A DNA stretch of 64,000 nucleotides, taken from IMG/VR virus record IMGVR_UViG_3300028178_000001, positions 1-64,000 of that record. One strand, given 5' to 3'. The translations under genes were made by a program, and so were the position numbers. The DNA comes from a virus. The stretch's first letter is position 1; every line of letters begins with the position of its first letter. Positions 1 through 64,000 of the stretch are shown here, one piece after another. The notes beneath the pieces were generated by a model, which was not told the DNA's origin, searched no databases, and saw nothing but the letters and a program-made list of their open reading frames with translations.

Positions 1-320
1 AAGAGAAGAAGTAAAAAGATGGAAGAAATCGGGGAAGCCGGACAGATCAAGTCTTTTTGAAGAAGACATGAAGATACCCGAAGCATACCGCAACGAACCA
101 CAACGGCAAACGAGTGAAGCGAACAAAGAACTTATTGCACGAGTTGAAGGACTTGAAACGCTAAATAGAACAATTGATGTTCTTATTAACCGGTTCGATT
201 CTTTAGGCGATGAGATAAGATTAGCTTCACTTAACCAGAGGAACATTAAGGTAAAAGTAGAGAGCAATGACGATGAAGTTTATAGCCAACAGTCAAACTT
301 CTTAGACAGCAGGGCGTAAG

Positions 321-2018
321 ATGATAGAACTGAAGCAGCCAAAAGAAAGAAAGGTTATTCCGGAGGTTACTGTATATTTAACCGCAGAAAGTGTAAAGAG
401 CAGTAAAGACTTGCATTTAATGGATGGGAACGGAGTGTTTGACGCAAGCCGGTACACTTATTCTATCAGTACCTACAATGATCTTGACGGAGTATTAGCC
501 ACAGCAAAGATAACCTTTACTTCAGCAATTGCACCGGCGGGGTTAAACATTGGCCATTCGCAGTTTTTTAGTTTAATGAAAATAAAACTTGCCGTTGGTT
601 CCATAATAACTGTTAAGATTGACGGAAGAAGCAGCAAACCGGATTTTCTTGGGATGATTGATCATCTTTACGAAGGTAAAACGGCGGACAGCAGCAGTGT
701 TGGGAGAACGGTAAATATTAATTGCAGTTTACTCTTGCCGAAAATGTTGGTTAAAGATAGTTTGCCAAATTCTCCCGTGTTAAGTATGGATAAAACTTTA
801 GGTGAGGTATTGGGAGAGGAAAGAATAAAATTTTTTCAATACCTAAGAGGAGCGCAGTTAAAAGATTTTCCGTTTGCGGGTTTGCCTATTGACGGGATAA
901 AGTATGTGTTAAAGCAAACTCCGGGCACAAATATTATTAACAGCTCGTTAAAGAACACCGTAGCGGGAATAATTGATAATGAGACTAAGGATAGTGACGG
1001 AGTGCCTATTTTTAATTTTAAGATGCTAAAAACCGAGTGGTTGTTTGATCCCTCCCTTTCTGTTTTCTTTGGCACTGTTTATGAGTACCTACGCAAATTC
1101 TTGGATAGTTACTTTTATGAAATGTTTTTTGATACCGTAGTTGGAGAAAAAGGGGAAGTTTACAATTCAATGACGATTAGGACAAAACCTTATACTTACG
1201 AGCACACGGACATGAAACCGGAAAGCAACTGGCAGTATTGGGAGGATGTTGACACAATAAGATTCAACTCAAAATATAGAACCAGGGAAGAGTTGGGAAC
1301 AAATGATTTTGACATACGGAACTTCATTCATACCACTTATACGCAGGCTTTAATAGCAAACCCGGAATCGACAATAGGTGTTTTTGGCGTTATGTATCCT
1401 ATCTTAAATTTAGAGAGCATACAAAAATATGGGCTTAGGGAACTTGGCGTAACCTCCACAAACATGAATGTAAGGGCAATGACCGATGAAAAGAAAAAGG
1501 CAATAGAAGATGGGAAGAAAGTAACGCTAACGGGCGAAGATATAAATTGGCTACTCGAAAAGCGGGATAAGGTATTTTATTGGAACATCTGTAATGAAAT
1601 TTTAGAGAGCGGAAGAATAACCGCATTAGGGAACAGCGAGTATAGGATAGGGAGAAAATTATTTTACGAGGATAAGGAATACTATTATCCTTACGATGAT
1701 ATTTCAAACGGAGATGGAACGTCGCAACAGAAATTTACCGGAGTGGAATATTATATCAAGAGCGTAAATCATAACTGGACGTATGGAGCGGAATGGTTGA
1801 CAAATTTAGGGTTAACGCGCGGACAAGCGCCGGGCATAATTGAAAAACATATAAGAGCATTGGAAAAGAAGACGATGAAAACCGGACAAAAAGTTATTTA
1901 CAAAATTAATAAACTTAATCAAGCCACAACACCAACTCCACTTGAGACAGCGGAGGAGAGAGAAAGAACAGCTAATGATCTTAGTAAATTTCTTGAGAAA
2001 ATATGGATGTTTGACTGA
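321..2018 (+). CDS. Putative baseplate hub / tail protein
   Basis: 565 aa; lies upstream of spike-like and baseplate genes; C-terminal 'YYIKSVNHNWTYG..W.T.LGLTRG' resembles the end of hub proteins. Confidence 0.55.
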   Translation: MIELKQPKERKVIPEVTVYLTAESVKSSKDLHLMDGNGVFDASRYTYSISTYNDLDGVLATAKITFTSAIAPAGLNIGHSQFFSLMKIKLAVGSIITVKIDGRSSKPDFLGMIDHLYEGKTADSSSVGRTVNINCSLLLPKMLVKDSLPNSPVLSMDKTLGEVLGEERIKFFQYLRGAQLKDFPFAGLPIDGIKYVLKQTPGTNIINSSLKNTVAGIIDNETKDSDGVPIFNFKMLKTEWLFDPSLSVFFGTVYEYLRKFLDSYFYEMFFDTVVGEKGEVYNSMTIRTKPYTYEHTDMKPESNWQYWEDVDTIRFNSKYRTREELGTNDFDIRNFIHTTYTQALIANPESTIGVFGVMYPILNLESIQKYGLRELGVTSTNMNVRAMTDEKKKAIEDGKKVTLTGEDINWLLEKRDKVFYWNICNEILESGRITALGNSEYRIGRKLFYEDKEYYYPYDDISNGDGTSQQKFTGVEYYIKSVNHNWTYGAEWLTNLGLTRGQAPGIIEKHIRALEKKTMKTGQKVIYKINKLNQATTPTPLETAEERERTANDLSKFLEKIWMFD

Positions 2019-2869
2019 TGAAAAAGAGAGATAATGTAGCTGCGGCGGGAAAAGTTTTCTTTACCGGGAAATTGGTGTTTGACCGAAAGCAGAAGAACAC
2101 CTTTTTCCGGGATATGAACGGAGTTTACCACGATCTACTGAAGGTTAGTTTTTCAACGAATGAATTTAACGGAGAGGACGGAAATTTAATCCTCCCGAAG
2201 CCGGAAATACTAAAAGCGGATGGAAGCATTGAGGAAAGCGGCGATGTATTGCTTTACAGTTACATCAATGGGAATGAGAACGATATAATAATTATTTCAT
2301 CAATCTACAATATCAAATTAAGCCATGTAGATAAACAGCTACGAATGGGAACGGACGACATTGATGCAATAAGGAAAAGAATTGGAGTAAGGAACAACAA
2401 AAAACGTTATTTGGTGATAAACGATGACGGTGCCGGTAATTATTATTTTTATCTGAAGGGAAAGGACAAAAACGGAAATGTCGGGGTAAAAATAACCGGG
2501 GATGGGGAGGAGAACGGAAATTTTAAGTTAGAGTTGAATGGAAAATGTTTACTTAAACAGGTTGACGCGAACGGGGCATTGATCAGTAAAATATTTTTAG
2601 ATAATACTAAGGGGAATGAGAAAACAGTTATCGAAGATAAGTTTATAAATAAAATTGAGTTGAACAAGGAAGGGGTAATACTTGAAACAGCTACCCTAAG
2701 ACTAGGGAAAGATGAAACAGTGGCAAAAATTATGAAAGATTTAATAACCGAGATAAGGGCTATGAGCCAGGGCACCGCAACAGGTGGACCAACTATTAGT
2801 CCGCCGTTTAACGATACAAAGTTTGCGGCTATAGTAAGTAGAATTAGTAAATTTATGGAGAAGCAATGA
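2018..2869 (+). CDS. Putative baseplate spike (gpV-like)
   Basis: Beta-rich body and C-terminal 'TATGGPTISPPFN' resembling spike apex; follows hub-like gene. Confidence 0.5.
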   Translation: MKKRDNVAAAGKVFFTGKLVFDRKQKNTFFRDMNGVYHDLLKVSFSTNEFNGEDGNLILPKPEILKADGSIEESGDVLLYSYINGNENDIIIISSIYNIKLSHVDKQLRMGTDDIDAIRKRIGVRNNKKRYLVINDDGAGNYYFYLKGKDKNGNVGVKITGDGEENGNFKLELNGKCLLKQVDANGALISKIFLDNTKGNEKTVIEDKFINKIELNKEGVILETATLRLGKDETVAKIMKDLITEIRAMSQGTATGGPTISPPFNDTKFAAIVSRISKFMEKQ

Positions 2870-3108
2870 GTTTAGCAACAGGTACTTTAGAAACTGCAAT
2901 TAAAGCTGCTTTTAAAAAGCAACAAAAAGAACAAGATCCAGATAAAGCCGCCGCTGGAATAGCGGGGGATTTATCACTCGCATTTGAAGCTTTTGTAAAA
3001 AGCGGGAAAGTAAAGTTCGCAACGGGCAAAGTCACAGGGACCTCTCCCCCAGGGACTTCTGGAGGCCCAATAACAGCGGGTTCAGCCATAGACGGAGAAA
3101 TTGAGTAA
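2866..3108 (+). CDS. Small baseplate-associated protein
   Basis: 80 aa, ATGA-coupled to spike gene, Gly/Thr-rich C-terminus. Confidence 0.45.
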   Translation: MSLATGTLETAIKAAFKKQQKEQDPDKAAAGIAGDLSLAFEAFVKSGKVKFATGKVTGTSPPGTSGGPITAGSAIDGEIE

Positions 3109-3190
3109 AAATTTAAAATTCAAGCCTAAGATTTTAGAGAAAAAGATTATTTAACGGATGTATTAAACAAAGTATTTGCCCTAAGTATTA

Positions 3191-3952
3191 TTGCCGATGA
3201 AACTCTACTATAACATACCACAAATGCCTTATATCGTTTTTGAACTTTTAAAGATCAAAATAGATGATTATGTAGACGAGAACTACACCGCCGAGAGCAT
3301 TAATACTCTTTATCTTCAAACTTTCCCCGAGCAATATGATTTTAGGTTAAGAGGCAGAGATGCCATGACGCAAACGGACAGCGAAGTGTTTATTAATAAA
3401 TATGACTATACACCGGAGCGAATAAGTTTTAACGGAACATTCGGAGTTGCGAACCGCGGAATGGTGAGCGGATATAACCGATTAAAACAATTTGAGAAAG
3501 AAATTATCAGACGAAGTAAAACCGCAAGTTTACCAAATGGAGACGGGGAACGATTTATTTATGTTGTGAACTTTTACGGCTTTGAGTTCGGCAAGTTCGG
3601 CAACATAAATGTTTCTACGTGGAATACCCGCGGTAATGCAAGAGAGAATTCAGATCTTATAAAATATTCTTTTGAGTTTGATATCATAGGAAAGCTTGTA
3701 AAAACCAATTCAAAAGACCCTTTGTTAATATCTTTGAATGGGGTTTTTGGAGAAGACGGGCTTATTGCCGATGCCTTGGATTACGTTAATAACAACGCGT
3801 TAATACAAAACGTTTACCAGGGAATGGAATCGATTAAACAAATAGCAAGTTTGCCAATGCAGGGGTTAAGTTTTGTTTCGGATACCATCATAAACGCAGT
3901 TAAGGATGTGGGTAAATTTGTTACTACGGCGCCAACCGGGGGGATATTCTAG
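3191..3952 (+). CDS. Putative tail/baseplate structural protein
   Basis: 253 aa in baseplate cluster; 'PERISFNGTFG' resembles tube-initiator-type proteins. Confidence 0.4.
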   Translation: MPMKLYYNIPQMPYIVFELLKIKIDDYVDENYTAESINTLYLQTFPEQYDFRLRGRDAMTQTDSEVFINKYDYTPERISFNGTFGVANRGMVSGYNRLKQFEKEIIRRSKTASLPNGDGERFIYVVNFYGFEFGKFGNINVSTWNTRGNARENSDLIKYSFEFDIIGKLVKTNSKDPLLISLNGVFGEDGLIADALDYVNNNALIQNVYQGMESIKQIASLPMQGLSFVSDTIINAVKDVGKFVTTAPTGGIF

Positions 3953-4749
3953 TGACGACTTACAATAAATATAAAAGCGATCTTGAAACATCTTTGCGGA
4001 TAGTAACATATTTGATGGGAAGCGTTGAAGCAAACGCAACAGATGAATTTGACACTATAAATTATAGTGAGATACTATTCAACTTAAATTTGTTACAGCA
4101 ACGTATAAAGTTGTTATTGGGCGCAAGCAAGTTTTTGAAAGTGAGCGAAGAGCAATTCTCTCAAATGTTTGAGGGAAAAGTTAATAGATTGGTTGAAGTT
4201 ACTCACACGGTCACCGGGTATGATACTTTGATGAGTATTGCTAAAAAATACAACACTACCGAAGAAAAGATATTACAGAAGAATAATATTTTAAGCGGAC
4301 AAATGGAAGCCGGGGTGCAGTTGACGGTTGAAATTGAATCGAGCAAAGGTTTAAATAAGATTTACAATGAAATAGCAACTTACGGCAGCCAGCTCGGGAT
4401 GAATGTTTTGGGAACTGATTTACCAAATGAACTTGTAGAGGACGGCATTGGAGATCTGAAAATATTAACAAACGAAGAAACCGTTAGCCAGGGAGTGCAG
4501 AACAGAATTTATACAAAGGCCGGAGATTATCCGTTGGAGCCAAGTTTTGGGATAGGGCAATTAGCGGGAAGTGAAATAATACCAGCGGATTTGGCAAATG
4601 GAATGTTAATGCTAAAAGTAGTTGATCAGCTGGAAAATGATTTGAGGATAAGCGAAGTTGAAAGCGTAGAAATTGAGTGGGGCGGGGATGCTATGATAAT
4701 AACCGCAGCAGTAAAAACAATTAATAATAAAATATTAGAGATAAAATAA
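3952..4749 (+). CDS. LysM domain fused to gp25/gpW-like baseplate wedge protein
   Basis: LysM motif 'HTVTGYDTLMSIAKKYNTTEEKILQKNN'; C-terminal 'T..GDYPLEPSFG...LENDLRISEVESV' typical of gp25-like proteins. Confidence 0.7.
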   Translation: MTTYNKYKSDLETSLRIVTYLMGSVEANATDEFDTINYSEILFNLNLLQQRIKLLLGASKFLKVSEEQFSQMFEGKVNRLVEVTHTVTGYDTLMSIAKKYNTTEEKILQKNNILSGQMEAGVQLTVEIESSKGLNKIYNEIATYGSQLGMNVLGTDLPNELVEDGIGDLKILTNEETVSQGVQNRIYTKAGDYPLEPSFGIGQLAGSEIIPADLANGMLMLKVVDQLENDLRISEVESVEIEWGGDAMIITAAVKTINNKILEIK

Positions 4750-4800
4750 CGTTGAATAGTTAATATATAAAAGTAGAAATATAATAACGGAGATTAAAAA

Positions 4801-6450
4801 ATGTCAAAAATAAGTGAATACCCGGAATTAGTAACCCCAACGGATGATGATCTTTTGGTTACGGTAAACGCCGGGGTTACGAAAAAAATAAAACGGGCAA
4901 ACTTTTTAGGGAAGACTTTGAATTACATAGGGATTGCCGGGACCGCCGGATTTGGTGTTGGTATTTGTCCGAATACTTTGCCCGCCGGGATGCTTCCTCT
5001 TACCGGTTATGATGTGATTGGTAACGATCAATATGGTAACTACCAATACAGCGATGGTAGCATAATGGTTTGGGTACCGAAATTTTATTACAAAGTGTTG
5101 CATGACGGCTCTACAAACATTAACAAAGTACTTATTGCTTCCGTTTATGACTATCAAGACGAGACAGCGGCCAATACCGCCGGATATGCCTTACACCGCG
5201 CTTTTATTGATGGCGGAGTAATTAAAGACGGCTTCTTTATTGATAAATATAAATGGAGCTTAACTGCTTTTGTTAATGGTAGCGCGGGCATAGCCTCGTC
5301 TATCAAGAACGGTAATCCAATAACAAGTTCAAGTGAGGCGAATAGAGATGCGAGCAATTTGTATGCAGGTTCTTTCGCTGATTGCATTTCCAATTCCCAA
5401 ACCCCGGCTGAAAATTACGGTGGCGCGTGGGCAGCTGCAAAGAGTAGAGGCGCTAACTTTGCTGTTTGGTCAATGTTCATTCATTCTGCAATTGCATTAC
5501 TAAGCCTTGCGCATGGGCAAGCGGCAACCAGCACAACAAATTGCGCTTGGTATTTAACTAACAAAAATTACCCGAAAGGCCATAACAACTACGGCGCTGA
5601 TATTGATGATGCAACTTGCACATTTGCCGTGTGCGATGATGGATATTGGGCGGCACGTAACGAAGCGCGTAAAAATGGAAGCGGAACTCTTTTTGCTAAA
5701 ACAACCCACAACGGGCAAAATTGCGGCGTTGCGGACTTGCAGGGAGATCAATACCAAATAGCGCAAGGGTTGACGGCAATTGTATCAACACTAAATGTTA
5801 GCGGAACAGCAGATGTTGGCGGGACAGCGATAGAAGTTACTACGGATGCAGCGCATGGATTAACTACAAATAATTGGGTTATGCTAACAAGTGTTGGTGG
5901 GACAACAATATTGAACAGTAAAGTTTGGAAAGTAACGGTAACAGCAGCCGATAAATTTACAGTAGTATCCGGAGGTTTTGTTGCATGGACAAGTGCCGGG
6001 ACGGTTACGAAAGGGAAATTCTATGCACTTAAAGAAAGTGTAGCGATAAAAAATGTAACGGGATCAAATGCCGGAGCAACAGACCATTTTGGGGCAACTG
6101 GTGTTGCTGCATTAATGGAAGAGATCGTTCCTAATTTTGCAAATGGCGGAGGTTTTGATCAAAGATTCGGTAATAGTACAAACCAAGTTTTGCCATTTAA
6201 TACATCTCGTACAAATAACAGTTACAAGTTAGGCGCATTAGGTTTGCCAGACGTAAGCGGTATGAGCACGGGCGGGTCTAATTTATTTGGTTTGGATTAT
6301 TTTTACCAATATTTAAGAGACGAACTGTGCCCGATTCTCGGCGGCTATTGGGATGATTCAACGATTGCCGGAGTGTGGATTGTCGCTTTGAGTTACTATC
6401 GAGCTTATTCGGCTGGTTATGTTTCGGGCCGTGCGTGCCTTTATGTTTAG
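4801..6450 (+). CDS. Tail-fibre/receptor-binding protein with C-terminal C-type-lectin (Mtd/FGE-like) fold; DGR target
   Basis: Fibre-like N-terminus 'KISEYPELVTPTDDDLL'; 'HRAFIDGG', 'GVADLQG' and terminal 'GGYWDDSTIAGVW...SGRAC' match DGR CLec targets; avd lies immediately downstream. Confidence 0.8.
   Translation: MSKISEYPELVTPTDDDLLVTVNAGVTKKIKRANFLGKTLNYIGIAGTAGFGVGICPNTLPAGMLPLTGYDVIGNDQYGNYQYSDGSIMVWVPKFYYKVLHDGSTNINKVLIASVYDYQDETAANTAGYALHRAFIDGGVIKDGFFIDKYKWSLTAFVNGSAGIASSIKNGNPITSSSEANRDASNLYAGSFADCISNSQTPAENYGGAWAAAKSRGANFAVWSMFIHSAIALLSLAHGQAATSTTNCAWYLTNKNYPKGHNNYGADIDDATCTFAVCDDGYWAARNEARKNGSGTLFAKTTHNGQNCGVADLQGDQYQIAQGLTAIVSTLNVSGTADVGGTAIEVTTDAAHGLTTNNWVMLTSVGGTTILNSKVWKVTVTAADKFTVVSGGFVAWTSAGTVTKGKFYALKESVAIKNVTGSNAGATDHFGATGVAALMEEIVPNFANGGGFDQRFGNSTNQVLPFNTSRTNNSYKLGALGLPDVSGMSTGGSNLFGLDYFYQYLRDELCPILGGYWDDSTIAGVWIVALSYYRAYSAGYVSGRACLYV
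6322..6450 (+). other. DGR variable region (VR)
   Basis: Conserved scaffold codons interspersed with codons all ending in T/C (tat gat gat att att gct agt tac tat gct tat gct ggt tat), as expected from adenine mutagenesis of AAY template codons. Confidence 0.7.
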
Positions 6451-6497
6451 ATGCTTTAGCGAACGGTAGTGAGCGATAATTAAGAAGAACCAAGGAA

Positions 6498-6854
6498 ATG
6501 GCAGAATATCATTTAATAGTAAAAAAGATTAGAGACATGATTGTTTACAACAACATCATGCTGAAGCAATTTCCGAAACATGAAAAATATTTATTAGCAA
6601 ATAAAATAAGGGAGACCGGATATGACATATTTGAATCCGCCATAACAATCAACAAAAAGTTTCATAAGAAAACCACGTTTTCTGATTTGAACATAAAACA
6701 CGAATTGCTAAGGCAATTTGTAAATCTTGCGGCAGAACTAAAATACATAGATCTGCAAAAGCATAGGGTATCTCAAACACACATAGACGAAGTTGGCAAG
6801 ATGATAGGAGCATGGATAAAGAAAGAACTTGGAGACGATGAACAGAAGGGTTGA
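6498..6854 (+). CDS. avd: DGR accessory variability determinant (four-helix bundle)
   Basis: 118 aa; 'FPKHEKYLLA..IR', 'L..L...HELLRQFV', 'EVGKMIGAWIK' are bAvd-family signatures; adjacent to VR. Confidence 0.85.
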   Translation: MAEYHLIVKKIRDMIVYNNIMLKQFPKHEKYLLANKIRETGYDIFESAITINKKFHKKTTFSDLNIKHELLRQFVNLAAELKYIDLQKHRVSQTHIDEVGKMIGAWIKKELGDDEQKG

Positions 6855-6881
6855 TTAAAAACAAGAAAAAAGGAGAATATC

Positions 6882-7286
6882 ATGCGATATTTCAAAGCTA
6901 AAAAAGTAGTTACAGAATTTACAACGCTAAGTTTTGGCAGCACAAACCAAGATGATAAGGTCATCCATTACGATGAAATAGACGGATTTGAATATTTGGG
7001 AGTAGAAAGCGTTGATGTTGATGGTTTATCGGTCCAGCAACCAGCAGAAATTGAAGCGGTTGAAATAACCTTTGCAGAGGCAAAACCGATACTTGATAAC
7101 TGTCGGATGATGAATGATCTGAACGCAATTATCGAAAAGAAAATAGCGGAAAAATATTCTTTACCAAAAGAGATTAAGATGTTAAAACTCACAAAAACCG
7201 ATCCTGAGCGAGTTACTTATCAACAATATGTTGATAGCTGCAAAACGGGAGTTAATTTACTTAAAGTTGCAAATGGATTGATTTAA
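6882..7286 (+). CDS. Hypothetical protein, possible tail-fibre chaperone
   Basis: 134 aa with AAGGAG RBS, between avd and baseplate J. Confidence 0.4.
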   Translation: MRYFKAKKVVTEFTTLSFGSTNQDDKVIHYDEIDGFEYLGVESVDVDGLSVQQPAEIEAVEITFAEAKPILDNCRMMNDLNAIIEKKIAEKYSLPKEIKMLKLTKTDPERVTYQQYVDSCKTGVNLLKVANGLI

Positions 7287-8434
7287 TGAAAACCCCAAAT
7301 GAGATCTTAAAAGATTTAAGTGCTGATTTTATTGCAGGGCAAAGTAAGGTAACTTTCTTAGGACTAGAATCGGTTGCGCGGGGAATATTATCCGCTGTAA
7401 AGAATGTTTTATTTGAGTTGTGGAACGATTTGTTCCAACAAAAGCGGAAAATGTTTCTTGATACTTCCCAAGGAAGTGATCTTGTTGCTTTGGGGGCAAA
7501 GTTGGGATTAACTATAAACGGTGCATCAAAGAGTAGTAATATTCTATTATTTAACGGACCAACGGGCACCGTTATTGTCTCCGGCACCGCCGTAAAAAGC
7601 ATTATAAGCGGTGAACAAGTTGTTACTACAGAAGAAATTATTCTTGGGAAAAGTAATTTGTTGGTTGGAGATGTAATTTCAAATAGTATCGGGAATGCAG
7701 TTCTTGCCGAGAGCAGCAACACCGGCAAAAACACAAAAGTTGGTGTAAATGAATTAACTCAATTAGTTGTACCAATATCCGGAGTTACAGTAACAAATTT
7801 AGTCCCTTCAGTTGGGGGAGAAGATGCTGAAAGCGATGAAGTATTTAGAGAAAGAATAAAAAATTATATAAAAGTGCTTAATCAAGGCACGAAGGGTTTT
7901 TATTCGGCTTTGGCAAAAACGGCGGAAAGCAGCATTAATAAAGTTTTGGTAAAATCAGATCCGGTGAATATGGGAGTAAAATTATATTTACTTAAAAACT
8001 CATTTGCGCAATATACAAATACAGAATTGCTTGCGATTGCAGCAAGTGTTTATGATAATCAACGCGCCTGCAGTAATGTAAAATGTTTGAACGTATCTAT
8101 AAAATCAATCAGCGTTGTATTTGATTATGAGGGAGATGGGACAACAAGCCAAGACACGGCATTTAGTTTAGCCGCTTCCGGGATAGCAAATTACATTGAA
8201 TCGAAAGTGGATTTTGCAGCGACAATCATTTACAACGATATTCTAAACATTATTTTAGATACAACCGGAATAAAGAAATTGGATTTAAGATCATTACTTG
8301 TAAATAATTATCAAGCAGATATTTTATGCACGGAAATTGAAGTGCCAAGATTCACTTATTTTAAAATTACCGATACAACCACTGCTTTGGTTACAATAAA
8401 AGACTTAAACCAAAAACTGATATTGGCACAATGA
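7286..8434 (+). CDS. Baseplate J/gp47-like protein
   Basis: 'FLDTSQGSDLVALG', 'GGEDAESDEVFRERI' signature. Confidence 0.85.
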   Translation: MKTPNEILKDLSADFIAGQSKVTFLGLESVARGILSAVKNVLFELWNDLFQQKRKMFLDTSQGSDLVALGAKLGLTINGASKSSNILLFNGPTGTVIVSGTAVKSIISGEQVVTTEEIILGKSNLLVGDVISNSIGNAVLAESSNTGKNTKVGVNELTQLVVPISGVTVTNLVPSVGGEDAESDEVFRERIKNYIKVLNQGTKGFYSALAKTAESSINKVLVKSDPVNMGVKLYLLKNSFAQYTNTELLAIAASVYDNQRACSNVKCLNVSIKSISVVFDYEGDGTTSQDTAFSLAASGIANYIESKVDFAATIIYNDILNIILDTTGIKKLDLRSLLVNNYQADILCTEIEVPRFTYFKITDTTTALVTIKDLNQKLILAQ

Positions 8435-9018
8435 CAATAGAACGACTAAAAGATAAAGTCATAAAGTTTACTCCAACGTTTGTGAAGATAAACGAAATAT
8501 TGACAGGGTTGTATGTGTCTATTGCAACATCGGTTAGTTATGTCTTAACAGAAATTGAAGGTTTGCCAAACGCAGATTGGACCGGGAAAGGGTTGATAAA
8601 GAATTGTGAAGAAAGTGGAATTATTAACACAAAACGAAGCGAAGCAAGTCTTAAAACTGATTTAGCAAATAGATTTCCGATTAATCTAAAACGCGGTACT
8701 GAAGATGGAATTATAGATGATGTAAGTAAACTGTTAAATGTTAATAATGCGGTTGATCTTGATATACAGTTTTACAAATTCGACGAAAGCGGGATAATTG
8801 TTGGCAGCACTATTGTTTCAAATGCAAATTCAATTGTAGGGAGCAATAAAATAATTGTTGCCGAATACATCCCCAAAATATTAGATGAAACCGCAAGCCC
8901 TATTTTGGATGAAGACGCAGGGATGATGGGGCAGGAGGATAAAGAAATATTTAATTTTTACAGAAATGAAATTGAAGAACTAATACCCATTGACACAGAA
9001 TTAATTTTGGTAGACTAA
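8431..9018 (+). CDS. Baseplate wedge protein (gpI-like)
   Basis: Follows J; 'KRGTEDGI' resembles the KGT motif of gpI-like proteins. Confidence 0.55.
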   Translation: MTIERLKDKVIKFTPTFVKINEILTGLYVSIATSVSYVLTEIEGLPNADWTGKGLIKNCEESGIINTKRSEASLKTDLANRFPINLKRGTEDGIIDDVSKLLNVNNAVDLDIQFYKFDESGIIVGSTIVSNANSIVGSNKIIVAEYIPKILDETASPILDEDAGMMGQEDKEIFNFYRNEIEELIPIDTELILVD

Positions 9019-11420
9019 TGAAAACAAATATAAAAAACGGTTTAAAATTAAACGGCATCGAGTTATTAAGATTCCAAGAATTGATAAATCGCAATCATTA
9101 CAATGGGCTAGATGCTCTTGTTGAAACTTACGGATTATTGGTGAGCAAAACCGATATAAGCACTTACGGAGCAGAATGGTTGACACAAAAAGTAAGTGAT
9201 TGGTATCTTGAAATTAGCCCAGGGAAAGGCATAGTGAAAGGACCGGACGGGAATCCTCACAAGATAGCGTTGACATCTCCCTTTAGCATTGGAGTTTCAA
9301 CGTATTCAGCCGGAGAATATAAACTTTTGGTTAGCTTTGCGTCAACTAATTATGAAGAAGGAATAGTAAACATATCAAACGAAAGTGATATTGTTTATGG
9401 CGAACAGACAAAGTTTACAGAAATATTTGGAGTGAACAGAAAAATTATTATTAGCAATGTTGCTTACAATATTCTTTCGGTACAATCAGATAATCAACTA
9501 ACGTTAGAAGAATCTTATGTTGGGGCAGAGGTTATGGATGCACAGTTCAAAGTGGGAGGGTGGATTATTCCAGACCCGGGAGTAGCGGACAGCATAATTT
9601 ATGAATATGACACACTTGCTTTTAGATTAACAACCGGCGCACCAACGGCAATAGAATATAAACTTGCCGATATTGTGATAGGAGGAACAGAGATTGAAAG
9701 CGTTACAGACGCAAGATCGGTGAATATATTCAAGTTGTTTCTAAATACTCCAACAATTTTAGGAACACCGGCAAGCACATTCCAGGTTGGGGGGAGATAT
9801 GTTGAGTTGGAAGAGGATATCCCACAGCCTATTGTGAATTTAAGAATAACCGATATTACAGGGATTAAACTAACATATGTTGAAACTGCTGATAATATTA
9901 GAGATAAGATTAGCGATGAAGCCTTTTCTTATTCTGCCAATAAACTTAGGATATTTTTCAAGTGGGGATATGATGATGTAGTTGGAACCGGAGCGGTAAA
10001 CACTTTTACCATTACCAATAAAACTTTTACGCTAAATGAATTGGAAAATTATTTTATTTATATCCCTCTCTTGTCGAAAAAACTTCTTATTGAATCCAAC
10101 TTAGCAACGGTAGGCGGATCAACTGTTTTAACCGTTAAGGAAGAAGGGGGAGGAGATTGGGACGGAATCGGAGTAGTGGTTACATCCGAAAACCCGGTAA
10201 TAATTTACAATGGAGCGGATGAATATAATTTTGTAGTGGTTCCGCAGCTTAATTCGGTTTATGACTACGCCGGAGCAGTCGAAAAGAATATAAAATTTAC
10301 TTCGGGAAGAGCACAAAACATTACCCTAGACCTTGAAATCGGGACCAAATATCTTGTGAAAGCAAGAGCCGGTGCGAAAGGGAAATTTAATAATTTCGTT
10401 GAAATGAGCGCGGGTACTTTCACTAAATATTCCGCTAGTCAATCTTATGCGAAACCATTTTTAGTAAAGCATCCGGACATTCCAACTGCGGGAGCGGTTG
10501 GTTCTGTAGCAACAAGAAATGGTTTTAGGGTAGATATTTCGGGTTGGAGCGAAGCAGAGCAATTTGAGATTGTTTACACTACAAAGAACAGCGGTGCGAG
10601 TTTTACCGATGTTGAACAAGAGCATAGAACAATTTATAACAGTAAATATGCAGGGCATAAGTATTTAGATATTCCAACTTCCATAAGTGCAAATTATAAT
10701 ATTTCGGTAAGACCTTTAATAGCCGGTCAGCAAGTTTCAGCGCCATTAACCACAAGTGTGGTTTCGGGAAGTGCCGGAAATTTGCCAGGAGATCAAGTTA
10801 TTACAAGTGTCTATATTAATCACAGAACCTTTAGCGGTTCACTGAGTTGGAACAATTCGCTTGGTATTGGTACATTATCAACCGTGGTTACCCCGGCATC
10901 CGGTACGCAATCAGTAACAAGTTTGCCGGAATTAGAAGGCTGTATATTAACAGACAGCGCCGGGCATGATTTTATTATATCAAGCGTTCTTAGCAGTTTA
11001 TCTATTGAACTAAGTAATTTGGCTGGTGCAAGCTTTACACCGGCGGACGGAGCGTTTACAATTGGAGTAAGTGAAAGGGGAAGATTAGCATTCCAAAGCA
11101 ACAAGGCTACAATCGATTATGAGATTGTCCGTGTAGATATTGATTGCGACGTGAAAAGAGGCGAAAATCTAACGCTAAGAATTTATCAAATTGCAAATAA
11201 AGCGAGTTATGATTCAATCGTAATTACAACCGGGGATACACCGTTTACTATGGATTGCGATGTGCTGCTGTTAGGAGTGTTCGGAGATCGTAATTTAGCG
11301 ATAGATTTTTTTGATCCGGCAACTAGCGGAGCCTTAAACAAGGGATGTTTTTCCGGGCAAATTACGGTTTTTGCAAGACCCGTTTTTACCCGTATGGATG
11401 GACCAACGGTTGTACAATAG
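9018..11420 (+). CDS. Large tail/baseplate structural protein with FnIII/Ig-like segments
   Basis: 800 aa, beta-rich, located after baseplate genes. Confidence 0.55.
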   Translation: MKTNIKNGLKLNGIELLRFQELINRNHYNGLDALVETYGLLVSKTDISTYGAEWLTQKVSDWYLEISPGKGIVKGPDGNPHKIALTSPFSIGVSTYSAGEYKLLVSFASTNYEEGIVNISNESDIVYGEQTKFTEIFGVNRKIIISNVAYNILSVQSDNQLTLEESYVGAEVMDAQFKVGGWIIPDPGVADSIIYEYDTLAFRLTTGAPTAIEYKLADIVIGGTEIESVTDARSVNIFKLFLNTPTILGTPASTFQVGGRYVELEEDIPQPIVNLRITDITGIKLTYVETADNIRDKISDEAFSYSANKLRIFFKWGYDDVVGTGAVNTFTITNKTFTLNELENYFIYIPLLSKKLLIESNLATVGGSTVLTVKEEGGGDWDGIGVVVTSENPVIIYNGADEYNFVVVPQLNSVYDYAGAVEKNIKFTSGRAQNITLDLEIGTKYLVKARAGAKGKFNNFVEMSAGTFTKYSASQSYAKPFLVKHPDIPTAGAVGSVATRNGFRVDISGWSEAEQFEIVYTTKNSGASFTDVEQEHRTIYNSKYAGHKYLDIPTSISANYNISVRPLIAGQQVSAPLTTSVVSGSAGNLPGDQVITSVYINHRTFSGSLSWNNSLGIGTLSTVVTPASGTQSVTSLPELEGCILTDSAGHDFIISSVLSSLSIELSNLAGASFTPADGAFTIGVSERGRLAFQSNKATIDYEIVRVDIDCDVKRGENLTLRIYQIANKASYDSIVITTGDTPFTMDCDVLLLGVFGDRNLAIDFFDPATSGALNKGCFSGQITVFARPVFTRMDGPTVVQ

Positions 11421-11435
11421 AGAAAATTATAAATT

Positions 11436-12551
11436 ATGATCACACAATTTAATATAGCGGATACAGTTAAAATATTTGGTACAAAGCGTTATGGCAACGG
11501 TTCACCAAATATTGCTTGTTTGGTTATTTTGTTTAGCGAGGTTACGGGCTTAGAAGCAGCAAGAACTACAACAAACAAGTTAGGTTATTACGAGTTTGTG
11601 TTCAATATCTCCGGTTTTGTTTTCGGTAATTACCAGGTACAGTTTTACGGAAGTGACACGAAACAAAAGTGGACACCATTGGGAGATTGGGAGATAATTC
11701 AAATCGGTGACCCGAAGGAGACAACATTAGTTTTTAACCAGCTTCCAACGGTTGTAATAAGTGAAAGCACAACGGCACAAGATAAGACAGTCGACGTAAA
11801 TAAAAATGAAATGACAACTGTTAAAATTGATCTGAGCAATATTGACATAAAGAGTGGGGAAATAGCCTTGTTGATAGTTTTCTGTATGGAGCATACCGAA
11901 GGATTGACCGAAGAGCAGAGAGTTGAAAAACTGAGATTGTTCAGGAGTTTCAAAGTTCAAGCAATTGATGGAGTTACTGAGTACACATTTAAGAATGAGA
12001 TAAAACTTTATGATAAACCGTGTTATTATGATTTCAGGGTGCAGTTTATAGGCAGAAATTTACTCTATAGCCCGGATGCAGAGGGGAAACCAGCAAAGAT
12101 AGACTTGGATAACGTTGGGTTTGATGGTTTGGAAGATCTAACGGAATATTTCGGTGTTTATAATGCAAGGTTGATTAATGGGGTTGAGGGAGCAGATGCA
12201 GAAAGTATATTTGCTAAAATCGATTGGCTAGAGTTTAGAAATCAATCAAAAACGTATTTCGATGCGGCAAGAGAAGTTAGAAGCGGATTTGATGATAGCG
12301 TAAAAATGTTAACATATAATCAAACACGGCTAATAACTTCTTATGTTGTTTATCTGTTTGTGAGCGAGAGTAATACGTTGCCGGCAAATCTTTATCCCGG
12401 GAATGGAGATTTATGGTATTTCTGCGGAGAGTTTAGTTCGAACTCGGCAGAGATAAGATGCCCCGTTGGTAAATGGTGCGGGTTTTGGGTTGGATTTAGG
12501 CTAAGAGATGTTAAAGAAAGTGGAATCAATAAGAATATACTAAGTTATTAG
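11436..12551 (+). CDS. Tail-associated protein (paralog of 12561-13505)
   Basis: C-terminus 'YVVYLFVS..YP..WYFCGE...IRCP' parallels that of the next gene. Confidence 0.5.
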   Translation: MITQFNIADTVKIFGTKRYGNGSPNIACLVILFSEVTGLEAARTTTNKLGYYEFVFNISGFVFGNYQVQFYGSDTKQKWTPLGDWEIIQIGDPKETTLVFNQLPTVVISESTTAQDKTVDVNKNEMTTVKIDLSNIDIKSGEIALLIVFCMEHTEGLTEEQRVEKLRLFRSFKVQAIDGVTEYTFKNEIKLYDKPCYYDFRVQFIGRNLLYSPDAEGKPAKIDLDNVGFDGLEDLTEYFGVYNARLINGVEGADAESIFAKIDWLEFRNQSKTYFDAAREVRSGFDDSVKMLTYNQTRLITSYVVYLFVSESNTLPANLYPGNGDLWYFCGEFSSNSAEIRCPVGKWCGFWVGFRLRDVKESGINKNILSY

Positions 12552-12560
12552 GAGAAAGAG

Positions 12561-13505
12561 ATGTCAACAACAGACGGTTTTATAGGGATGTTTAGGGTAC
12601 CTGAACCAGGAGTAACTGTACCAAAAATTACAGACATTAGTGCCGCTACAATTGTAGTAACTGAGATTGTGGAACTCATAGGATCAAGAGCATTCCCTAG
12701 GGCTAAAATTGATATAGGTAATGTGGACATTGTGGAGGGAGCAATAACCGGCGTGTGCATTGAATATCAACTCAGTACGGGCACATGGCAGCCTGATGAG
12801 GTGACTATAGTATCGACATTTCCGGTTAGTTGGTCCGGCGCAGATCAAGGCGGAACATTTAAAATCGGGGGGATACAGTATGTGGAAGAAGGGTTAAATA
12901 GTGATTTCAGAGTTTACTTCATTAACACCGACGGAGAAAAAGCTGTAGATTTAGCAACAGGAAAAGTTATTGGAGTTGCTCCTACGGCAGGAGCTGGTTG
13001 GTTGGAAATTGATGATGTTACTTTTGATGGGCATCCGGATCTTGCAGAATTTCCGATGGTATTAGACTTGCGGGCAGTTAACGCTTCTAACACCGAAGGG
13101 ATTCTTTCTTTTACAACACCGGCGAACATTCCAAATTCCGGCATAATGAAGCTTGCATGGAAAGACATGAAGAGGGAGATAGCTAAAACTGCACATCCTA
13201 TGGCAAATGGGACAACTGCCAATGTACCGATTGAAGCCTGGAGAAAGTTTGACAAATATATTGTATTTATGTTCATAGCTGCTACCGGTATCCCTTCGAC
13301 CACATATCCGTGGAGTTCTGAAACTACCGGGACCTGGTATGCAGTAGCCGAAACGGCGAACAATTTTATTGATATAGATTGCCCTAAGAATAAAAAGATA
13401 TGTTTTTGTGTAGCTTGTAAATTGTGGTTGTCCGGAGATACTACTGTAATTGGTGGTACATCCACAACCGCAGCATTACCCAATATTGCATATGTAACAT
13501 ATTAA
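12561..13505 (+). CDS. Tail-associated protein
   Basis: 314 aa; AGGAG RBS; C-terminus 'YIVFMFIA..YP..WYAVAE...IDCP'. Confidence 0.5.
   Translation: MSTTDGFIGMFRVPEPGVTVPKITDISAATIVVTEIVELIGSRAFPRAKIDIGNVDIVEGAITGVCIEYQLSTGTWQPDEVTIVSTFPVSWSGADQGGTFKIGGIQYVEEGLNSDFRVYFINTDGEKAVDLATGKVIGVAPTAGAGWLEIDDVTFDGHPDLAEFPMVLDLRAVNASNTEGILSFTTPANIPNSGIMKLAWKDMKREIAKTAHPMANGTTANVPIEAWRKFDKYIVFMFIAATGIPSTTYPWSSETTGTWYAVAETANNFIDIDCPKNKKICFCVACKLWLSGDTTVIGGTSTTAALPNIAYVTY
12562..12594 (+). repeat. 33-bp direct repeat, copy 1
   Basis: TGTCAACAACAGACGGTTTTATAGGGATGTTTA, identical to 14023-14055. Confidence 0.95.
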
Positions 13506-13525
13506 TAAGGTTAAGGAGAAATACA

Positions 13526-14020
13526 ATGGCTAATTTAAATTATGTGTTTTATACTAAGTTTTATAAAAGCGTTCCGTTATTTTTCATACAACAGAACAGT
13601 GAAGGAAAATATTATTCGGTTGCGTTAAATGATACAGAATATATTGTTTTGTTCCGTAACGAACACCAAGCAAAGTTATTCAGAAAAGAAATTGGCTTAG
13701 AAGAGAATTCAGTTATTCTCTCAAAGAAATTTGATGAGGAGAAGGCTATTTTAATAACTAATGTAAAGGGATTTATAAAGGATATAAAGTTAGAAGATGA
13801 AGAGGAAAACAAAATCCATCTAAATAATTTCTACAAGAGAAAGTTAAAGAGATTAGTGGAAAACTTGGATGCTGAGTATTCCGAGATCAAAGCTTTCCAT
13901 TTGGACGAGAATGAAAAAGAGCCAAGTGACAAGTATAAAAGCTTGCTGGTAAAAACAGTAGAAATTCAAGGAAGCATTTTCAAATTGAAAAAAGAATTTA
14001 ATTTTTTGTTAGAGGTGTAG
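13526..14020 (+). CDS. Hypothetical protein (moron-like)
   Basis: AAGGAG RBS before ATG 13526; charged, helical, unlike the neighbouring beta-rich tail proteins. Confidence 0.55.
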   Translation: MANLNYVFYTKFYKSVPLFFIQQNSEGKYYSVALNDTEYIVLFRNEHQAKLFRKEIGLEENSVILSKKFDEEKAILITNVKGFIKDIKLEDEEENKIHLNNFYKRKLKRLVENLDAEYSEIKAFHLDENEKEPSDKYKSLLVKTVEIQGSIFKLKKEFNFLLEV

Positions 14021-14021
14021 C

Positions 14022-15458
14022 TTGTCAACAACAGACGGTTTTATAGGGATGTTTAAAGTTGATAATACTGTTGTTGACTTGCAAAACAAAACCCAAAAAT
14101 TATCGGCCAGCGGCAATGTTGCAGCGCCAATACAAATAGCTACGGGGGGAAGATTTGAAACCGCAGTTTCTTCTGAAGTGACAGCCGCAGTTACAATACC
14201 TACTACAGGGACTGTAACAGTATTTTTAAATGACACTTCAAACTTCCCTCCAAGTGGGACAGCCAATGCGGAGACGGCAACCGGTTTACAAGCTTTTACC
14301 TATACAGGGAAAGATGATGAAATCTCCAAATTAACAGGATGCGTTACAACGGCATTGTTAGGAGGTGCTGTTCCATTAGCGGTTGGTGATACTATCACGA
14401 TAGGTTCTGCCCTTGGACTGCTTTATTCTTTAGGTTTGAAAGTGCTGAATGGGATAATAAAGGGGACTAAAATAATTGGTTCATCCTTAATAAGTTCTAT
14501 AATTGAAACCGGAGAATCCAGCAATAAAATAGGCTTATATAGTTCTGATAATTCTCTTAGGTTTTATACTTTTTACTATAATGGTTCTCCAATAACAATC
14601 AAAACATGGGATCTTGAATATCCGGGGTATTATGAACGAGGGATAAAAATGGTGAACCCTGCAAGCGGAACTATATTAATAAAAATAACCACCGGTGGAG
14701 ATGGAGCGGTCACTTATTTTGAAACTATCGAGATAAATTCATCGGTTCAAATAAATGGTGATTTGCATGTTGCGAATGAGTTAGCTGTCGGGGCTACAAA
14801 GTTTCTTGTAAATTCATCAGGACAAATAACTTTAGTAAATAATATTGGCCCAACGGCTAAAAAAGTATTAATAGGAGACGGGACAAGTTTTACCCCAAGG
14901 TTATTAGCTCTTGCAGATTTACCCGCAGTAACGGCTAACAAAGTTTTAATTTCTGATGCAAGCGGATATGTTACTACATCATCGGTTAGCAATGTTGCTC
15001 TCAGTTATTTAGATACAACGAGCAGCATACAAACACAATTGAACGGGAAAGTAAAGTCTTATGATGTTTATAATGGTTACTCTGAAGCTGCAACGGCGGA
15101 CAATGCAACGGCGGCAACTATTGGGATATGGTCACAGTCAACTGGCAAGGGGTTAAAATTAAGAACATTTTATCGACATAAAGTCGGGAATTTAAATTTA
15201 CGGATACTCGGGAATTTAGGAGGGGGGACAGAGGGAGTAATGGCAACGATGTATTTAAAGGTTGGGGCGCTAACTGAAGTTTCAGTCGCGTATAGTGTGC
15301 CGGCAGGGTTAGCTAATTCGCTTAAAAATGTTGTAGCCGGGGTAAGTGATTTAACAGATGGGAATGTTTATGAAATCTTAGTTTCTTTGGAGGATACATC
15401 AGTAGTTGGCAATGCTTATTTGAAAAAAGACATCGTCATTTCAGTAGAAAATTTTTAA
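14022..15458 (+). CDS. Tail fibre protein
   Basis: Thr/Gly/Ser-rich; 'ANKVLISDASGYV..S.VS..LSYLD.TSSIQTQLNGK' fibre motif; TTG start. Confidence 0.65.
   Translation: MSTTDGFIGMFKVDNTVVDLQNKTQKLSASGNVAAPIQIATGGRFETAVSSEVTAAVTIPTTGTVTVFLNDTSNFPPSGTANAETATGLQAFTYTGKDDEISKLTGCVTTALLGGAVPLAVGDTITIGSALGLLYSLGLKVLNGIIKGTKIIGSSLISSIIETGESSNKIGLYSSDNSLRFYTFYYNGSPITIKTWDLEYPGYYERGIKMVNPASGTILIKITTGGDGAVTYFETIEINSSVQINGDLHVANELAVGATKFLVNSSGQITLVNNIGPTAKKVLIGDGTSFTPRLLALADLPAVTANKVLISDASGYVTTSSVSNVALSYLDTTSSIQTQLNGKVKSYDVYNGYSEAATADNATAATIGIWSQSTGKGLKLRTFYRHKVGNLNLRILGNLGGGTEGVMATMYLKVGALTEVSVAYSVPAGLANSLKNVVAGVSDLTDGNVYEILVSLEDTSVVGNAYLKKDIVISVENF
14023..14055 (+). repeat. 33-bp direct repeat, copy 2
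   Basis: Identical to 12562-12594. Confidence 0.95.
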
Positions 15459-15467
15459 AGGTGATTT

Positions 15468-16070
15468 ATGAAAAATGTAATATTAATTTGTTTGTTTGTT
15501 GTAATGGGAGTGTTGGGGTATTTGTATTTTGACAACCTTTCCTTACTTGACGATCAGGATTCTAAAATTGAGGCTCAACTTAAAGAGAATGCAAAAATTT
15601 CAGCAAAATATGATTCACTTACCAGGGCTAGAAAAGATAGCATTATAACGATAGACCATTATATTTACGCTGAAGGGAAAAAGAAAGAGGAAGCGAAGGA
15701 AGAGATACAAAACACATCCAATGTTGATAGTGTAATTGCTAATTATGAAAAGTACCGGCCCGGAGAAAGCGGGATGAAGGCAATCGACAGTAATAGTATT
15801 ACCATAAGCAAAGATGAGGCGAAATTTGCTACGGGAAAGTATATTGATTTGAATTTTCTTAACACTATTAAGGTGCCGGGCATTGAAGAAAAGATAGGGA
15901 TGCTGAAAAGGGTTGCAGATGATAGAGATTCAGTAATTTTTGTTAAAGATAATTCGATATCTCTTCTAATGGATGAGGTTAAAAACTTAACCCCATCATT
16001 TTGGAGTAAGGTGATTAAGTGGATAATAATACTTGGTTCTTTCGGGGCTGGTTATTTACTTGGGACATGA
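15468..16070 (+). CDS. Membrane-anchored coiled-coil protein, possible spanin-like lysis protein
   Basis: N- and C-terminal hydrophobic segments; last late gene before att. Confidence 0.4.
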   Translation: MKNVILICLFVVMGVLGYLYFDNLSLLDDQDSKIEAQLKENAKISAKYDSLTRARKDSIITIDHYIYAEGKKKEEAKEEIQNTSNVDSVIANYEKYRPGESGMKAIDSNSITISKDEAKFATGKYIDLNFLNTIKVPGIEEKIGMLKRVADDRDSVIFVKDNSISLLMDEVKNLTPSFWSKVIKWIIILGSFGAGYLLGT

Positions 16071-16336
16071 TTGCCCCATTTTGCCCCCGAACGGAGAAAC
16101 GGGAGAGGGAATAAGAGTTACTATATATTTATACTTATGTGTTAACGTTTAGAAATTTGGAATAAAACGTAATTTTCGATATTTTTGTGAGGCTTAAAAG
16201 ATACGAATTTTCTTGACGTGCAGAAGGTCATAGGTTCGAATCCTATAGAGCCCACAAAGGATAAGTTATTATAAAATAGACAATTAAAAGCTCTCACAAT
16301 CAAATCCATCTTTCTCGTTTGCCCCATTATTGCCCC
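16071..16336. other. attP: tRNA-derived core with flanking integrase arm-type repeats
   Basis: TTGCCCCATTTTGCCCC (16071) and TTGCCCCATTATTGCCCC (16319) bracket a tRNA 3' half; located at the integrase 3' end. Confidence 0.8.
16212..16255 (+). tRNA. 3' half of tRNA-Val(GAC), att core (not a complete tRNA)
   Basis: Loop TT-GAC-GT, stem strand GCAGA, variable loop AGGTC, T-arm ATAGG-TTCGAAT-CCTAT, acceptor strand AGAGCCC-A; no D-arm or 5' acceptor strand upstream. Confidence 0.85.
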
Positions 16337-17379
16337 GCTTCTATTTGAAATGTAACCTTTTCTAAGTCTTTTCGCATCTCATCTGTACTAATTCTCCGGT
16401 AGTGTTTCGCAGCGGTTTCCGCTGAATGGCCTACTAATTCCGCAATGCTTTCCACCCGGGCAGATTGTTCGAATGCAATAGTTTCAAATGTTTTTCTAGG
16501 AGTACGAAGCGTATAGCCCTTGCCAGTGAGTTTAACATCTTTCCCCGCTAAAAATCTTCTAAATGCCGTTCCCATTTCATCCGTACTGGAATAGTTTATT
16601 ATTCTTCCATGTTTTACTTCTACAATTCTTTTTGCTAGAATTGGAAGAAGCTTGGAATGAATGGGCCGGATCTTCTCAATCTTACCTTTTTGGGAATAGT
16701 AAAGAAATATCCCCTTAACAAGGTCAATCTCTTTTACTTCAATTTTATAAATATCAGTAGGGCGTAAACCGGTATAGAAGAGCATATACATCATAGTTTG
16801 AAAATTCGTGTTTTTCTTTTGGAGAGCTGCAAATATTTTAGCAATATCTTCAGTTGAAAAAACAATTATTTTGGAGATCTTCGGGGAAGTGATAACATCT
16901 TTGTTCAACCTAAAAGCATTGGGGATATAACCGTACTCGAATAGGAAGTTTAGGAACCTCTTCATGTTCTTGCAGATGTTCGCTTTTGTGTTATGCGCGT
17001 ACTTCCATTCTTTAACTTCATTGAGAAAATCTTCTACGGAGTATTTTGTAAGTATCGAACAATCGGAATCCGGAGGAAAAGCTTTAATGAGCTTGGAGAA
17101 GAAATTATTATACTCATAAATAGTTTTACTGTTTTTCTGTTTATTGTTTCTTAGGTAATGATTGAATGCAGATTGGAGGGGAACGTTTGATGAGGGCAGC
17201 TGAGGATTTGCGGTTTTCTGCATCCGTTCATAATCGAAAATAGTTTGAAACTGACTTGCCAGGTGTTTATCCTCTTTGAGAATTCCGGTAGATTTTTCTA
17301 TCCGTTTCCCATCCTCGATATATCGAATATAAATATAGGGAGACCCCTTTTTATCAAACCGGAGTTTACTTTTGCTCAT
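16327..17379 (-). CDS. int: Tyrosine recombinase / phage integrase
   Basis: 'YTGLRPTD', 'QKGK', 'RTPRKTF', 'LVGHS', 'KHY' catalytic motifs; N-terminal arm-binding-like 'KSTG'; next to att. Confidence 0.9.
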   Translation of the reverse strand: MSKSKLRFDKKGSPYIYIRYIEDGKRIEKSTGILKEDKHLASQFQTIFDYERMQKTANPQLPSSNVPLQSAFNHYLRNNKQKNSKTIYEYNNFFSKLIKAFPPDSDCSILTKYSVEDFLNEVKEWKYAHNTKANICKNMKRFLNFLFEYGYIPNAFRLNKDVITSPKISKIIVFSTEDIAKIFAALQKKNTNFQTMMYMLFYTGLRPTDIYKIEVKEIDLVKGIFLYYSQKGKIEKIRPIHSKLLPILAKRIVEVKHGRIINYSSTDEMGTAFRRFLAGKDVKLTGKGYTLRTPRKTFETIAFEQSARVESIAELVGHSAETAAKHYRRISTDEMRKDLEKVTFQIEAGQ

Positions 17380-18346
17380 AATTCAAACTAACTTGTGTAT
17401 TACCGTTTGGAGTAACAGCGAAATAATAATTAATTATTAGATGATCACGAAAAACATGGACGGTCCGGATCAGATTTTTTAATACTACACGTTGCGCTTG
17501 GACCGTCATTCCTTCAAATCTACCGAACTTGAATTTGTTAAAATCAAACTTTTCTGTTTTTATTCTGAATTGACTCTCTACTTCAGAAAGTAAAAAGTTT
17601 AGCTTTTTAATTTTATCCGGACTAAAAGAGAGAGAACTGTTAATTGTTTCAATTAATTGTGTAGTCTCTTTTTGTAAATCTTTTATAATTTTTCCACCAG
17701 CTAAGACTATTGCATTTTCTCTAGCCTTGGTGTACTGTTTTATCTTTGCAACGTTTATTCTCTGTGAAGTAACATTCTCCAGGATAAGATTATTTACAAG
17801 CTCTTGCCGGACAAGTTTACTGTTGGGGCATGATGTTGTACCATGAATTTCCTTATTCGCGCAGTTATAATAAAAATCAGTTGTCTTTGTTTTTAACCGT
17901 TTAACGTAGGAGGCCTTTTCCGTGCTATTGCAGTGACCGCAATAAGCAATGTTGAGATCAGAGATTAGGAATACATTTTTACGGGGGCGAGGAACAGATT
18001 TTACCGCACCGATCAATTCAATAAATTTTTCTGATTGTTCCGGAGTAATAATGAGCCCCCAATTGCCGGAGTGTCCGTTTTCATAGAGTCCGGCATAGAA
18101 TTTTAATCTTGCAGCTTTTAGCATATAGCCAATAGATGTAAGAGACCATTGTTTCTTTTTACGAGTAACATACTTAGCCGGTTGCTCATTTAAAAGTCTA
18201 ATTATTTCCTTTGGTTTTTTCCCTCCCTCAAGTGACTTAAAAATAAAGAGAAGGGTATTTTTTTCACTGTTGTTGATAGTAATAACTTTATTTGCCTTAT
18301 CCCATGTATACCCGAAAGGGGCGGGACCGAAACGTAGTTTCTTCAT
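17366..18346 (-). CDS. Recombinase + zinc-ribbon domain protein (large serine recombinase lacking the catalytic domain)
   Basis: Starts at 'GPAPFGY'; 'CGHC...YYNC...CP' Zn ribbon; C-terminal 'LKNLIRTVHV'; no YxRxS resolvase domain; own AAGGAG RBS. Confidence 0.75.
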   Translation of the reverse strand: MKKLRFGPAPFGYTWDKANKVITINNSEKNTLLFIFKSLEGGKKPKEIIRLLNEQPAKYVTRKKKQWSLTSIGYMLKAARLKFYAGLYENGHSGNWGLIITPEQSEKFIELIGAVKSVPRPRKNVFLISDLNIAYCGHCNSTEKASYVKRLKTKTTDFYYNCANKEIHGTTSCPNSKLVRQELVNNLILENVTSQRINVAKIKQYTKARENAIVLAGGKIIKDLQKETTQLIETINSSLSFSPDKIKKLNFLLSEVESQFRIKTEKFDFNKFKFGRFEGMTVQAQRVVLKNLIRTVHVFRDHLIINYYFAVTPNGNTQVSLNYEQK

Positions 18347-18403
18347 TTGAACTCCTTTGAATGTTAGTTCTTATAATATTTTATGTGTTAAAGACTCAGA
18401 GAA

Positions 18404-18652
18404 TTATTCTCTTTTATTTATTTTCAATACCATTAACACTAAACCAATTATTATTACATAAAGCCCGGCATTTGAAACTTTTGCCATAAGCCAAACACCA
18501 AGCGCAATTAATCCAAGTCCATAAATACGTGTAAGCCCTATCGTTACCGCAGATCTCCCAACGCTTGACAACCTTGGAGCGCCGCAATGAGGACAGGCTT
18601 TAGCATCGGTGCTAAGTTCTTTGTCACATTCTAAACATTTTACAAGTGCCAT
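18404..18652 (-). CDS. Zinc-ribbon membrane protein
   Basis: 'CLEC...CPHCGAP' plus two TM helices. Confidence 0.7.
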   Translation of the reverse strand: MALVKCLECDKELSTDAKACPHCGAPRLSSVGRSAVTIGLTRIYGLGLIALGVWLMAKVSNAGLYVIIIGLVLMVLKINKRE

Positions 18653-19215
18653 TACTTTTCTCCCTTTGAACGTTGTTCTTTAAATATTTTGGTTTTCTTT
18701 TTCCCTTCATCGATTTTGTCCATTATTGCGTCATCTTGAATTACAAGAATCATGTCTTTATTGCTATAAATTTTCAAATCGAAACGAATTTTAATATTAT
18801 CAAAGACCCAAAGTAAATGGCTTAAACTAGGGTCATGTTTCGATTCACCCATTCTTCTTGCGAGGAGATTTGCGAACGCCCATGAAGCATTTTTCATCCC
18901 CGCGGCTTTCCCATCGTAATAAGTAAACGACATAGAATACAATTTGTTTTCATAAAATTCAAAAGAAGCATCTTCCCATCTATTAAAAAATACAAATCCC
19001 GATCTTAAGTTAGGGACAGAATAGCTTTTTGCGCCGATAGTAGCATTAAGGCTTTTATATTCACGCGCTGAAGGATACATTGCTAAAAAACTTTTAAGCG
19101 TACACCCAAGTTTTACTTTCTCAATTTCGAATGATTGAGCATTTTTTTCGTAATCAGTTAATTGTGCAAACCCAACAATAAGAAATACTACTATAAAAAT
19201 AATTACTGTTTTCAT
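18652..19215 (-). CDS. Exported protein, possible superinfection-exclusion factor
   Basis: Signal-peptide-like N-terminus; co-oriented downstream of repressor. Confidence 0.45.
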   Translation of the reverse strand: MKTVIIFIVVFLIVGFAQLTDYEKNAQSFEIEKVKLGCTLKSFLAMYPSAREYKSLNATIGAKSYSVPNLRSGFVFFNRWEDASFEFYENKLYSMSFTYYDGKAAGMKNASWAFANLLARRMGESKHDPSLSHLLWVFDNIKIRFDLKIYSNKDMILVIQDDAIMDKIDEGKKKTKIFKEQRSKGEK

Positions 19216-19661
19216 GTTTGCCTTTTCTTTTTGATTAATTCTTCTTCTAGTTGTTTTATCCGTCTTTCTTTTTCGGTGAGTTGGAGTTTGAGCATTTCGA
19301 TTAAGTCCTCGTATGGTTTTATAACCCTTTCTAATGTTGAACTGGTGATGCCGTTATAGTTATTATATTCTTTTGGCTCACCAATAAAGTTCCCATTCAT
19401 CCCGTTCCCCTCAGTTTTTTTCTGGAAACTTTCATCGTGGACAGTATAACTTTGGGAGGTGGGCTCAAATATAGGCTGCAGATCATCAATAATAGCTAAA
19501 CTTCTGGCTAAAAAATTAATCCCCTCAACAATTTTAACTCGATGTTCTGGCTTGTCACTATCAAGCCAGATATCTAAAGTCGCCCGGGACACCTTCATAG
19601 CTTTTGAGAGCTCAACTTTATTAATTTTTTTTTCTTTTATAAACTCTTGTAAATTAAGCAC
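19212..19661 (-). CDS. CI-like HTH repressor
   Basis: N-terminal HTH 'NKVELSKAMKVSRATLDIW', C-terminal coiled coil; divergent from the early operon. Confidence 0.7.
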   Translation of the reverse strand: MLNLQEFIKEKKINKVELSKAMKVSRATLDIWLDSDKPEHRVKIVEGINFLARSLAIIDDLQPIFEPTSQSYTVHDESFQKKTEGNGMNGNFIGEPKEYNNYNGITSSTLERVIKPYEDLIEMLKLQLTEKERRIKQLEEELIKKKRQT

Positions 19662-19707
19662 TTATGTATAATCCTATAAAATAATATACAATTTAGTAAA
19701 AATTAAC

Positions 19708-19736
19708 TTGACAATAACGCATAATAGTATTAAGTT
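19708..19736 (+). promoter_or_regulatory. Putative rightward early promoter in the immunity region
   Basis: TTGACA-17 nt-TAAGTT in the divergent intergenic gap. Confidence 0.5.
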
Positions 19737-20004
19737 TACAACGCACTTAAATGAAAATAAAACAAGGCAAACAAAATGAACAGCACAGACAAAAAACAAA
19801 AACAAGAAATTTGCACAGAGATCAAAAAAACAGTCGAGCAATTAAATGCGCAAATAACTACTGCGGCAAGTTTAGGGCTGCAAGTGCTTATGAATAAGCA
19901 TTCTTATTTAGCAACAAGCCCCAATATGCCGCAATCGGTTAAAATAGTTGAAGAAACAATTTATTGTGAAATAAAACCACAGTCCACGATTTTACCACAG
20001 GCGC

Positions 20005-20211
20005 TTATTGCTGAAGAAGAGAGACCAACAGATCAATCTTCTTCTCTAAAGATTTAAATAAATCAGTGGTAGCAAAATATTCAATGGTGTTAACAACTGC
20101 TCCACATGATGAACATTGAACAAAGTATTTTGGACTAGCGTTGTTACGAATATTGGCTTCTACAAGTTCAAAACTTGTATCATCACACTTTGGACATTTA
20201 GAAGTAGCCAT
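20005..20211 (-). CDS. Small zinc-ribbon protein
   Basis: 'CPKC...CSSCG'; AGGGGA RBS on the minus strand. Confidence 0.55.
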   Translation of the reverse strand: MATSKCPKCDDTSFELVEANIRNNASPKYFVQCSSCGAVVNTIEYFATTDLFKSLEKKIDLLVSLLQQ

Positions 20212-20259
20212 AAAAAAAAGTCCCTTTAAAAATAGAACATTAATTAAACAGAGTTAAAA

Positions 20260-20553
20260 ATGAATTTAGAACAGACACAAAATAAAAAAGACTACCGCAA
20301 ACCGCAAACTATATTTTCCTTGCAGGAGCGGGAAGAGATAAAAGCCAGAGCCTACAATTTATTGCAAGACGTTAAGGACGGGGTACAGATTTATCTTGCC
20401 GATATGCTTTTCGTTTCAAAGAACAACATCAACATGGCTTTTGCCGGGCGGAACATGAAACTTATGGCAAGAATTAAACAGTTTGTTGAGGCTTACGAAA
20501 GTTCACCGGATAACGCCGCCGCTTATGCAAAACAATTTCAAAGAGCTATATGA
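20260..20553 (+). CDS. Cro-like / HTH early protein
   Basis: 'QIYLADMLFVSKNNINMAF' HTH-like; early position. Confidence 0.45.
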   Translation: MNLEQTQNKKDYRKPQTIFSLQEREEIKARAYNLLQDVKDGVQIYLADMLFVSKNNINMAFAGRNMKLMARIKQFVEAYESSPDNAAAYAKQFQRAI

Positions 20554-22377
20554 AACATAACCTAACACATGAAAAATTCCAAGTATTAACGTTCGAGCAA
20601 CGTTCGAGCATCTTCTTCCAGGGTAAAAAATTAAAAATTTACCATGAAGGGGGAATGGATTGGTTTGATCTTGACAATATAACGGTCATATTACCCAATA
20701 CCCATGCATGTAGTAGCGAACAAGCGAGTATGCCCGCAGGTAGAGCAAACGCTAACAATAAAGGCTACAGTCTTTTGGACATTTGCTTCTGGGGTAGCAC
20801 CATTCTCAGATTTCGGTATAAAGACCGGAACGGTAAGAAAGCTGTCCCCAAGGGTGTACTTACCCCCAAGACATTGATTGCATTGATTTCTGATTTGATT
20901 CTTCATAAACCAAGCGAGAACGAGTTGTCTATCTTGTGCAGAAAGTTTCATATAGAACTCCTTAAAGAATATTGATGGTAAATATAAATAATAAATTCAA
21001 AGGAAGATAAACAATGAACATGGAAATATTTAGGGAATTTTGGCCGTCATTTGCTACCGGGGTTGTCGTTGGGATGTTATTTATTCTTGCTGCTTGTGCC
21101 TATTATTTAATTAAAGCTGATAAGGACATAGAGAGATTAGAGAAATCAAGGGATACCGAGCGAAAAGAATGTGCAAGGCTTACCAAAGAAACCCAAGCAC
21201 TCCGTGAAGCAAACCAACAAATAGCTAAGGAAAATTTCGAAGAAGGACTTTTGAAGGGGAAGTATGAATATTTTTTGAATGAGGTTAAAGCATGAGAAGT
21301 GAATTAGAAATTAGGAATTACGAATTAGGATTAGCCTCCCAGCCGGTTGAAAGTGAGCAGGTTTGCGAATCGTTTGAAGCCGCCATGCATTATGATTGCC
21401 GGATTTGTGCTAAAGAATGCCAATTTAGAAAAGGACCAAGTACAACTTCGGAAAGAATTGCGGTTGCTTGCTGTATGCTGTTTTGTGCAATCATTGCTAT
21501 CACCGGGATAATTCAAGGAGTAAATTATTTAATGGAGAAGGTTTTATGAGCAAAAAAGATTTTAGAATTTTCTCTACTGTTCAATGCACCGAACCGGGAT
21601 GCACGGCAAAGATTAAACAGAATGTGATAGATCGGAAACCGGACGCGGATAAGTGTTTTAGGCATTGGCCATTCGCAAGAAGAAACCGGTGCAAGAGTAA
21701 AACAACAAATGACAATCTCCAAACAACAAATTAGAATAAAGGATACGGGAATGAAATATTATTTAACAAATCTATTTTATACGATTTTCAATAAGTGGGG
21801 AAAGATACTTTTTAAAAATTTTCTTGACGTTGTTGCTATTAAAAAATTTGATACTTATTACATAAAAACCACAGCATCAATTGTGGAATACTCAACAAGA
21901 AAAGGGTTGAAGGCATACCGGAGTTTTGTCCAAATAAAATATACGGAATTTGGAGAATATCCTTACAGAAGCGAAACTATCCAGAATTTTAATGGGCTTG
22001 GAATATCGGTTGTTTTTTATTGGAATATAACTAGAGCACAGTATGGACAAATAAAAACTTTTCTATGTTCATTTGCCCCGGAAAAGGGGGGACAGAATGA
22101 ATTAGAGAACTTACTGATACTACTATTCAGCAATGAATATGAAAAAGCGTTTGAGAGATTGAACGACATTACAAAAAGAAGTTTGGAAAAGAAATCAGAA
22201 CTTGAGGCAAGTTATAATAAAGAAATAAATCTTGAAAAGAAAGATCTTCTAAGCTATCAGATTAAACGTATTAAGATGAAATTTACTCTTCTTGATAAGA
22301 TTCAAACTGAATTATTTTCTCCTCGGTTTGAACAATTTATCTCTCAAGAGAAAAAAAGAAATTAAAAGGAGTCCATC

Positions 22378-22719
22378 ATGGGAACAATCCGGCACATCGT
22401 AGCAAGTAATGTTCTAGTTCTTGAAAGAGTAAGAAAGGATCACGGTAATGTTCCGGCGCTTGCGGAGAATATTAAAAGTGAAGGGTTACACAACCCTATA
22501 CATGTAATTGAAAGCAGAAACGGGCAATACGTGCTCTTAGCGGGGGAAAGACGGCTGAAGGCTGTCTTACTACTCGGTGAGCCGTTAATCGCTGTTAGAG
22601 TGATTGAGAAAGCAATTAGACCGGAGAATTTTTACGCATTCCACCGTGATTACCAAACAGTGGGAATAAACAGAAACCAACCAAGATGCGGACACGTACT
22701 TATAAAGATTAACAATTAA
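22378..22719 (+). CDS. Stand-alone ParB/Srx N-terminal domain protein
   Basis: 'LAENIKSEGLHNPI...LLAGERRLKA'. Confidence 0.75.
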   Translation: MGTIRHIVASNVLVLERVRKDHGNVPALAENIKSEGLHNPIHVIESRNGQYVLLAGERRLKAVLLLGEPLIAVRVIEKAIRPENFYAFHRDYQTVGINRNQPRCGHVLIKINN

Positions 22720-23108
22720 AAACTAAAGGAAGAATTATGAAGACGAAAATCAAAAGAACAATCACAGGGAATGGTAAGCGTTTGTTAATACCAGAAACAT
22801 TCAAAATTGAAGACCTCCTCCAAGTCCCGGTAATTAATATTCATGCGTCGAAGGATAAACTTGAAGCAATAAATGAAGCAAAAGACTTATTAGCGCTTAG
22901 TATTGATAGACTTGAGATCATAGTAAATGAGATTGAAGACGGGACTTCTGCTTCTCGTGAAATTGCGAAGAGGTTAGTTCCTTTAAAGTCATTTTCTATA
23001 TCAAGTTTGTTAGGCAAATTACCATCAGACTTATTGGGAGAACGAGAAAGAATAGAAATACTCGGCAGCAGAATAAAACAACTTCTTTTCGATTTATAAG
23101 GGGAAAAT

Positions 23109-24134
23109 ATGCTAGTAAATATTGGTGACATCATTATCCGAGAGGATAGAATAAGAAAAGATTTTGGAGACATTTCGGAATTAGCTGAGGATATTCTGGT
23201 AAATGGTTTGATCAATCCGCCGGTAGTTACGCCGGATTTGGTTTTACTTGCCGGTGAAAGAAGGATGAAGGCGATGAAGCAGCTTGGATATAACCAGGTT
23301 GAAGTTAGGACGTTAACCGTAAGAGATTACGAACACCGGTTAATGATTGAAATTAGTGAAAATGAAAACCGGAAGAATTTTTCGTTTACTGAAAGAATGG
23401 ACTTGGCAAGGAGGCTTGAAATAGTTGAACGGGAAAAGGCACTTGAAAGAATTTTAGCCGGTAAAAAGACGGCTGACGACCCTACGCCAACATTGGCGGA
23501 GGGTACAGAAAAGGGAGAAACTAATTTGAAAGTTGCCGTAGCCGTTGGATTAGGTGGAAAAGAAACATATCGTAAAGCTAAAAAGATAATGGAAGAAGCC
23601 GATCCGGAAACGATAAAGGCGCTGGACGAGAATCAGTTAAGTATAAATGGCGCATATATACAACTCAAAGCAAAATTGGCGGAGAAGGAAGAATTGCTCT
23701 CGAGCAAAGATACAATGATCCAGAACTTGATGAGTAAAAAAGGGGGAAAAGAAGCAGCGAAATCACTTGAAGAAAAGAATGATGAAATTCTAAAGTTGAG
23801 ACGCGACTTAAAAAAGGCGGAAACGGAATTAGAAGATTTGCAGGAGGTAAAAGCGCAGAAAGATGAACTGAAAACTCTTCAAAATAGCATTGAAAAACTG
23901 AAAGAACGTGAAAGTAAAGCCATCCAAGAGTATAAGGAGATGGGGAAAATTTTCAGCTGGATAGACCGGGCAAAAAAATATATCGGTGACGAGATGTTAC
24001 AGATACCAACGCTAATGTATTTGCCGGAAAGCCCAAGCCAAATAGTTAAGGAAGAAGTTAAGCATATCCTCCGGGTAGTAAGTGATTGGAGTTATGCGAT
24101 GAGACAAAAATTTCAAATAGCGGAAGATGAGTAG
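23109..24134 (+). CDS. ParB-like protein with C-terminal coiled coil
   Basis: 'GLINPPVV...LAGERRMKA', 'ISENENRKNF'. Confidence 0.8.
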   Translation: MLVNIGDIIIREDRIRKDFGDISELAEDILVNGLINPPVVTPDLVLLAGERRMKAMKQLGYNQVEVRTLTVRDYEHRLMIEISENENRKNFSFTERMDLARRLEIVEREKALERILAGKKTADDPTPTLAEGTEKGETNLKVAVAVGLGGKETYRKAKKIMEEADPETIKALDENQLSINGAYIQLKAKLAEKEELLSSKDTMIQNLMSKKGGKEAAKSLEEKNDEILKLRRDLKKAETELEDLQEVKAQKDELKTLQNSIEKLKERESKAIQEYKEMGKIFSWIDRAKKYIGDEMLQIPTLMYLPESPSQIVKEEVKHILRVVSDWSYAMRQKFQIAEDE

Positions 24135-25199
24135 TTATGAATAGCGGAAATACTTCACTAATGCCAGTGTTAGATGTTACTAAAATTCCTACGAATGTGC
24201 TAAAAGATTTAGCTTTTAGTTTGCAGGGCGAACTGATGAAGCGGACGGTAGCCGATGTTGAGGAATTTAAGGCAAAGACCGCTGAAACTATCAATACACA
24301 GCACAATGAAATTGAAAAACTTAAAAATAATTTGGACGCGCAGAGTGAAAAGGTGTTTTTTATTCATGCACGGAGCGCGGACGAAAAGTATTTGACAATG
24401 CGAATGTTAGGCAACAGAAATATTCCTCCTATTGCTAACAAGATGACGCGGTTATTACAGTACGCGGGAATATTGCAGATAGGGAAATCGATTCCATACA
24501 GCAACGCATTAGCAGGAAAAGGACCAATTGCGATAACGTACAAAATCTCAAACGCGCAGGGCTATGAAGGTTTAGGTTACAAATTCCACGAGGCGAGAAC
24601 GTGGGAGATCATTCACAAAAAATTAAAGAAAGATGAGTTGTTCAATAGTTTTATGAATTGTTCAACAAAGGAAGAGTTAGATAAATTCATCGGTAAACTA
24701 CCGATATTATACAAGTAATAAGGTATAATAACTATGTTCAATAATCAAAGGAATAAAGCAATGAGCGGACTAATTTCGATCTTCGACACGATCCCGCACG
24801 GAATTTCCTTTGCTACTATAGCGAGGGAAGATAGACCCCACGGACGGGTTCCGGCAACAAGTTTCACCAGAATATTTGTTGAGAATAAAATGGGGCGCTA
24901 TACCGAAAAATCTAAAAACGTTCTCAATAGGTTTTGTCAAAATCTTAAAGAAGAAATTGACATGCACATCCAAGTAAGGAGAGCAGAAAAAGGAGATCCA
25001 TTTTTACCGGCGCAAGAAGTAAGGGAAGAATTGGCAACAAAGCTATGCGTAAGCGAACAAGCGCTAAGGGCATGGTCTAATCCTTGCGACAAAAGCGGAA
25101 ACAAAATGGGGATAGGCGATCTGATAGCTTATTCCGAAAAGATAAAATCGACTTTTTTAATTGAGGCTTTATTAAACGATCTGAAAGAAGGATGTATGC

Positions 25200-25532
25200 A
25201 TGTTGGAAGTTGTTAAGGAAGATAAGCGCAGGAAAAAGCCAACGGTATTGGAAGGCGGAAATCGCGTTGCGGTATCTGAGGCGGAAGCGGCGCAAATAAT
25301 GGGCTTAAAAGAAAGTGATACGTTCCGGAAAAAGTTTGTGCCCAACTTTATTAAACCGAGTTATTACCCGGGCAGCAAACGACCGATGTATAATGTTTAT
25401 GAGGTGCTTTCACTTTTTAACAAGACGATTGGAGTAAAAGCACAATACCCGGTAGTTGATAATGATTTTATGGAGAGAGTGCGAAAAATGGCATTGGGGA
25501 CTTATAAAAGAGAACAGCAAGTAGCAAGTTAA
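25200..25532 (+). CDS. Excisionase-like winged-HTH protein
   Basis: 'VSEAEAAQIMGL', 'RPMYNVYEV' pattern. Confidence 0.45.
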   Translation: MLEVVKEDKRRKKPTVLEGGNRVAVSEAEAAQIMGLKESDTFRKKFVPNFIKPSYYPGSKRPMYNVYEVLSLFNKTIGVKAQYPVVDNDFMERVRKMALGTYKREQQVAS

Positions 25533-25905
25533 AAGTATAAATCAAAGGAGTTCAAGAAAATGGAAAAAGTTCATATAAACGATGGCAGCAATAAGCCGAT
25601 ATGCGGCGATGAGGGTTTTACAAAATTAACGGGCGTAAAAGAATGTACGTCTTGTTTAGAGTGCCAAAAATTACGTGCGGAGGCATTGAGAAAGCTAAAA
25701 ACTATCCGCAGACTTGAGGCAGATAGAAAGATAGTGCACGACTATCTGCATGGCAGCAACAGCAAAAATTTAAGCGAAGAAGATTTAGAATCTTATAAAA
25801 TCCGATTGGAGGAGATTGAGATTGAATCGAAAAAAAATCATCCACAATCAAATAACGAGGCGTATCTAATGAGTGAATTGAGTATGCCGATAGAGGAGGT
25901 AGCAA

Positions 25906-27006
25906 ATGCCTAACGAGAACAAAAGTTTGCCGGTAATAAACGACAATAGTCATTTATCTGTTTTTCTACGCGAAGTTGAGAAAGTAATGATACCGTTAGT
26001 ACCGGAAATGTTAAACTTCGTAAAGCCGGAACTTAAACTTGGTTTTGAGAAGATAAGCGTTATTAAAGAGAGAGATGCTTATTGGGTTGAAGGAGGCTAT
26101 GCGCTGAAACTAACAAAGCTAAATGAAATTGCCGTAGCATCAGGGATACAGATAACATGCGGAAGGAACCCGGAAAAAACTTACGATGGAGACGGAAGAA
26201 TAGTTAATGTAAAACATTATGTTCTTTGGACGTACAGAAATATTGACGGGTCAACAAAAAAGGGGGAGATAAGCGGCGAGTATAATTATACTGAAGATAT
26301 ACAAAAGTTCACCGCCAAGAAAGATAAATATGATAGCAGCGGGAAGTTAAAATTTAAAACCGGAGAAGTGGATTGGAACAGTGTAAACCAACGCCGGGCT
26401 AAAGCGGGCCAGCTTGCAGAAAGCAATGCAATTTACAGGGCAATAAATAAAGCTTTGCCAAAATTACGTGGAACGTACAGTGCAGCAGAATTGGATAAAC
26501 CATTTCTTGTGCCTTGCGTAATTGAAGACCCAAGCGAAATGCTAGCTAAATATCCAAAATTAGAAGAAGAATATATCAGGCAAAAGTTGGGGCTTGCCGG
26601 GATGTTGTACGCGGCCCCAGATCAAATAGAAGGCGTTAAGGAAGAGTTTAGAGGAAGCTCCCCGACGGTAGAAGATAGAAAGCCAGCAGTTGGAAAAAAG
26701 CCGGAACCGGCGAAGATAGAAGATGCAAAAGTGATTGAAGAAAAGCCTAATGGAACGGGGGATAAACCGGAAGACCCGGATGAAAAGAATTTCCCTCCGG
26801 GGATGATTGATAAGGGTGAAAGGGCGAAATTTTACGCATCTCAGTTTGTTGATTCGCCGCAGGAAGAAAGAACAAAAATTCTTAATAATTTACTAGAGAA
26901 GAAGAACTACCAGCGACAAGGGAAATCACCCATCGATACTTACAAGGTAGATAAGCAAATTGAGTTTATTGAAATGCTTTGGAAACTGCCAGACTTCAAT
27001 AATTAG
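25906..27006 (+). CDS. Putative recombination/annealing-associated protein
   Basis: 366 aa upstream of SbcD/SbcC with a charged low-complexity tail; call based on context only. Confidence 0.35.
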   Translation: MPNENKSLPVINDNSHLSVFLREVEKVMIPLVPEMLNFVKPELKLGFEKISVIKERDAYWVEGGYALKLTKLNEIAVASGIQITCGRNPEKTYDGDGRIVNVKHYVLWTYRNIDGSTKKGEISGEYNYTEDIQKFTAKKDKYDSSGKLKFKTGEVDWNSVNQRRAKAGQLAESNAIYRAINKALPKLRGTYSAAELDKPFLVPCVIEDPSEMLAKYPKLEEEYIRQKLGLAGMLYAAPDQIEGVKEEFRGSSPTVEDRKPAVGKKPEPAKIEDAKVIEEKPNGTGDKPEDPDEKNFPPGMIDKGERAKFYASQFVDSPQEERTKILNNLLEKKNYQRQGKSPIDTYKVDKQIEFIEMLWKLPDFNN

Positions 27007-27021
27007 GAATTAGGAATTAGG
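27001..27021 (+). repeat. (AATTAGG)x3 heptamer tandem
   Basis: Contains the upstream stop codon; ends 3 nt before ATG 27025. Confidence 0.9.
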
Positions 27022-27233
27022 AAAATGTTTAAGGACCAATTGATAACAATATCGACTTTTCACCGCAATCTTTTTGCTAAAGGAGATATTGTGGAATGTA
27101 GTCTCTATGGTTTGTTGAAAACAGTCAAAGTCATTGATGACCACACCATTAGAATTAAAAAATTAAATTGGTTTGAATTTGCCATGTATTACATAAAGCA
27201 GCCGTTTGTTAATCTTTGGAGGCGGATAGCAAG

Positions 27234-27383
27234 ATGAAATGTGCGGTATGTAATAGAACATTAAAGAATCCTAAAAGCGTAGAAAAGGGAATTGGTCCGG
27301 TATGCGAAGGCAAAGTGAACGGCAAAAAGGTTAGAGCGAAAAAAGCAAAAAAAGATAAACAGCAATTGGAAATGTTTAAATAA
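27234..27383 (+). CDS. Small zinc-finger protein (DUF6011-like), missing from ORF track
   Basis: MKCAVCNRTLKNPKSVEKGIGPVCEGK...; ATGA-coupled to the upstream gene. Confidence 0.7.
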   Translation: MKCAVCNRTLKNPKSVEKGIGPVCEGKVNGKKVRAKKAKKDKQQLEMFK

Positions 27384-27866
27384 AGAAAAGGTGTAAAATG
27401 GAAAAGACAAGCAATGATATGAGTCTGGATGCGTTTTGGAAATATCGTGAAGATACATTCAATAACGCTCTAAAATCTTTGGGAATTAATGCCTCAATAA
27501 GTCTAAAAACTACCGAGGAGCAAACAATTTTTATTGAGGCATTAAAAGCAATTGAAGAGAAGGATTTCGAAGATGTTAAGAAATTAGAAATATCAGATGG
27601 GGACGTTCTTCTTTTGAAAGGCGAATCATCTCTTATGGGGGAAAAATTAAAAAATACTATTCTTAACGCTACGGGCAAAAAGGTTTTTATTGTTTGTCTA
27701 CGGACAGAATCTGATTTAATAAAATTAGTCCCAGGAGTTCTTGCACATATTGATCAAGGTATTGGTGGGGATAAAAAAGCCGAAACGATTATATCTAAAA
27801 ATGAAAATGGAGAGACCGTATTAGGGGAAACAAAAATAACAGAGAATAAAGGGACAAAGGGATAAA

Positions 27867-29132
27867 ATGAAAAACCAAATTATAACTTTGTTTACTAGTG
27901 ATTGGCATTTGGATAAAGACCCGAAAAGAAAGAGGAAAGCTTGTGAATCGCTTGATCAAATGGTGGATTATGTAAAAAATAATCAGGTCGATTATATAGT
28001 TCATGGCGGAGATTTTTGGGAAACAAGACAAAACTTTGGTGAAAACAGCGGAGTTGAGTATGGCTTCGAATACTTGCAAGAATTAGCCAAACACGTAAAA
28101 GCAGTTATTATAAATAAAGGCAATAATAACCACGATTACCCTCAAAGCATTAGTCTTCTTGCAAGATTAGGGGAAAATATCTTTGCTTACGAATACCCGA
28201 TTGCACTTGCCCTTTACCCGGATAATGGTAAAATAATAGGGGTTGATGTTTTAAGAGATGAGGATGAAATTATCGGGGGACCGGAATTTATTGTAAACCT
28301 TATGCCTTATCCCACAAAAGCGATGATAGTAAGGAATATGAGCATTGATGACAATAACAAAGAGTTTGGAGAAGTATTTGACGGGTTAATGGATATGTTC
28401 GGGATAACCAACGAAAAGTTTAAATGCCCGAAAGCTTTTTCCTTCCACGGAAACGTAAGAGGCAGCCGGTTAAGTACAGGGCAGCCGTTACCAGGGCAGG
28501 ATATTATTATTTCTCCTTTATCTCTACGAAAAGCCAAAGCGGATGTTTACGCATTCGGGCATATACATAACTGGCAAGAGTTTGCGCCGGATATGTTTTA
28601 CACAGGCCCATTGTACAACTGCAATTTCGGCGAAACGGAGCAGAAATATTTTATTATCAGTAAATTTGATCAGACGGATGGAGGGGTAAAAGTATCTTCA
28701 GAGAAAATAAAGTTTAAGACAGTCCGGCCGATGGTGAACGTTACAGCGGAATTCATTAACGGTGAGTTTGTGATTGACGAACAAGAAATGCCCGAAAATC
28801 CAGAAGTCAAATTTAAATATAAGATAAATGAAGATGAACAAAGCCTCGTTACAGAAGCCAAGAAAGATGAAATAAGAGCACGATATGGGGCGGATGTAAT
28901 TATTGCTTCACCCGATGTAATACCGGTGCAGCGGGAAAGCCGCAGCGAGAAGATAATGGAGGCAGAGAATTTGGCTGAGGAGTTTACAGAGTTTTGCATT
29001 GTAACGGGCAGAGATGAGGTGTTTAAGCCCAGCAATGACGGCAAAGAAAAAATACTCAAAACCGGATACCGGAAAAAGCTTGAATTGATTGAGCAGAATA
29101 TCCCCCCGGACGGAAAAGAAGAAGAGCTTTAA
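27867..29132 (+). CDS. sbcD: SbcD/Mre11-like metallophosphoesterase nuclease
   Basis: 'SDWH', 'GGDF', 'GNNNHD', 'FGHIH' motifs. Confidence 0.85.
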   Translation: MKNQIITLFTSDWHLDKDPKRKRKACESLDQMVDYVKNNQVDYIVHGGDFWETRQNFGENSGVEYGFEYLQELAKHVKAVIINKGNNNHDYPQSISLLARLGENIFAYEYPIALALYPDNGKIIGVDVLRDEDEIIGGPEFIVNLMPYPTKAMIVRNMSIDDNNKEFGEVFDGLMDMFGITNEKFKCPKAFSFHGNVRGSRLSTGQPLPGQDIIISPLSLRKAKADVYAFGHIHNWQEFAPDMFYTGPLYNCNFGETEQKYFIISKFDQTDGGVKVSSEKIKFKTVRPMVNVTAEFINGEFVIDEQEMPENPEVKFKYKINEDEQSLVTEAKKDEIRARYGADVIIASPDVIPVQRESRSEKIMEAENLAEEFTEFCIVTGRDEVFKPSNDGKEKILKTGYRKKLELIEQNIPPDGKEEEL

Positions 29133-29184
29133 GGAAGTGGAAAGAATTGAATAAAACAATAGAAGAATATTTGCCAAAATTACT

Positions 29185-29316
29185 TTATAACGGCTATCGG
29201 CTTAAACCGATTGCGACATAAAAATGAAATTTATAATTAACAGAAATATTAACAAGACTACCAAACTTCAAATCCGAATTGCTTTGCAATTCTATGATTT
29301 GAAGCCGTAGTTATAA
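29185..29316 (-). mobile_element. attC-like site 1 (132 bp)
   Basis: Minus strand: R'' TTATAAC, 5 nt, L'' CTT[C]AAAT ... L' GTTTAAG, 9 nt, R' GTTATAA. Confidence 0.8.
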
Positions 29317-29334
29317 TTTTGGCGGTGGGAGCTG

Positions 29335-29640
29335 ATGGAAATGAAAGAAGATAGAAGTGATTTTAACAACTACCCGCATAGAGTATTTGCGAATGTAGTA
29401 TTAATAAAAGGGAAAATTGCGAATTGGAAAACCGGTGATTACAGGTGGACTATAAAAAACTTTTTTATGAGCCATCAGCCGACCAACGTATACACAAATG
29501 AGAAGCAAGTAATTATTAAGAGCCGATCATTTATTGTAAGAAATAGAGAGGAACACAATAAGGCGTTTAGCGAGCGAGCAGTAAAATTTTACAGACAATT
29601 TAAGTTTGTAAAAGGATATAATTTGATGCGACCATACTAA
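29335..29640 (+). CDS. Hypothetical protein carried on an integron-type gene cassette
   Basis: 101 aa, GGAG RBS, bounded by attC sites and about 17-bp terminal inverted repeats. Confidence 0.7.
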   Translation: MEMKEDRSDFNNYPHRVFANVVLIKGKIANWKTGDYRWTIKNFFMSHQPTNVYTNEKQVIIKSRSFIVRNREEHNKAFSERAVKFYRQFKFVKGYNLMRPY

Positions 29641-29650
29641 CCGCCAATAA

Positions 29651-29781
29651 TTATAACAGCATGGAAATTAAGCGGCAGATAATGATTTCATATCAGAAAC
29701 ACATCCATCGAAATTATTCGTTGGCTCTGGAGAAGTTAGAGAAAATGCTTGTTATCTGTCCGCTTGAGTTTTTAGTTATTT
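29651..29781 (-). mobile_element. attC-like site 2 (131 bp)
   Basis: Minus strand: R'' AAATAAC, 5 nt, L'' ACT[C]AAGC GG[A]CAGATAA ... TTATCTG CC L' GCTTAAT, 9 nt, R' GTTATAA. Confidence 0.8.
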
Positions 29782-29802
29782 GGAAATTTTACGGAGAATG
29801 TA

Positions 29803-30057
29803 ATGATTAAATGTGCGATGAAAAAAGCCGGGATATTAAAGTTCGGAAGTTGTCACACATTAAGACATAGTTTTGCCACGCATATGTTACAACACGGGAA
29901 TGATATTAGAACGGTGCAAGAGCTGTTAAGGCATAAATCAGTTCGTACAACAATGATTTATACTCATGTTCTAGACACAGAAAAGAGAAGTGTTGAAAGT
30001 CCGCTTTCCTATTTATCAACACCAAAACCATTAACAAAAATATATAAGTTAGCTTAG
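29803..30057 (+). pseudogene. intI: C-terminal fragment of an integron integrase
   Basis: '[42 protein letters not shown]...V.SPL' is the IntI C-terminus; in-frame stop upstream, no N-terminal two thirds; LGH changed to LRH. Confidence 0.8.
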
Positions 30058-30070
30058 CAAAGAAAAATAT

Positions 30071-31693
30071 ATGCCAAGATCATTAACCCTTTGGGGACAT
30101 CCGTTGCGAGCTTGGCAGCAGAATGTACATGAAATAGCAATCCAAAAAGTTAAAGCGAAAGCGCAAGATGCCTTGTTTGTCGCTACACCGGCATCGGGGA
30201 AAACCCGCGCAGCTTTGCGGATAGCACACAAACTTTATTTCATGCAGTACATAAAACGCATTGTAATTGTTGTTCCAACCGAGAATTTAAAGGGACAATG
30301 GGCGGAAGATGCACATCTTTACGGTATTGATCTTGATCCAATGGTAGCGAACCGGATAGGGAAGGAAGGAAGCGATTATCACGGAGTTGTGCTTACTTAC
30401 GCGCAACTTGGGATGGATGCGGATATCCATAAACATTTTACGGAAACTACAAGCACGTTGGTAATATTGGACGAAATCCATCATGCGGGGGAAAGTAAAA
30501 CTTGGGGAGACGCACTTTTAACAGCTTTTGAGAATGCTTTTTTTAGAGTTTCATTAAGCGGTACGCCATTTAGAAAAGATAATAACCCGATACCATTTGT
30601 TAAATATGTGAATGATGTTAGTGTAGCTGATTATGTTTATTCATACCAGCAAGCAGTAGAAGATAATGTTTGCCGGGCAATTTACTTCCCGGCATACGAT
30701 GGAATAATGGAGTGGCAAACAGACGGAACTACCTACCGCCATAGTTTTGAGGAACAGATTAACCAGGCCAGAGAGAGCGAAAGATTAAGAACCGCGCTTG
30801 ATCCATCCGGCGAGTTTATGAAGCAGTTTTTTCTTGATGCGGATAAAAAGTTAAATGAGATAAGAAGAGGCAATCATCCGGACGCGGGGGGATTAGTTTT
30901 GGCCATTGATCAAGAGCATGCGGCAAGGATTAAGAAGATGATCTTTGAGCTAATAGGGGAATCACCGGTTATTGCGGTTAGTGATGATAAGAACGCGAGT
31001 AAACACATCAAAGAGTACAAGCGAAGAAAAGATAAATGGTTGATCAGCGTAAAAATGGTATCTGAAGGAGTTGATATCCCACGTTTACGTGTAGGAGTTT
31101 ATGCAACTAATGTAGAGAGCGAATTATTCTTTAGGCAGGTTACGGGAAGGTTTATAAGAGTATTGGCACACCTTAAAAGTCAAGATGCTTACTTGTACAT
31201 TCCCAAACGACATGAGTTAGTAAGATTTGCCAGAGAGATTGAACAGGAAAGAGACCATGCGTTAAACACAGCAAAAGAGAAGTGGGATAAAGATTTATTT
31301 GGGAAGGAAATTGAACCAAAGGAAAAAGAGAAAAAGGACTTCAAAGTAATTTCGGCGGAAGTTACCGGAACTTTGGAAATTAAAACAAATTTTACCGATA
31401 AGATCTCTACAATGTTTGGTTTGCCAAGGGGAAAAGCCCAACAAATAGCGCAGAACGTTGTACAGCAGCCAACCGCTGAAGAGATACCGATATTTGAGAA
31501 GATAAAGACGCTTAGAAAAGAGATAAATGACTTAGCTATGGTTTACGCCAAGAATAGAGGAAACGGCACGGTAGATTGGCAATTAGGGCATAAGGATTGG
31601 ATTAAGCTTGGTGGGAGAAGCATTGAACTTGAAACTATGCCGGAACTAATGAGACGGCGGAGATGGTTGCAAAATAATTTGCAGAAAAGTTAA
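30071..31693 (+). CDS. SF2 DEAD/DEAH-box helicase (ResIII-like)
   Basis: 'ATPASGKT', 'DEIHH', 'SGTP', 'EGVDIP', 'QVTGR'. Confidence 0.9.
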   Translation: MPRSLTLWGHPLRAWQQNVHEIAIQKVKAKAQDALFVATPASGKTRAALRIAHKLYFMQYIKRIVIVVPTENLKGQWAEDAHLYGIDLDPMVANRIGKEGSDYHGVVLTYAQLGMDADIHKHFTETTSTLVILDEIHHAGESKTWGDALLTAFENAFFRVSLSGTPFRKDNNPIPFVKYVNDVSVADYVYSYQQAVEDNVCRAIYFPAYDGIMEWQTDGTTYRHSFEEQINQARESERLRTALDPSGEFMKQFFLDADKKLNEIRRGNHPDAGGLVLAIDQEHAARIKKMIFELIGESPVIAVSDDKNASKHIKEYKRRKDKWLISVKMVSEGVDIPRLRVGVYATNVESELFFRQVTGRFIRVLAHLKSQDAYLYIPKRHELVRFAREIEQERDHALNTAKEKWDKDLFGKEIEPKEKEKKDFKVISAEVTGTLEIKTNFTDKISTMFGLPRGKAQQIAQNVVQQPTAEEIPIFEKIKTLRKEINDLAMVYAKNRGNGTVDWQLGHKDWIKLGGRSIELETMPELMRRRRWLQNNLQKS

Positions 31694-31735
31694 TACATGT
31701 ATTGTTTTATAAAATAACATTTAATAAATTTGGAA

Positions 31736-31853
31736 TGAGATGAAACTAAAATTTTTAATATTACGAAAAGCCATTTGCCTTCGGGAAACCCCAAAGTTTC
31801 ATCTCACCGTTTGCAGATGGCTTTCGTGTTTTAAAAGGAATTTGAGATGAAAC
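31736..31853 (+). promoter_or_regulatory. C4-like antisense/attenuator RNA leader of HNH gene
   Basis: TGAGATGAAAC at 31736 and 31843 (second copy spans the ATG); its complement AGTTTCATCTCA (31795) sits in the loop of stem 31763-31778/31813-31827. Confidence 0.65.
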
Positions 31854-32494
31854 CTTTAGAAATCGGGAAACGATACGGACGATTAACAGTTATAGCTGAG
31901 GGTGAGCGGCGTGTTTGCCCTTCGGGGAAAAGCAGAAGGGTTGCTAAATGTCAATGTGACTGTGGGGAAATTATTGGTGTATCAATTTGGTCACTTAACA
32001 GTAAAACAAAACCTACGCTTAGTTGTGGTTGTCTTACAATTGAAATGATGAAAATTACAAAAACGAAGCATGGGCTTATAAATCATCCTTTATACAGAAA
32101 ATTAATGGGGATGAAAAAACGTTGCTATAATCCTAAATATGGGCAATACCATCGTTACGGCGGACGCGGTATAAAAGTTTGTGAAGAGTGGTTGAATGAT
32201 TTTATGTCATTTTATAATTGGGCAATGGCAAATGGATGGGAAGATGGACTTGAAATAGACCGAAAAGATAATGATGGGAATTATGAACCAAGCAATTGCA
32301 GGTTTGTGACAAGCCAAGAAAACACACACAATAGGAGAACATCAAAACTTAACTGGGAAGATGTGCACAATATAAGAAACGCTAAACTTTTGAATCCAGA
32401 GACAAAAAATACTGAATTAGCTAAAACTTTTGAAGTTAGTAGGCGCACTATTAACAATATTTTAAACAATGAAAGATGGAGAGAAGCAGTATGA
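31847..32494 (+). CDS. HNH homing-type endonuclease with C-terminal HTH
   Basis: 'GRLTV..CQCDCG..SCGC', 'RYGGRGIKVC', 'IDRKDNDGNYEPSNCRF'. Confidence 0.85.
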   Translation: MKPLEIGKRYGRLTVIAEGERRVCPSGKSRRVAKCQCDCGEIIGVSIWSLNSKTKPTLSCGCLTIEMMKITKTKHGLINHPLYRKLMGMKKRCYNPKYGQYHRYGGRGIKVCEEWLNDFMSFYNWAMANGWEDGLEIDRKDNDGNYEPSNCRFVTSQENTHNRRTSKLNWEDVHNIRNAKLLNPETKNTELAKTFEVSRRTINNILNNERWREAV

Positions 32495-35238
32495 AATTAT
32501 TAGGTCTCAATCTAAGAGGGAGTATCGGCGTTAGGAAGGGTATGGGTCTTGAAGAAATAGAGATTGATTTTACCCAATTTGGGCCGGGGCTAATTGCCAT
32601 AACCGGAATAACGGGGAGAGGCAAATCTACTATCATGGACAATTCACAACCATTCCGGGAGCTTCCATCAAAGCCCGGAACATTAGAAGAACACTTCGAA
32701 CTAAAAGATTCATACCGCGTGTTAAGGTTTACTCCGGGCGGAGAGAACATCTTCGAAACAAAATTATTAATTGACGGATTAACTAAAAAGAGCGAGGCCT
32801 ATCTTTATAAGAATGGTATTGCTTTGAATGACGGGTTGAAGTTGAGCTATGATAGAGAAGTAATAAAATTGTTTGGTTCGTCGAAGTTGTTTTTCAATTC
32901 GGTATTCGCAGCGCAAAAAACAAAAGGAATTTTTTCTTTAAAAGAAGGGGAAAGCCGTGAATTATTCTATGAAATACTTGATATTAACAACTACACTCCC
33001 AAAGAAGATAACGCAAAGAAATATCTCCAAAACGAAAAGAATAAATTAGAGGTTTTGGAAAATGAAATTAAGGTATTCACTGCTGAAATGACCGGTTGTA
33101 AGACTTCCAAGGAAGATATTGAAAGCAAGATTTATGCAAGGGAGGAATTAGCATCTTCAAAAATGAAGTGTGAGGAAAAGATTAATGAGTATAGGGGAGG
33201 GATTGAAAACCTAAACGGAGTTATTGCCGGGCTAAGTATAAAAATTGAACAGCAGCAAGAAATAAATGATCGGATAACAGAACTTACCGAGGAGATAGAA
33301 TTCCACAAAGAGAAGAAAGAACTTGAACTGGTTGAAATTGATGGGCAGCGAGATGCCGGACTAAATACTTTTGAATCTTCAAATGAATTTGATAAGCACA
33401 TAAAAGAGTTGGAGACGAAAGAAGATTTTCTGACCGGTGAAGCCGACAGAGAGAAGGAAGAAATAAACAGTTCAATTGTTGTTTTAAATAATGAGATCAA
33501 TGCAAACGATTTGAAGAAAGTCCAAATTGAGGCAAAGATTACCAGAAGTAAAACAATACTTGAGAATAAGGGAACGATAGCTATTAATCTGGATGGAAAA
33601 AAGAAATGGACGGAAGAAGCAGCGAAACTACTTGCAGAGGAGAAAGAGCATTTATTAGAAATAGGCAAATTGCAAGAAGGGAAAGAAGTAGAGGAAAAAC
33701 TTTTACAGGCTTTGCGCGAGAGTTATTCGAATACCGATAAAATAAAATCTCAGAAAGATCACCAACTTTCCACAATAAAAGAACTTATCACATCTTTAGA
33801 ACAATTGAAAAAAATCGGGTTAGATCGGCTAAGGGAAGAAATATCAACAATTGATAAAGTACCATGCAACGAAGTTATAGGACGCGATTGTATGTTCCTA
33901 ACAAGAGCGATGGAAAGCAAGGATACGTTAAAAGACGTTGAGGACGACTATGATAATAAAATTGGGAGTAAAGATAAGGAACGTATAGCAATATTATTGC
34001 AACTCGAAGGGACCAAAAAGTTTTTGACTGAAGCAGATGAGGAGATTAAAGCGAAAGAGGAATTCATACAAAATAATTTTACCAGTAAAATTGAAGCTAT
34101 CAATACACTTGTAATTGCTTTAAAAGAAAAGGTAAAAGAAGCGGCGGGAAAATTAGCCGAACTTGCAAAAACTAATTGGGATGCGCTTGATAAAGAACTT
34201 GCGGAGGCAGAAAAGAACGACGAGTTATGGCAAAGCGAAATTAAAAATTTAGATAAAGCAAATGGAGACAAACGCAAACAAAAAAATGATTTACAAGAAA
34301 GACTTGTTAATATACAGGATAGATTAAACAATAACTTGCAAGATGTGGAAAATCAAATACTTAAGCATGGAGAGTTATTAGAAAAAGAACGGAAGGCAAT
34401 CATTAATTTTTATACGGAGAAGAAAAACTCTACTTTCACCAAATATGAGATGCAAAACGAAGGGTTAAAAAAGGAATTAGCCGCAAACTTAGTGAAGATA
34501 GATACAACTCTTGAAATTCAAAAAAACGAAAAAGAGGTAATGTTGAAGAATTCAAGAACCGAGCTCGAGGCTGAAGAAAATTGGTTGAAAGAGACTGAAA
34601 CGAAATTAACAGACATGCAAATAGAGATAGCAGACTTAAACAATAAATTGATAAAAAAACAATATTTAACAGATACAATTGAGTTGAAAAACGGAGAACG
34701 GTTATTTGTTGAAGAAGAAATTAAGCAGTGGGGGATTATAAGAGAGGCTATGTCAAAAACCGGAATTCCGGTTCTTAAATTGGAAATTTCCGGATCTGAA
34801 GTATCGAGGCTTACAAATGAATCTTTGAGAAATTATGACAATAAATTTAGGATAGTTTTTGAAACAACAAAATACACTAAGGATAAGAAGAAGCAAATAG
34901 AAATCTTCAAAACAAATGTTATTGATGAAGACGGTATTTGTGATGTTCTAAATAAAAGCGGGGGGCAGAAAACAGAAATTGAAACTGCAATGCAGCTAGC
35001 GATAGCTCATTTTAAAAGAAGCCAGGGGCAGGTGAAAGTAGATACCGGTTATTTGGACGAAGGAGATGGGTCTCTGGATGTAGAAAGTGCAGGAAATTAT
35101 TTTAAGGTGATTGAGGAAGCTCACAAACGAAGCGGCGTTTATAACACAATAGTAATTACACACCGGCCCGAATTGATAGAACAGATTCCCCAGCGGATTG
35201 AATTGCATGACGGATATTTTGAAATAATTAGGAATTAG
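32491..35238 (+). CDS. sbcC: SbcC/Rad50-like SMC ATPase
   Basis: Walker A 'GITGRGKS', long coiled coil, central 'PC..C', signature 'KSGGQ', Walker B 'LDEGDGSLD', 'ITH'; start may be 32476 or 32491. Confidence 0.9.
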   Translation: MKLLGLNLRGSIGVRKGMGLEEIEIDFTQFGPGLIAITGITGRGKSTIMDNSQPFRELPSKPGTLEEHFELKDSYRVLRFTPGGENIFETKLLIDGLTKKSEAYLYKNGIALNDGLKLSYDREVIKLFGSSKLFFNSVFAAQKTKGIFSLKEGESRELFYEILDINNYTPKEDNAKKYLQNEKNKLEVLENEIKVFTAEMTGCKTSKEDIESKIYAREELASSKMKCEEKINEYRGGIENLNGVIAGLSIKIEQQQEINDRITELTEEIEFHKEKKELELVEIDGQRDAGLNTFESSNEFDKHIKELETKEDFLTGEADREKEEINSSIVVLNNEINANDLKKVQIEAKITRSKTILENKGTIAINLDGKKKWTEEAAKLLAEEKEHLLEIGKLQEGKEVEEKLLQALRESYSNTDKIKSQKDHQLSTIKELITSLEQLKKIGLDRLREEISTIDKVPCNEVIGRDCMFLTRAMESKDTLKDVEDDYDNKIGSKDKERIAILLQLEGTKKFLTEADEEIKAKEEFIQNNFTSKIEAINTLVIALKEKVKEAAGKLAELAKTNWDALDKELAEAEKNDELWQSEIKNLDKANGDKRKQKNDLQERLVNIQDRLNNNLQDVENQILKHGELLEKERKAIINFYTEKKNSTFTKYEMQNEGLKKELAANLVKIDTTLEIQKNEKEVMLKNSRTELEAEENWLKETETKLTDMQIEIADLNNKLIKKQYLTDTIELKNGERLFVEEEIKQWGIIREAMSKTGIPVLKLEISGSEVSRLTNESLRNYDNKFRIVFETTKYTKDKKKQIEIFKTNVIDEDGICDVLNKSGGQKTEIETAMQLAIAHFKRSQGQVKVDTGYLDEGDGSLDVESAGNYFKVIEEAHKRSGVYNTIVITHRPELIEQIPQRIELHDGYFEIIRN

Positions 35239-35605
35239 GAATTGAGAATTAGGGATAAAATCGGAATAAAAAAGAACGCGAATTACAAAGAGCAGCTTAA
35301 TAATACTAAGATATTTGCAAATGCAATGTTTAATGGTGAAGTAAAACTTTTATACGAAGTCAACAACGGAAAAACGGTAGCAGTATATGTGCCAAAAAAT
35401 TATTCAGAAGGGGATAAGAAATGAATAAGCCATTTTGTGGACACGGTAACCTAAGGTTTGTTTTGCTAGGGACATGTACTTTTTATGGACAACGGAAAAG
35501 TAAAATATGGGGATGCTTGGATTGTAATGCGCATGTCGTGTTACCAAGAAAATCTTATATCTTAATAAAAGGGATAGTCTACCCAGAATTCATGAAAGGA
35601 AATAA

Positions 35606-36223
35606 ATGAAAGAGCATCCGATATTATTTAGCGGCGAAATGGTAAAAGCGATTTTAGAGGGGAGAAAAACTCAAACCAGAAGAATAATTAAACCACAGCC
35701 GGACGAAAATGGGGTAATCTATATGGAAAATCCTCCGGTATTAGATTGGGAGCAAATTTATAATGAAGAGTGGAAACCTTATCAATACGATACTTTGGAA
35801 GGGGAAAGCAGAGCCGTTTATTGCCCCTATGGCAACGTTGGAGATCAACTTTGGGTTAGGGAGACCTTTAGCTTTAGAAACGAGTGTTTTCGTGGAATTT
35901 GTTATAGAGCTGATAGCTTAGATGTACCGGTTGAAACAAAGGCAAAATGGAAACCATCTATTTTTATGCCTCGCAAAGCTTCAAGAATACAGCTTGAGAT
36001 AGTTAATATACGAGTTGAAAGATTAAATAACATTAGCGGCGTAGATTGTATCGCCGAGGGCATTGATAAAGAATTATGCAAAGATTATAACCATGACAAT
36101 ATTTTTCTTGACGAGGAAGCGGCAAAAGAATATTATCAAGAGCTTTGGGAAAAGATTAACGGAAAAGAATCTTGGGAGAAAAATTCTTGGACGTGGGTGA
36201 TTGAATTTAAGCGAATTAATTAG
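35606..36223 (+). CDS. ASCH-like phage protein
   Basis: 'PILFSGEMVKAILEGRKTQTRR', 'WKPSIFMPR.ASRI.LEI' family signature. Confidence 0.75.
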   Translation: MKEHPILFSGEMVKAILEGRKTQTRRIIKPQPDENGVIYMENPPVLDWEQIYNEEWKPYQYDTLEGESRAVYCPYGNVGDQLWVRETFSFRNECFRGICYRADSLDVPVETKAKWKPSIFMPRKASRIQLEIVNIRVERLNNISGVDCIAEGIDKELCKDYNHDNIFLDEEAAKEYYQELWEKINGKESWEKNSWTWVIEFKRIN

Positions 36224-36422
36224 CCGGGAGCGAAGATGGATTTACGAAAGAAATTTATTGAAGACAATTTGAAGAAAGCCGAAATAAAGAAAGGCTTAAC
36301 TGAATGGGAAAAAGAACTAATCGCTTCGGTAAAGGAGGATTTGAAAGAAAACCGTTTCGTCTCGCAATGGAAGTATAACCATTTGGAAATATTAGCAGAA
36401 AGTAAGTAACAAAGGAGCAAAT

Positions 36423-37403
36423 ATGGCGGCAGATACAAAAATAGAATATTTAACAAAATCTTGGAACCCGATACAAACCATAATAAAAGGTGAAAGCGGA
36501 CAAGGTTATCACTGTACACACGTAGACGAAGGATGCCGTAATTGTTGGGCTGAGGGGATGAATGACCGATTTGGGAACAAACTTCCTTTCGATACGAAAG
36601 TATTTGAATACGAGATAAAGAATAGTGAGTTAGCCAAACCCTTTTCATGGCACAAACCGCAGACGATAGGAGTTCAATTTATGGGAGATTTATTTCATAA
36701 AGACATTCCATTTGAACTTATTTTCAAGGTATTTGTGGTAATGCAACGAGTGATAACCCAGCATGCATTTTTGGTTTTGACAAAAAGACCGGAGCGGATG
36801 TATGAATTCTTTTCTTTGCCAATGGATAGAATTGATCCTTTGTGGATGGATTTATCATTAAACAAAACTAAAGTTGGAGATCTGTTCTCCCACTGTAAAA
36901 ACATTTGGTATGGTACATCTGTAAATGATCAACAAAGCGCAAACACACGAATATCGGAATTACTGAAGATTAAAAAAAGATTTCCAACGGTGAAATTATG
37001 GGTAAGCATTGAGCCGATGCTCGGAGTGATCGACATTAAAAAATATTTGCACGAAGTGAAAGACGGTTGCGGTGATGCTCTAGGGGTTGATTGGGTAGTG
37101 CTGGGAGGTGAAAGCGGACCAAACGCGCGACCATTACACCCGGATTGGGTACGCAATTTAAGAGATCAATGCAAAGAGGCAAACGTGCCATTCTTTTTCA
37201 AACAGTGGGGAGAATGGGTGCCGGAACCGGATATACACAAAGGCAGAACTCTTTGGTTCGATGGTTCGATGGATACGGGAATAGCAAGCAAAAACGGAAT
37301 TGGTAGAAATGTAAGAAGAGTTGGGAAGAAAAAAGCGGGGCGATTGTTAGACGGAGTTGAACATAATGAATTCCCGGAAGGAGTAAATGATGGCAAGCAT
37401 TAG
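36423..37403 (+). CDS. Phage Gp37/Gp68 (DUF5131) radical-SAM-like protein
   Basis: 'WNPI..CTHVDEGCRNCWA', 'LTKRPERM', 'WVVLGGESG', 'FFFKQWGEW'. Confidence 0.85.
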   Translation: MAADTKIEYLTKSWNPIQTIIKGESGQGYHCTHVDEGCRNCWAEGMNDRFGNKLPFDTKVFEYEIKNSELAKPFSWHKPQTIGVQFMGDLFHKDIPFELIFKVFVVMQRVITQHAFLVLTKRPERMYEFFSLPMDRIDPLWMDLSLNKTKVGDLFSHCKNIWYGTSVNDQQSANTRISELLKIKKRFPTVKLWVSIEPMLGVIDIKKYLHEVKDGCGDALGVDWVVLGGESGPNARPLHPDWVRNLRDQCKEANVPFFFKQWGEWVPEPDIHKGRTLWFDGSMDTGIASKNGIGRNVRRVGKKKAGRLLDGVEHNEFPEGVNDGKH

Positions 37404-37953
37404 GAACACTAAAAAAGCAATTAAAAAAATAGAAGTTAATGACGGCGATATAATAATGCTTAGATGCAAAAACCCGTACATAATGAGACAATTTCAAAAA
37501 GCATTTTCAAAAAAAAGATTAAGTGAAAGAAGTATGGTTTTCCTAGTAAATAGTTTCGCGGATCTAAAGAAAGCTACGCCGGAGTTACTTAAAAGACTTG
37601 GATTGCGGAGAATTGAGGAGAATGCAGACGATGAAAATTAACGTATCAGATGCAGTTATAGGACATTTTTGGGAGGAACCGCCGGAAGATAGTTGGGAGT
37701 TTTGGGCTTTTGTTTGGCCGGTTAAGGCAAAAGTAGGAGACACAATATACTTCTACCACGATAAAAAGCTAATTGCGCAAGCAGTGATAGCAAAGATTGA
37801 GAAGCCCGGAGAAAGTGAATGCGAAGCAACCGGCAATTACCGGAACCGATGGAAGGTTTATTGGCGTCAAGAGAGTTTCGTCTGTTTAATATCTAAAAAT
37901 TAAAGACAAAAAAATAATTTGGATAATATAAAAAAACATATTAATTTTCCGCC

Positions 37954-38125
37954 GTCTAAAATTACGAACGGTAAACCCGCTCCGTCAACGCGGTACTTTT
38001 ATTTTAAAGTACAGAGCGATTTAATTTCAAGCCAAGACTCCGCTTTTCGTGAGAGAGCGGGTATCTTTCGTAGATATAGACAAGTCTTGGCGTTTTTTAT
38101 TTGTCTAAAATTACGAAGGTTCACC
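37954..38125 (+). ncRNA. C4-like antisense RNA element
   Basis: Direct repeat GTCTAAAATTACGAA (37954, 38103); near-complement TTCGTAGATATAGAC (38067) and GAGCGGG (38055, complementary to CCCGCTC 37976) inside stem GCCAAGACT/AGTCTTGGC. Confidence 0.7.
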
Positions 38126-38470
38126 ATGAACTCAACCCAACAAAACCCACTATTTGCGATCCGCAAAAAACCCGATCAGTCCTTCGCTTGTGTCCTTTCA
38201 GAAAAACTTGATGTGCTTGCAGTTGTTGTTAAGTGCATCGCCGACACCAACAATTACAACTTGGAGAAGCTTAATCATAGTCGTCTTCCCCGCGCTCTTG
38301 AGTATGCGTTCGAGGATTTTAATGAAGTGTTTGAGCTTTATCACTACGAGAACTTTGAGCTAAATATTCCTACGGAGAAGAAGCTGCTGGAGTTATCGGA
38401 GAAGCTAAACGAAACGCCATACAATATTATTGAGAAGATGCTGAAAGGGGTGCAAGATGAATCCAATTAA
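38126..38470 (+). CDS. Hypothetical protein downstream of the C4-like leader
   Basis: ATG follows the second repeat copy; the ORF-track extension upstream runs through the RNA structure. Confidence 0.55.
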   Translation: MNSTQQNPLFAIRKKPDQSFACVLSEKLDVLAVVVKCIADTNNYNLEKLNHSRLPRALEYAFEDFNEVFELYHYENFELNIPTEKKLLELSEKLNETPYNIIEKMLKGVQDESN

Positions 38471-39113
38471 TATAAAGATTGGGGATCGGTTTGGAAGGTT
38501 GGTGGTTACAGGAGAAGCTGACCGACACATAACCAGTACAGGCCAAATTAAAAGAATAATTAGATGCCAATGTGATTGTGGTAGGGATACGAAAGTATTT
38601 CTTTCGGCTTTAAGGAATAGTAAAATACCTACTAATAGTTGTGGGTGTTTACAAGCTGAGCGTGCAAAAAATGCTAATACACAACACGGATTAAGCCAAC
38701 ATTCTTTATATGGGAAGTTAGAGGGGATGAAAAAACGATGTTATAATCCAAAAGTAAGTGGATACCACCGTTATGGTGGACGCGGAATAAAGATATGCGA
38801 AGAATGGCTGAATAATTTTATGTCATTTTATAATTGGGCGATGGCTAATGGATGGAAAGAGGGTTTACAAATAGATCGAATAAATAATGACGGCAACTAT
38901 GAACCAAATAATTGTAGATTTGTGACTTCAGCAGTGAACAATCGTAATCAAAGTACGACAAAACTAACGTGGGATGATGTTAATGAAATACGTAACACTA
39001 AGCTTCTAAACCCAAAAATTAAAATAAATGAATTAGCCGCAAGTTTCGGGATAAAAAAAACTACGGTTTCAAAAATATTAAACAACAAAATTTGGCAAAT
39101 AAGATTAAAATAA
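38457..39113 (+). CDS. HNH homing-type endonuclease (paralog of 31847-32494)
   Basis: Shares 'GMKKRCYNPK', 'YHRYGGRGIK.CEEWLN.FMSFYNWAMANGW', 'KLLNP'. Confidence 0.85.
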   Translation: MNPINIKIGDRFGRLVVTGEADRHITSTGQIKRIIRCQCDCGRDTKVFLSALRNSKIPTNSCGCLQAERAKNANTQHGLSQHSLYGKLEGMKKRCYNPKVSGYHRYGGRGIKICEEWLNNFMSFYNWAMANGWKEGLQIDRINNDGNYEPNNCRFVTSAVNNRNQSTTKLTWDDVNEIRNTKLLNPKIKINELAASFGIKKTTVSKILNNKIWQIRLK

Positions 39114-39992
39114 ATTCAAAGGAGAAATAGTATGCCGTTAATTGAGGTTACGGAAAAACAATTTGAGTTCTTAAAGAACTTACAAAATGAGATAAACACA
39201 CAGGACAATAGGGCAACCGCAAAACCTTATTTCTTCCAGGTAAAAAAGACCGACAGGGTTTATGGAGAGAGTTTGTGCCAATCGGGTGGATTTGGATATG
39301 TCGAAAAGGATGAGAGCCAATTTTATGACGAGATACCCGATAAGGAAGAAGCCGGATATGAGGATATGGGTGATGACGAATATCAAGATCGATTTGAAAG
39401 AACGGAATTTCAAGAAATAGTTAGTTACGATAATTGTTTTTTTACGGAGAAAGCTTGTTTGCGGCACATTGAAGCGAACAAACACCATTATGCAAATGAA
39501 AAACCTATCAGGCTAACATATTTGAACGCAGCTTGGAGAAATCCGGAGATGGAAATGATGTTTGAGTTTATTTTGTCAGTAAAATTTAACGAAGAGGCTT
39601 AAAATGGAAATAGAAATAAATCCAGAAGAAACAGAAAAGGGGCCGGTTGGATTTATAGGCCTTAAAGCACATGTTAATGTATTTCGAGTTGAACCAATTA
39701 AAACAAAGAGGAAAAATATGATTGCATGGATTATAGAACTTTTGGAGGAAAGAAGGAAAAAGAGAGATCTTCTCTTCCATTCAGCGAATGTAATTGTTGA
39801 AAAGAAAATGACATTTACACAGGCAATTGATCAATTGATCTCGAGTAAGATTAAATACGGGATAGAGATACAGAACGGCGAACGGAAACTTGAACTATAC
39901 ACCGGTTTAGGGCGCGGTTCGTTTCTTTGGAATGAAGGGGGCGCGGTGTTGGTCCATTACCAGGTAAAATTAAATTAACGAAAGCAAACATT

Positions 39993-41012
39993 ATGGCACG
40001 CCCAACAAAAGTAGGGATAAGTTATTTCCCGTATAACGTTGACTTTTATGAAGATGAGAAAACTGAATTTATTCCGGCTAAGTACGGATTGATCGGTGAG
40101 GCAATTACAGCAAGATTGTTAGAGCGTATTTATCGGAATGGGTATTTAACAAAATGGGATGAAGACGTTAAGATTTTGTTTGTAAGCAAATTGAGAGCGC
40201 CGGATTGTGATAATTTGAGTGAAATTGTTGACGGGGTTGTAACTGAATTATTGAAAAGAGATTTTTTTAGTAAAAAATTGTTTGACAAATACAAGGTTTT
40301 AACCGGCAGAGGGATACAAAAGAGGTATCTTAAAATTTGCGCCGATGCAAAGCGAAAACATAGTGTGATCGGTCAAGAATATAATTTGATAGATGAAGAT
40401 GAAACCCCGAAAGTTGAAACTTTAGAGTTATTTACGGAGGAAACCCCTATTGCCGCCGGAGTAATACCAGAGAAAACCCCTATTAACACGGAGAAAGCAC
40501 CGGAGTTTAGTACACAAAGTAAAGTAAATAAAACTATACAAAACAAAAGTAAAGAAGAGGAAACAAAAACAGAAGAAACTCCTTACTTTTTTACGTTTTC
40601 AAATTTTAACGATCCTTACTTTTTACAAACCGCGCTGATTGACATGGTAAAGTATTATTGTGAATTGGGAATAACAAAATCGGTAAGAACGAGGCTTTTT
40701 AATATTTTTTTTCAGAGTGTACTCCCGAAAGACCGATGTTATAAAATCGCACTCAACGTTTTTATTGAGTACAAAGGTTTTACGGCAGAACAGAAAAACT
40801 TCCGGTATTTATTTTCAAGAATTGAGGGAAAAATAAAGGATGCAATAATTATTTACCGTGAGGAATTAGCCCAAAACGATAAGGATAAAGAAAAAATTGA
40901 GGCGGAAACGGTGTTGCACGATAACGGCAAAGGACCACCAGGAGAAGAAAACTTTCAATCGATTCTTAAGGAAATTATTAATTCAAAAAGCATAGCGGAG
41001 AAAAAAGTATGA
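39993..41012 (+). CDS. Replication initiator (DUF4373/Lin1244-like N-terminus)
   Basis: 'MARP.K.G.SYFP..VDF..DEK...KYGL.G', 'LT.RGIQKRY'. Confidence 0.75.
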   Translation: MARPTKVGISYFPYNVDFYEDEKTEFIPAKYGLIGEAITARLLERIYRNGYLTKWDEDVKILFVSKLRAPDCDNLSEIVDGVVTELLKRDFFSKKLFDKYKVLTGRGIQKRYLKICADAKRKHSVIGQEYNLIDEDETPKVETLELFTEETPIAAGVIPEKTPINTEKAPEFSTQSKVNKTIQNKSKEEETKTEETPYFFTFSNFNDPYFLQTALIDMVKYYCELGITKSVRTRLFNIFFQSVLPKDRCYKIALNVFIEYKGFTAEQKNFRYLFSRIEGKIKDAIIIYREELAQNDKDKEKIEAETVLHDNGKGPPGEENFQSILKEIINSKSIAEKKV

Positions 41013-41819
41013 GCTTAGAAAAAGTTTTTGACAGGAAAAAAGTGAAAGAGGAAGCAGGGAGAATATCTCTAAAACTTGGGGAAATGCAAGGGATGTTTCA
41101 CGATTACGGAATACGTGTGTTTAACACAGAAACGAATGAACTTGAAATTGCAACCTTGCATACAGCAACAACCGCTGATTTGTTGAGTGTGATTAAATAT
41201 TATGAGGATAAAATAGGTGAAGAAACTAAAGATTTACAAGAACTGGTTAAGCAAAGGAAAGAAGAATTATTTGCTATATCGGAAAAACTTAAAGCTCAGA
41301 CGAAACCATTTGAATATATAATGATTCAATGGAGATACATTGAGCAATCCTTGATTGATTTCTTTGGATTTGGTCAACATAAAGTAGAATCAAATTCATC
41401 CACTCAATTAATTGAGGAGAACAGACCTACGGCGTTCGCATTATTGGTGGATAGATGGGAAAATGAAGAAATATCTGCCGTTGAATTGGCGCACGAAGCC
41501 CTCCAACTCGGTAAACGGCAAAACAAGATCGCCGGGATTATTTGGGAGAAGCGTTACAGCATAACTGAAGCTGATGATAAGTTCGGACGCTGGATGAGGA
41601 TTGGGAGGATAAACGATATGACAGTAGCCATAATAACCAAAGTAGAATCTGTTGGGAAAATTAAGTTTGTAGTAAAGCTCCCCAACATTAAGGGGGATGA
41701 GACCTTGCAAAACAATCTTCTTGTGGATAGCGAAGATGAAGCGATGATTGAAGCCGGAGAGTACATCCGCGGGTATGCTGATAATTTTAGAAAAATGGAA
41801 GTAAACAATTGAGGCAGAA

Positions 41820-42278
41820 ATGGCAAAAACAATTAAAAATAAATTCGGTACTTTTATTGAGGAGCATAAATGTTCGGGGAATTGCTGTAGATTCTTTTTT
41901 ATAGGAGGAGAGACGAAAGAAGGGATAACTGAAAGGATTAAAAGCGGGAAATATTCTAAGAGAGATAGACAAATCCCGGATATGTTAATTCCGTTAACAT
42001 TCGAAGAAGCGAACAAAAGAGACTTATTATTTGGTAGCGGAGAATTCCAAATGAAAACGGAAGAGGAGTATAAAAACAATGCTTTCACTTGCAAGAATCT
42101 TGATGATGAGAATGGTAAGTGTCTCATATATAAAGACCGACCGGATATGTGTAGAACGTATCCATATTGCAGAGGAGGGGAAGGGTGTGAATATAAGAAT
42201 TGCACTTTGAAATTTATAAATAGTACAGCCCCCATAACAACAGTAGGGGGGGATAAACAACTAGTGATTAAAAAATAG
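41820..42278 (+). CDS. YkgJ/CxxCxxCC-type cysteine-cluster protein
   Basis: 'CSGNCC', 'CKNL...CLIYKDRPDMCRTYP'. Confidence 0.75.
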   Translation: MAKTIKNKFGTFIEEHKCSGNCCRFFFIGGETKEGITERIKSGKYSKRDRQIPDMLIPLTFEEANKRDLLFGSGEFQMKTEEEYKNNAFTCKNLDDENGKCLIYKDRPDMCRTYPYCRGGEGCEYKNCTLKFINSTAPITTVGGDKQLVIKK

Positions 42279-42699
42279 TTTTTGTAAAATTAAATAAAAT
42301 GGAATAAGTTAACACATGAGATTTTTATTTAAATAACATCGGAGCCAAGCATGGAGAAGAGGACAAGAGTTAAGCCGCGATTTGATCTTGAGGAAGTGAA
42401 AAAAATATTTGAAGAATTATCAACGAACAAAAGTAAAAGCGAAGGGGAAACAGTAACAAAGATAGTTACGAGGTGGAGACGCGGGGAGTTGAAACGGATA
42501 GAAGTTAACGGTGAGGACGCAGGAGTCACAAGGCGTCACCAATACGAGACAAAACTTATCCGAGCATTATTAATGAGCGGGAGATACCGTCCAAATTTTA
42601 CCGGTAAACTTGAGTTCGAAGTAAAACTAATAGAGGGAGAGGTAAAGAAACTCCATTACTCAATAAGCAATTTTATTTTTTAGCAAAGGAGAAGAGATC

Positions 42700-43119
42700 A
42701 TGTCATTTACAGCAAATAAGGTAATACTTTTAGGGACGATGGGGAGAGACGCAGAGACGAGAGCCGTGGCCCAAAGTACCGTTTCATCATTTAGTGTAGC
42801 AACGGAAAGAAGTTGGAAGGACAAAGCGGGGAATTGGATTAAGGAAACGGACTGGCATAATATTGTTGTTTGGAACCCTTCGGAATATTTAAAGGAACGG
42901 TTAAAGAAAGGGGCAAAGGTTTTTATTGAGGGAGAAATGAGGACGGATTGTTTCGAAAAAGATAATGTAAAACAGTACCGGACGAAAGTTGTAGCAAGCA
43001 AAATTATCCCACTTGGCGCGAACGAAGCGCGCGGCGAGAGCAGCGAGCAAAGTAACCAGGGAGATCAGCAAGGAGAAGCGCCGCCGAATGGTGAGGCTGA
43101 AGAAGATCTGCCATTTTAA
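42700..43119 (+). CDS. ssb: Single-stranded DNA-binding protein
   Basis: 'NKVILLG', 'TDWHNIVVW', acidic tail ending 'EEDLPF'. Confidence 0.95.
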   Translation: MSFTANKVILLGTMGRDAETRAVAQSTVSSFSVATERSWKDKAGNWIKETDWHNIVVWNPSEYLKERLKKGAKVFIEGEMRTDCFEKDNVKQYRTKVVASKIIPLGANEARGESSEQSNQGDQQGEAPPNGEAEEDLPF

Positions 43120-43140
43120 GAGAAAAATAGCAAAACACAA

Positions 43141-43155
43141 TCCGCCAGAGGCGGA
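43141..43155. repeat. Short palindromic repeat TCCGCCAGAGGCGGA, copy 1
   Basis: Hairpin just after the ssb stop; identical at 52933-52947. Confidence 0.8.
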
Positions 43156-44047
43156 GTAAACACAATAAACACAAAGGAACGTACTATGAAAAAGTTATTC
43201 ATTTCAATTTTGGCATTTATTTTCTCACCGATAATAAGCGCAATAAAGGAGATTGGGGACAAAATAATCAAAATGAATAGGGAATCATTATTTGAGTTGT
43301 CTGCATCCGTTGAAGGAGAGATAAATAAATTTGGGGAGAAGGTGGAACAGCGACAATTAGATGGGAATTATTTCTTAGGAGGGAAAGCAAAAACGGATGA
43401 TAGTGATGAAGAATTGGGGATTATTCAGATCCTCTCAAATATAGTTCAACAGCTTAACCACATCGGGAAGAAAGCGGCAATGCCGTTAATATTTACAGCT
43501 AAAGGGGTTGTTGTTAATGTTTTACAATGCAAGAAGATCATGTTTGAATGCTATTGGGATAACATTAACACTTTGAGATTTCATCTAATGGTTGACGGGA
43601 TAAATTCAGACACGTTTGAATATAACTTAGAAAAGATTTCGCTTGACCCGGCATTTGATAAGTCACCGGATAAACCGGTATTTGATTTCGCGCGGATATT
43701 CTTAAAGAAACATACTACGCTTACAAATGGGAGAAAGAATATTAGTATCATAGATCACATTGCAACAAATGCAAGCAAGTTACTTATTAGCTTCGTACCG
43801 CAAAGAGACATCACCTACCATACTGAGCTTGATATGATTTGTTTTAGATCAATCATTTCAGCAGTGACACCATTTTACGAAAAGGATAAAGCCCAAACTG
43901 CAGCAGAACAACCAAAAGAAGAGCAGAACAGCGAAGGGAAAACAGAACAGACTAACATTTTCCCCTTAAATGATGCGGGTAGAACAGATGTTGCAGAACA
44001 GTCCGAAAAATCAGAACAAAAAGAACAATAAATAAGAACGAACTATA

Positions 44048-44824
44048 ATGCGGACAAAAGAATTCGACCAAGAGATAGTTGAGCTTATAAAGAAAAACGT
44101 TCCGTTTCGGGAAATAATGGTGAAATACGGCTTCAAGAGCACTTCAAAAATTGCACGGATAAAAGCCGAGTACATTGATGAGCCGAAAGGGAAAAAGACG
44201 CGCAAAGCCCGACCGATGAAGCAAGCGCACAAAAACAAACTTAGCGTTACCGCCAATGCTATTGCCATAACTAAGAAGAGCGAGATAATTGTAAACAACG
44301 TAATTGATATCCTTGCGGGGATGAAGTACAGTGTTTACAATCTTGAAAGCATACAAGGTGAGCAGAAAGAGAAAAGTGAGAAAGTTGTAGGAGAGTTAGA
44401 AGAGCTAAATAAAAAGGTAGATCAATTCTTGGATGCAAGCACGGAGGTGAGTACCGAAGCCGGAATGATTGAATTGCAGAAAGAAAAGGATGCGCTTTAT
44501 AAACGGATAGGGCTTGCAATAGCTGAGGCGGGGAACTTTTACGCAAGGGATAATTTGAGGATAAAAGCGATAGCAGAGTTAAGGAATCAGTTTAAGGCAT
44601 TTGTTGAGTTGGAGATTGTAGCAAAGGGGTTGACGCAAGTGAAGGAAGTCTTAGACACACTATTTACAGCAATGAAAATATTATCAGATAAAACTTATGT
44701 TGAATATCGAACAAGAGCAATCGAAATTAACCCAGTGGTTAGAGGATTATTCGCCAAGAACGAAGAGACCCTGGAAGAAACGATTGACAGCGCAGAAATA
44801 CTCAATAGCGATCCAGACGAGTAA
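44048..44824 (+). CDS. Putative terminase small subunit
   Basis: N-terminal HTH plus helices; overlaps the large-subunit gene. Confidence 0.55.
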   Translation: MRTKEFDQEIVELIKKNVPFREIMVKYGFKSTSKIARIKAEYIDEPKGKKTRKARPMKQAHKNKLSVTANAIAITKKSEIIVNNVIDILAGMKYSVYNLESIQGEQKEKSEKVVGELEELNKKVDQFLDASTEVSTEAGMIELQKEKDALYKRIGLAIAEAGNFYARDNLRIKAIAELRNQFKAFVELEIVAKGLTQVKEVLDTLFTAMKILSDKTYVEYRTRAIEINPVVRGLFAKNEETLEETIDSAEILNSDPDE

Positions 44825-46721
44825 GAACGCAATATACCGGCGCGATGTTGGTGAGGTTGCGGACGTACTTTCTTTTCTAAGAGAATTTCTTGGAAGAGAA
44901 CCGGGCAAACTTCAGCGAGAGGCTTATCTTGCTGTTTGGGGCGATGATCCGGCAATTTGGGATAAGAAGTTTCATGAAATAGTGTTGCTTGTTGGAATGA
45001 AGGGAGGGAAAAACTATTGGGCTGAGGGTGATATTGCTTACGCAACTTATAGGATAAGCTGTTTAGAAAATCCGCATGAATATTTTGGTAAAGTAACGGG
45101 TTCACTTGTCCCTTATCCTCCGGAAAAAACGTTTGATCTCGTAAACGTTAGCATGGTAAACGAGTTGCAAGCAAAGCGAGCGTTCTTTGAAAGTGTGAAA
45201 AACGTATTGAAGCTAACAAAAGACCCGAAGACGGGAGATAATTGGTTTGAGAGATACGCCGGGCTGGACCTTCGGGAACAGTTTGGAGATCTGAAGAAGA
45301 AAGAAATTATTTTCCCGGTAAAGAAGAGCGGCGGCGGAAGCATAAGGCTTTTATCCTTTAACAGCAGCAAGCAAGCGCCGGAAGGGATTCACATGCTCAG
45401 GGGGTATGCGGACGAACTTTCCCGGGCTGAAACAAAGGTAACTTACGCGCAGGCGGAAGGATTGCTGGAACTTCTTTTAGGCAATACAAAGGCGAGTTTC
45501 CCGGGCAACATAGGGAAAACAATGGAATGGGCTTATCCGAATGAAACAGATTTTGATCTAACAAACTACAGGTTTGAGTTATCGCAAGAACTTGACGAAC
45601 AAGGGAAGTTAAAGAATCCCGACATGTACGGAATGAAAGCCACAACCTGGGATTTTAACCCGGCAAGAACGGAAGCGATGTTTGAAAAGGAATTTAGGAC
45701 AAATCCATTACGTGCCAATTGCCGGTTCGGTTGTGTAAAGCCGATAAGCAAGGACAACTTTTACCAGCCTTACAGCTTTAAGTTGAAAGAAGCGGTTGAT
45801 CCGGCGATAAAGAACAAGATACACTACAAGCAAACCAAAGTGTATCGAAAATTAGAGAACGGACAAACAAAAACAGTTTCAAGTATTGAGGTAATAAATA
45901 TCGTAGGAGACAAGAGGGAGAGATGTTTAGCATACGACGCGGGTAAAACAAAGGATAGGTTTATTGTGGGCGTTGGTTACGGCGAAACGATTGATGTAAA
46001 AAGGATGGAGTTGTTTCTAGATGCAGAGACAGAAGTTATTCTTACCAACAAAAAACCGATTGTAGATGTGCTTGTTGTTATTGAACCATCTCCCGGTTGT
46101 CCGGTTGATTATTTGAAGATAGGCGATATCCTTTCGATATTTTTAAAAGCATTCCCAAACATAAAAACGGCGAACAGTGATCACTTCCAGAATGAAAAGC
46201 TTAGGCAGGAACTTGAGGCGAAAGGGAAGGACGCGAACACTTATAATTTTAGCAACAAACAGCAAGTGAAGCTTTACGAAATGGTAAGGTGGAACGTTTG
46301 GAACAACAACCTTGCAATTTGCGATGACACGGAAGAAACACACAAGCTGCAAATATTGATGAAGAAAATCTCTCCTTCCGGTTTGTGGGTGAGCGAGGGG
46401 GAGAAGTTATTAAACCTTGGAAATAAAATTGATCATCCGGTTTCTTCCAGCAAAGATGTGCAGGACGTTGTAGCAATATTAAACCACGATATTATGGCGC
46501 TTGAAACGCAAGGAGTAGCAGGCATGGCAGATGGAATTGACGGATTAAGCGAAGCAAAGCTAAGGGAACTTGCAGAGCAGTTTATGAATATTAAGAGCGA
46601 CTTGTTAAGGGAAGAGGTTAGCCCGGACAAGATGCTGAAGATGATAGCGGAAAAGATGAATCTTGATTTGCGGCGAACGGTAAAGTTAGCCGAGTATGTA
46701 AGGGAAATTTATGATTATTAA
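44697..46721 (+). CDS. terL: Terminase large subunit
   Basis: Walker A 'GMKGGKN', Walker B 'GYADEL', RNase H-like 'AYDAG', terminal 'IDHP..SSKDV.D'; start uncertain (TTG at 44697 or about 44784). Confidence 0.8.
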   Translation: MLNIEQEQSKLTQWLEDYSPRTKRPWKKRLTAQKYSIAIQTSKNAIYRRDVGEVADVLSFLREFLGREPGKLQREAYLAVWGDDPAIWDKKFHEIVLLVGMKGGKNYWAEGDIAYATYRISCLENPHEYFGKVTGSLVPYPPEKTFDLVNVSMVNELQAKRAFFESVKNVLKLTKDPKTGDNWFERYAGLDLREQFGDLKKKEIIFPVKKSGGGSIRLLSFNSSKQAPEGIHMLRGYADELSRAETKVTYAQAEGLLELLLGNTKASFPGNIGKTMEWAYPNETDFDLTNYRFELSQELDEQGKLKNPDMYGMKATTWDFNPARTEAMFEKEFRTNPLRANCRFGCVKPISKDNFYQPYSFKLKEAVDPAIKNKIHYKQTKVYRKLENGQTKTVSSIEVINIVGDKRERCLAYDAGKTKDRFIVGVGYGETIDVKRMELFLDAETEVILTNKKPIVDVLVVIEPSPGCPVDYLKIGDILSIFLKAFPNIKTANSDHFQNEKLRQELEAKGKDANTYNFSNKQQVKLYEMVRWNVWNNNLAICDDTEETHKLQILMKKISPSGLWVSEGEKLLNLGNKIDHPVSSSKDVQDVVAILNHDIMALETQGVAGMADGIDGLSEAKLRELAEQFMNIKSDLLREEVSPDKMLKMIAEKMNLDLRRTVKLAEYVREIYDY

Positions 46722-47074
46722 CGGGCAAGTTAAGATGAGAGAAAAGCGGATTTGTGAATATCCGCCGTGTAATAACGAGGTAACATCTCCAAACAAAGCG
46801 GTAACACATTGTTGTTGTGAATGCGGGTGCGCGGACAGGTTGTTGAAGGTGAAGAACTGTAAACAATGCGGAGGGGAAATTGATAGGAAGGGATTTATCT
46901 GCAAAAAGTGTTTTAGAGAAAATGACGAAGCGCAGCATAAAAAGGATAATGCTAAAAGAGAGGGGAGAAAGAAATCTAATTTTGAGAAGAAGTATGAAAT
47001 CCCCTTACGGCATGACATAGTTGCGTTAGCGTATGGGTGGGTACAATAATAAATAACAAAAGGAGTTCTAGATT

Positions 47075-48658
47075 ATGGAGTTTGTAGTAATTGATTTATT
47101 TAGCGGAGCGGGAGGAGTGACAACGGGGATTGAACAAGCAGTAGTTGATGGGATGAAAATAGCGACGGTTATTTGTGCAATTAACCATGACCGGCTTGCA
47201 ATTGAGAGCCATTGGAGAAACCATCCGCACGTAAAACATTTTGTTGAAGACATTAGAACGTTTGATGTGAAGAGATTACCGGAAGTCCCGTCAGATCAAT
47301 TCACAAAGAAATTTCTTTGGGCAAGTTTGGAATGTACAAATCATAGCAACGCGAAAGGAGGATTGAGCAGAGACGCAGACAGCAGGACACTTGCAGAACA
47401 TCTTCCTCCGTACATTGTAGAATTTGATCCGGAATATATCGGGATTGAAAATGTAAGAGAGTTTAAGGATTGGGGACCACTGGTACAGAAGAAAAATGGC
47501 AAAGGCGAACTGATGTTTGATAAGAAGGGAAAACCTTACATGATACCGGATAAGGAGAAGAAGGGAATTGATTTTGAGAAGTGGTTAAGATCAATTTGTG
47601 AACTTGGTTATCACTATGAAATGAAAATGTTAAATGCTGCTGATTTTGGAGCGAACACTTCCAGAAAAAGATTGTTCATATTATTTGCAAAGGAAGGAAT
47701 GCCGATTGTTTGGCCGGAACCAACACATGATAAGAACGGGAAGAATGGTTTGCCAAAATGGAGACCGGTAAAAGAGTGTTTGGATTTTTCGGATAAGGGA
47801 GAAAATATTTTTGGGAGGAAAAAAGATTTGTGTGAGAACACGTATAGAAGAATATACGCAGGACTATTAAAGTTTATTGCCAACGGGGATGAATCATTTA
47901 TAACAAAGTATTTTGGGAATAACGAACACACCGGAATTAATAACGGAAAGAGTGTAAACGAACCGAGCTTAACGGTAACAAAGCAAAACGCAGGCAACGG
48001 CATCGATGAGCCTTGCTCAACAATTTTAGTTCGTTCCGGGTTAGGGCTTGTTTCGGTAGATCATTTTATTGATATGCAGCATGGCAGTGGTAAACAGAAC
48101 GAATCTGTTAATAAACCATGCGGCGCAATATTGCCGGTTGTTAAAAAGAATCTTGTAACGGTTGAAAGGTTTATTGATCAGCAGTTTGGAGCGAGTGAAC
48201 CGATTTCGGTTGATGATGCTTGCAACACTTTAACGGCGAATCCGAAGTTTAATTTGGTATCGGCTTTTTTAATGAACCGGCAGTATAACAATGTAGGGGG
48301 AGATATTGAGAAACCTTGTTTTACTTTAATTGCCAACATGAATAAAAGACCTGGTTATTTAATACAAGTTGAAACGGGAGAGCTTGCGATTAAAGTTGAG
48401 GAGGCAGACACAGAGGACATGAAGAAAATAAAAATGTTTATGGCAGCATACGGGATAATTGCTATTTACATGAGAATGTTGAGAATTCCCGAGCTGAAAA
48501 GAATTACCGGTTTTGATGAAGATTATATTCTTGAAGGAACGCAGGCAGATCAAAAGAAGTACATAGGGAACGCGGTGCCTTCGGTATTGCCTAAATCAAT
48601 TTTTGAGGCATTGTATAGAGCAAATACTACTTATGAAGATATTAGGATAGCCGTTTGA
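47075..48658 (+). CDS. C5 DNA cytosine methyltransferase
   Basis: 'DLFSGAGG', catalytic 'ECTNHS', 'ENV', 'RKRLF', terminal 'IGNAV'. Confidence 0.9.
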   Translation: MEFVVIDLFSGAGGVTTGIEQAVVDGMKIATVICAINHDRLAIESHWRNHPHVKHFVEDIRTFDVKRLPEVPSDQFTKKFLWASLECTNHSNAKGGLSRDADSRTLAEHLPPYIVEFDPEYIGIENVREFKDWGPLVQKKNGKGELMFDKKGKPYMIPDKEKKGIDFEKWLRSICELGYHYEMKMLNAADFGANTSRKRLFILFAKEGMPIVWPEPTHDKNGKNGLPKWRPVKECLDFSDKGENIFGRKKDLCENTYRRIYAGLLKFIANGDESFITKYFGNNEHTGINNGKSVNEPSLTVTKQNAGNGIDEPCSTILVRSGLGLVSVDHFIDMQHGSGKQNESVNKPCGAILPVVKKNLVTVERFIDQQFGASEPISVDDACNTLTANPKFNLVSAFLMNRQYNNVGGDIEKPCFTLIANMNKRPGYLIQVETGELAIKVEEADTEDMKKIKMFMAAYGIIAIYMRMLRIPELKRITGFDEDYILEGTQADQKKYIGNAVPSVLPKSIFEALYRANTTYEDIRIAV

Positions 48659-48700
48659 TAATTAAATTATTTATAAATGTTAATACATAAAATAAAATAT

Positions 48701-48844
48701 ATGTTAAGTTTGAAACTGAAATATAAAATTAAATACTACTACACAAAGTTTTGCCATTTGTTTGGCTTCTGCCCGAAGTGTTTTACAAATGTTAATTATA
48801 CGCAAAGCGGAAAAGCTATTTGTCCGCGAGGATGCAAGTATTGA
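48701..48844 (+). CDS. Small Cys-rich protein, missing from ORF track
   Basis: 47 aa 'FCHLFGFCPKC...CPRGC'; its stop overlaps the next gene. Confidence 0.5.
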   Translation: MLSLKLKYKIKYYYTKFCHLFGFCPKCFTNVNYTQSGKAICPRGCKY

Positions 48845-50673
48845 GAAACATAATATTACAAGGAAATGTACTTGAAAGGTTGAAAGATATGGAAACCGGA
48901 AGTGTACACTGCATGATAACTTCGCCACCTTATTACGGAGTTAGAAATTACGGAACAGAGCCGCAGATATGGAAACCGGAAGGATACACTGCATGCGGCG
49001 AACATGAATTTTATGAAGGGAAAAAGAAACATAATTTAGGCGGATGCAGCAGCAAAAGCACATTGAGAGACATACCCGGACAAAAGGCAAAAGAGAATTG
49101 GGCAAAGGGAGCAAGTTGCGAGCATGAATTTGATACATGTACAATAATAAAAGATAAAGCTCAAAAAGATTTTTCAAAAAGTGGATTGAAGAATGACGGC
49201 AGACCGGAAGAAAAGAGAATAGCCACAAATGAAAAGTCTAAATATAATCTTCAACTAGCAACAAAAGTTTTAAGCGGTTTTTGTATTAAGTGCGGCGCAT
49301 GGAAAGGGGAACTTGGACTTGAACCAACGCCGGAGCTTTACATAGAACATGTTGTACAAATCTTCCGTGAGATAAAAAGAGTATTGCGAAAGGACGGAAC
49401 GGCTTGGCTTAACCTTGGAGATAGTTATTGGGGAAGTTGGGGAAATTACGGCGGGCAAAACCGGGGGAACGGAAAGCAGAGAGAAATTATTAACGGCAGT
49501 CAAGCGCCAAACCCCGCGTACGATGGATTAGAAGATTTTATACCACCGACAGCCACTAAACATAATTATTTAAAACCAAAAGATTTAATAGGCATACCGT
49601 GGAGAGTTGCAATAGCTTTGCAGCGAGACGGCTGGTGGTTAAGGAGCGATATAATTTGGAGCAAAAAGAACCCGATGCCCGAGAGTGTAACGGATAGACC
49701 AACCAAAGCGCATGAGTACATATTTTTACTAACGAAAAGTCAAAAGTATTATTATGATGCAGAAGCCATAAGAGAAGAAGCGGTACGATCAGGCGATACA
49801 CAGATATTTGGCGGACAAAAAGCATTGAATAACATTATTGGAGAGAATGACCCACGGTTTAGAAACGGGCATGAACAATGGGGAAGAACACACACACAAT
49901 TATCGGGAAGGAATAAGCGTTCGGTTTGGGAAGTGACCACAACGCCATTTGCAGAGGCGCACTTTGCGACATTTCCCCAAAAGCTGATTGGGCCTTGCAT
50001 ACTTGCCGGAACGAGTGAGCACGGTGTTTGTGCGGAGTGCGGGAAGCCGTATGAAAGGATTTTGGAGAAAGTTTCTAAAAGAGATTTCTTGAAAGATGCA
50101 GACAAACAATATCGAAGCAGAGCAACCGAACATCAAATAATGCCGAAAGATCAACCGAACCGAGGTTCGGTTGATACGCCAAGAGCCGCAAGCGCAACAA
50201 AATATGACACGGAAAATTCGACTGCCGGAAGGTTGCCAACCTTCCGGCAAGGGGAACGGATGTATAACACAAAATACGCTGATGAATCTCACGGGCAGCA
50301 GCTTAATGCATTTATGAGGGAACAAACCATAGTAGCGGAAAGAGATGAGAGTAGAGTGGAAGCGGAAGCGTTATATCCGGGTGATATTCAGGCACAAAAA
50401 GCGTACATAAATTACGTTCACGAGCACGGACAGTTAAGAAAAACCAAAACAATTGGATGGAAGAAAACTTGCAAGTGTGAAACGGAGAAAGTTAAACCGG
50501 CGATAGTGCTTGATCCTTTCTTTGGTGCCGGAACAACGGGCTTAGTTGCATTGAGGAGCGGAAGAAATTTTATAGGGATAGAGTTAAACGAAGAATACAT
50601 AAAGATCGCAGAGAAAAGATTAGCACCGTTTATGCAAAACTTGTTCAATCAGCAAGAAGAGGAGGCAGCGTAA
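48832..50673 (+). CDS. N6A/N4C DNA methyltransferase with Cys-rich insertions
   Basis: 'TSPPY', 'HFATFP', 'VLDPFFGAGTT', 'GIELN'. Confidence 0.9.
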   Translation: MQVLRNIILQGNVLERLKDMETGSVHCMITSPPYYGVRNYGTEPQIWKPEGYTACGEHEFYEGKKKHNLGGCSSKSTLRDIPGQKAKENWAKGASCEHEFDTCTIIKDKAQKDFSKSGLKNDGRPEEKRIATNEKSKYNLQLATKVLSGFCIKCGAWKGELGLEPTPELYIEHVVQIFREIKRVLRKDGTAWLNLGDSYWGSWGNYGGQNRGNGKQREIINGSQAPNPAYDGLEDFIPPTATKHNYLKPKDLIGIPWRVAIALQRDGWWLRSDIIWSKKNPMPESVTDRPTKAHEYIFLLTKSQKYYYDAEAIREEAVRSGDTQIFGGQKALNNIIGENDPRFRNGHEQWGRTHTQLSGRNKRSVWEVTTTPFAEAHFATFPQKLIGPCILAGTSEHGVCAECGKPYERILEKVSKRDFLKDADKQYRSRATEHQIMPKDQPNRGSVDTPRAASATKYDTENSTAGRLPTFRQGERMYNTKYADESHGQQLNAFMREQTIVAERDESRVEAEALYPGDIQAQKAYINYVHEHGQLRKTKTIGWKKTCKCETEKVKPAIVLDPFFGAGTTGLVALRSGRNFIGIELNEEYIKIAEKRLAPFMQNLFNQQEEEAA

Positions 50674-51125
50674 TGGGCAGATTTACGGGATGGACGGGAG
50701 CAGCAGTTGTAAAATTGGAAATTAGTAGAAATAGTGGAGGTAAACCGGGATTTGCTATTTCAAAAAAAGGGAAAAGAGATGATTTGGGAATTTATGTTCG
50801 TTCTACATGGGAAGCTAATTATGCGAGATATTTGAATTGGTTGGTTAAGCTGAAAGAGATAATAAGTTGGAAATATGAAAAGAAAACATTCGAGTTCCCC
50901 GTAAAAAAGGGAACTCGGTTTTATACTCCAGATTTCGAAGTGCTTACTAAAAACAACCAAATAGAATATCATGAAGTTAAAGGTTACATGACACAAAAGG
51001 GACAAACAGCATTAAACAGGATGAGTAAATATTATCCGCAAATCAAAATAATAATGGTGCAAAAGAAGGAATATGAAGCGATAGCCAAAATAAAAAATCT
51101 TATTGATGGTTGGGAGAGAGGCTGA
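50673..51125 (+). CDS. PD-(D/E)XK nuclease (DUF1064-like)
   Basis: 'RSTWEANYA', 'YTPDF', 'EVKG'. Confidence 0.75.
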   Translation: MGRFTGWTGAAVVKLEISRNSGGKPGFAISKKGKRDDLGIYVRSTWEANYARYLNWLVKLKEIISWKYEKKTFEFPVKKGTRFYTPDFEVLTKNNQIEYHEVKGYMTQKGQTALNRMSKYYPQIKIIMVQKKEYEAIAKIKNLIDGWERG

Positions 51126-52161
51126 TTGAAAAGCGATAGTGATAGCGATGTCTTGTTTTATCGGATAAAGAATGTTGCTTTGCAAAATCCGCAGCGGGAT
51201 GAAGAGTTTAAGGATTTAGTGAGAGAGCAAATACCGGGAAGTGAATTCCATCATGTGTTTACAAGTACGGTAGGGCTAAAGAGCACGGATTTATTGGGTG
51301 TAGCGGTAAGGACGGAAGATCATAACGAAAACCAAACGAACCGTGATTGGCTGATTGAGAAGATACCGGGAGCAATAAGGAATTTAATTTTATATGTGAT
51401 CAAACTGAAGAAGGAAATTATTCAATTAAGAAAGGAGCTGAGTGATGAGCGTAAAAAATCCATTGGGTGAAATAATAAGTGATGAGCAATTTGAACAATT
51501 AATGAACGAGGGGTTGTTAAACCCTATGCGCGTAAGGGATAGAACGATAAAGGCAAGGTATGACGAAATGAGGATAGGTAAACCGTTGTCCTCCGATAAG
51601 TGCATTGAGAAAATCCGGGATGAGGAATATCCTTATCTAACTTTTGAAACAATTAGAAAGATAGTGATGTGCAGATGGAAAAAGAGAAATTAAAAAATAT
51701 AGATCCGGAAATGATTTTAGAGGAAGCCATAGAGATAGCTGAAGGGCTAGCTTGCGGTTATAGCAATGAAAGCGGGGACGCTATGAGCACTTACCTTAGT
51801 GTGCTGGTTACTTATCTAGCACGTTTGCCGAAGATGGAAGCAGATGCAGAATACTTAATGAATTACGCGAAAGGGGATAAGGCAGACAAGGAGGCAAGCA
51901 AAGCGAAGAAAGATCAGATAAGCGCAACGCTGTTTAAGGAAGTGATGGGAGGAGAGGTTTCAACATTTACGCGGATATACAGTTTCGTGCATAGGTTAAA
52001 CTCAAACATAATTGAGATACAAAAATCTGTAATAACGCAGTTGAGTTATCTAAAGTCAACGATGCCAAAAAACATAAACGAAGGTGAACTGGTGAAGAAG
52101 ATTGAGAGCTTAACGCGGGAAGTTTCGGCACTAAAGAAGTGGAAAGAAGAAGTGCTTTAAT

Positions 52162-52210
52162 AATTAGGAATTAGGAATTAGGAATTAGGAATTAGGAATT
52201 AGGAATTAGG
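52162..52210 (+). repeat. (AATTAGG)x7 heptamer tandem
   Basis: Seven perfect copies ending in AGGAG upstream of ATG 52223. Confidence 0.95.
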
Positions 52211-52932
52211 AGAAAAAATAAAATGTGTGTAACAGTTTATAAAGGGAAGGAAGTAATTGGGACGGTAGGGGAGTTGAAAAAGGGATTCCCGGGTGTACCG
52301 TTAATTATTTATAAAGAATATAGTGAGGTTAAGGACGAACAATGTTTGTGCCCGATTGACTTGGACCAAATGTTTAAGGGCGCGGGGATAAGGTTTGAAT
52401 ATGATTATGATTATTTCATCTTAAATGAAAGTGAACAATGAAAAAGAAAGATCAAGAACCGGTTTATTTGATGTTTGATGCAAAGAATAAGCTGTATGTA
52501 GCTTCGTTGGGGCATACGACCCAGGCGAAGTATGGAAGAAGGTTTACGGAAGCGGGAGTAAAGAAGTTTATGAAAAAGCATCCAGGAGATGAGAAAAAGC
52601 CGATAGCTGAAGACGTGGAGCAATAACCATGAAAATAAACGGTGAAGATGTAAATGTTTTGGAGGAAGGGAAAGAACAATTAACGGATGAAACGGTAGCG
52701 AAGTTTTTTGTGATAAAGAAATTATTCCAGGAGAAGAGATTACCGCCGCACGACAGCAATTATGTGAAATATTTTCTCGAAATGTATAAGATCGGGTTTG
52801 ATGTTGAGGAAATGGTTGAGTTCCGAAGTTTTTGTGAGGAGGATTTTGCTGATTGGAAGCGAACACAAATAGCTGAGGATTTTGCGCGGGGGGCTTCGTT
52901 TGTAAATTTAAAAGAATTAGGGCTTGAGTAAT

Positions 52933-52947
52933 TCCGCCAGAGGCGGA
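52933..52947. repeat. Short palindromic repeat TCCGCCAGAGGCGGA, copy 2
   Basis: Identical to 43141-43155; just after a stop codon. Confidence 0.8.
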
Positions 52948-53335
52948 CACGTAGGGAGTAGGAATGAAAACAGAAAGCATAATTGAGCAGACTAAGAAAT
53001 TCCGAATAATATTTAACGGAATAAAAAGATGAGAGAGTTTATTATTTGTGCGGCGATACATTTTAAGGACGGAGTGAAACGTGAACACCAGCCGAAGAAT
53101 ATTGAGAGCGGGATTGTAGTGACCGGGAGAAGGCATCATAATTGTTATTTCACCGTGTTTATGTTAAGTGGGGAAAGGTGGAACGCGGTTGAGCATGTTC
53201 AGGGGTTTTTAACTTCCTTGGATAGGTTTGTAACTAGGGCTGAAGGATACGAGATAGCAAAACGGGAAGGACAATTGTTTAGCGGGATGTTGCATGATGA
53301 TAAACCGATACTTATTAGTGAGGAGTTGTATTAAA

Positions 53336-53854
53336 ATGAAGGATAAAATAACAACGCTTGAAATAGAGGCGAGATTAGCCGGGCATTTTAATTACCGGCA
53401 GAATTTAATTGTACCAAATATTTCTTGGGGGATGAATATACATGAGTGTGATTTGTTGATAGTTACTAAAAGCGGATATGCGACTGAGGTTGAAATTAAA
53501 ATAAGTAAGGGAGATCTGAAAAAAGATGCAGAGAAGAAGCATAACCACGAAGATAGATATAACAGGATAAGGCGATTGTATTTTGCAATCCCGGAAAGTT
53601 TGACGGATTGTATAGAGTTTATCCCGGAACGAGCGGAGATAATAGTTCTAAGTAGGGGCAAGAATTATGGAGAGGATTATCTTTATTGTAGGGTGTTAAG
53701 GGAGGCCAGGGTTAATAATACTTGCAAAAAGTTTACTGATGAGGAACGATTTAATGTTGCAAGATTGGGAACAATGAGAATCTGGGGATTGAAAAGAAAG
53801 ATAATTACAGCGAGGAAGAAAGAAAAAGTTAAAATAGGAGATAGAACAACATGA
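53336..53854 (+). CDS. MmcB-like PD-(D/E)XK nuclease
   Basis: 'HECDLL...EVEIKIS..DL..D..K', 'LYFAIP'. Confidence 0.65.
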   Translation: MKDKITTLEIEARLAGHFNYRQNLIVPNISWGMNIHECDLLIVTKSGYATEVEIKISKGDLKKDAEKKHNHEDRYNRIRRLYFAIPESLTDCIEFIPERAEIIVLSRGKNYGEDYLYCRVLREARVNNTCKKFTDEERFNVARLGTMRIWGLKRKIITARKKEKVKIGDRTT

Positions 53855-54214
53855 ACAAAAAGATAAAAAGAGTTGAGGAACTAGGGGTTAATGGTTGTAC
53901 GGAAGCGATGCACAATAGGGCTATGGAGCTTAAGGCCGAATTAATTAAACGGCTTACTGAGTTGGAGAAAATTAAGAAAAAATCATTGTTGGGAAGGATA
54001 CTCTGTCTATTTGGGCTACATTCTTATAGTGAGGAGTATGCCGGATTATTGAACAGGAAATGTAAACGTTGTAGTAAAATAACCCAAGGGAAGCAGGATA
54101 CTTATGATTTGAAAGGAATTAAGATTAAGAAGGGTTGAATAAGTTGAATATTCAACCCTAAAAATTAGAAATAAATAAGTAAATCGGATTGTTAATACAT
54201 AGGAACTCTAAACC

Positions 54215-56032
54215 ATGAACATTTTTTTAGATAAAACCGGACAACCCCAAGCGCAAAATACGGAAAAGCATATTTTAAGCACAGAAGAAATGCTTGACGA
54301 TATTTTGCAAGACGACCAGCTGCAGAAACAACTGAATGAGCAGAGTAAGGCGGGCGGGATTGTTTTACCTCTTGCTGAAGAAATGATTTCGACGTTACAA
54401 GAAATTGAAGGGCTTAATTTTGACTATGCAGGGCAACAAAAAATTATTAACTGGGAAAACCAGGACGTTCCATACCGTGTGTTAAGAAAGGCAGGAAATA
54501 CGGAGGCGGGGAGACTTGTTAAGAACCATCGCCGGTTAGGTTTAACGCAGTATGGGCGGACACCAAAATCAGACGGGATACAACGAGGGGCAAAATTAGT
54601 TTTTAGTGATCCGGATTATTCCCCCACAAAAGAGGAAAAATTAAAGCTAAGGATTTGGGAGGATAAGATTTTTAAGAATTTCTTTTTCCCGGCAAACGAC
54701 CGTTGGGCGAATTTTGCCAAGTTTATAGGAAATGCTTATGAAGATTGGTTTGACCTGGACGATATAACGGCTGAGATACGGAGGGACGGGCTTGGAGACC
54801 CACTAGCGGTACATTTACAAGATCCGATAATTTATAAGCCGGTATTAAAGAAAAGCAGAGTTTACCCAAATTGGAGAGGGGAGGAGGATTATCTAAACCC
54901 TTACATTGAAGATTGGGAAGCGATGGTAACGGGTAAGAGAGCTTTTATTGATGAAGACGAAGTGCCGCTTGAACCGGATTATGTTTTGCATTATAACAAT
55001 ATGCGGCTAGGAGCAACTACTGATTATCATGTAAGGAAATTCCACTTTTTTACCCGTAGTGATTTTAGATTTGCACAGCGCGGGTACGGGATAGTTGAAC
55101 AATCCATTTCAATTCTAACATACATAATTAATGCGTTAAAAATGAATGCCAGCAATTTTATGAATAATAAATTGCCGAAGGGGTTTGTATTATTCACCGG
55201 AGGCGGAATTGGGGCAATGCAGCTTGAAAAATTGAAGAAGATAATGAGCGCATACATGGGAGGACTTGCTCCAAACCGTTTCCCGATTCTTGGACTGAAT
55301 AGCGAAAAGGGAGATGGTAAATGGGTGGGAATAGGTGGGAACAGCCGCGAGATGGAATACCACCTTTGGATTACTCTTCTATTTTCGATCTTTTGCCGGT
55401 TGAGTGGAACAGATCCGCGGGAAGTGAGTTTAGGGGCTCATTCAGACGCGATAAGACCGCAAAGTATAGGGGAAAAGAGCGCGGACGGTGTTGTAAATGA
55501 GAATAAGGATATGGGGGAAAGAACATTTCTTATCCATCTAAAAGATTCACTGAATGCTACCGATAAATACGGTTTGAATTTATTCCAACAAATTACAAAG
55601 ATGAGAGTTGAGCTGGATTTTGCCGGATTTGAGATTGAGGATAAGAAACTTAAGCAGGAGATTACAAAAGGATACTTACAGACAAGTAAATCAATAAACG
55701 ATGTTTTAGCGGAAGAGGATAAGGAGAAATATACTTTAATGATTGATGAGGATACAAACCTCTTTGATATCCCGGCAGCTAATTGTGAAGTAGTTAAAAG
55801 TGTAATACAATTTAAGCTAAATGCCTTTGCACAAAAGCAGGCCGCCGAACAGCAGCAAGCCGCCGAACAGCAGCAAGCCGCAATGGGTGGAGGGATGCCA
55901 GGACAGCCGGGAGCGGGACCAGGTGAGGAAGGTGATCAGAACGGGGAGGGATTAACTGAAGACGATAAAGCATTAATTGAAAAATATAAAGGAGCAAGTA
56001 ATGTTGAGATTGATAAGGAATTAAAGCAATGA
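54215..56032 (+). CDS. Portal protein
   Basis: 605 aa upstream of MuF; 'SNFMNNKLPKG', 'REMEY..W', 'DPREV', Q/G-rich tail. Confidence 0.75.
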   Translation: MNIFLDKTGQPQAQNTEKHILSTEEMLDDILQDDQLQKQLNEQSKAGGIVLPLAEEMISTLQEIEGLNFDYAGQQKIINWENQDVPYRVLRKAGNTEAGRLVKNHRRLGLTQYGRTPKSDGIQRGAKLVFSDPDYSPTKEEKLKLRIWEDKIFKNFFFPANDRWANFAKFIGNAYEDWFDLDDITAEIRRDGLGDPLAVHLQDPIIYKPVLKKSRVYPNWRGEEDYLNPYIEDWEAMVTGKRAFIDEDEVPLEPDYVLHYNNMRLGATTDYHVRKFHFFTRSDFRFAQRGYGIVEQSISILTYIINALKMNASNFMNNKLPKGFVLFTGGGIGAMQLEKLKKIMSAYMGGLAPNRFPILGLNSEKGDGKWVGIGGNSREMEYHLWITLLFSIFCRLSGTDPREVSLGAHSDAIRPQSIGEKSADGVVNENKDMGERTFLIHLKDSLNATDKYGLNLFQQITKMRVELDFAGFEIEDKKLKQEITKGYLQTSKSINDVLAEEDKEKYTLMIDEDTNLFDIPAANCEVVKSVIQFKLNAFAQKQAAEQQQAAEQQQAAMGGGMPGQPGAGPGEEGDQNGEGLTEDDKALIEKYKGASNVEIDKELKQ

Positions 56033-56315
56033 TAAAAATTAAAATGTGGGGGCAGACAGTATTAGAAATAGAGGGGATTGAAACGAAAGGGACAGTAAAC
56101 AATTTCCACTACCGGGATTGTGTTTTCGGGCAGCCGATAATTGTAACGATGAAAAGCGAGGGGACAACAGCACAACGGGAGATAAAAAGAGAGACGATAT
56201 CCGAAGAAAAGTATCTTGGTATGGTAAAGGACGTTGCGAACAAGACTGGATTTGACCCAAGTGAAGTTGAGTGGATTTTAAGAGAGGCTGAGGGTTATTT
56301 AGGAGGAGCATCATA

Positions 56316-57368
56316 ATGCTGATTTCGCCGTTAGACGGGAAAATATTGCATCTAAAAGAACTCGGGATGATTGAGGATATACTTTTTAACGAAGTAGTTT
56401 CACCGGATGAATTTTATAGAGAGCTAACATCATTTCTAAAGAAGAATTACGATCTTGATAATAGGGCAATGTTTACTACCCAGGAACTTGAGCAAGTTGA
56501 TTCCTTTATTAAAAATTATTTCACTACAAAAATAAACGAAGCTAAGATATGGCTTTTACGCGCTTATGTGATGGGACGGTATTTAGCGCATACTGATTTA
56601 ACCGGAAACATCTTCAGGCTTGGAAATTTAAGCAGCTTACCAAAGTATGTAACAGACGCGGCAAAGCAATACGGCTTAAGCATTGAGGAGGCAATGGCAT
56701 TACAGCAGGCAGTAGAGGAAAGCGCCGTGCTGATGACAAACACAACGCAGAGCACAATCCAGACGATACGAGAAGCACTTGTAGAAAATGTTAAGACACA
56801 AGGGGACGGGAAAAAGTTAATTGGAAAGTTGCGGGAACTTTGCAAGGATGATGTTGGAGAAATTAATCGGGATTGGAAAAGGGTTAGCATTACGGAAGCC
56901 AATTACATTTTTAACAACGGTTATATATCAATGCAGGAAGAGGGCGCTTATGTTGTTGGGCTGAGTATGCCGGATGCCTGCGGGTTTTGTGCGACTGAAA
57001 TTAATGGGCAAGTTTTTAAAGTAAGAAAAGATATTCCGCCAGATTACACAACTATGAAGGGGGCAGAGTATGAGAAGTGGGCAAAGGTTTGGGAGACTGA
57101 AATTTGGGTAGGGAAAAACAATTACGGCAGAAGTACGAGCATTCGGAAACGGATTGACAAGAACCGCGGGAACAAGGAAGATAATTTACGAGAGAAAGAA
57201 CATCACGAACATTCGATGCCAACTTGTCCCGCACACCCAGAATGTCATTGTAGATGGGTTAGTATAAAACCTAAATTTATGTGGATAGATGAGCATGGGC
57301 AAATGAGAGCGCGGGTTGAGGATGAGGATGCTTGGCAGGAATGGTATGAGGAAACAATTACGAATTAG
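56316..57368 (+). CDS. MuF-like head morphogenesis protein
   Basis: 'RDWKRVSITE', 'DACGFC', 'PAHPECHCRW'. Confidence 0.8.
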   Translation: MLISPLDGKILHLKELGMIEDILFNEVVSPDEFYRELTSFLKKNYDLDNRAMFTTQELEQVDSFIKNYFTTKINEAKIWLLRAYVMGRYLAHTDLTGNIFRLGNLSSLPKYVTDAAKQYGLSIEEAMALQQAVEESAVLMTNTTQSTIQTIREALVENVKTQGDGKKLIGKLRELCKDDVGEINRDWKRVSITEANYIFNNGYISMQEEGAYVVGLSMPDACGFCATEINGQVFKVRKDIPPDYTTMKGAEYEKWAKVWETEIWVGKNNYGRSTSIRKRIDKNRGNKEDNLREKEHHEHSMPTCPAHPECHCRWVSIKPKFMWIDEHGQMRARVEDEDAWQEWYEETITN

Positions 57369-57390
57369 GAATTAGGAATTAGGAATTAGG
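57356..57390 (+). repeat. AATTACG + (AATTAGG)x4 heptamer tandem
   Basis: Overlaps the MuF stop; ends in AGGAG before ATG 57402. Confidence 0.9.
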
Positions 57391-57571
57391 AGAAAATAAT
57401 AATGAAAGATTTGATTGAAAAAGTAAAAGTATTTTTAAGCGGATTGCTCCCAAATAAGGCGGAGAAGAAAAGGCCCGTTATAATTAAAAAGATTGAACCA
57501 GGCGCGGCAAAGAAAAAGAAAGTAGTTAAGAAAACGGTAGTGCATATAAAGTTAAAAGGAAAGGGACGAAA

Positions 57572-57961
57572 ATGATAACTGCAATAATGTTTGGTTTGTT
57601 GTTTGTGGTGTTTGCGGCTTTAGCAGAAAGCTTTGAATATGCAGAGCGTTATGTTGTCACGGATATTTTACGCGATAAATATTTAAGTAAACTTTGGCAT
57701 TGGTTCCAACTGTTTGAAAGAATATTCGCGATCACATTTGGTTTTAGTTTGGCATATTCAATGGACCTAGGAGACGCTATTAAGGTAATATTCTTAATAG
57801 CGTCCATTTTTTGGATAGCCTATGACGGAGCGATAAATATTGCACGGAATAAAAATATTTTTTTTATCAGCGGAGAGAGCACAAGCGCGTTTGACCCTTT
57901 TGCTTATCCTTGGTTGAAGATCGGGTTATTAATTACTTCAATTATTTTATTGCTAATATAG
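57572..57961 (+). CDS. Multi-pass membrane protein (holin candidate)
   Basis: About four hydrophobic helices in 129 aa. Confidence 0.4.
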   Translation: MITAIMFGLLFVVFAALAESFEYAERYVVTDILRDKYLSKLWHWFQLFERIFAITFGFSLAYSMDLGDAIKVIFLIASIFWIAYDGAINIARNKNIFFISGESTSAFDPFAYPWLKIGLLITSIILLLI

Positions 57962-57972
57962 GAAAAAGAAAA

Positions 57973-58443
57973 ATGGACGAAAAAGATTCACTTGTAAAAG
58001 AGTTTAACAACGAACTATTCAAAGCAGATTATAATGAGTTCAAAGAAGAAATTAGAGAAAAGATTGGTCACATAGGGGATAAGTTTGACCGCATTATAAA
58101 TAAACTTGATAACCTTGACATGGTTTACATTGTGAATGGGGGAAGTGACGGGAAAGAAGTTGGATGGAAGAGGAAAGATTTGTTCCAGGTACTTTATGAT
58201 AATGGTGTGAAGAAAACGAAGATGATGGAAGAAATGTTTAAGAGGGAAATTGGAGAGCTTAAAAGATTGATTACGCAACATATTGACAGTGGGTTTAAAA
58301 GCGGTGTTAACAAATTAAGCTGGTGGGGAACAAAGCTATTACCGATTATCATTGTAACGGGAATAGTGTTATCGCTAATATTTGTATTGTTGGGACAGCA
58401 TGAGCTTGCAGAGAAAATACAAACTTTAACAAAAAATAATTAG
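57973..58443 (+). CDS. Coiled-coil protein with C-terminal TM helix
   Basis: Hydrophobic 'LLPIIIVTGIVLSLIFVLL'. Confidence 0.45.
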   Translation: MDEKDSLVKEFNNELFKADYNEFKEEIREKIGHIGDKFDRIINKLDNLDMVYIVNGGSDGKEVGWKRKDLFQVLYDNGVKKTKMMEEMFKREIGELKRLITQHIDSGFKSGVNKLSWWGTKLLPIIIVTGIVLSLIFVLLGQHELAEKIQTLTKNN

Positions 58444-58453
58444 AGTTGATGAA

Positions 58454-61400
58454 ATGATTTCTTACAAATTACCGGATTATGAAGGCGGATTTATTACCAA
58501 ATCAGTTGAATGTAATTGCATTGTTACGCGGGATGCTAACGGGTACTTACTAGGGAGTAAACCGGTTAATTGTGTAAAGAAGGGAGTTAATACCAACTTT
58601 GGGAAAGTTGTGGATTATTCAACTAATTATGTTGTTCTAAAAAATGGCTCGAATGTTAAACGGGTGAGACGGGAAGATCTGAACAATATTTTGTTAAAAA
58701 GTTTGGACCAACCGGAAGTTATATCTGAAGAGATAAAAGTATCGGGGAGTTTTGAAACTTTAGCGGGGAAGGTTTTGGTTAAAAGTGAAAGTGAAATTGT
58801 TCGTGACTTACTTACCGATCCGGATAAAGTTTTAGCCAGGGGGAATAGCATAATTTTTTCTAAAACCAAAAATGGGGTAGAATATGAAGCTGAAGCAGTA
58901 AAGAAAGGATTGCTTGCAAAATCATTGTTATTAAAGGGGATTACATCAAAAGAATTAGTTGTAACGAAAAGAATATTATTCAAAGGGGTAGCGTTGTCTT
59001 TAAAGACTCCGAAAGTATTTAATTTGAATAGTTCACCGGCGGGGAGCAGTGGAAGTGCATGGAACGCAAAAGGAGGGATGAAACCAAATCATAAATACAT
59101 TGAACGAAAACCGGCGAAGAGCGGAGACGGTTATATTTATTTGTATGAACTTCCTTCCGGTAAAAAGGAATGGAGAGATGAGGCGGGAAAAGCGGTTGAG
59201 GGAGGTCAAGCGAGCGCGGATTATCAGTTAGAAGAGTTTAAGGTTGGTGATATTGTAAGACAAGGAGAACGGCTTGGAAGAATAAAGGAATCTTCTACAA
59301 ACATGCTTGCGGTAAATTTTGGGGGAGAGATGAAAGTGATCAACAAAAAAGAGCATGTTGAAAAGGTTAAGCAACACCAATTGATGAGAGAAGGGGATAC
59401 GATGTTGTATGAGGGAAACGATGCAAAAATACTCCGTGTAACCGGGAAAGCAGCATTGATAAACACGGCTGATAATAAGCTGAAGGTGATAAATCTTGAG
59501 AAACAACTCGAGAAATACGAGCCCCAAAAAGATGAGAAACGATTAAATAAATACAGTGATGTATACCAGGGAGAAGCAGAGCGAAGAGCCGGACAAGGAG
59601 GAGCGGATAATTACAATATCAGTTATGAAGAACAGCCGGGGTATAAGGATTTTATAAACAACGCAAAGCAAACCGGATTTGGGAGGAAAAGCGATCTTGA
59701 AATGGTTAAGCGAATAGAGACCGGGAACCGTTTACGAACAGTCCGGTGGGACTATAACCCGGAGACACAAGATATTAGTTTTATGGTTGACGGAGTTGAG
59801 GATTATCCGTTAAGTTTTATGGGGAAGAAATACAAAATTAGGGATATTACCGATGAAGGGTATAGTTTGGAGGATGCAGAAACAAAAGAAAAAGGTTTAT
59901 TCTTATCGCACAAAGATTATGCAGCTCATTCGAAAGATAATGAAATGCGAACTGATTTGAAGCATGAAAAGGTTGGAGGAGTAAACGGATATGAGGTTGT
60001 AAAAGAACCAGCCAGAACTTTTAGTTTTAAGCCGAAATATACTGAAGAGGAAAGGGCAAGATTTGATAAACGCGGCGGAAGCCGGCCCAGCCGTTGGACA
60101 CGGGGGAAAGAACGGAGTTTGCAAAGCACAGAGGAAAAGAAACGATTAGTTGAGGCACTAGCCGAACAACGTAAAAAGAATCTTGAAGTTTTGGGGACAA
60201 AAGATTTTGCAGATTTTGAAAAGCTGCACAAGGAGAAAGGATTTTCAATTGGAGAGAATAGATTTCATGCTGTAAAAGAAATTGAGGCAGGAGGAAGAAC
60301 TTTTAGAATAAAAAGTCAATTTAAACCGGATAAAATGAGTTGGGAAACATCGATCGATGGACCGGTTAAAAAATTACAGTTGGGAGAAAAGCATTTACCG
60401 ATAACGGATATATCGAAGGATAAAGTTTTTTACCATGAAGGAGGGGATGAAAAAAGTATATCCTTTGATGAGCTGAAGACCATTAACGGGAAAAGTTTGT
60501 TTGAACCGACAAAAGAGAGCAAAGGAATTGTAAGTAATTTAGATCCGATGAAGATTTATTTTGGTGATAAGGATGTAACAAGCGGTATTTATGAAATAGT
60601 TGAGGCAAAGGATTTAGTAGCTTCTCATAAACCGGATGGAACCCCAAATAAAGATTATCAGATATCAGACGCGCAGAACAGAGACCGCAGCACTCCGCAA
60701 AGTATTGCACAAATAAACAAGATTGCAACTAATCCAAATTTTGATTTCCTAAGCGACAGCAAGACCGCACAGGACGGTGCACCTATTGTTGACGAAGATT
60801 ATAACGTTATTGCCGGGAATGGGCGGGGAATAGGCGTACAGCAGCATTACGACAATAAAGGGGAGAAATACCGGAGCGATCTTTTAAAGAATGCCGGGAA
60901 ATATGGTTTTAGCGCTGAGGATGTTGAGAAGATGGAACAGCCGGTTTTGGTGAGGCGAACGAATGTTGACGCGAAGGAGGCGCAACGACTGGGAGCAATA
61001 AGTAATACTTCAAATATGCTCGCAACGGAGGAACGGGAAGCAGCGAAAGGAAAAGCAACGAGAATTGACGACGCAACGTTTAACAATTTATCAGGAATGT
61101 TTACTTCGGCTGAGGGAGTACACGAAACACTTAACCAATATCTTGATGAAATTGGACCGGATATTGTGAATGAATTGCTTAAGAAGAAAATAATCCCGGA
61201 GAATGAAGCGCACTTGTACATTGATCCAAAGAGCGGAAAGATGGATGCAGGGCATAAGGAAAAGGTTAAGCAGATATTAACGCAATCGGTTTTGGGAGAG
61301 AGCAGCCAGCATTTTGAGAAGATACCGGAAGCGGCAAGGGCGGGAACGGTTAAAAGTCTTGGAGATATTTTTGCGCTGAAGGGGAAAGCCGGTGATATTG

Positions 61401-62515
61401 TTCCTAATCTACAGGAAGCCGTAAAGATATTGGCAAAGTATGAGGCAGTTAAGGATAATTTTAAGTCCCCGGATGATTTTGTTAAGCAAGCGGCAAATGA
61501 CGCGTTTGAACCGTTGAAAGGGAGCAAAGAGGGATTAGCATTGTTCGAATTACTTTCCGGCAGCAAACCAAATGAGATGAAGGATAAAATACATGATTAC
61601 AAGTTAAGCATGGGAGGGGATATGTTTAGCGAAGGCAAACCGGCGAATGAAGCGTTTGATGAAGTGTTTAAGCCGAGGTATGTAAGCGGGGTTAATAAGA
61701 GTTTGTTTAGCAGAATAAAGATGTTCGGGAAACGATTGAGAAAATCTTTAAGTGGAAATGAACGGGATGAGTTTAACAAAAAACACCCGAGAGATAAAAA
61801 AGGTAAATTTGAAGTAAAGAAAGGGGGGGAGTTAAAAAAACTATTTGATGAATTTAGGAGTAAGTATGTAAAAGCATATGAGACACCACTTGGTATTGTT
61901 AAGTTGCGCGAAAAAGACTTTCATAAAATAGTTGGGATACACCAATTCGGAAGAGATGCTTTTGAAAGAATGCTTGCTGAGGGTTCTATAAATTGGGATG
62001 TAATTGAGAGTGGGGATATCCGTGATTTGGAAGTATTCAATTTTATAGAAGATATTCTTATTAAGCCGGATGAAATAAGAATTGCAAAAGAGGGGAAGCT
62101 TGATTCGGATTTTATTTTCATTTTAGATAGAGGAGGTATTCAATATTATGTAGCGTTTACAAAAAATGATTTAGTAAGGACACTTCATAATTTTGATAAA
62201 AATTATATTGAACGCAATAGCGGTAAAACTATTTATACAAAAGAAAAAGGGCTTATTAAATCAATAAGCCCTATAAAAAATCGTCACTCCTTTCGCCTCA
62301 GCACGGCGAGTGACTTTCCAAGGGCAAATATAGTGAGTGCAGGTATTATTGTCAAGGGGAATCATAAATTAAGCGAAGAATTATTTAATGAATCGTCAAC
62401 GGGGAATGACGGGAGTTTTGATTCGGAGAACGCGGATATAACGCAGGGGACAAAGATAACGAGGAAAATAATTATGAAGAGAAAGAAGAAGAGGGACGAA
62501 ACTTTTTTATTGTAG
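58454..62515 (+). CDS. Giant polyvalent head-associated protein (SH3/KOW-like repeats, DdrB-ParB-like domain, C-terminal BECR-like nuclease candidate)
   Basis: 'HKYIER..GYIYLY'; 'LVASH', 'QNRDR', 'GAPIVD..VIAGNGR'; 'HPRDKKGKF' followed by 'I.DIL.KPDEI'. Confidence 0.6.
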   Translation: MISYKLPDYEGGFITKSVECNCIVTRDANGYLLGSKPVNCVKKGVNTNFGKVVDYSTNYVVLKNGSNVKRVRREDLNNILLKSLDQPEVISEEIKVSGSFETLAGKVLVKSESEIVRDLLTDPDKVLARGNSIIFSKTKNGVEYEAEAVKKGLLAKSLLLKGITSKELVVTKRILFKGVALSLKTPKVFNLNSSPAGSSGSAWNAKGGMKPNHKYIERKPAKSGDGYIYLYELPSGKKEWRDEAGKAVEGGQASADYQLEEFKVGDIVRQGERLGRIKESSTNMLAVNFGGEMKVINKKEHVEKVKQHQLMREGDTMLYEGNDAKILRVTGKAALINTADNKLKVINLEKQLEKYEPQKDEKRLNKYSDVYQGEAERRAGQGGADNYNISYEEQPGYKDFINNAKQTGFGRKSDLEMVKRIETGNRLRTVRWDYNPETQDISFMVDGVEDYPLSFMGKKYKIRDITDEGYSLEDAETKEKGLFLSHKDYAAHSKDNEMRTDLKHEKVGGVNGYEVVKEPARTFSFKPKYTEEERARFDKRGGSRPSRWTRGKERSLQSTEEKKRLVEALAEQRKKNLEVLGTKDFADFEKLHKEKGFSIGENRFHAVKEIEAGGRTFRIKSQFKPDKMSWETSIDGPVKKLQLGEKHLPITDISKDKVFYHEGGDEKSISFDELKTINGKSLFEPTKESKGIVSNLDPMKIYFGDKDVTSGIYEIVEAKDLVASHKPDGTPNKDYQISDAQNRDRSTPQSIAQINKIATNPNFDFLSDSKTAQDGAPIVDEDYNVIAGNGRGIGVQQHYDNKGEKYRSDLLKNAGKYGFSAEDVEKMEQPVLVRRTNVDAKEAQRLGAISNTSNMLATEEREAAKGKATRIDDATFNNLSGMFTSAEGVHETLNQYLDEIGPDIVNELLKKKIIPENEAHLYIDPKSGKMDAGHKEKVKQILTQSVLGESSQHFEKIPEAARAGTVKSLGDIFALKGKAGDIVPNLQEAVKILAKYEAVKDNFKSPDDFVKQAANDAFEPLKGSKEGLALFELLSGSKPNEMKDKIHDYKLSMGGDMFSEGKPANEAFDEVFKPRYVSGVNKSLFSRIKMFGKRLRKSLSGNERDEFNKKHPRDKKGKFEVKKGGELKKLFDEFRSKYVKAYETPLGIVKLREKDFHKIVGIHQFGRDAFERMLAEGSINWDVIESGDIRDLEVFNFIEDILIKPDEIRIAKEGKLDSDFIFILDRGGIQYYVAFTKNDLVRTLHNFDKNYIERNSGKTIYTKEKGLIKSISPIKNRHSFRLSTASDFPRANIVSAGIIVKGNHKLSEELFNESSTGNDGSFDSENADITQGTKITRKIIMKRKKKRDETFLL

Positions 62516-62604
62516 GTGAATAAAAGATTTTATAAGTTAATACATAAGAATAAATGTAAATTAACAGAACAAATAACAATAACTTAACACAAGGAGTTAG
62601 AACA

Positions 62605-63069
62605 ATGGTACAATTCCCATTACTCACAAACGCTGAGGTTCAGGCAAAAGACTTTATGAACCAGGGAGATATTACGAAAGCATTAGACCTTTTGCAGAAT
62701 CTTCCGTATGTAAACGTTTCATCCGCATTGGCAGCAGGCGCAACGGGTGTAACGGTAAACGAACACATCTTTGTAGCGCCATGCAAAATGGAAGTTTTGC
62801 AGGCAAAGTTCATTACAACCGCAGTTAACACGGGTTCGGGCAACGAGCCGGTAGTAAAATTGATGGCCGGGACTGATGAAGTTGGAGCCAGCGGCGCAGT
62901 TGTGGTAGCAGGCGCGGCGATCGGTGATGTTGCAAGCTTAACACTCGACAGCGCCAAGGTTGTAGTAGCGTCCGGAGGAAAACTTATTCTTAGAATAGTT
63001 AACCCCGGAGGAACAATAACCACACCGTTAACCGGAAAACTTCAGTTCATTTGGAAACCAACTGTTTAG
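62605..63069 (+). CDS. Putative head decoration / structural protein
   Basis: Ala/Gly/Val-rich beta protein with strong AAGGAG RBS and terminator. Confidence 0.45.
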   Translation: MVQFPLLTNAEVQAKDFMNQGDITKALDLLQNLPYVNVSSALAAGATGVTVNEHIFVAPCKMEVLQAKFITTAVNTGSGNEPVVKLMAGTDEVGASGAVVVAGAAIGDVASLTLDSAKVVVASGGKLILRIVNPGGTITTPLTGKLQFIWKPTV

Positions 63070-63084
63070 TTGGTGGTTATTAGT

Positions 63085-63152
63085 AGTCAGTTATCAGTTA
63101 TCAGTTGATAGAAGAAATTTTATCAATAATTGATGACTGACTTCTTTTTTTT
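63085..63152 (+). terminator. Rho-independent terminator
   Basis: AGTCAGTTATCAGTTA...TAATTGATGACTGACT hairpin followed by a T-run. Confidence 0.7.
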
Positions 63153-63180
63153 AATTACGAATTAGGAATTAGGAATTAGG
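63153..63180 (+). repeat. AATTACG + (AATTAGG)x3 heptamer tandem
   Basis: Between the terminator and ATG 63192. Confidence 0.9.
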
Positions 63181-63496
63181 AGATTGAGGTTATGTTAATA
63201 TTTTACACAGAGAGAGAAGGAGGGAACTGGATACCGTTGAGGGTAAAAACTACACGGGGCAAATTATTGAAGCGGTTGAAAAAATTTGCATTTAAGAAAT
63301 TAGCAGAGATTATAATTGAAGGGGAAAAGTTTCTTATGGCTAGTGTGTTGTTCCCAAACGATTTGGTTTACTGCCCTATTCTTAACCAAACAGATAGAAT
63401 TAAATCAAAAGGGAAAACTTGGTTTTTTAAAAGTGGTAAACTCACCAAAGTAACTACGAATTATCATAAATGGTTGAAAGGACAATTAGGGATTAA

Positions 63497-64000
63497 ATGA
63501 GCGGCAGGATAGGACAGTGCGATAGTTTGGAGTTTATGAAAAAGCAAGAAGATTTTTCTGCTGATATTATCTATTGTGATCCGCCGTATGCGTTGGGGAG
63601 TGAAGTTATTATACGCAAAGACGGGAAACCGGATTATAAAAAAGCCGTAGATTTTATGAATAAATGGGATATGCCAAACGGCGATTATTGGGAGGCTTGG
63701 TTTAAGGAAGCATTTAGAGTATTAAAGTACGGCGGGCGTGTAATAATGTTTGGAATGGACCGCCAATTAATGCTGAATAAATATTATGCTTGTTACGCCG
63801 GATTTGAGGAACAGCAAAGTTTGTATTGGTATTTTATTTCGAACTTTCCGAAAGCTACTGATTTAAGCAAAATGATTGACCGAAACGCAGGAGCGGGAAG
63901 GGAAGTTGTTGGAATAACTTCTATCCCAAATGGGAAAGAAAGTGCATACCAAGGTGAACGATATAAAGAAAAAAGGGAAACTGCTTTTGGGGTTATTCAA
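63497..64000 (+). CDS. N6A/N4C DNA methyltransferase (partial, runs off window)
   Basis: MSGRIGQCDSLEFMKK...IYCDPPYALG...FRVLKYGG; ATGA overlap with the upstream gene. Confidence 0.85.
   Translation, partial: MSGRIGQCDSLEFMKKQEDFSADIIYCDPPYALGSEVIIRKDGKPDYKKAVDFMNKWDMPNGDYWEAWFKEAFRVLKYGGRVIMFGMDRQLMLNKYYACYAGFEEQQSLYWYFISNFPKATDLSKMIDRNAGAGREVVGITSIPNGKESAYQGERYKEKRETAFGVIQ

Follow-up and report, generated by a model that had tools for sequence, protein, structure and literature searches.

A probable decayed integron with attC-like sites and a reversed cassette in the early operon of a lake-water phage

Integrons are understood as bacterial devices. In the 'inverted-integrase' integrons of Treponema, and of some Cyanobacteria and Planctomycetes, the integrase gene (intI) lies upstream of the array and reads into it. 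Phages of the T4 type carry, in their hyperplastic regions, the 'mobile regulatory cassettes' termed PeSLs, which consist of a promoter and a stem-loop and probably move by homologous recombination, with no known dedicated recombinase.

The inverted-integrase arrangement is alluded to in the survey by Cury et al. (2016), in which a CALIN (cluster of attC sites lacking an integron-integrase) is defined as two or more attC sites that lie in a span of 4 kb with no functional intI close to them (PMC4889954). In that survey 15 of 279 bacterial CALINs were found beside intI pseudogenes, and these were read as the product of integrase loss from a complete integron, with cassettes that could still be mobilised in trans (PMC4889954). 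Subsequently, Qi et al. (2023) described integron components in 21 of 10,705 NCBI phage genomes, including 17 CALINs, and demonstrated that five of six attC sites from phage CALINs were recombined by IntI1; that screen was one of NCBI phage genomes, not of metagenomic viral contigs (PMC9892861). Reported phage integrons are by this count rare, mostly CALINs, and of uncertain origin. A sequence-only reading of the locus described here had remarked that integrons are normally chromosomal or plasmid-borne, which overstated its rarity, given that phage integron parts had already been published (PMC9892861).

The locus lies in a 92,107-bp IMG/VR viral record from lake-water metagenomes (CheckV completeness 100%), of which a 64-kb stretch of this phage genome, here called the window, was analysed. 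Between a gene for an SbcD-like protein, which is also kept in two sister phages (L005 and L006), and a helicase gene there is a gap of about 925-938 bp, occupied in order by a first attC-like site (W1), an open reading frame (ORF) of 101 amino acids, a second attC-like site (W2) and an 84-aa ORF that represents a truncated integrase gene (intI'). The features of this gap, and of the related contigs with which it was compared, are collected in the table. The sequence-only reading had described imperfect palindromes of 132 and 131 bp around a single 101-aa ORF, and a 466-bp cassette with complementary ends; when the sequence was read again, all of its coordinates and motifs for the locus were correct. 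A blastn search of the sbcD-helicase interval against 50,697 GenBank phage records returned no matches, and an Rfam scan of 28800-30300 at E values up to 10, with a library that holds no attC family, returned just two chance snoRNA matches.

Table. Features of the sbcD-helicase interval in the window and of related contigs
Feature	Position	Strand	Basis or remark
SbcD-like metallophosphoesterase gene, left flank, 421 aa	27867..29132	+	Pfam Metallophos PF00149, E 9e-9
Cassette-end-like sequence (..GCCAAAATTACTTTATAA) left of W1	29162..29190	+	Resembles L005 cassette ORF ends
attC-like site W1, 132 bp, TTATAAC...GTTATAA	29185..29316	+ ('bottom', recombinogenic)	Sequence, covariance models
Putative cassette unit, 466 bp: C, W1 hairpin, GTTATAA-TTTTGGCGG, RBS, ORF, ..TTATAA	29191..29656	+
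Cassette ORF, 101 aa, ORFan	29335..29640	+	GGGAG RBS upstream
attC-like site W2, 131 bp, TTATAAC...GTTATTT (R'' GTTATTT)	29651..29781	+	Sequence, covariance models
49-aa ORF inside W2, probably spurious	29661-29810		No match in Pfam/NCBIfam searches
Truncated integron-integrase gene intI', C-terminal 84 codons	29803..30057	+	TIGR02249 match
ResIII/SNF2-type helicase gene, right flank, 540 aa	30071..31693	+	ORF, Pfam
Family attC-like elements, L005	4487-4643, 4942-5098, 5312-5547		Family architecture
sbcD-helicase gap, L005			2.2 kb, five small ORFs, four family attCs
Family attC-like element, L006	4864-5088		Family architecture
sbcD-helicase gap, L006			1.5 kb, other ORFs, one family attC
Family attC-like element, L135	249-417		Family architecture
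L135 contig, 11 kb			Family attC, 73-aa cassette ORF, 65-nt spacer, full-length intI, all on one strand
L134 contig, 2.3 kb			Same order as L135 (cassette, spacer, intI)
Family attC-like elements, L219	5888-6036, about 6277-6502		Family architecture

Described attC sites are recognised by their structure and carry AAC/GTT at the cleavage site, extrahelical bases that include a conserved G, an unpaired central spacer and a variable terminal structure, over a length of 57-141 bp (PMC5371416). The layout of W1, W2 and their relatives agrees with that description in its extrahelical, central and terminal parts (EHB/UCS/VTS), and the lengths of the two sites fall inside the known range, some relatives reaching 225-236 nt. 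A G is bulged in W1 (29301), as are a T (29759) and a G (29766) in W2. Read along the minus strand, each site begins with R'' (TTATAAC in W1, AAATAAC in W2), followed by a 5-nt spacer, an L'' that holds a single additional C at position 16 (corresponding to G 29301 and G 29766 of the + strand), an L', a 9-nt spacer and an R' of GTTATAA, which is in every element the grammar that the sequence-only reading had assigned. The usual L'-R' spacer of an attC site is 6 nt. The cores of W1 and W2 are AT-rich variants of RYYYAAC/GTTRRRY that do not adhere strictly to the purine/pyrimidine pattern of GTTRRRY, a consensus from which GTTATAA departs.

In an alignment of six family members, neither ..ATAAC nor GTTA.. 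varies, and each of the five core pairs is 100% paired; the inner helix of 11 pairs is 93.9% paired, with compensatory changes on both sides at eight of them; and 95.7% of cells are paired over the proposed pairs as a whole, as against 34-50% in a control in which the 3' partners were slid by one to three columns. The unpaired G is likewise invariant in the family, with a constant distance of 16 nt to the 3' end of the 7-nt core, and the arms align between copies whose central parts are unalignable, as in a variable terminal structure. The resemblance of W1 and W2 to attC sites exceeds chance, and on structure and context together the two look like genuine attC recombination sites. Folding of the + strand as single-stranded DNA, a check that the sequence-only reading had proposed, bore out the hairpin for W2, where the minimum-free-energy structure is the full hairpin including the bulge (pfold 0.15), but not for W1, where local hairpins compete and the recombinogenic fold is disfavoured (pfold 3e-6). 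VCR sites with similarly low values, such as VCR126, still recombine (PMC5371416).

Other viral or metagenomic contigs carry five or more additional elements with the architecture of W1 and W2. A covariance model (R2) seeded with the copies on L005, L135 and L219 only, from which the copies of the window had been left out, returned W1 (37.2 bits, E 1.4e-5) and W2 (31.2 bits, E 2.4e-4) as its top two matches in the 64-kb window, both of them full-length and on the + strand, with the third-best match at 14.8 bits. A model of the whole family (R1) scored W1 at 123 bits and W2 at 121 bits and found no other copy in the 92-kb genome. When R1 was run on IntI loci from bacteria and metagenomes (about 0.69 Mb), it gave a single marginal match of 24 bits; it misses bacterial attC arrays, and as a generic test for attC sites it was rejected as family-specific. 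On the + strand, the layout of the family opens with an A-rich lead-in (GCCAAAAAA-like) and ..ATAAC; an unpaired spacer then separates these from the inner stem and a variable centre. The inner stem returns, interrupted by one additional T and one additional G, and is followed by 3-5 unpaired nucleotides, by GTTA(T).. and finally by TTTTTGGCGGG plus a ribosome-binding site (RBS). A pattern scan of IMG/VR for the extension GAGTTAT..TTTTGGCGGG yielded 25 stretches, among which the L005 contig and L219 were the only real members, the rest being coincidences in coding sequence.

The strand on which these sites would be recombined was assigned with the aid of a bacterial integron from Alteromonas ponticola (L104), which has its intI at 7941-8933 (+). 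The attC sites of that integron, read on the intI-sense strand (for example at 6702-6817), have the form CCTAAC...GTTAGG with an extra base in the 3' arm, and its cassette ORFs lie mostly on the opposite strand to intI. Because the extra bases of W1 and W2 sit in the 3' arm of the + strand, the assignment of that strand as the attC bottom strand, and of the minus strand as the top strand, is supported, and the relation between attC asymmetry and intI strand in L135 is the same as in the Alteromonas integron. The reverse assignment, with the + strand as top strand and the ORF stops in TTATAAC, was ruled out by the bulges in the 3' arms, by the side on which attI and intI lie in L135, and by the branch points described below. 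The minus-strand attC orientation of the sequence-only reading is thus upheld by the control; its further description of the locus as canonical integron geometry stands for the asymmetry of the attC sites relative to the intI strand, and fails for the direction of the cassette ORF. The cassette ORFs of the window, and likewise those of L005, L006, L134, L135 and L219, all have the intI-sense strand as their coding strand. Each comes after its own attC, and its stop is usually the TAA within the next ..TTATAA↓C core (the arrow here marks the putative cut, and below also a branch point). The order of parts in the cassettes of this family is therefore opposite to the canonical one, and their direction is that of phage transcription.

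That same co-orientation of all the ORFs, the position of every copy directly 5' of a small ORF, and the conservation of the extension GTTATAA(T)-TTTTTGGCGGG-GGAG, which provides an RBS and holds a -10-like hexamer, would also be expected if the repeats were regulatory, that is, stem-loop and promoter/RBS modules of small early genes in hyperplastic regions, akin to PeSLs, that are shuffled by homologous recombination, with the IntI fragment an incidental neighbour. A simple scan for promoters and terminators nevertheless gave no signal beyond that of shuffled sequence, and the sites showed no T-tract terminator; asymmetric bulges at a fixed distance from AAC/GTT cores are, moreover, a trait of attC sites rather than of terminators.

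The limits of the cassette unit were drawn from the AA↓C that is conserved on the bottom strand, from the complementary ends (GTTATAATTTTGGCGGT at 29310 versus ACCGCCAATAATTATAAC at 29640) and from branch points at 29191/2 and 29652. Its 101-aa product matched nothing in Pfam, NCBIfam or PHROG, had itself as the sole match among 5.8 billion clusters, and gave no Atlas lead and no homologue or fold lead. The short sequence to the left of W1 resembles the GCCAAAAAA..TTATAA ends of the cassette ORFs in L005.

The truncated gene intI' keeps the box II HxLRHxFAT motif, the catalytic tyrosine and its natural stop codon, and draws its RBS (GGAG) from the extension of W2. Its 84-aa product is IntI-type, as the sequence-only reading had claimed: it matches positions 245-314 of the 315 in TIGR02249 at 102 bits, versus 74 bits for XerC/XerD, a partial match that lies below the curated cut-off of 265 bits and so does not qualify as a full-length IntI, for which the IntI-specific insertion would also be required. 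It is 69-81% identical, over its full length and including the C-terminal tail, to a clade of integrases of 312-327 aa (P0001-P0014), of which P0001, P0002 and P0004, like the protein encoded by L135, pass the same cut-off at 338-341 bits. All 46 columns that are invariant in that set are kept by the fragment, and its divergence is that of an intact member (mean identity 71.9% versus 71-76%; private changes 2 versus 0-2). DNA homology to full-length intI begins at about 29803-29806, directly after the W2 extension, such that about 240 N-terminal codons have been lost and 84 of about 325 are left.

A six-frame HMM search found none of the missing 240 residues encoded upstream, and an HMM search of the whole 92-kb genome found no full-length intI; TIGR02249 has only a weak match to a tyrosine recombinase of 351 aa that is encoded at 16.4-17.1 kb. 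The notion that the entire sbcD-helicase gap is one degenerate full-length intI was also rejected, since the six-frame search recovers positions 245-314 alone and the 101-aa ORF has no similarity to IntI. No attI was found at the locus, and the spacer that is the candidate attI in L134 and L135 (see below) is absent from the window. With two attC-like sites 466 bp apart and a remnant of intI as the only integrase sequence, the locus corresponds to a CALIN, and not to a complete integron (intact intI, attI and at least one attC). Lacking an intact IntI and an attI, it therefore cannot act alone, and the term 'miniature integron' used in the sequence-only reading holds for its parts (attC-like sites, cassette and IntI fragment), not for a working integron.

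The truncated intI and the absent attI would also be in keeping with a one-off passenger, in which a piece of a host chromosomal integron was gained by illegitimate recombination and has been inert since; the fact that the IntI fragment shows no extra divergence would then fit a recent event. Fragments of sedentary integrons in Vibrio phages are interpreted in this manner. That functional phages can hold pieces of chromosomal integrons has been documented (PMC9892861). The distribution of the IntI clade and of the attC family argues against such an origin. A search of GTDB species genomes with P0004 returned no close IntI, the best match being 47% identical, so that those genomes hold no host integrase more than 47% identical to the clade; in JGI metagenomes, the successive identities are 100%, 65% and then 47% or less. 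One clade member is labelled as belonging to a Candidatus Doudnabacteria MAG. Both of the clade contigs whose context was read (L134 and L135, which encode the closest full-length IntIs) are phage-like: in L135, intI is followed 3' and on the same strand by genes for the small (TerS) and large (TerL) terminase subunits and for a portal protein. The spacer upstream of intI is conserved between these two contigs (TAAC TAACTTTA...ATAAC...TTT.ATAACTATATACAAAA) and is a candidate attI; the likeness of the right ends of the L005 and L006 arrays to it is limited to TAACTA and an A-rich run. L135, L134 and L219 have nothing else in common with the genome of the window, and the same IntI/attC system is therefore present on unrelated phage backbones, L135 and L219 holding the same attC family, which is contrary to what a single passenger would leave. 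The family is found with full-length or partial IntI on three separate backbones, a co-occurrence that also weighs against a purely regulatory role for the repeats.

The sister phages, whose helicases are 91-92% identical to that of the window phage, share with it both the locus and the attC family but differ from it in their cassettes, and neither retains an intI. The sequence-only reading had asked whether the sbcD-helicase interval varies in cassette content among relatives, and such turnover is what these phages display; it is not what an inert passenger would be expected to leave. The presence of the same architecture in two sister phages from other samples also bears on the possibility of an assembly artefact, that is, a chimeric join of phage DNA to bacterial integron DNA, which might be suspected because the record is metagenome-assembled and repeats of attC cores break assembly graphs. 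In four lake-water runs, contigs carry the arrangement of the window unchanged: in two of the runs, single contigs of 14.5 kb and 7.4 kb extend across all of 28300-30900 and are identical to the window there, and overlapping pieces from another two runs cover that interval. An artefact is accordingly exceedingly improbable.

Minority contigs from three runs (X1, X2 and X3) depart from this arrangement at the TTATAA↓C cores, with branches at 29191/2 and 29652. In X3 and X2, the sequence held in common with the window (from 29162/3, and thus the cassette-end-like stretch to the left of W1) stops at 29191 and 29192, respectively (TTATAAC↓), and two different attC-like 5' arms follow; in X1, the sequence ahead of 29652 (T↓TATAAC of W2) is not that of the window. 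These branch points fall at the AA↓C of the putative bottom strand rather than at the opposite core, and they fit both an exchange of the IntI type and the strand assignment given above; homologous exchange between conserved cores could be an alternative source of them. The variant data are Logan contigs, drawn from four runs that may belong to one campaign, and they contain no circle junction and no cassette-skipping joint, such contigs being unable to reveal rare circles, empty sites or other rare forms. Variant junctions at the cores inside a single population stand against an inert passenger which, taken with the distribution and turnover above, is unlikely. The same branch points fall outside the longer conserved extension, contrary to shuffling of regulatory modules by homologous recombination, and that account of the repeats is less likely still, to the point of being quite improbable.

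The locus of the window is, with good probability, a decayed phage-borne integron, consisting of a CALIN and an intI pseudogene, whose cassette family has been exchanged at a hotspot during the divergence of the sister phages and occurs elsewhere with an intact IntI on phage-like contigs. According to the mechanism proposed for it, an integron integrase would cut at TTATAA↓C, between 29190 and 29191 and between 29656 and 29657, and the unit between the two cut points would then be excised or exchanged. Any such exchange would presumably depend on a full-length IntI from this clade, acting in trans. Both clade members whose context was read are on phage-like contigs; a host integron, as suggested in the sequence-only reading, may be an alternative source. 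An integrase of this kind may have made the variant junctions, and the cassette may still be mobile today, provided that IntI is supplied in trans. The cassette gene, like every other in this family, points the 'wrong' way for an integron, towards intI and along with the phage operon. Its expression is therefore probably due to read-through from the early operon, or else to the -10-like GTTATAAT core, and not to an integron Pc promoter.

A broader reading can be offered, tentatively and at somewhat less than even confidence. It holds that there may exist a phage-resident integron lineage with its own IntI clade (at most 47% identical to any IntI of the GTDB species genomes), attI and attC family, and with reversed cassettes (attC first, ORF towards attI/intI) that are read through by the operon; that the lineage would shuffle small early genes at hotspots; and that the window would be an integrase-less member, exchanging cassettes in trans in the lake population. 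If that reading were true, site-specific cassette exchange would be one mechanism behind hypervariable early-gene islands, and the orphan cassettes would be candidate genes for host takeover or anti-defence. The system also offers a natural test of uncoupling the choice of attC strand from the orientation of the cassette.

The locus as such is not new in kind, since both phage CALINs and CALINs beside intI pseudogenes have been published. In the literature searched, no description was found of four of its attributes: (i) an IntI clade so far seen on phage-like contigs only (two contigs having been read); (ii) a single attC family on unrelated phage backbones; (iii) cassette ORFs systematically inverted relative to attC and intI; and (iv) cassette turnover at a syntenic hotspot in an early operon. 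What is at work here seems to be a gene-shuffling system that operates on phage early genes.

The locus agrees with the CALINs described in temperate and virulent phages (PMC9892861) in that there are two or more attC sites, the cassettes are small and have no known function, and a working integrase is missing in cis. It differs from those of Qi et al. (2023) in that a remnant of intI abuts the array, in that its attC sites form one homogeneous family common to phage contigs that encode a full-length IntI, and in that cassettes turn over at one locus among sister phages and all cassette ORFs are inverted. With the bacterial CALINs of Cury et al. (2016) it shares a cluster of attC sites adjoining a decayed intI; unlike them, it resides on a phage replicon, and its remnant is an open, RBS-preceded frame of 84 codons that is no more diverged than the intact members of its clade. 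With sedentary chromosomal integrons (the Alteromonas integron and the VCR type) it has in common an extra base in the 3' arm of the attC on the intI-sense strand, similar attC sites within one element, small cassette ORFs of unknown function and stop codons in the core. It differs from the Alteromonas integron in that the ORFs of the phage family share the strand of intI, terminate within the R' core and read towards attI and intI, and from sedentary integrons at large in the 9-nt L'-R' spacer of the phage family.

The inverted-integrase integrons, considered here in their general outline, resemble the phage system in that intI and cassette ORFs are transcribed in the same direction. In the phage system, unlike those integrons, the array is upstream of attI and intI and reads into both, and the asymmetry of attC relative to intI is canonical, with the ORFs flipped. 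As in the PeSLs of T4-type phages, small novel early ORFs and a stem-loop module vary between close relatives at fixed positions; unlike PeSLs, the units described here have the grammar of attC sites and travel with an integron integrase.

A segment of contig Ga0265297_10011189 (L135:249-1677), which shares with the window's genome a family of attC-like sites and an integrase clade but nothing else, looks like a complete integron residing on a phage contig. An attC, a cassette reading frame, a spacer and an integrase gene follow on a single strand, and genes for the small and large terminase subunits (TerS and TerL) and the portal protein are found directly downstream.

Features of the related contigs and of the window
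Feature	Location	Strand	Remarks
Family attC	within L135:249-1677	same as intI
Cassette ORF, 73 aa	within L135:249-1677	same as intI
Candidate attI (65-nt spacer)	within L135:249-1677		conserved between L135 and L134
Full-length intI, 326 aa	within L135:249-1677		340 bits on TIGR02249
Long family attC	L005:5312-5547
Long family attC	L006:4864-5088
Long family attC	L219:5888-6036
49-aa ORF	window:29661-29810		inside attC W2, overlapping start of truncated intI'
351-aa open frame	window:16399-17142	minus	weak IntI model match (32 bits, positions 12-181)
215-aa ORF	window:31847-32494		between helicase gene and 920-aa SbcC-like gene; weak HNH_3 and HTH matches

The long family attCs of the two sister phages (L005 and L006) and of contig L219 measure 149-236 nt, and harbor within their variable centre the ribosome-binding site and start codon of a cassette reading frame that runs on through the 3' arm and core. 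In L219 (IMGVR_UViG_3300028176_000007), a minus-strand array at 5000-6600 contains AT-rich attCs of the family alongside palindromes that are GC-rich, begin GCCTAAC and flank small membrane-protein-like reading frames; the mixture may reflect the acquisition of cassettes from another type of integron. No intI was found in the 13.5 kb of L219 covered by the analysis.

In both sister phages, a core-like ATAAC TAA directly precedes the helicase start codon (L005:5990-6003, GATAACTAAATG; L006:5990-6003, AATAACTAAATG) and overlaps the stop of preceding reading frames that are mutually non-homologous, whereas the window lacks this motif at that position (..AAAAATATATG); the motif may mark a secondary site of insertion or have arisen by chance. 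At the opposite edge of the gap, just left of attC W1, window:29158-29190 (ATAGAAGAATATTTG..) is similar to the beginning of the first reading frame in the L005 gap (L005:3847-3880, ATGGAAGAATTTG..), except that ATA stands in place of the ATG of that frame; it may be what is left of a first gene that has been lost.

Among the remaining reading frames of the window, the 49-aa ORF matched no family and is unlikely to be a genuine gene. The 351-aa frame encodes a tyrosine recombinase of the usual phage kind, not an integron integrase, and suggests a temperate lifestyle for the phage. The 215-aa ORF may be an insertion of the homing-endonuclease type within the operon that holds the helicase and SbcC-like genes.
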